A DNA stretch of 26,000 bases, taken from NCBI GenBank assembly GCA_037133055.1, contig JBAXOY010000036.1, forward strand, positions 1 to 26,000, in the 5' to 3' direction. The stretch is from Chlamydiota bacterium. Lineage in GTDB: Bacteria > Auribacterota > Tritonobacteria > UBA1439. Below, in pieces: positions 1-26,000 of this stretch. A program made the position numbers and the translations under genes. The notes beneath the pieces were generated by a model. The model searched no databases. It was not told the origin of the DNA and saw only the letters and a list, made by a program, of their open reading frames with translations. The stretch's first letter is position 1. Each line of letters opens with the position of its first letter.

Positions 1-1
1 C

Positions 2-682
2 GAAATCAACGCCTACCACGGCGACTGCGAGTACCATATCCTCGGCTACTTCATCGACCACCGCGACGCGCGCCTGGCCGTCGCCCTCGCGGAACTCAGG
101 GATGCCAGGGTCACGCGCATGCGCCTGATCGTCTCGAAACTCGGGGAACTCGGCATGGAGGTGAGCCCCGGGGAGGTCCTCGCCGTCTCCGGGGACGGCT
201 CCGTCGGCAGGCCCCACATCGCCAGGGTGATGGTCAATAAGGGCCACGTTTCCTCGATGCGGGAGGCGTTCGACCGCTTCATCGCAGAGGGGAAGCCCGC
301 CTATGCGCCGCGATCGAAGCTCACCCCCGCCGAGGCGATCGCGCTCATCAAGGCGGCCGGCGGGCTCGCGGTCCTGGCACACCCGGGGCTCTGGAGAGGC
401 GACGAGCTGATTCCCCAGCTCGCCGCATGGGGGATCGTCGGCCTCGAGGTGTACACCCCTGATCACACCGGCGAGCAGGTCGGCCGCTACCGCCGGTTCG
501 CCAAAGAGCTCGGGCTTATCGCCACGGGCGGCAGCGATTTCCACGGGTGGAACACCTCCTCCGGATGCACGTTCGGCGTCGGACGGACGCCCCCCGGGGA
601 GTTCGCCCGCCTCCTGGAACTCGCCGGGGTAAGGCCCGAGCTATGGACTGCGCGGCAACCCGCCTCGCGCGGGGACGGGTGA
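2..682 (+). CDS. PHP-domain metal-dependent phosphoesterase (TrpH/YciV-like), 5'-truncated by window edge
   Basis: Frame is open from position 2 (EINAYHGDCEYHILGYFID...) into ORF 119..682. Motifs HILGY, GRPHIA, VLAHPG, GLEVY and TGGSDFHG are typical of this PHP family. Confidence 0.88.
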   Translation, partial: EINAYHGDCEYHILGYFIDHRDARLAVALAELRDARVTRMRLIVSKLGELGMEVSPGEVLAVSGDGSVGRPHIARVMVNKGHVSSMREAFDRFIAEGKPAYAPRSKLTPAEAIALIKAAGGLAVLAHPGLWRGDELIPQLAAWGIVGLEVYTPDHTGEQVGRYRRFAKELGLIATGGSDFHGWNTSSGCTFGVGRTPPGEFARLLELAGVRPELWTARQPASRGDG

Positions 683-685
683 GGC

Positions 686-701
686 TGGGAGCCTGTCCGA
701 G
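686..701 (+). repeat. 16-bp intergenic dispersed repeat TGGGAGCCTGTCCGAG, copy 1
   Basis: Identical to 11531-11546; both copies are intergenic. Confidence 0.6.
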
Positions 702-752
702 TAATGGGCGACGGCGCGCCGCCTGCCGCGGCGGAACGGGGAGGGAATCGTC

Positions 753-1874
753 ATGGCATCGAAAGTCTTTTTCACGGATCTGCGGGCGAAGGCCGGGAAC
801 TCGCTCCTCGCGAAGACCGCCCGCCTTTTCGACCTCGTCGGGTTCGGAGACCTCCTGCGGAAGGGGGACAAGGTCGCGGTCAAGCTCCATTGGGGCGAGT
901 GGGGCAATGTCGCCTTCCTTCCCCCGCCGTTCGCCCGCTGCCTGGTCGACAAGGTGCTGTCGGCGGGGGGCAAGCCCTTCCTTACCGACACGAATACCCT
1001 CTACTCGGGGGGACGGCGCAACGCGATCGACCATGTCCTCACCGCCCTCAAGAACGGCTTCTCCGTCGCCTCCGCGGGGGCGCCGATCATCATCGCCGAC
1101 GGCCTCACCGGCGGCGACTCGGTCGAGGTGGCGGCGAAGGGGAAACATGTCTCGCGCGTGCGGGTGGCGGGGGCGATCTACCACGCGGACGCGGTCCTCT
1201 CCCTCGCTCACTTCAAGGGGCACGAACTCTTCGGCTTCGGCGGCGCGCTGAAAAACATCGCCATGGGCTGCACGACCCCCGCGGGGAAACAGTTTCTCCA
1301 CTCCGACGTGAAGCCCCGGGTCGACCAGGGCCTCTGCGTCGCCTGCGGGACGTGCATCCGCTCCTGCGCCGCCGGGGCGATCAGCGCGGGCGGAGAAGGA
1401 AAGGCGAAGATCGACGCGCGTACATGCGTCGGCTGCGGCGAGTGCGTCGCGGCGTGCCCGGCCGGCGCCATCCCCATCAACTGGAAGACCGCCTCCGAGC
1501 CCCTGATGGAGAAGTCCGCCGAGTACGCGAAGGCGATCCTCGCGAACAAGTGCGGGCGCGCGGCCTTCTTCAACTTTTTGATGCGCATGTCGCCGGACTG
1601 CGACTGCTACGACTGGAACGACGCCCCGTTCGTCGCCGACATCGGCATACTCGCGTCGCGCGACCCCGTGGCCGTCGACCAGGCCTCCGCCGACCTCGTG
1701 AACTCGGGGCAGGTGCTCGCCACATCACGGCTGAAGGGAGCGGCCCCCGGCGGGGATGCGATCGCGGCGGCGACGGGGGTCAAGGGGTGGCGCAGGATAC
1801 TCCACTACGCCGAGGAGATCGGGCTGGGCTCGCGGGAGTACGAACTCGTGAAGACGGACCGGGAGGCTTCATGA
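753..1874 (+). CDS. DUF362 domain protein with 2x[4Fe-4S] ferredoxin insert
   Basis: Motifs VAVKLHWGE, TDTNTLY, HFKGH..GFGGALKNIAMG and SPDCDC; two CxxCxxCxxxC clusters (CVACGTCIRSC, CVGCGECVAACP); GGGAGG RBS upstream. Confidence 0.88.
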   Translation: MASKVFFTDLRAKAGNSLLAKTARLFDLVGFGDLLRKGDKVAVKLHWGEWGNVAFLPPPFARCLVDKVLSAGGKPFLTDTNTLYSGGRRNAIDHVLTALKNGFSVASAGAPIIIADGLTGGDSVEVAAKGKHVSRVRVAGAIYHADAVLSLAHFKGHELFGFGGALKNIAMGCTTPAGKQFLHSDVKPRVDQGLCVACGTCIRSCAAGAISAGGEGKAKIDARTCVGCGECVAACPAGAIPINWKTASEPLMEKSAEYAKAILANKCGRAAFFNFLMRMSPDCDCYDWNDAPFVADIGILASRDPVAVDQASADLVNSGQVLATSRLKGAAPGGDAIAAATGVKGWRRILHYAEEIGLGSREYELVKTDREAS

Positions 1875-2227
1875 AACAGAAAGCCGGACAACTTCTGTTC
1901 ACGGTCGCGGGGAGCTTCGACGCCGCCCACCGCCTCCGCTTCTCCGGGACCCCCTGCGAGAAGCTCCACGGCCACGGGTGGAGGATCGAGGCGTCCTTCA
2001 CGGGCCCACTCGGCAGGGACGGCATCGTACGCGATTTCGTCGAGCTCGAGCGGGAACTTAACGTGCGCGTGATCCCGGCGCTCGACCACACGGACCTGAA
2101 CGACCTGTTCGAGAAGCCGACCACCGAGCTCATCTGCCGGTGGATATGGGACCGGCTCGCCCCGCTCGGGGTCGTCGAAGTGCGGCTCTGGGAAACGCCG
2201 AACTACTCGGTGACATACCGGGGGTAG
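1871..2227 (+). CDS. queD: 6-carboxy-5,6,7,8-tetrahydropterin synthase (QueD/PTPS family)
   Basis: Last 118 aa of ORF 704..2227, with FDAAHRL, CEKLHGH (CxxxHGH), LDHTDLND, PTTE and VRLWETP. ATG at 1871 follows a GGGAGG RBS and overlaps the upstream stop (ATGA). Confidence 0.9.
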   Translation: MKQKAGQLLFTVAGSFDAAHRLRFSGTPCEKLHGHGWRIEASFTGPLGRDGIVRDFVELERELNVRVIPALDHTDLNDLFEKPTTELICRWIWDRLAPLGVVEVRLWETPNYSVTYRG

Positions 2228-2271
2228 ACGAAATAGAAGCGTTAACGCCGGGCTACAGTAAAGTGACCTTC

Positions 2272-3441
2272 ATGAGAATAGAGTTCCGTTGTTCTCTTAT
2301 TTTCGCCGCGATCTGCGGCGTTCTTCTCGCATCGTCCCCCGCGCGCGCCGTGGACGGCGAGTCCGCCGACGCCTACCTGCGGCGGATCAAGACGCTCGCC
2401 GGACACGTCGCCAACGGCACCATGGAGACGCGGAGGACCACCGCCGCGCTGCTCCGGACAATGGGGGAGCCGGTGCTCCAGTACCTCGAATCAGAGCTGA
2501 AGGCCCCCGAGCCCGACCGGCGCGCCCGGGCCGCCCTCGTGCTCGGCGAGATCGGCGCGCCCGCCGTCCACGCTCCCCTCCGCGGGGCGCTTAAAGACCC
2601 GGAGGGGAGCGTGCGCGCGCAGGCGGTCGCGGCGATAGGCAAGCTCGGGACGAAAGAATCGGCCGCCGAGATCGCCCCGCTCCTCGACGACCGCGACGAG
2701 GCGGTGCGGGCCGAGTCCGCGCGCGTGCTGGGCGAGCTCCATGCCGCCCGCTACGCGCCGAAGATCGAGCGGCTCCTGTTCGACCCTTCGGAAAAGGTCA
2801 GGATCAGCGCCCTCGCTGCGGCGGGGAACCTCAGGGACATGGCCGCCGTCCCCGCGGCCGCGCGCGCCCTCGACTCTCCCTCCGCCCCGGTCAGGAACAA
2901 CGCGGTCATCGCACTCGGCAAAATCGGCGACCGCTCCTCCCTCCCGCAGATCAGGAAGGCGCTCGACGACGCCGACCAGTGGGTCCGGAGCTCCGCCGCC
3001 GCAGCACTCGGAGAGATGCGGGACGGCGAGGCGGCGCCCCTCCTCGAGAAGGCCGCCGGCGACGAGAGCGCCTGCGTGCGGGGAACCGCCGCCTCGGCGC
3101 TCGGGGACCTCGGGGCCGAGCGGTCGATCCCCGCCCTCTGCGCCCTTCTCTCCGACCCGCGCCCAAGCGGCTTCGCCCTGCTCGGCCCCTATCGCCGGAC
3201 CGAGGTCAGGGACGAGGCCGCGGAGGCGCTCGGGAAGATCACCGGCGATCCGCGCGGCTTTTCAAAGGCTGCCGATCCGGCGGCGAGAGAAGAGGCGCTC
3301 CAGCGGTGGCGGGACTGGTGCGAGAAACGGGTGGGGACGCCCGTGCCAAAATCCCAAATCCCGAATCCCAAATCCCAAAACGATGCGGAGGGGACGACGA
3401 TGCCCGCGCCGGAATCCCCTTCCCCGCGCAGCGGGGATTAA
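2272..3441 (+). CDS. Exported HEAT/PBS-lyase-like repeat protein
   Basis: About 8 repeats of ~31 aa (L.D....VR..AA.ALG.IG). The N-terminus MRIEFRCSLIFAAICGVLLASSPARA looks like a Sec signal peptide (ARA site). Start at ATG 2272 was chosen to avoid overlap with queD. Confidence 0.8.
   Translation: MRIEFRCSLIFAAICGVLLASSPARAVDGESADAYLRRIKTLAGHVANGTMETRRTTAALLRTMGEPVLQYLESELKAPEPDRRARAALVLGEIGAPAVHAPLRGALKDPEGSVRAQAVAAIGKLGTKESAAEIAPLLDDRDEAVRAESARVLGELHAARYAPKIERLLFDPSEKVRISALAAAGNLRDMAAVPAAARALDSPSAPVRNNAVIALGKIGDRSSLPQIRKALDDADQWVRSSAAAALGEMRDGEAAPLLEKAAGDESACVRGTAASALGDLGAERSIPALCALLSDPRPSGFALLGPYRRTEVRDEAAEALGKITGDPRGFSKAADPAAREEALQRWRDWCEKRVGTPVPKSQIPNPKSQNDAEGTTMPAPESPSPRSGD
3349..3376 (+). 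repeat. Heptamer tandem repeat (A/G)AATCCC x4 inside the 3' end of the HEAT gene
   Basis: Sequence reads aaatccc aaatccc gaatccc aaatccc and translates as KSQIPNPKSQ. Confidence 0.85.
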
Positions 3442-3490
3442 GTAGTATATGCCCTGGCCGCCGGGCGCGGCGATCGACAGGAGGAATGCC

Positions 3491-4819
3491 ATGGCACGCA
3501 CGAAAGCCGAAGTGCTCAAGCTCGTGAAAGAGCACAACGTCCGCTTCATCAGGCTCTGGTTCACCGACGTCCTGGGCCGCCTCAAGGGATTCTCCATCAC
3601 CCGCTCCGAGCTCGCGGAAGCGCTCGACACCGGGATGGGATTCGACGGGTCCTCGATCGAGGGGTTCGCGCGCATCGAGGAGAGCGACATGATCGCGATG
3701 CCCGACCCGAACACCTTCTGCCTCCTTCCGTGGAGGCCGAAAGAGGAGGGCTGCGAGGCCCGCATGTTCTGCGACATCCTCACGCCGGACGGGAGCCCCT
3801 ACGAGGGCGACCCACGCTACGCCCTGAAGCGCGCCCTGAAGCGCGCCGCCGACATGGGATTCACCTACATGGTGGGCCCGGAGCTGGAGTTTTTCTACTT
3901 CAAGGACGACCAGGCGACGGACGTCCTCGATAAATGCGGCTATTTCGACATGGTCCCGATCGATCTCGGCACCGATCTCCGCCGGGAAACGATCCAGATC
4001 CTCGAGGATATCGGCATCCAGGTCGAATACGACCACCATGAGGTCGCCCCGAGCCAGCACGAGATCGATCTGCGCTACACCGACGCGCTCACGATGGCCG
4101 ACAACGCCATGACCTACCGCATGGTGGTCAAGCAGGTCGCCCAGAAGCACGGGGTCTACGCCACGTTCATGCCCAAGCCGATCGAGGGGCAGAACGGGAG
4201 CGGCATGCACGTCCACCAGTCGCTCTGCAAGGGCGAGCGGAACGCCTTCTTCGACGCGAAGGACCCGTACCACCTCTCCGCCGTCGCCAAGTCGTTCACC
4301 GCCGGCATCCTCGCGCACGCGAAAGAGTTCTGCGTGGTGACGAACCAGTGGATCAACTCGTACAAGCGGCTCGTCCCCGGCTACGAGGCCCCGGTCTACA
4401 TCTCGTGGGCGCAGCGCAACCGGTCGACGATGGTGCGCGTGCCGATGTACAAGCCGGGGAAGGAGCGGGCGACGAGGATCGAGTTCAGGGCGCCGGACCC
4501 CGCCTGCAACCCGTACCTCGCCTTCGCCGCGATGCTCGCCGCGGGGCTCGATGGGATCCAGAAGAAGTACACGATCCCCGCGCCGATGGAAGAGGATATC
4601 TTCGAGTTCAGCGAGCAGGAGCGCGACAAGGCGGGGATCAAGACGCTGCCGGGGAGCCTCTACGCCGCGATCGTCGAGGCCGAAAAGAGCCCGCTCCTCA
4701 AGACCGCGCTCGGGGACCACATCTTCCACAAGCTCCTCGAGAACAAGAAGATCGAGTGGGACCGGTACCGGATCCACGTCTCCCAGTACGAGATCGACAA
4801 GTACCTGGCGATCCTGTAG
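3491..4819 (+). CDS. glnA: Glutamine synthetase type I (GSI-alpha-like length, 442 aa)
   Basis: Motifs FDGSSIEGFARIEESDM, GPELEFF, HHEVAPSQHEI, TFMPKP...NGSGMHVH, NSYKRLVPGYEAP and RIEFRAPDPACNPYL; AGGAGGA RBS before ATG 3491. Confidence 0.96.
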   Translation: MARTKAEVLKLVKEHNVRFIRLWFTDVLGRLKGFSITRSELAEALDTGMGFDGSSIEGFARIEESDMIAMPDPNTFCLLPWRPKEEGCEARMFCDILTPDGSPYEGDPRYALKRALKRAADMGFTYMVGPELEFFYFKDDQATDVLDKCGYFDMVPIDLGTDLRRETIQILEDIGIQVEYDHHEVAPSQHEIDLRYTDALTMADNAMTYRMVVKQVAQKHGVYATFMPKPIEGQNGSGMHVHQSLCKGERNAFFDAKDPYHLSAVAKSFTAGILAHAKEFCVVTNQWINSYKRLVPGYEAPVYISWAQRNRSTMVRVPMYKPGKERATRIEFRAPDPACNPYLAFAAMLAAGLDGIQKKYTIPAPMEEDIFEFSEQERDKAGIKTLPGSLYAAIVEAEKSPLLKTALGDHIFHKLLENKKIEWDRYRIHVSQYEIDKYLAIL

Positions 4820-4858
4820 TATCGCGCACGGAATCCATACCCCCGGCCCAGATTCGCC

Positions 4859-6103
4859 TCATTGCGAGGGAGTCCCGCCTCTCATCCCGCGCAACGCCGC
4901 ATACACCGCCCACGATGCCGCCGCGCTGAGCGCCGGGTAGAACGGCCTCATCTCCTCTCCCCATGCCGCGAGGGCAAGGACCTCCGCGCCCGCGCACACG
5001 CAGAGCGCCGCGGCAAGAGCTCCCCACTTCAGCCACGCCCGGCCGCCCCGCCTGAAGGCGCCCCGCGCGATGAACGGGAACAAGGCCGCGAGCGCGAACT
5101 CGAGGAGGGCCGTGAGGCGCGACCGCCGGAGGTAATTTCCTCCCATAAGGGCATCGGCCGCATCCGCGTTGAGAACGACCGTGGGCGCGGAGGCCGGGAG
5201 CCGTCCGCGCACCCGCGCGGGCACGGGCGCCTCGCACTCCCCGATGAGGACGATCTTTCCCGCCCACTGCCCCGGTTCGGAGTTCCCGAGGAGCACGTCC
5301 GAGGCGGGGATGATCCCCGGCCTTTCGGCCCCGGCGGACGGGCGGAGGCGGAGCATCCCCCTCGCATCGGTGGGGATCAGCCGCCCGTCGAGCTCAACCC
5401 CATCCGCGGAATCGCCCTTGAGGCGCAGCGTCACCCGCTCCGCGTTCAGCGACGCCGACGCGAGCGCAAGCGCGAAGCCCTCGAGATAGCCGTCCCCCTC
5501 CGTGCACACGAGCGGGGCCTTCCGCGCAAGTTCTTCCCCGCGGGAGAACGGGTTCAGGAACCCTGCCCCGGCCGCGGCGCTCGACAGGGAGGCGTCCGCG
5601 CATTCCACGCCCGCCGCCGACGGCATCCGGTACCCTCGCGCCTTCCCCCATGGATTCGTGACGTACCGGATCCGCGATTGAGCGGGAATGGACGGCCCGG
5701 CGGGGGAGGAGCTTTTCCCGGGGGCGAGGGTATACCCGACCACGACGGATTTCGCGGCCCGCACGGCATCGGCGAGCGCGTGTCCCCCCCCCGACGACGC
5801 GGGGCACGACGCCACGCCGATTGCGCGCGGGTTCCCGCGGGAAATCAATTCGACAAGCCGCCCCGCCGTTTCGTCCGGCCACGGCCACGGCCCGACCTCG
5901 CGGCGGCTCTTCTCGTCCGCGGCCACGATGACGCACGCGGATTCCGAACGCACGGGGAGCACGAGGCCGAGGATGACGTCCTGCGCGCCCTCATCCCACC
6001 GGCTCAGGAAGGGCGGATCGACGACGGCAAGAGCGGCCATGCAGGCGGCGAGCAGGCACGCCCCCGTGAGGCCCGCGCGGCTGCTTCCGTTATCCCTCCC
6101 CAT
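4859..6103 (-). CDS. CHASE2-domain membrane protein with no cytoplasmic output domain
   Basis: N-terminal TM helix, then VIVAADEKS..GPWPWP, IPTDARGML and GKIVLIG motifs, then three C-terminal TM helices and a stop. Start is ATG 6103 (GGAGG/GGAG upstream) or 6118. Confidence 0.75.
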   Translation of the reverse strand: MGRDNGSSRAGLTGACLLAACMAALAVVDPPFLSRWDEGAQDVILGLVLPVRSESACVIVAADEKSRREVGPWPWPDETAGRLVELISRGNPRAIGVASCPASSGGGHALADAVRAAKSVVVGYTLAPGKSSSPAGPSIPAQSRIRYVTNPWGKARGYRMPSAAGVECADASLSSAAAGAGFLNPFSRGEELARKAPLVCTEGDGYLEGFALALASASLNAERVTLRLKGDSADGVELDGRLIPTDARGMLRLRPSAGAERPGIIPASDVLLGNSEPGQWAGKIVLIGECEAPVPARVRGRLPASAPTVVLNADAADALMGGNYLRRSRLTALLEFALAALFPFIARGAFRRGGRAWLKWGALAAALCVCAGAEVLALAAWGEEMRPFYPALSAAASWAVYAALRGMRGGTPSQ

Positions 6104-6150
6104 CTCCAGCCCTCCCATGACCTCAAAACGCCCGCCAGGGTGTTAACTAT

Positions 6151-7038
6151 TTAGGCGCGGGGGTGAAACTTGCGGTGGATCCCCTTCAGCCTGTCCCGGT
6201 CGATATGGGTGTAGGTCTGGGTCGTGGCGATGTCGGCGTGCCCGAGCATCTCCTGAACGACCCGCAGGTCGGCCCCGCGGGAGAGGAGGTGCGTGGCGAA
6301 TGAATGCCGCAGCGTGTGCGGGGCGACCTCTTTCTTTATCTCCGCCTCGCGCGCGTACTGTTTGACGATCTGCCATATCCCCTGGCGGGTGAACGGCTTT
6401 CCGTGGTGCGTGAGAAAGAGGATGCCGGGCGACCCCGGGCGGGCGAACTTCGGCCGCGTCTCCGCGAGGTAGCTTTTCACGGCCCTCCGCGCCTCCTTCC
6501 CGAGAGGCACGATCCGCTCCTTCGACCCCTTGCCCATGCACCGGATGTACCCAACCCCGAGGTTCACGTCATCGGTTTTCAGGCCTGCGACCTCCGAGAC
6601 CCTGACGCCGGTCGCGTACATGAGTTCCAGCATCGCGCGGTCGCGCCGCCCGAGGTGCGTGCCCGCCCGCGGCGCGGCGAGAAACCGGTCCACCTCTTCG
6701 ACCGACATGACATCCGGGAGATGCTTCCAGACCTTCGGGCTCTCGATCACGTCGGTGATATCGGCCCGCACGAAGCGGTTCAACGCAAGGAAGCGGAAGA
6801 AGACCTTGAGCGCGGCGAGGAACCGTGAGAGCGACGCGCCGGAAAGCCCCCGCGCCTTTTCCGCCATAAGGTGAGCCCCGATCATCTCGCGCGTCGCGTC
6901 GTCGAGCGACCGGACCCGCCGTTTTTCAAGGAATCCGATCATCCCCAGAAGATCCCGGCGGTAGGCGGAAATCGTCAGGGGGGAAAGGCCCCGCTCAACG
7001 GTGAGGTAGTTCAGAAATTCGTCGAGGAGCACGCGCAT
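6151..7038 (-). CDS. xerD: Site-specific tyrosine recombinase XerD
   Basis: Motifs ERGLSPLTISAYRRDL, RDRAMLELMYATGVRVSE, GKGSKERIVP, PHTLRHSFATHLL and GADLRVVQEMLGHADIATTQTYTH; R-H-R-H-Y catalytic residues intact; 295 aa. Confidence 0.92.
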   Translation of the reverse strand: MRVLLDEFLNYLTVERGLSPLTISAYRRDLLGMIGFLEKRRVRSLDDATREMIGAHLMAEKARGLSGASLSRFLAALKVFFRFLALNRFVRADITDVIESPKVWKHLPDVMSVEEVDRFLAAPRAGTHLGRRDRAMLELMYATGVRVSEVAGLKTDDVNLGVGYIRCMGKGSKERIVPLGKEARRAVKSYLAETRPKFARPGSPGILFLTHHGKPFTRQGIWQIVKQYAREAEIKKEVAPHTLRHSFATHLLSRGADLRVVQEMLGHADIATTQTYTHIDRDRLKGIHRKFHPRA

Positions 7039-7047
7039 GGCGGACCG

Positions 7048-7701
7048 TCAGTTCCGGAAAAACGGGTTGGACGCCCTTTCCCGCGCGAGGGTCGTCTCGG
7101 GCCCGTGCCCGGGAAGGATGCGCGTGTCGTCCGGGAGCATGAGTATCTTCTTCCCGATCGATGCCATGAGCGCGTCGTAGGAGCCCCCGGGGAGATCGGT
7201 CCTCCCGACCGAGCCGGCGAAAACCGTGTCGCCGCTGAGCAGGATCGGGGGGGGGGCGCCCTCGTACAGGAGGCAGATGCCCCCCGGCGAATGACCGGGC
7301 GTATGAAGGACCCTGAGTGTGAGCGTGCCGATCGAGAGCTCGTCGCCGTCCTCGATCAGTCTGTCGGGCGGGGGAGAAGGCTCGAAGGCGAACCCGATCA
7401 GCTTCATCAGCGGCCCCGCCTGCGAGAGCATCGCCGCCTCGCCCCGGTGCATCCAGATGGGGATCCCGTAACGGATCTTGAGGGCGGCATTCGCGTCGGC
7501 GTGGTCGGGATGGGCGTGGGTATTGATGATGCAGCGGGGGAGAAGGCCGTTCCGGCGGACATACTCGATGATCCGGTCCGCGTCCCCCCCCGGGTCGACG
7601 ACCGCCGCATCGGCGGTCTCGGGACACGCCACGACGTAGCAGTTGGCCTGGAGGGGACCGACGACGAGTCTGTGCGCGAACGATCGGGGCATGGTTTTCA
7701 T
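7048..7701 (-). CDS. MBL-fold metallo-hydrolase (glyoxalase II/YcbL-GloC-like)
   Basis: Motifs THAHPDH (HxHxDH), HTPGHSPG, SGDTVFAGSVGRTDLPGG and PGHGPETT. Start is ATG 7701 or 7692. Confidence 0.9.
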   Translation of the reverse strand: MKTMPRSFAHRLVVGPLQANCYVVACPETADAAVVDPGGDADRIIEYVRRNGLLPRCIINTHAHPDHADANAALKIRYGIPIWMHRGEAAMLSQAGPLMKLIGFAFEPSPPPDRLIEDGDELSIGTLTLRVLHTPGHSPGGICLLYEGAPPPILLSGDTVFAGSVGRTDLPGGSYDALMASIGKKILMLPDDTRILPGHGPETTLARERASNPFFRN

Positions 7702-7812
7702 CGCTTGTCCGGACCGTATCCTACCATAAATCTCCTCCCGATTTCGTAGAGGGGGATCAGGGGCGCCGGGAACGCACGTGCACATCATGGACCGGCGGGG
7801 ATGCGGGCGCTG

Positions 7813-8859
7813 TCATCGGTCCGCCGGCCGCGCACGGCGCAGCATGGGAGCCATGAGGATGACGAGGGCGAGGGCGCCGAGCGCGTAGCCGAAGACCTGG
7901 GTGATCACGTGCGCGGAAACGCCCGAGAGTATCGCGAGGTTCCGCGGGTACCCGAGAAGATAAAACGCTCCCGCCCAGACCCCCTCGTACACGCCGAAGC
8001 CGCCGATACCGCTCACGGGGGTGCTCGCGGACAGCTCGGCGAGCGACGCCCCGACGAACACCGGCCAGTACCCGATCGCGCGGAGGGTGTAGACCGACGG
8101 ATCGATCGGGTTCAGCACCGCGTAGACGAGAAACGCGATGCAGCCGTACTTGAGCGCCCTGACCAGAAAGGAGAGCCCGAGGGCGCGCCAGAAGACCCCG
8201 CCGCGGCGCATCTCCTCTATGCTCTCCGCGGTGCGCGCAAGGGCTTCCCTCAACGCGGCCCGCCTCCCTCGCAGGGGGCACAACCGCCCCGCGATCCGCC
8301 CCGCCCCGCGCGTCAGGGCGGGCAGAAACCAGAGCGCCGCGGTGGTGGCGAGAAAAAAGAGCGCCGCAACCGGGAGGAGGACTCCCGGGGAAATCCCGAG
8401 CCTCCCGCCTCCCACCGCCCATATCCCGACGGCCATGAGCGGGACCATCACGACCATGTCCAGGACGAAGGCGACCGCCCAGATCGAGGTCCCGATCTCC
8501 ACGGGGAAGCCGAATCGCGTCCGCAGCAGTACAATGTACACTGTCGAGCCGATCCGCGCGGGAAGGAGATCGGAGAAAAGGTTCCGCACCAGGGTCACCA
8601 GGAACATCTCCCCCCTGCCGATGGGGAGCGTGGTGCCCGTCCCGCGCATGAGGACGAGGTACCGCTCGTTCCGGAGCGCCGTCGAGAGGAGACTCGCCGC
8701 CATGTAGGCGAGGAGCCCCGGGACAGAGGCGTTCCGCACCGCGCGGGCGATCGTCGACGGGCTCACCACCGTCAGAAGATAGCCGATCACCCCGCAGCTC
8801 ACGGCCGCCGAGGCCGCGATATACCAGATCTGTCGCTTCCTGAATAGTACGTCATCCAT
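7813..8859 (-). CDS. Lysylphosphatidylglycerol-synthase TM domain / flippase-like membrane protein (UPF0104/YbhN-like)
   Basis: Multi-TM protein with LRNERYLVLM, NLFSDLLPARIG and PVSGIGGFGVYEG motifs typical of this family. Confidence 0.78.
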   Translation of the reverse strand: MDDVLFRKRQIWYIAASAAVSCGVIGYLLTVVSPSTIARAVRNASVPGLLAYMAASLLSTALRNERYLVLMRGTGTTLPIGRGEMFLVTLVRNLFSDLLPARIGSTVYIVLLRTRFGFPVEIGTSIWAVAFVLDMVVMVPLMAVGIWAVGGGRLGISPGVLLPVAALFFLATTAALWFLPALTRGAGRIAGRLCPLRGRRAALREALARTAESIEEMRRGGVFWRALGLSFLVRALKYGCIAFLVYAVLNPIDPSVYTLRAIGYWPVFVGASLAELSASTPVSGIGGFGVYEGVWAGAFYLLGYPRNLAILSGVSAHVITQVFGYALGALALVILMAPMLRRARPADR

Positions 8860-8866
8860 CCGCGAT

Positions 8867-9397
8867 TCACGCCTCCCTGGGAGCTTCAGGGGAACCGTCG
8901 AAGACGCAACGCCCGGCGAGCACGAACGCCTGCGGGCCGTAGTCCCTGCGCACCGCGGTCCTCAAACCGGACCGGAACGTGCGGCACCAGCGGCACCGGC
9001 CGTCCTTGCCCTGGCCGGTGATGCGGAGCTCCATCCGCCCCCTCTCGAGCGACGTGAGGTTCACCGCGGCCCCCTCGACCTTCGCCTTGCTGTTGGCCCA
9101 GGTGTTGATGTCGTACACCAGGGTCAGCATCGGGGCACCGGTGAACTGCATGAGCCAGCGGCAGCCCGGGCCGTGATCCTTCTCCCCGTCGAAACCGAGC
9201 GTGAGCGACTTCTCCTCTTCCCCACCCGCCGCCGGCGGAACGACCGCGAGCTCGGCGCACGGGTACGTCAGGTCCCTGAACCCCGCGCCCGCAAACCTGA
9301 CGCGCACGGTCTTCCGCCCCGCGCTGAAGCCGGCCACATCGCCCTTCCCGTACCGGGGGTGCGTCACCCCCGTCCCCACCGCCAGACCCCCATCCAT
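8867..9397 (-). CDS. Hypothetical protein: PcrA/UvrD C-terminal Tudor-like N-domain plus Cys/His-containing domain
   Basis: N-terminus GTGVTHPRYGKGDV...VRVRFAGAGFRDL resembles G.RV.HPKFG.G.V...V.F...G.K.L. The C-terminal part has HGPGC and CRWC. The ORF fills the gap in the minus-strand gene run. Confidence 0.6.
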   Translation of the reverse strand: MDGGLAVGTGVTHPRYGKGDVAGFSAGRKTVRVRFAGAGFRDLTYPCAELAVVPPAAGGEEEKSLTLGFDGEKDHGPGCRWLMQFTGAPMLTLVYDINTWANSKAKVEGAAVNLTSLERGRMELRITGQGKDGRCRWCRTFRSGLRTAVRRDYGPQAFVLAGRCVFDGSPEAPREA

Positions 9398-9403
9398 ACC
9401 CCA

Positions 9404-9436
9404 CCCCCTTTCACCCTATTAGTCGGGGAAAGGGGG
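9404..9436. other. Stem-loop (9-bp stem CCCCCTTTC/GAAAGGGGG) just upstream of the 9397 start codon
   Basis: Inverted repeat at 9404-9412 and 9428-9436. Confidence 0.5.
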
Positions 9437-9508
9437 AATTTATTACAGACTATTTTTTGACGGATGGGCCGGAGGCGTCCCGTGGGATGAACTCCGCCGC
9501 GCCGCATT

Positions 9509-10492
9509 TCACACCACCGCCGACGACCCCGGGGACCTGATGCACCTCCGCGCCGCCTCGCCCGGAGCAAAGCGCGCCCCCGGGAGCGCGACGATTCCCT
9601 CGATCCTGCACCCGTTCCCGACGGCGCAGCCATCGCCGAGGGCCACGCCGGGTCCGATCACGCTCCCCGCGCCTATCGCGCATGCGGGCCCGACAAGGAC
9701 AGGCGGGACAAACTCCACACCGGGGAAGCGGCTCCGCTGCGTTTCAGACGGTTCAGGGGCAGCCGTGTCCCGGCAGTGCGAGGGCATCTCCCCGCGGAGG
9801 AAGTCCATGTTGGCGTCGAAATAGCTCGCGAGCGTTCCGGTGTCCCTCCAGTAGCCCGCGGCACGGTACGCGGCCACGCGCTCCCCCGCAGCGAGCATGG
9901 GGAGGTAGCCGCCCCCGGTGATGCACGACGGCATTCCCGCGGGGAGGTACCGGAAGATCTCCCGCGAGAGGATGTGGATGCCCGTAAAGATGACGGGCGT
10001 GAGGCCCTTCCCGCTTCCCCGGCCGAGGATGCGCCGGACCATTCCCTCCCCGTCCACCTCGACCCTGCCGTAGCCCCCCGCCGGGTCCCACTCCCGCACC
10101 ACCATCGTCGCCGCGGCGCCGGTGTCACCGTGCCGCCGCACCGCCTCCCCGAGGTCCGCCTCCATCAGCGCATCCGCGTTGGCCAGGATGAACGGTTCAT
10201 CCGCAAAAAACCGCTCGACCTTCTTCAATCCCCCCCCGGTACCCAGCATCTCCGGCTCGATCGAATAGGTTATGCGCATCTCTCCGCGGTACGACTCTCC
10301 CACGGACGACCGGACCTGCTCCGCCAGGTGGTGGAGGTTGACCACGACCTCCCGCACCCCCGCGCGGCGGAGGAGCTCGAGGACGCACTGTATCTGGGGA
10401 CGGTTCGCGACGGGGAGGAGCGGTTTCGGGGTCTCTTCCGTGAAGGGCCTGAGTCGCGTGCCGAGTCCTGCGGCCAATATCATCGCCCGCAT
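9509..10492 (-). CDS. NDP-sugar nucleotidyltransferase, probable MurNAc-alpha-1-P uridylyltransferase (MurU-like), with short C-terminal hexapeptide beta-helix
   Basis: Motifs AMILAAGLGTRLRP..PKPL, GTGGGLK and YWRDTGT; starts 1 bp after the amgK-like kinase stop. Confidence 0.8.
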   Translation of the reverse strand: MRAMILAAGLGTRLRPFTEETPKPLLPVANRPQIQCVLELLRRAGVREVVVNLHHLAEQVRSSVGESYRGEMRITYSIEPEMLGTGGGLKKVERFFADEPFILANADALMEADLGEAVRRHGDTGAAATMVVREWDPAGGYGRVEVDGEGMVRRILGRGSGKGLTPVIFTGIHILSREIFRYLPAGMPSCITGGGYLPMLAAGERVAAYRAAGYWRDTGTLASYFDANMDFLRGEMPSHCRDTAAPEPSETQRSRFPGVEFVPPVLVGPACAIGAGSVIGPGVALGDGCAVGNGCRIEGIVALPGARFAPGEAARRCIRSPGSSAVV

Positions 10493-10493
10493 C

Positions 10494-11504
10494 TCACCCT
10501 CCCCGCCCGAGCTGCGGCACGCGGCGCGCGAGCAGCTTCATGCATCCGTCCATGAACGGGAATTTCGGCGCGTTCTCGCGCACGTAGGCGAGGGTGGAAT
10601 CGAGGGAGCCGAGGTAGCGGCGGTTGCCCCTCACGACGGCCATGGCGCCGAACGTGCCGCACGCCTTCAGGTTTCTCTGGAGGCTCGCGAGGTCGAGGCG
10701 CTCCATGAACTCCGCGCGGTCCCGCCACTCCATTCCCCGGTCGCGGCTCGCGGCGAGGTAATAATCCGCCATCTCCGCGCGGAACGCCCCCTCGATCACG
10801 GCGTAGGAATCCCTGAGGAGCGAGGCGAGGTCGTACTGGCAGGGGCCCATGCGCGCGTCCTGGAAGTCCACGATGCCGAGGCGCTCCCCGACCACCATCA
10901 GGTTCCGGCTGTGATAGTCGCGGTGGTTCAGCACCCGTGGCATCGCGGCGAGCCGGGCCGAAAGCTCCGCGAATCCGCTCCGGATCTCCTCCCGCTCGAC
11001 GGGCGAGAGCGCGGCCCCGCAGAGCCCCTCCACGGTGTGCAGGAGGAAGAAGTCGAGCTCCTCCATCAGCTTCCGCTCGTCGAAGGCGCGGCGGAACGCG
11101 ACGCAGTCGCGCCGGGCGCATGTCCCCGAGACCTGGATCGCGAGCAGCTCGTCGATGGCGAGGCGGTAAAGGCGCCGGCGCTCGTCCCCGCCCGCGCCCG
11201 AAAGGCGCTCCTCGAGCGTCAGGTCCCCGAAATCCTCCATGAGCACGATGCCGTTCTCGCGGTCCCACTCGTAGATCTCGGGCACCGCGGCGCCGCACGC
11301 GGCGAGGTGGTCCCGGACCTCGACGAATATCCGGTCCTCCCCGGGCAGGGGCTCGTCGCGCGTCATCAGCACCGCGCTCCCCGCCCGGAGGGCGACCCGG
11401 TAGAACGAGCGCGTGGAGGCGTCGCCCCTGAGCCGCACCGGGGCCCCGACCACGCCCCTTGCCCCCGCGAAGGCCTCGATTCTGTTTTCCTTTGACTGCG
11501 GCAT
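10494..11504 (-). CDS. amgK: Anomeric MurNAc/GlcNAc kinase (AmgK-like, APH/choline-kinase fold)
   Basis: Motifs GDASTRSFYR, MEDFGD, HRDYHSRNLM, DFQDARMGP..YDLASLLRD and QRNLKACGTF; adjacent to a nucleotidyltransferase. Confidence 0.8.
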   Translation of the reverse strand: MPQSKENRIEAFAGARGVVGAPVRLRGDASTRSFYRVALRAGSAVLMTRDEPLPGEDRIFVEVRDHLAACGAAVPEIYEWDRENGIVLMEDFGDLTLEERLSGAGGDERRRLYRLAIDELLAIQVSGTCARRDCVAFRRAFDERKLMEELDFFLLHTVEGLCGAALSPVEREEIRSGFAELSARLAAMPRVLNHRDYHSRNLMVVGERLGIVDFQDARMGPCQYDLASLLRDSYAVIEGAFRAEMADYYLAASRDRGMEWRDRAEFMERLDLASLQRNLKACGTFGAMAVVRGNRRYLGSLDSTLAYVRENAPKFPFMDGCMKLLARRVPQLGRGG

Positions 11505-11530
11505 GGGGAATCTCTATGATGATGCGGTTT

Positions 11531-11546
11531 TGGGAGCCTGTCCGAG
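11531..11546 (+). repeat. 16-bp intergenic dispersed repeat TGGGAGCCTGTCCGAG, copy 2
   Basis: Identical to 686-701; lies in the divergent amgK/ldcA intergenic region. Confidence 0.6.
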
Positions 11547-11610
11547 AGCCCTCGCGTGCACCGCTCCGGGAGACCCGCCGAGGCGCTATCTTATCACCAG
11601 TCGGGACCGC

Positions 11611-12546
11611 ATGACCAGCGTCATCAAACCGCCGCCGATCGGGAAAGGCGACACCATCGGAATCGCCGCGCCGGCGAGCCCGTTCGACCGGGAGGCGTTC
11701 CTCCGGGGGGTTCGCGCCGTCGAGAACGCGGGCTATCGGGTCGAGTTCGGGGAGGGGATCTTCTCGCGGGACGGCTACCTCGCGGGGAGCGACCGGAGGC
11801 GGGCCGATGAGCTGATGGGGCTTTTCGCCGACACCCGGGTGAAGGCGATCTTCTGCGCCCGCGGGGGCTACGGATCACAGCGCATCCTGCCGCTTCTCGA
11901 CCCGGAACCGGTCCGCCGGGATCCGAAGATCTTTCTCGGCTACAGCGACATCACCGCCCTGCACGGGTTCCTCGGGAAGGCGTGCGGGCTCGTCACCTTC
12001 CACGGCCCCCTCGTGACCGAAATGGGCCGGATGACTCCCCCCGCGCTCCAGGCGCTCTTCTCCTCGCTCGGGGATACCGCGCCGTGGGGAGCACTCGACG
12101 CGCCGGGGATTGAGACGCTGCGCGCCGGAGACGCGGAGGGGACGATCTCGGGGGGGAGCCTCTCCGTCTTCTGCGCGATGCTCGGCACCCCCTACGCGCC
12201 CGAGACCGAAGGCCGGATCCTGTTTTTCGAGGACCGGGGCGAAAAGCCGTACGCCGTCGACCGGCTCTTCTCCACCTTGAGGATCTCGGGCGTCCTCGGG
12301 GCGGCGCGGGGCCTGCTGCTCGGCCGCTTCATCCCGCCCGCGGGATGGGACGAGGGAGAGGAGCGCTATCAGGATGAGATCCGGCGCAGCGCGCGGGAAG
12401 CGGCGGAGGGGTACGCGTTCCCGATCCTGGCGGGCTTCCCCGCGGGGCACTTCCCCGGGAACACCTGCTTCCCGCTCGGCGTCCGCCTCGCCGTCGACGG
12501 CGGGCGCGGGACAGCAACCGTCACGGAGCCGTGCCTGGCGGAGTGA
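11611..12546 (+). CDS. ldcA: Murein tetrapeptide LD-carboxypeptidase (peptidase S66)
   Basis: Motifs GDTIGIAAPASP and RGGYGS; Ser-Glu-His triad contexts GYSDIT, FFEDRGE and PAGH. Start ATG 11611. Confidence 0.88.
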   Translation: MTSVIKPPPIGKGDTIGIAAPASPFDREAFLRGVRAVENAGYRVEFGEGIFSRDGYLAGSDRRRADELMGLFADTRVKAIFCARGGYGSQRILPLLDPEPVRRDPKIFLGYSDITALHGFLGKACGLVTFHGPLVTEMGRMTPPALQALFSSLGDTAPWGALDAPGIETLRAGDAEGTISGGSLSVFCAMLGTPYAPETEGRILFFEDRGEKPYAVDRLFSTLRISGVLGAARGLLLGRFIPPAGWDEGEERYQDEIRRSAREAAEGYAFPILAGFPAGHFPGNTCFPLGVRLAVDGGRGTATVTEPCLAE

Positions 12547-12605
12547 ACAGGCGCCGCGGAGGGGCAGCCCGTGATCAGCCGCGGGCACGAAAGGAACCGC
12601 ACGCG

Positions 12606-14021
12606 ATGAATGTCCACCTCTGCGCGATCTGCGGGATGGGGATGGGTTCGTTCGCGCAGCTCCTCAGGGCGGGCGGCCACCGGGTGAGCGGCTCGGATGC
12701 GAGCTACTACCCGCCGATGTCCTCCCTTCTCGCGCGGATGGAGATCGAGATCAAGACCGGCTTCAGCCCCGCGCACATCCCCCCGGATACCGACCTCGTG
12801 ATAATCGGGAACGCGGTGCGCGCGGACAACCCCGAGGTGGAGGAGACGCTCCGCCGGGGCCTGCGCTACCTCTCGTTCCCCGGGGCGCTCGAGGAGATGT
12901 ACCTCGCGCACCGGACGAGCGTGGTCGTCGCCGGCACGCATGGCAAGACCACCACCTCCTCCCTCATCGCCTTGCTCCTCCACCACGCGGGCCTCGAGCC
13001 CGGGTTCCTCATCGGGGGGGTGCTGCGAAACTTCGACTCGTCGAGCGCCCTCGGCGCGGGCCCCCACTTCGTCGTCGAGGGGGACGAATACCACACGGCC
13101 TTCTTCGACCGGGCCCCGAAATTCCTGCACTACCGCCCGACGATCGGGGTGCTCACCAGCGTCGACTTCGACCACGCGGACATCTTCAGCGGCCTCGACG
13201 CGTGCAAGGAGACCTTCGCCCGGTTCGCGTCCCTCGTCCCCGCCCGCGGGAAACTGATTGCGTGCGCCGACAACCCCCACGTCCGCGAGATCTGCGCGGG
13301 GAAACTCGCGGCGCCGGTCGAAACGTACGGCTTTCGCGAGGACGCCGCGTGGCGCCTCTCCGGGTATGAGGGTTCCGCCGCGGGGTCGCGCTTCACTCTT
13401 TCCCGCCGCGGGGGGGCCGCCCACCGCGTCGAGTCCCCGCTCTCCGGGACGCACAACGCCCTGAACGCCGCGGCCGCGTTCGCCGCCGCCTCCGCCCTCG
13501 GCGTGGCCCCGGGCCGGATCCTTTCGGGGCTGACGCGTTTCCAGGGGGTGAAGCGCCGGCAGGAGGTGTGCGGGGAGGCGCGCGGCGTCACGGTCATCGA
13601 CGATTTCGCGCACCACCCCACCGAGGTGCGGGAGACGATTGCGGCGCTGAAGGAGCGCTACGCGGGCCGCCGGGTGTGGGCCGTCTGGGAGCCGCGGACG
13701 AACTCGAGCCGGAGGGATTTCTTCCAGGACGAATACCCCGGGGCGTTCCTGAAGGCGGACCGCGCCATCGTCGCGGGGGTCTTCCACGCCGAGCAGATCG
13801 AGACGGGCCGCCGCTTCTCGCCGGAGAAGCTCGCCGCCGATCTCAGGGGACAGGGAGTGGACGCGCGCTGCATCGAGCGCGTCGACGATATCCTTGCGGC
13901 GCTCCTCGCGGAGCTTTGCCCCGGGGACGTCGTCCTCGTCATGTCGAACGGGGACTTCGGGAAGCTCCACGAGCGCCTGCTCGCGGGGCTCGGGGAAGTG
14001 ACACGGCATTCCCACGCGTAA
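12606..14021 (+). CDS. mpl: UDP-MurNAc:L-Ala-gamma-D-Glu-mDAP ligase (murein peptide ligase)
   Basis: Motifs HLCAICGMGMG, YPPMS, GNAVRADNPE, AGTHGKTTT, EGDEY, DFAHHPT, WEPRTNSSR and MSNGDFG; AAAGGA RBS before ATG 12606. Confidence 0.88.
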   Translation: MNVHLCAICGMGMGSFAQLLRAGGHRVSGSDASYYPPMSSLLARMEIEIKTGFSPAHIPPDTDLVIIGNAVRADNPEVEETLRRGLRYLSFPGALEEMYLAHRTSVVVAGTHGKTTTSSLIALLLHHAGLEPGFLIGGVLRNFDSSSALGAGPHFVVEGDEYHTAFFDRAPKFLHYRPTIGVLTSVDFDHADIFSGLDACKETFARFASLVPARGKLIACADNPHVREICAGKLAAPVETYGFREDAAWRLSGYEGSAAGSRFTLSRRGGAAHRVESPLSGTHNALNAAAAFAAASALGVAPGRILSGLTRFQGVKRRQEVCGEARGVTVIDDFAHHPTEVRETIAALKERYAGRRVWAVWEPRTNSSRRDFFQDEYPGAFLKADRAIVAGVFHAEQIETGRRFSPEKLAADLRGQGVDARCIERVDDILAALLAELCPGDVVLVMSNGDFGKLHERLLAGLGEVTRHSHA

Positions 14022-14033
14022 CGCACACCCTCG

Positions 14034-14155
14034 CCACGGAGGACACGGGATACTACAGTCGCGTCAGCGTGTGGGCGTAACTGAGGGACAGCACGAAAAA
14101 CCAAAACGGACTGCTTCACCACGGAGGACACGGAGAGCACGGAGGTTCACGGAGA
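14034..14155 (+). repeat. CACGGAG-core ~9-mer tandem repeats (pair at 14034-14050, four units at 14120-14154)
   Basis: Sequence reads ccacggaggacacggga ... cacggag ga cacggag ag cacggag gtt cacggag a. Confidence 0.85.
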
Positions 14156-14169
14156 AAGCGTCTCGCCGC

Positions 14170-14202
14170 TTGAACTGCTTGAACCGTTTGAACCGTTTGA
14201 AC
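14170..14202 (+). repeat. TTGAACCGT 9-mer tandem repeat (~3.7 units)
   Basis: Sequence reads ttgaactgc ttgaaccgt ttgaaccgt ttgaac. Confidence 0.85.
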
Positions 14203-14219
14203 AGGCTTTTTATCCGCGT

Positions 14220-14768
14220 TCACGGGGCGATCGTCTGACGGCAGTACTCTATCTCCTTCATCAAATTCTTGACCACCGTGTAGGCGGCCTTCTCAACCGA
14301 GCTCACCTCGAATTCGGTCTGCTCCTTGGTGTCCGTCTTGTAGATCAACCGGCCCGTCTTCGGATCGGTGAGCTTCATCCGCGCGTAGACGACCTTCTCG
14401 CTGACGAGCTTGTTCTCGATGGTGAACGGGAGAGGCTCCTCGGACGGCACCGGCCCGAGCTCCTCCGTCATGTCCGTCTCGATCACCGCGTCGGCCTTCG
14501 CGGGAGCGGCGGCGACCCTGAAGCGCCCCTTCCCCCGGCGGCCCAGCTCGTCGATGATGCACCCCTTCATCTCGAGGGCCTCTTCGTTGTCATGCGCGCC
14601 GCGGACGTTCTCCACGTAGATGGTCCGCACCTTCAGGAGCCGCGCCATCATCTCCGGGTGGTTCGTGTAGTAGCCCGACATCGCCCGGCCCCCGCTCATG
14701 CAGGATGCGAGCGACACGAGGCTGCAGACGACGAGCGGCACGCCCGCTTTTTTCCATTGATGCGTCAT
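14220..14768 (-). CDS. Hypothetical lipoprotein
   Basis: Signal MTHQWKKAGVPLVVCSLVSLASC with lipobox LASC; GGAGGAG RBS; balanced amino-acid composition. Confidence 0.75.
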   Translation of the reverse strand: MTHQWKKAGVPLVVCSLVSLASCMSGGRAMSGYYTNHPEMMARLLKVRTIYVENVRGAHDNEEALEMKGCIIDELGRRGKGRFRVAAAPAKADAVIETDMTEELGPVPSEEPLPFTIENKLVSEKVVYARMKLTDPKTGRLIYKTDTKEQTEFEVSSVEKAAYTVVKNLMKEIEYCRQTIAP

Positions 14769-14811
14769 CGCGGTATCTCCTCCGATCTGTGGGGGACGAG
14801 TTCCGTGCCGG

Positions 14812-14841
14812 ATTGTAGCTCCTCGACGCCGCCGGGGACAA
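14812..14841 (-). promoter_or_regulatory. Putative sigma70 promoter of the lipoprotein gene (TTGTCC-18 bp-TACAAT)
   Basis: Plus strand shows attgta at 14812-14817 and ggacaa at 14836-14841. Confidence 0.4.
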
Positions 14842-14895
14842 CGAAAAAGCTCGGGCCCGGTGAGGAAGCGGGAAGGCTGCCATGAACGGGCGGCG

Positions 14896-15102
14896 TCAGT
14901 GCTTCAGTCTGACCACGTTGACGGCCTGTTCTCCCCGGGGGCCGGGCGCCACCTCGAACTCCACCGCCTCACCCTCGACGAGCGTCCTGAACGCGCCCCC
15001 GGCGATCGATTTGTAGTGAACGAAGAGTTCCCCGCCGCCCTCGGGCACGATGAACCCGTATCCCTTCCTGTCGTTGAACCACTTCACGGTTCCCCTGGGC
15101 AT
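14896..15102 (-). CDS. csp: Cold-shock domain protein (CspA family)
   Basis: MPRGTVKWFNDRKGYGFI (RNP1), LFVHYKSI (RNP2) and QAVNV; 68 aa. Confidence 0.93.
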   Translation of the reverse strand: MPRGTVKWFNDRKGYGFIVPEGGGELFVHYKSIAGGAFRTLVEGEAVEFEVAPGPRGEQAVNVVRLKH

Positions 15103-15127
15103 TGTCAGACGGTCCCTTCCCGCGCCC

Positions 15128-15136
15128 ATTATAGCA
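15128..15136 (-). promoter_or_regulatory. Extended -10 element (TGCTATAAT) for csp
   Basis: Plus strand attatagca, which is a perfect TGn-TATAAT on the minus strand, 25 bp upstream of the csp ATG. Confidence 0.6.
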
Positions 15137-15211
15137 CGTCGCCCCGGGGCGAAAGCGGCTCAATCAGCGGCTCACCTCGGCGCTTTCCACGGAATCGCGG
15201 CCCGCGATCTT

Positions 15212-15220
15212 TGCTATACT
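15212..15220 (+). promoter_or_regulatory. Extended -10 element (TGCTATACT) for the rmuC operon
   Basis: TGn-TATACT 21 bp upstream of the rmuC ATG, followed by an AAGGAGG RBS. Confidence 0.55.
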
Positions 15221-15241
15221 ACGGGGCGAAGGAGGGATGCC

Positions 15242-16471
15242 ATGCTCCAGTTCCTGCTTCTCCTCGCCGCGGCGGGCGCTGCCGGCATCGTCGCAAGTTA
15301 TTTCTGGAAGGCGAAGGCCGACCGCGCCGCCGACGAGCTCCGGGCGCGTCTCGAAGCGGAAAAGGCCCGCGATCTCGAGGCGCTGCTCGACAGGCTCAAG
15401 GGCTCTTTCGCCATCCTCTCCCAGGAGGCCCTCGAACGCAGCACCGACGGGTTCCTGAAGCTCGCCGGCCAGACGCTCGGGACGAAGGTGAAGGAGGGGG
15501 AGAAGGAGCTCGAGGGCAAAAAGCAGCTCATCGACCAGAGCCTGAAAACCATGACCGCGGAGCTCGACAAGGTCCGCGCCGCGCTTCGCGAATTCGAGAA
15601 CGAGCGCGGCCGGCAGTACGGCTCGCTCACGAGCCAGCTCAAGTCCGCGGGAGAGGTCACCGCCCGCCTCGAGCAGACCACGGGACAGCTCACGGCGGCG
15701 CTGGCGAGCACGAAGCAGCGCGGCCAGTGGGGCGAGCGCATGGCCGAGGACGTGCTGCGCCTCGCCGGGTTCAAGGAGGGGATACAGTACACCGCGCAGA
15801 AGGGGATCGAGGGCGTCGACGCGCGCCCCGACTTCACCTTCTTCCTCCCCGGCGGCCTCGTCGTCAACATGGACGTGAAATTCCCGCTCGACAACTACCT
15901 CAAGTGCGTCTCCGCCCAGAGCGACGGGGACAGGGAGCGGCACAAGGCCCAGTTTCTGCGTGACGTGCAGAACCGGATCAAGGAGGTCACCGGCAGGGAG
16001 TACATAAACCCCGAGTCCCGCACCGTGGATTACGTCCTCGTCTTCATCCCGAACGAGCAGGTCTACGCCTTCATATGGGAAAACGCCCGGGAGATCATCG
16101 ACCGCGGGCTCGAGAAGAAGGTCCTCATCTGCTCGCCGGTGACGCTCCTCGCCATACTCGGCGTCATCCGCCGGGCGGTCGAGAACTTCAACCTGGAGAA
16201 GACGACCGCGAACATCCTTTCGCTCCTCGGCGCGTTCTACAAGCAGTGGAACAAGTTCACCGAGGGGATGGAGAAGATGGGCAAGAAGATCGGCGAGGCC
16301 GAGGAGGAGTACCAGCGCCTCGTCTCCACGAGGAGAACCGGACTCGAGCGCCCGCTCAGGAAGATCGACGAGCTCCGCCAGAAAGGCGGGATCGAGATCG
16401 CGGAGCTCCCGGAGGGAGACGCCGACGAGGGGGCCGACGGGGGCGGGGAGGACATCCTCAAGGCCTCCTGA
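15242..16471 (+). CDS. rmuC: DNA recombination protein RmuC (TM anchor, coiled coil, PD-(D/E)XK-like domain)
   Basis: N-terminal TM helix and coiled coil; motifs RGQWGE, RPDFTFFLPG...MDVKFPLDNY, VLVFIPNE and SPVTLLAIL; AAGGAGG RBS before ATG 15242. Confidence 0.9.
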   Translation: MLQFLLLLAAAGAAGIVASYFWKAKADRAADELRARLEAEKARDLEALLDRLKGSFAILSQEALERSTDGFLKLAGQTLGTKVKEGEKELEGKKQLIDQSLKTMTAELDKVRAALREFENERGRQYGSLTSQLKSAGEVTARLEQTTGQLTAALASTKQRGQWGERMAEDVLRLAGFKEGIQYTAQKGIEGVDARPDFTFFLPGGLVVNMDVKFPLDNYLKCVSAQSDGDRERHKAQFLRDVQNRIKEVTGREYINPESRTVDYVLVFIPNEQVYAFIWENAREIIDRGLEKKVLICSPVTLLAILGVIRRAVENFNLEKTTANILSLLGAFYKQWNKFTEGMEKMGKKIGEAEEEYQRLVSTRRTGLERPLRKIDELRQKGGIEIAELPEGDADEGADGGGEDILKAS

Positions 16472-16492
16472 GCGCCGGAGACACGGGCCGCC

Positions 16493-18151
16493 ATGGAATT
16501 CGTCCACCTGCACAGCCATTTCTGGGGCTCCTATTCCGACAGCGCCCTCGCGCTCGACGAGGGGCTCGACCGCGCCGCCGCGCTCGGGCAGCGGGCCATG
16601 TCGATCACCGACCACGGCGAGCTCGCCTTCGCCCCGCGCTTTTACCGCGCCGCGCGCGCCCGGGGGATGAACCCGCTCCTCGGGTGCGAGTGCTACTTCG
16701 TCGAAAACGCGCTCGAGTCGATCGCCCGGGACGACGCGCACCGGAACCATCTGGTCCTCATCGCGAAAAACGCGGAGGGATACCGGAACCTCGTCGCGCT
16801 CACGAGCGACGCGTGGCTCGACCGATGTTTCCGCGGGAACCGGGGAACGGTGGACTGGTCGCTCCTCGAGAAGTACCACCGGGGCCTCGCCTGCTCGAGC
16901 GGCTGCTTCTACGGATCGTTCCCCCTCACGACGATCCGGCACGGCCGCCTCGCGGGGGAGCGCGAGCTCCGGCGCTACCTGGACATCTTCGGCGGCGATT
17001 TCCACCCCGAGATGTCGAGCCTCGGCTACGAGGAGCAGAAGATCTCCAACGCCGCGATCCTCGACCTCGCCCCCCGCTACGGCCTCAACGCCGTGGTCAC
17101 CAACGACGTCCACTACGCCCACCCGGAGGACTGGATCGCGCACGACATCATCGTCAAGACCAGGTTCGGGAAGGTGAGCGATTTCAGCGTGTCGACCCGG
17201 ACGATCTGGCTGAAGGGCCTCGACGAGATGCGGGCGCTCGGGTTCCCGGACTCCTGCCTCGCCAACACGGCGGGCGTCGCGGCGGACTGCGACCTGCGCC
17301 TGCCGCCCTTTCCCGTCTCTCCCCCGGTCCTGCACGGGTCCCCCGGGGCGGACCTCCAGGCGCTCGCCTCGCGCTGCGCCGAGGCCGTCGCCGGGATGGC
17401 GCCGGGCCTTCGACGGACCCGGCTCATGAAGCGCCTCGCGCGGGAGGCGGCGGGCGTCGGCGCGCTCGGCCTCGGGGGGCTCGTCCTCGCAGTCGCCGAC
17501 CTCTCCTTCTTTTTCAGGAGAACGCGCGGGCGCGTCCGGGCCGCGGGCGGCGGCTGGGAGGGGAGCGCCCTGTTCCGCCTGCTCGGCATCTCGGGCGACG
17601 CTCCCCTCAGCCCCGCGATACCCGATCCCGCATCCCTCTCCCCCCTCGCGGTCTCCTGCCCCGACCCGGGCACCGCGGCGAACCTTCTTCTCGAAAGGCT
17701 CGGGCCGGAGAGGGCGTGCCGCGTCGCGGAGTTCGTCCCGATCCGCGGAGGGGACGCGCTGCGCGCTACGGCGGAGGTGCTCGGCGTACCCAAGAGGGAG
17801 CGCGTGAAAGGGCTGCGCGCCGTGCGGGGGGAGGATTCCGTCGCCGGAAACCTCGCGGGCAGCAGGGCCTGCGCCGCCTTCTGCGCCGCGAATCCGCTGG
17901 TGGCCCGGTGGGCGGGGAAAATCGAGGGAATCCCGCGCATTTCGCGGCCTTCCCCCGGCGCGCTCGTCCTCACGAACGGGCCGCTGCGGGCTCTCCTTCC
18001 CCTGAAAAGGATTGGCGGAACGGTCTTCTCGCAGTACGACGCCGAGGGGGTGTCGATCGCGGGCTTCTGCACGGTCGAGTTGACGGACGCGGACAAAAGC
18101 CGCGCGGTAAAGGTCGAAGGCAGCCCTGTGCCCGTGGGCCTGGACTTCTGA
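16493..18151 (+). CDS. DNA polymerase III alpha (DnaE)-derived protein: intact PHP domain plus degenerate, truncated polymerase palm/thumb remnant
   Basis: PHP motifs FVHLHSH, ITDHG, GCECY, HLVLIAKNAEGYRNL, SSGC and VTNDVHY. Downstream DnaE-like segments (RLARE, GSALFRLLGI, KIEGIPR, SQYD) lack GRGS, PDIDID and KxDFLGL. Only 552 aa. Confidence 0.8.
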   Translation: MEFVHLHSHFWGSYSDSALALDEGLDRAAALGQRAMSITDHGELAFAPRFYRAARARGMNPLLGCECYFVENALESIARDDAHRNHLVLIAKNAEGYRNLVALTSDAWLDRCFRGNRGTVDWSLLEKYHRGLACSSGCFYGSFPLTTIRHGRLAGERELRRYLDIFGGDFHPEMSSLGYEEQKISNAAILDLAPRYGLNAVVTNDVHYAHPEDWIAHDIIVKTRFGKVSDFSVSTRTIWLKGLDEMRALGFPDSCLANTAGVAADCDLRLPPFPVSPPVLHGSPGADLQALASRCAEAVAGMAPGLRRTRLMKRLAREAAGVGALGLGGLVLAVADLSFFFRRTRGRVRAAGGGWEGSALFRLLGISGDAPLSPAIPDPASLSPLAVSCPDPGTAANLLLERLGPERACRVAEFVPIRGGDALRATAEVLGVPKRERVKGLRAVRGEDSVAGNLAGSRACAAFCAANPLVARWAGKIEGIPRISRPSPGALVLTNGPLRALLPLKRIGGTVFSQYDAEGVSIAGFCTVELTDADKSRAVKVEGSPVPVGLDF

Positions 18152-18189
18152 CGTTCGATGAAGGAATGGGAGGCGGAGGAAACTATGAT

Positions 18190-18230
18190 GTAGCCCGCAG
18201 ATGAACGCAGATCGTCAGGATGAACGCAGA
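18190..18230 (+). repeat. CGCAGAT(GA)-family ~9-mer repeat block; 32-bp near-identical copy at 25717-25748
   Basis: gtagc(c/a)cgcagatgaacgcagatcgtcaggat is shared with 25717-25748 (1 mismatch). Confidence 0.85.
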
Positions 18231-18276
18231 CATGGAAATGGCCTAACGTTGAACGCACCCATGACGGGAGGTGACG

Positions 18277-18906
18277 ATGAAGAAGCTTCTCCACATCATC
18301 GCAACGCCGCGCGGAAACGAGTCGCGGACGCTCAGGGTCTCGGCGGCATTCCTGGAAGCGTTCCGCCTCGCCCACCCCGGCTGCATTGTGGATGAGTTGA
18401 ACCTCTGGGCCGAGAAGCTCCCGCCGCTCACCATCCCCGTGGTGCAGGGGAAATATGTCCTGCTCGGAGGCAAAGAACTCTCGGGCGCGCTGGAGGACGC
18501 CTGGGCGGACGTGATACGGCACATCGAGCGGTTCCTCTCCGCGGACGCGTTCCTCGTCAGCACGCCGATGTGGAACTTCAGCATCCCCTACCCGTTCAAA
18601 CATTACCTCGACGTCATCCTCCAGCCGAAGTACCTGTTCCGCTACACGGCGACGGGGGTGGAGGGGCTTGCAAAAGGGAGGAGGATGGTCGTCGTCTCGA
18701 GCCGCGGCGGCGACTACGGCCCGGCGAGCGCCATGAGAAGCTACGACTGCCTCGAGCCGTACCTCAGGACGGCGTTCGGCTTCGCCGGGATCACGGACAT
18801 CGCCTTCATCGCCGCCCAGCCGATGGACGCCGCGGGCCCCGCGACCGCGGAGGCCGCCATCGAAAAGGCGAAGACGCTGGCGCGCGAGAAAGCGCGGTCG
18901 CTCTAG
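18277..18906 (+). CDS. azoR: FMN-dependent NADH:quinone oxidoreductase / azoreductase (AcpD/AzoR family)
   Basis: Motifs KLLHIIATPRG..SRT, TPMWNFSIP, FRYTATGVEGL, SRGGDY and EPYLRTAFGFAGITD; GGGAGGTG RBS. Confidence 0.88.
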   Translation: MKKLLHIIATPRGNESRTLRVSAAFLEAFRLAHPGCIVDELNLWAEKLPPLTIPVVQGKYVLLGGKELSGALEDAWADVIRHIERFLSADAFLVSTPMWNFSIPYPFKHYLDVILQPKYLFRYTATGVEGLAKGRRMVVVSSRGGDYGPASAMRSYDCLEPYLRTAFGFAGITDIAFIAAQPMDAAGPATAEAAIEKAKTLAREKARSL

Positions 18907-19397
18907 TGCGCGCCGCCACGAAATACCGCGATGCCGCCGTCCTTGCCGCGAGCCTCGCGGCCTGCCAGGCCGCCGGGCTCATCGGCGCTCTCTTCACCCG
19001 CCCCGCCATCCCGGGCTGGTACGCCTCGCTGGCGAAGCCGCGGTTCACGCCGCCCCCGTGGCTTTTCGCCCCGGCCTGGATCGCCCTCTATCTCATGATG
19101 GGCGTCTCTCTCTTCCTCGTCTGGCGCCGCGGGGAATCGGAGCCGGGGAGGCGCGACGCCCTCTCAGTATTTTTTCTCCAGCTCGCCCTGAACGCCCTCT
19201 GGTCGCCCGCGTTCTTCGGCCTCCGCTCGACGGGCGCCGGGATGGCCGTCATCGCCGGGCTCTGGGTTGCCATCGCGGTCACCCTCAACCGGTTCAGGAA
19301 GGTATCCTCAACCGCCGCCTGGCTCCTCCTCCCGTACTTCGCATGGGTGAGTTTCGCCGCGGCGCTCAACTATTCGCTCTGGACGCTGAACCCGTGA
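18906..19397 (+). CDS. tspO: TspO/MBR family tryptophan-rich sensory protein
   Basis: Motifs WYASLAKPRFTPPPWLFAPAW, QLALNALWSPAFFG and LLLPYFAWVSFAAALN. The GTG start at 18906 overlaps the azoR stop (start inferred). Confidence 0.9.
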   Translation: MRAATKYRDAAVLAASLAACQAAGLIGALFTRPAIPGWYASLAKPRFTPPPWLFAPAWIALYLMMGVSLFLVWRRGESEPGRRDALSVFFLQLALNALWSPAFFGLRSTGAGMAVIAGLWVAIAVTLNRFRKVSSTAAWLLLPYFAWVSFAAALNYSLWTLNP

Positions 19398-19416
19398 GGG
19401 AAGGACAAGGCGGGCC

Positions 19417-20346
19417 ATGAGGATTTTCTTTGCCACCCGGAACATCCTCCTCCTCGGGGCCATCGCGCTGGGTCTCGCATTGGGGGACCGCGTTGCATGG
19501 CTCGATCCGCTCGCCATCCCGATTTTGATGGCCATCATGACGGTTTCGATGAGCGGCGTCGCATGGGACCGGTTCCGGGATCCCCGGCTCCTGGCGCGCC
19601 CCGTCGCCGTCGGCATCTTCCTCAACCACCTCGTGCTCGGCGGCGCGACGCTCGCCCTCGGGTGGGCGTTCGTCCGCGACCCGGAGCTCAGGGCCGGCTT
19701 CGTGCTGGTCGCCGCGGCGCCGCCCGGCATCGCCATCATACCGTTCACGCGGATCCTCGCCGGCGACCTCGCCCTCTCGACCGCGGGGGTCGTGGGCGGT
19801 TTCGCATCCACCCTCGTCATCGCCCCACTCGCCGCCGCCGTGTTTCTCGGGAGCGGGCTGATCACTCCGGGTCATCTCCTTCCCGCGATCCTCAAACTCC
19901 TCGTGGTCCCGTTCATCGCGGCGCAAATGATAATCCGGGCGGGCCTCGCGCACCGCGTCTCCCGCTGGCACGGCACCGCCGTCAACTGGGGCTTTGCGGT
20001 CATCGTCCTGGCCGCCGTCGGCGTCAATCGCGGGGTATTTCTCGGCGACCCCGGCATCCCCCTCCGATGCGGCGCCGCGGCGATTCTCAGCGTCTTCGGG
20101 CTCGGGTGGCTACTCAACGCGGTGTTCGCCCGGGCGGGCGTGGACCGCGAGAAGCGCGCGAGCCTGGTGCTCATGGGGACCGTCAAGAACTCGGCGTTCT
20201 CGACCGCGGTCGGCCTCGCCCTGCTCGGGAAAACCGCCTCCGTTCCGGGCGTGATCGTGACCGTCGCGATCATCCTCTTCCTAGTAGTCGCCCCGCACTG
20301 GCTCGGGGGTAAAGGCGGACGGGGAACACGAAACGGCGGCGGTTGA
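19417..20346 (+). CDS. Bile acid:sodium symporter (BASS/Acr3-like) family membrane transporter
   Basis: About 9-10 TM segments with AGFVLVAAAPPG, LAGDLALS and GTVKNSAFS motifs. Confidence 0.72.
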   Translation: MRIFFATRNILLLGAIALGLALGDRVAWLDPLAIPILMAIMTVSMSGVAWDRFRDPRLLARPVAVGIFLNHLVLGGATLALGWAFVRDPELRAGFVLVAAAPPGIAIIPFTRILAGDLALSTAGVVGGFASTLVIAPLAAAVFLGSGLITPGHLLPAILKLLVVPFIAAQMIIRAGLAHRVSRWHGTAVNWGFAVIVLAAVGVNRGVFLGDPGIPLRCGAAAILSVFGLGWLLNAVFARAGVDREKRASLVLMGTVKNSAFSTAVGLALLGKTASVPGVIVTVAIILFLVVAPHWLGGKGGRGTRNGGG

Positions 20347-20371
20347 CACACGCAGCGGGATGGTCTAGAAT
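20343..20371 (+). promoter_or_regulatory. Near-consensus sigma70 promoter of tRNA-Leu (TTGACA-17 bp-TAGAAT)
   Basis: TTGACA at 20343-20348 and TAGAAT at 20366-20371, 13 bp upstream of the tRNA 5' end. Confidence 0.8.
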
Positions 20372-20384
20372 TGCGTTTACACAT

Positions 20385-20471
20385 GCGGAAGTGGCGGAAC
20401 TGGCAGACGCGCTAGATTCAGGGTCTAGTCCCGGCAACGGGGTGGGGGTTCAACTCCCCCCTTCCGCACCA
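20385..20471 (+). tRNA. tRNA-Leu (anticodon CAG)
   Basis: Acceptor stem GCGGAAG/CTTCCGC with discriminator A and encoded CCA; D-loop with TGGCAGAC; anticodon arm CTAGA-TTCAGGG-TCTAG; long variable arm; T arm GGGGG-TTCAACT-CCCCC. Confidence 0.96.
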
Positions 20472-20957
20472 TTAGTGCCATTTCGCGTCCCGGGTTTCTC
20501 GTTTCTCGTACAATGGGCGCGCTCCCCCTCCCGCATGATCGGGGGCGTACTCCGACAGGATCAGGCGCACTCCCGCGAGGCGGCAGGACCGGGTGATGGC
20601 GTCAAGGTAGGGTTTGAGCCGCCGGTTGGAGCTCAACGGCTCGTGGAAAAAGCGGACCGCGCGGATCCCCTTCCGATCGAGGTAGCCCGTGACCCGGGGA
20701 AGAAGCGCGGCGACCTCGCCGGCTTTGAGGAGATGGTCGTAGCACGGGATCTTCTCGTACGGGCCGAGGAGGCCGAACTTGCCGGAGAGGATCGCGAAGG
20801 GGGCTCCCGCCCCGCGGCTCATGCGGTGGACGGCCCGTATCCGCGGGGAGACGTATCGACGGAGAGCCGACATGGGCGCACGGGTCTTTTGTTTCCCGGC
20901 CGAGCAGTAGGTGCAGTAGAGCGTGCGCGTCGTCCTTCCCCCCCCCGCGGTCTTCAT
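20472..20957 (-). CDS. Small basic hypothetical protein, DUF6884/YaaA-like
   Basis: Last 161 aa of ORF 20472..22001, with YCSAGK....PMSALRRYVSP and AILSGKFGLLGPYEKIPCYDHLL, resembling the C..K..A..Y..ILSAK(Y/F)GL....I.PYD pattern. ATG 20957 lies 14 bp after the M23 gene stop. Confidence 0.62.
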   Translation of the reverse strand: MKTAGGGRTTRTLYCTYCSAGKQKTRAPMSALRRYVSPRIRAVHRMSRGAGAPFAILSGKFGLLGPYEKIPCYDHLLKAGEVAALLPRVTGYLDRKGIRAVRFFHEPLSSNRRLKPYLDAITRSCRLAGVRLILSEYAPDHAGGGARPLYEKRETRDAKWH

Positions 20958-20971
20958 GCCCTGAAATCCCT

Positions 20972-21976
20972 TTAGGTTTTCTTCCTGTTGAAGAATTCCC
21001 ACGGATTGACCGGCAGCGAATCCCCGTCGCTCAGGGGGTCGCCCAGTCTGACCTCGATGTGTACCCACCCGGGGGTCCCGGGCTTCGCGTCTGCCCCCTG
21101 CCTCCCCACCGTGCCGATCCTCGTCCCCGCCAGGACCCCCTGCCCCACCGTCACCTCGATCGCGTCGAGGTGCGCGTAGCGGAGGCTGTAGCCGTCGGGG
21201 TGCGCCACGTAGACACAGTTCCCGTATTCCTTCAGCGTCGCGCCCTTGTCGGGCCGCCCGGGGGGAAAATCGGCCGTGACCGCCGCGCCGCCGGGCTCGA
21301 GGGCGGATGCCTTCTTCTCGCCATCGCGCGAGACGAGCACCACCCTCCCCACGGCCGCGGCCGTGACCGGCGTCTTCCCCGCCTGCCCGGAGAGGTCCAC
21401 GCCGCGCTGGAGCCTCTTGAATCCGCCCGCGTCGATGAAGACCGCCCCGAAATCGACCTCCTTCCCGGGAGCGGACAGATCGCTGTCGACCACGATCGAC
21501 GGGGAAAAATCTTCCACGGGAGGCGCATACCGGAGATCCAGCTTCGTCTCCCCGCCCACCCAGCAGACGAGCTCCATCACGGGCCGGTAGTCCGGGAGAC
21601 AGGATCCCGGCACGCAGGTGGGGATGTTGTCGATGAGCCCCGCGTCGGTCCACGAGAGCTCCGCGGACTCCATTTCGCCCCCCTCCGCCAACTCGCTGAC
21701 ATACGCGCGCGCCTGTGCGTACCTGAAGGCCTCGCCGGACACGGTCCGGTATCCGCTCCACCGGACCCCGTCCGGGTCGATCGGGCCCTGCCAGAGTTCG
21801 CCCGACTTCATATAGAAAAGCATCTTGAGCGCCCCGCGGTCGCGCGGCCTGTAGCACTCGATCGAGGCGGTCCGGAGCCCGTCCACAGGCAGGAAGAAGC
21901 GCAGCCGCGCCTCTCCCGCGGCGAGATCGTGCAGGAGGAACTGAAGAAAAACGAGAAACGGGACCGGATAGGGCAC
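20972..21976 (-). CDS. Exported M23/LytM-family protein with degenerate active site
   Basis: Hydrophobic N-terminus; C-terminal LytM motifs QRGVDL, TPVTAAAVGRVV, YGNCVYVAH, YAHLD, IGTVG and WVHIEVR...PVNPWEF. GTG start. Confidence 0.75.
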   Translation of the reverse strand: MPYPVPFLVFLQFLLHDLAAGEARLRFFLPVDGLRTASIECYRPRDRGALKMLFYMKSGELWQGPIDPDGVRWSGYRTVSGEAFRYAQARAYVSELAEGGEMESAELSWTDAGLIDNIPTCVPGSCLPDYRPVMELVCWVGGETKLDLRYAPPVEDFSPSIVVDSDLSAPGKEVDFGAVFIDAGGFKRLQRGVDLSGQAGKTPVTAAAVGRVVLVSRDGEKKASALEPGGAAVTADFPPGRPDKGATLKEYGNCVYVAHPDGYSLRYAHLDAIEVTVGQGVLAGTRIGTVGRQGADAKPGTPGWVHIEVRLGDPLSDGDSLPVNPWEFFNRKKT

Positions 21977-22020
21977 GGCACTCCACCGAAACAGGCAACA
22001 AATCTCAGGGGGGCCATCCT

Positions 22021-22076
22021 ACCCCCCCATCTCCCCTGCCTGCCGGCAGGCAGGCTCCCCCTCAAGGGGGGAGGGA
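22021..22076. repeat. REP-like element: perfect 20-bp palindrome CCTGCCTGCCGGCAGGCAGG (22035-22054) abutting a CTCCCCCT-CAA-GGGGGGAG hairpin
   Basis: Both inverted repeats are read directly from the sequence; intergenic between the skp-like and M23 genes. Confidence 0.8.
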
Positions 22077-22139
22077 ACCAGGGTCACGGGCATCGCACAG
22101 CAGGGGCGCTCACGGGACGGGGGAACAATCCTGCCGCGT

Positions 22140-22667
22140 CTATTTCCCGCCCGCCTTTTCGAATCGCCTGTTGAGCTCTTCCACGAGCTCCCGCGTCACG
22201 TCCATCCCCCTGTCGGAATACGCTACCGTCGAGGCGTCGAAGATGGCCCGCGCGCCGCGTTTCCGCGCCACCGCCTCGGAGGCGGCGCGCACCTCGACCA
22301 TCAGTTTCTGGTACTCCTCGTTTGTCCTCTCCACGAGATTCCGGGTCGCGGTGCGGCGGTAGAGCTCGAGCGCGGCGCTCTTCTCCTTGATCCGCGTCTC
22401 CCGCTCACTGCGGGCCTCCTCGCTCAGAATCTCGGTCTCCTTCACGAGGGTGTTGATCTCGTCGAGCGTCTCCTGTCCCTTCGTCTCGAGGTCGCGTTTC
22501 TCCTTGTCGAGCGTCGCATAGATCGCCTGCGATTTCCTGTACCCCTTGAAGACGGCGTCCACGTCGATCACCGCGATCTCGCCGGGGGGACGCCCGCAGG
22601 CGGAGAGGAGCAGGGCGGCGAGCGGCGCGGCGATGCCGCCGGCATACCTCATGAATCTAATCTGCAT
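22140..22667 (-). CDS. OmpH/Skp-family outer-membrane-protein chaperone, predicted lipoprotein
   Basis: IAVIDVDAVF N-terminal strand, long coiled coil, and VARKRGARAIFD...DVTRELVEELN C-terminus; signal ends LLLSAC. Start 22667 (GGAG RBS) or 22652. Confidence 0.8.
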   Translation of the reverse strand: MQIRFMRYAGGIAAPLAALLLSACGRPPGEIAVIDVDAVFKGYRKSQAIYATLDKEKRDLETKGQETLDEINTLVKETEILSEEARSERETRIKEKSAALELYRRTATRNLVERTNEEYQKLMVEVRAASEAVARKRGARAIFDASTVAYSDRGMDVTRELVEELNRRFEKAGGK

Positions 22668-22743
22668 TCGCCATCTCCGCCGATCTTGGAGCCTGGCCCC
22701 GTGAATTTTCTCCTCCGGCGGCGCAAGGCCGCCGGGAGGAACG

Positions 22744-24669
22744 CTACGCGCGCTCCTTGATGTCGTTGAGCAGGCCGCCCGCAAGGACGATGCGGCGCGC
22801 GCACCCGGGCAGCTCGAGGCGCGCGGGGATCTCCACGCTCCGGCTCACGTTTCGCACGACGACCCGCTCCCGCTCCCGCACGGCCTCCCGCACGCCCTCG
22901 ATCTGCAGCCGGTCGCCGAGGCGGAGCCGGGCGAGATCTCCCGCGTGCTCGAAGACGAGGGGGAGGATTCCGAAGTTCACGAGGTTCGCCCGGTGGATCC
23001 TGGCGAAGGAGCGGGCGATGACCGCCGCGACCCCGAGGAACCTCGGGGCGAGCGCCGCGTGCTCCCGGCTCGAGCCCTGCCCGTAGTTCTCGCCCGCGAC
23101 GACGATGCCGGTCCCCGCGGCCTTCGCCCGCCCGGTGAAGCCGGGGTCAAGCCGCTCGAAGGCGTGGCCCGCGAGGGCGGGGATGTTGGAGCGGAGCGGG
23201 AGGAGCCTGGCGCCGGCGGGCATGATGTCGTCGGTGCTCACGTTGTCGCCGCAGACGAGCACCACCGCGCCCTCCACGCGGTCGACGAGGGCGGGGAAGC
23301 GCGGGAGCGGCGCGATGTTCGGCCCCTTGACCACCTCGACCGCCTTCCGGTTCCGGGCCGGGCGCGCGATCATCCCGTCGTCCACAAGAAAGCGCGACGG
23401 GAGTCTCACGGACGGCGGATTCCCGAGGCGCCTCGGGTCGGCGATCTTCCCCGCGATCGCGGACGCGACCGCCACGGCGGGGCTGCACAGGTAGACCCCC
23501 GCGTCCGGCGTCCCGGCGCGCCCCTTGAAATTGCGGTTGAAGGTCCTGAGCGACACCCCCCCGGAGGGAGGCGCCTGCCCCATCCCGATGCAGGGGCCGC
23601 AGGCGTTCTCGAGGAGCCGCGCGCCCGCGGCGAGCATCGCGTCGAGCGCGCCGCTCGCGGCGATCATACGGAGCACCTGCCGAGACCCCGGCGAGACGGT
23701 CAGGCTTACCCCCGTGGCGACCGTGCGACCCCTCAACATCGCCGCCGCCTCCGTCATGTCTTTGAGCGAGGAGTTGGTGCAGCTCCCGATGCACACCTGG
23801 TCCACCCTCGTCCCCTCGATCGCGCGCACCGGGCGCACGCGGTCGGGGCTGTGGGGGACCGCCACGAGCGGCTCGAGCGCGTCGAGGTCCAGCTCCACGG
23901 TCTCCGCGTATTCGGCGCCCGCGTCCGCGGCCATCGGGCGCCACGCCTTCAGGCGCCCCTGCGCAGCGAGGAACTTCCGCGCCTGCGCGTCGGAGGGGAA
24001 GACGGATGAGGTGAGCCCCAGCTCCGTTCCCATGTTCGCGATCGTCGCGCGCTCAGGCACGGCAAGGGCGGCGAGCGCGGGGCCGCCGTACTCGAGCACC
24101 TTCCCCCTCCCCCACTTCACCCCGAAGCGCCTGAGCAGTTCGAGGACAATGTCCTTCGCCGAGACCCAGGGATGCAGTTTCCCACCCAGCCTCACGAGGA
24201 CGACCGAGGGCATGGCGAGGCGGAACGGCTCGCCGGCCATCGCGGCGGCGACGTCGAGGCCCCCGGCGCCGATGGCGAGCATCCCGAGTCCGCCGCAGGT
24301 GGGGGTGTGGCTGTCGGAGCCGAGAAGGGTCGCGCCGGGAGCCGCGAACCGCTCGAGGTGCACCTGGTGGCAGATGCCGTTGCCCGGGCGGGAGAACCAG
24401 ACGCCGTAGCGCGCGGCCGCCGTTTCGAGGTACCGGTGGTCGTCCGCGTTCTCGGGCCCGGCCTGGAGCGTGTTGTGGTCCACGTAGCTTACGGACAGGC
24501 GCGCGCGGGTCCTGTCGAGGCCGAGCGCCTCGAACTGGAGGAAGGCGAGGGTGCCCGTGGCGTCCTGGGTGAGGGTCTGGTCGATCCGGAGCGCGATCTC
24601 CTCGCCGGCCACGGCGCGTCCGGAGACGAGGTGCCGCGCGATGATCGCGCCCGTAAGGGTTTTTGCCAT
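22744..24669 (-). CDS. Aconitate hydratase (short ~640-aa aconitase-family enzyme)
   Basis: Motifs QTLTQDATGT, YVDHNTLQ, GICHQVHLE, GSDSHT, IGSCTN, CGPCIGMG, RTFNRNF, STDDIMP and GQGSSREHAAL; the three [4Fe-4S] cysteines are present. Confidence 0.9.
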   Translation of the reverse strand: MAKTLTGAIIARHLVSGRAVAGEEIALRIDQTLTQDATGTLAFLQFEALGLDRTRARLSVSYVDHNTLQAGPENADDHRYLETAAARYGVWFSRPGNGICHQVHLERFAAPGATLLGSDSHTPTCGGLGMLAIGAGGLDVAAAMAGEPFRLAMPSVVLVRLGGKLHPWVSAKDIVLELLRRFGVKWGRGKVLEYGGPALAALAVPERATIANMGTELGLTSSVFPSDAQARKFLAAQGRLKAWRPMAADAGAEYAETVELDLDALEPLVAVPHSPDRVRPVRAIEGTRVDQVCIGSCTNSSLKDMTEAAAMLRGRTVATGVSLTVSPGSRQVLRMIAASGALDAMLAAGARLLENACGPCIGMGQAPPSGGVSLRTFNRNFKGRAGTPDAGVYLCSPAVAVASAIAGKIADPRRLGNPPSVRLPSRFLVDDGMIARPARNRKAVEVVKGPNIAPLPRFPALVDRVEGAVVLVCGDNVSTDDIMPAGARLLPLRSNIPALAGHAFERLDPGFTGRAKAAGTGIVVAGENYGQGSSREHAALAPRFLGVAAVIARSFARIHRANLVNFGILPLVFEHAGDLARLRLGDRLQIEGVREAVRERERVVVRNVSRSVEIPARLELPGCARRIVLAGGLLNDIKERA

Positions 24670-24670
24670 G

Positions 24671-24871
24671 TTATTTCAGCATGATCTTCAGGCGGGTCTT
24701 CGCCTTCTCGAACTTGATCTTGTTCTCCCGCGCGAGCCACCCGAGCGCCATCTGGAGCTCGTCGTACGGAACCTTCACCGCCTTGATGAGCTCGGTCGGG
24801 GTCGCCGCTTTCTTCTGCTTCAGATGCTGATAGATCTTTCCCGCCGTTTCGCCGATCTTTCCCCACAGCAT
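24671..24871 (-). CDS. Small winged helix-turn-helix protein (DUF2582-like)
   Basis: MLWGKIGETAGKIYQHL...MALGWLARENKI matches the IG..AG.IW..L / ALGWLARE.KI pattern; AAAGGAG RBS; 66 aa; its stop is 1 bp before the aconitase start. Confidence 0.82.
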   Translation of the reverse strand: MLWGKIGETAGKIYQHLKQKKAATPTELIKAVKVPYDELQMALGWLARENKIKFEKAKTRLKIMLK

Positions 24872-24929
24872 GGATGGATCTCCTTTCTCCTCCCCGTGGG
24901 CGCCATGCCCCCCGGGACCGCGTGGAGGC

Positions 24930-24958
24930 ATGATACTACAACCGGGGCTTTGACTCAA
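24930..24958 (-). promoter_or_regulatory. Putative sigma70 promoter (TTGAGT-17 bp-TATCAT) for the wHTH-aconitase unit
   Basis: Plus strand shows atgata at 24930-24935 and actcaa at 24953-24958. Confidence 0.5.
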
Positions 24959-25020
24959 CAGGGGGAGGTCGCCGGCGCGCCCGATGCCGGGCCGGACCCC
25001 CGGCCCGGCCCTTACGCGGT

Positions 25021-25575
25021 TCACGACTCCAGCAGGGAGAAGAGTTCCTCGTTGGAGAGCACCCGGGCGACGTAGCGAGAGAGGTAGGCAAGCGTCACGC
25101 GCTCGTGCGCGGCGTCGTAGGTGTCCACGCAGTCCCTGGCGATGATCACGTCGTAGTCCCGCTGGTAGGCGTCGAGGGCGGTGACCCGGATGCAGGCGTG
25201 CGTCAGGAACCCGGCGAGCACGAGCGTGTCGAGACCGCGCACCGCGAGGAGTCGGTCGAGCTCGGTGCCGTGGAACGCGCTCCAGCGGGTCTTGTGGATC
25301 ACCGTCTCGTCCGGCCTCCGGCCGACCGACTCAAGCTCCCCCATCCCCTCCGTGCCCTCGACGCAGATCCTGAAATCGTCCCGCTTCATCTGCCGCGTCC
25401 AGGTGCTCCGGTCCTCCTTGTGGAGCGTGAGGAGGTGGATGATCGGGAGCTTCCGCTCCCTGAAGAAGGAGGTCAGACGGCGCACGCTCGCATCGAACTT
25501 CGCGGGGGGCTTGAGGAGGGGGAAAAGTCGTGGGAAATCTTTCTGCAGGTCAATGGTGAGCAGCACGGGATTCAT
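25021..25575 (-). CDS. Isochorismatase-family cysteine hydrolase
   Basis: Asp-Lys-Cys triad contexts LLTIDLQKDF, HKTRWSAF and AGFLTHACIRVTALDAYQRDY. Confidence 0.9.
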   Translation of the reverse strand: MNPVLLTIDLQKDFPRLFPLLKPPAKFDASVRRLTSFFRERKLPIIHLLTLHKEDRSTWTRQMKRDDFRICVEGTEGMGELESVGRRPDETVIHKTRWSAFHGTELDRLLAVRGLDTLVLAGFLTHACIRVTALDAYQRDYDVIIARDCVDTYDAAHERVTLAYLSRYVARVLSNEELFSLLES

Positions 25576-25583
25576 TTTCGCCG

Positions 25584-25612
25584 TTTATAGCACATCATGC
25601 GGGGAGGGGCAA
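25584..25612 (-). promoter_or_regulatory. Putative promoter TTGCCC-17 bp-(TG.)TATAAA, -10 only 8 bp before the ATG
   Basis: Plus strand shows tttatagca at 25584-25592 and gggcaa at 25607-25612. Confidence 0.5.
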
Positions 25613-25716
25613 TATAATGCGCGCGCGATCCGCAATCGGGGTGAAGCGAACTCCATGCAGCGCCGTAGTGGGACAGTTTCGGGGGGTACAACTCCCATAC
25701 TGATCCGGCTTTAACG

Positions 25717-26000
25717 GTAGCACGCAGATGAACGCAGATCGTCAGGATAGACAGGATATAAAATACGACAAAATACTTTTGGACGCGGATCGCCGCGGAT
25801 GCACGCGGATGGGACAACAGCCTAAAGTTTAAAGTTCAAGGTAAAGAGGCATTCAGGACGCAGATTTCGCAGATGAACGCAGATAAAGAAACAGCACATG
25901 ATTTTCAGGAATGAATGGGACGCGGAGCCTCCTTCTCTTCCCGCTTATTCCCTTGAACTTTCAACCGTAGTTTTATCTGCGTACTCTGCGTTCATCTGCG
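25717..26000. repeat. AT-richer non-coding region built of CGC(A/G)GAT 9-10-mer repeats and nested inverted repeats (may continue past window end)
   Basis: Direct blocks at 25723-25757, 25784-25810 and 25858-25887; inverted block at 25971-26000; inverted pair AAAGTTCAAGG (25831-25841) / CCTTGAACTTT (25951-25961). Confidence 0.8.

Follow-up and report, generated by a model that had tools for sequence, protein, structure and literature searches.

The open reading frame (ORF) at positions 16493-18151 (+) of the window, the 26,000-nucleotide stretch of DNA analysed here, raises the question of what a protein does that begins like the replicase DnaE, with a full PHP metal site, and stops without a working polymerase. 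The frame (P0001) runs over 552 aa without interruption and was taken as the real one because GC at third codon positions (GC3) lies at 0.84-0.98 throughout; two long ORFs that overlap it, 16075-18204 (+) and 15164-17335 (-), were dismissed on codon-position GC as GC-rich shadows. A PHP domain (aa 1-270, 16493-17302) is followed by a degenerate N-terminal palm segment (aa 271-410, 17303-17722), a thumb (aa 411-485, 17723-17947), the hairpin, helix and strand of the C-terminal palm (aa 486-535, 17948-18097) and a low-confidence tail that closes with PVGLDF and a TGA stop (18098-18151), all on the plus strand; fingers, HhH, OB and CTD regions are missing beyond it. Pfam matches PHP at residues 5-170 (E 1e-32) and, weakly, PF07733 (DNA_pol3_alpha) at 291-522 (E 1e-5), and detects no X-family domain in the protein. 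All NCBIfam DnaE models score far below cut-off (best 182 of 1260 bits), and hhalign confirmed both the homology to DnaE and the PHP-palm-thumb order (probability 99.96, E 2e-38).

An AF2 model of the protein (pLDDT 83, pTM 0.85) superposes with residues 1-539 on residues 4-565 of E. coli alpha (Z 36.4, rmsd 3.8, 525 aligned) and also on residues 8-595 of 5LEW, in agreement with an earlier note on this DNA that had described the chain as colinear with the DnaE palm and thumb. Because the palm of 5LEW extends to residue 591 and its fingers start at 592 (PMC5636811), the superposition places the end of the chain at the palm/fingers boundary. A fingers/OB profile found no match in the protein or in three downstream frames, as expected from the earlier description of an uninterrupted 552-aa frame lacking fingers, clamp-binding and OB regions. 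The last residues (window 18125-18151; P0003-P0006) conform to V-x-x-D-F in five close homologues (PVGLDF, PVAMDF, PVALDF, PVAGDF and PVAADF); this end follows a variable, low-confidence linker, is missing from other genera and looks like a short binding motif.

In alignment with the nine intact DnaE1 proteins of host genomes, residues H7, H9, D16, H41, E66, H86, C138, D205 and H207 (codons starting at 16511, 16517, 16538, 16613, 16688, 16748, 16904, 17105 and 17111) fall on the PHP metal ligands, at the very positions named before. Together they form the HHDHEH[C/H]DH motif, designated 'active' in PMC12926913. HHDHEHCDH is complete in 61 of 61 complete family members: 39 of 39 in alignment A2, where three of the 42 rows begin late and have the remaining six ligands, and 22 of 22 proteins that played no part in building the family profile. 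Compared with 116 DnaE PHP domains, the family has fixed R84 (41/42), W108 (39/42), K222 (35/42, with Arg in three further members), R224 (38/42) and F231 (41/42), all within the PHP domain, and it retains the wedge-hairpin Arg, R117, in 32 of 42 members. The sequence alignment shows that the primer-path loop and beta-hairpin are both present and the hairpin Arg is kept, with the rim of the active site changed relative to DnaE at G12, S15, S17, W108, K222 and R224. R84 sits where DnaE1 has Y105, and the DnaE1 wedge hairpin bears K136/W137; loop and hairpin guide the primer in DnaE1, where mutations at Y105 and K136/W137 lower exonuclease activity (PMC5636811), and the equivalent Y107G gave a 22-fold higher mutation frequency in M. 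smegmatis (PMC12641269). Judged from sequence, K222 and R224 would lie near the metals.

The motifs of the polymerase active site are replaced as the earlier note had stated, with AAGGGW at 350-355, PLAVSC at 384-389, SPGALVL at 487-493 and TVELTD at 527-532, and the loss of GPGRGS and FERFLNPER is borne out by the degenerate N-terminal palm. Its exact equation of PLAVSC with PDIDID is less secure, for the register at this strand is ambiguous: MAFFT and hhalign place D391 on the first Asp with the remainder of the strand deleted, and the AF2 model, with a strand at 385-389, favours P384/A386 in place of both Asp. Whichever register is used, DxD is absent, here and in 11 of 11 members that keep the palm; their third catalytic Asp position is held by Glu in 8 of 11 (E529 in the 552-aa protein) and by Asp in 0 of 11. 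An intact catalytic triad, which the earlier note had entertained as a counter-possibility, is therefore not what these proteins contain.

Most relatives are reduced further. Among 42 aligned members, the N-terminal palm is full-length in six, a shortened linker of 77-79 aa in two and deleted in 34, which have just 28-48 aa between PHP and thumb; in 11 of the 42 most of the thumb tip is missing in addition. The thumb helix-loop-helix of DnaE provides additional duplex contacts (PMC3919608). The base of the thumb is kept family-wide (EGxPR; R482 in 37/42), P503 of the C-terminal palm hairpin is found in 42 of 42, and 33 of 42 members are hit (E <0.01) by a DnaE profile of thumb plus C-palm, six by one of the N-palm. 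As most members are more reduced than the 552-aa protein, the conserved unit is the PHP domain plus thumb base, and the 552-aa protein is the least reduced form, its palm still decaying. The model of a 401-aa member (pLDDT 95.6) superposes 373 residues on E. coli alpha 5-558 (rmsd 2.6, Z 46.2), compared with Z 13.5-15.3 for RNase AM-type PHPs. Given how well this model overlays E. coli alpha, the prediction is that thumb base and PHP domain stay together as one rigid unit; PMC3666897 describes the thumb as seated atop the PHP domain. P0015 (530 aa) has the best-preserved palm, with LLDIEIAFPD and an N-palm profile match at E 2e-15, and P0011 (455 aa) is intermediate, half of its N-palm segment being deleted. 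Many members have gained C-terminal TPRs, and three long ones (L059:4998-7580, L066:4998-7511 and L046:218-2452) bear what by eye are TPR-, STAS- and PilZ-like tails; Pfam matches PilZ in L059 alone of the three (E 9e-4, under the Pfam cut-off). Palm-less members form a single clade in 0% of bootstrap trees, and AU tests do not reject a tree that unites them (p 0.59, 0.44); the sequences are thus compatible with one palm loss or with several. Among 8000 candidates of 967-2760 aa no longer fused form of residues 275-552 appeared, which is weak evidence.

In genome and protein searches the family stands clear of full-length DnaE in score (512 vs 368 bits), and a tree built from the PHP domain only unites 31 members in a single clade, with 16 DnaE outside it and support of 100/100; of the 42 A2 rows, 11, mostly close relatives, were omitted from this tree. 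Within the host phylum, 21 of 23 genomes from six related families carry the gene, cut by an assembly gap in one of them (G046); it was not found in the other two, which are 94-95% complete, nor in the remaining 56 genomes of the phylum. Named records with a member belong to Ca. Auribacterota, Tritonobacter, Erginobacter, Euphemobacter, Elusimicrobiota, Mcinerneyibacteriota and Lindowbacteria, and in the phylum to which the Elusimicrobia genome G079 belongs, at least 12 of 301 genomes have the gene, with up to four candidates scored per genome. Databases call the members 'PHP domain-containing protein', 'DNA polymerase III subunit alpha' or 'hypothetical'. One genome (G052; loci L121 and L219:3112-4626, the latter on contig C3) has two members, a 580-aa TPR type and a 504-aa type of another subclade, which adjoins a GAF-histidine kinase-like gene. 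A further protein, P0111 (1113 aa), is DnaE-like, with altered palm motifs and, by eye, a DnaB helicase-like C-terminal part.

When the C-terminal half was used as query, eight homologues of 499-552 aa were recovered, four of them 552 aa long at 69-99% identity, and both length and stop position are reproduced in independent assemblies. Within the genus, the PHP domain has an NG86 dN/dS of 0.19-0.23, the thumb 0.23-0.28, the N-palm 0.28-0.32 and the short C-palm 0.35-0.54; between genera the N-palm reaches 0.34-0.88, and all of these values are biased upward by the high GC3 (near 0.9). For one within-genus genome pair, PHP identity is 87%, against 85% for the DnaE1 PHP. Between genera (G000 vs G004 and G007) it is 65-75% for PHP and 35-46% for the N-palm, against 77-80% for DnaE1 of those genomes; no part of the protein evolves faster than the N-terminal palm. 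The orthologues are under purifying selection. As established by sequence comparison, the family is thus a duplication-derived DnaE paralogue that has lost the triad, fingers, OB and CTD, forms one clade and has an invariant metal site, and the previously proposed repurposed, conserved, polymerase-dead paralogue with the PHP site as its selected function holds good. The accompanying idea that the polymerase scaffold is kept for DNA-end binding is weakened: the N-palm evolves fastest, 34 of 42 members have dispensed with it, and 11 of the 42 have also lost the distal thumb.

Two explanations that would make the protein a remnant or a fragment fit these data poorly. A decaying pseudogene or a misassembled dnaE might account for the relaxed palm segment between genera and for the two carrier-family genomes of 94-95% completeness in which no gene was found, yet it is scarcely conceivable and is refuted by the homologue set: the same 552-aa length and stop recur in independent assemblies at 69-99% identity, frames are open across phyla, PHP dN/dS is ~0.2, and the protein is only ~29% identical to host DnaE1. 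Neither uniformly full-length homologues nor neutral evolution, the signs by which the earlier note would have recognised a recent pseudogene, were observed. Very improbable, too, is a split DnaE like those of cyanobacteria and phages, in which the protein would be the N-terminal half and have a separate fingers-OB chain as its partner. The end of the chain at the palm/fingers boundary would suit such a half, as would the nearest Atlas clusters, which are PHP+palm proteins of 570-640 aa, many of them viral. All three catalytic Asp belong to the N-terminal half of DnaE, however, and here the triad is absent; strong fingers/OB matches in the genome, which is 92% complete, are confined to dnaE1 (contigs C96 and C85) and dnaE2 (C91), one further weak OB-like match being an unrelated membrane protein; and none of the 80 top-scoring viral loci, drawn from 46 of 64 parts of the collection, scores as a family member, a result on which we also reject a viral origin. 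The missing triad and the missing partner half effectively refute the split. Many viral DnaE frames that stop after ~385-440 aa without PDxD (L145, L150, L165, L179, L181, L183, L186-L188, L194, L208, L209, L214 and L215) are probably split or intron/intein-interrupted phage polymerases; they score as DnaE and not as members of the pseudo-polymerase family.

As the earlier note had anticipated, the host genome has a separate dnaE. Its dnaE1, broken over contigs C96 and C85, encodes an intact PHP and PDMDID, and a dnaE2 with a defective PHP lies on C91. The nine carriers whose DnaE1 was aligned all have the full set of nine PHP ligands in it; among five further hosts, three matched all motifs by pattern and two gave no clear match. 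Compensation for a dead replicase PHP is ruled out by the 9 of 9 intact domains. PolX is present in 17 of 21 carriers, the host genome included, and a DEDDh domain in 17 of 21. No obligate link to DnaE2, a DEDDh exonuclease or PolX was evident from searches of which one could not cleanly part DnaE1 from DnaE2, and no Q-x-x-L-F-type clamp-binding motif is shared among 46 proteins scanned. Since the hosts own an intact DnaE1 PHP and mostly PolX and DEDDh as well, and a shared clamp motif is lacking, the protein fills no obvious proofreading gap. The trans-acting proofreader that had been suggested for this locus is weakened accordingly, and recruitment to a polymerase (DnaE1, DnaE2, PolA or PolX) or to the sliding clamp appears improbable. 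The proofreading-type ligand set, the defective PHP of the host DnaE2, the V-x-x-D-F tail of five close homologues and TPRs that could recruit partners would all accord with it; against it stand the intact DnaE1 PHP, the absence of a common clamp motif, the lack of the V-x-x-D-F tail in other genera, and two genomes that uncouple the gene from DnaE2, one (G008, 94% complete) carrying it with no DnaE2 detected and the other (G003) having DnaE2 with no family gene found.

The genomic setting offers a weak functional hint. In the window, rmuC (15245-16471 (+)) ends 21 nt upstream, and a flavodoxin-like gene and tspO are further neighbours in what is a setting of housekeeping genes. Although rmuC adjoins the family gene in 4 of 6 host-family carriers, we rejected it as an obligate partner: it is missing from two loci (G002 and G004) and present in G005, where no family gene was found. 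Across 30 loci, rmuC is upstream in four and a single upstream gene cluster recurs in 14, two copies of which tested as RNase HIII-type (RNase_HII + DUF3378). In 12 Elusimicrobiota loci the upstream gene encodes, by eye, a metallo-beta-lactamase-TPR protein in six and a TPR protein in four, one of each being confirmed; at L257:151-1395 and similar loci this metallo-beta-lactamase-fold and TPR gene lies directly upstream and has, by eye, a ComEC-like start, and downstream, some Elusimicrobiota loci have genes for a calcineurin-like phosphoesterase and for cation efflux. The family gene of L059 lies behind a cNMP-GAF gene. Two tandem 334-aa paralogues (L025:1060-3215), of which the one tested gave no Pfam match, are found ~1.8 kb upstream of the Tritonobacter family gene. 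No neighbour recurs across lineages, and nuclease neighbours are limited to related genomes; the PADLOC defence-system profiles (2023 library), which could reveal PHP anti-phage systems, matched 0 of 4 proteins at E 0.01. Three RNA contig sets from the same sample yielded nothing on expression, a blank that carries no weight. Because the neighbours vary by lineage, this is one protein family and not a multi-gene system.

What, then, does the protein do? As the metal site of the proofreading domain is complete, a free-standing end-trimming or end-cleaning enzyme is likely. Sequence, models and analogy with PolX lead us to favour, with some reserve, a metal-dependent stand-alone nuclease or phosphoesterase that works apart from the replisome on the 3' ends of single-stranded nucleic acid. 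Modelling predicts that C-terminal palm and thumb base remain packed against the PHP domain as in DnaE. By analogy to D226 of DnaE1, D205 would activate a water at a three-metal centre; a frayed or single-stranded 3' end could enter past the loop and hairpin that bear R84 and R117, both in elements lining the DnaE1 primer path; and K222/R224 may have taken over DNA binding formerly provided by the polymerase cleft. Its likely task would lie in repair or in the turnover of oligonucleotides, where it would trim 3'-5' or take off 3' blocks. All nucleolytic activities of the PolX PHP domain depend on a basic array (PMC6616362).

A tenable but clearly less probable reading makes the family a phosphoesterase of small molecules or proteins (pAp, cyclic or linear dinucleotides, pyrophosphate or a phosphoprotein), in which the thumb base serves as a structural lid and TPR, STAS or PilZ-like tails regulate or target the enzyme. 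Nine-ligand sites also occur in PHPs that act on small molecules or RNA. The remodelled rim could mean another substrate, the palm and thumb tip that offered most of the duplex-binding surface are lost, TPR fusions occur, and the sub-threshold PilZ-like C-terminus of L059 and the cNMP-GAF and His-kinase neighbours are signalling-like; the isolated PHP domain from T. thermophilus PolX is, moreover, described as having no exonuclease activity (PMC2665239), and the DnaE1 PHP, PolX and DEDDh of the hosts leave no evident gap for a 3'-end nuclease. On the other hand, the fold is still DnaE-type, with loop, hairpin and hairpin Arg retained, the residues newly fixed in the family are basic ones, situated in elements lining the DNA path of DnaE1, and the signalling-like fusions are confined to one subclade. 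Less probable again is a bolder version of the nuclease reading, in which the family would represent a freed ancestral replicase proofreader and the first C-family pseudo-polymerases, graded from the dead-palm 552-aa form through 455 aa to ~400 aa and TPR-/PilZ-tailed forms, and would work as a trans proofreader or 3'-end editor aimed by TPR partners.

Comparison with known systems accords best with a C-family counterpart of non-canonical PolX. With DnaE1 (Taq 2HPI/4IQJ, M. tuberculosis 5LEW, E. coli 2HNH) the family shares the colinear PHP-palm-thumb-palm order, the HHDHEHCDH site, the loop and wedge hairpin and, in models, PHP-thumb packing. It differs in lacking the triad, GS/Arg motifs, fingers, HhH, clamp motif, OB and CTD, in its own R84/W108/K222/R224 and in forming a separate clade that coexists with intact DnaE1. 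Non-canonical PolX has likewise lost the triad and parts of palm and fingers and kept the PHP site, and has been shown to be a 3'-5' exonuclease (PMC9226535); in PolX-like proteins the polymerase domain is missing altogether (PMC12926913). Those are family X proteins with a C-terminal PHP, whereas the present ones are family C with an N-terminal PHP and a retained thumb base, so the family is an analogue and not a member. ImuB, also a catalytically dead polymerase paralogue, is a clamp-binding scaffold encoded with partners, unlike this family with its catalytic-type site and neither a shared clamp motif nor a conserved partner gene. The DnaE2/ImuAB mutasome, with a degenerate PHP, an active palm and an imuA/imuB cassette, shows the opposite conservation and other neighbours. 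Stand-alone PHP enzymes (RNase AM/YciV, the Cv1693 pAp phosphatase, YcdX, HisK, CpsB) have a free PHP barrel and a multinuclear metal site too, but match in fold at Z 8-15 as against 35-47 for DnaE, lack a DnaE thumb cap and score far below cut-off with NCBIfam. Split DnaE (cyanobacterial PRK09532, phages) similarly yields an N-terminal piece alone; here the catalytic Asp are lost and the genome has no partner half.

The family is real and conserved and apparently undescribed: the full texts searched, mostly open-access and exclusive of supplements, contain no description of such a DnaE-derived family; PMC4822814 reportedly treats a PHP as a pyrophosphatase. It could have been missed because surveys of C-family polymerases dropped such sequences, fragments without an intact polymerase site being removed in PMC3919608 and truncated sequences discarded ahead of tree building in PMC12926913. 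As the replicase counterpart of non-canonical PolX, it would be a case of a polymerase reduced to its PHP enzyme, here starting from a replicase and in several uncultured bacterial lineages. Its confidently modelled members of ~400 aa are natural minimal versions of the PHP proofreader, and the deletion series marks what the PHP domain needs of DnaE: the base of the thumb and the hairpin of the C-terminal palm.

Elsewhere in the window, an Rfam scan returned a tRNA only; this tRNA-Leu(CAG) has a near-consensus sigma-70 promoter (TTGACA-17-TAGAAT) immediately 5' of it (20343-20471 (+)). A second, unrelated PHP-type ORF at 2-682 (+), cut by the contig start, gives a weak PHP_C match only and is presumably YciV/TrpH-like.
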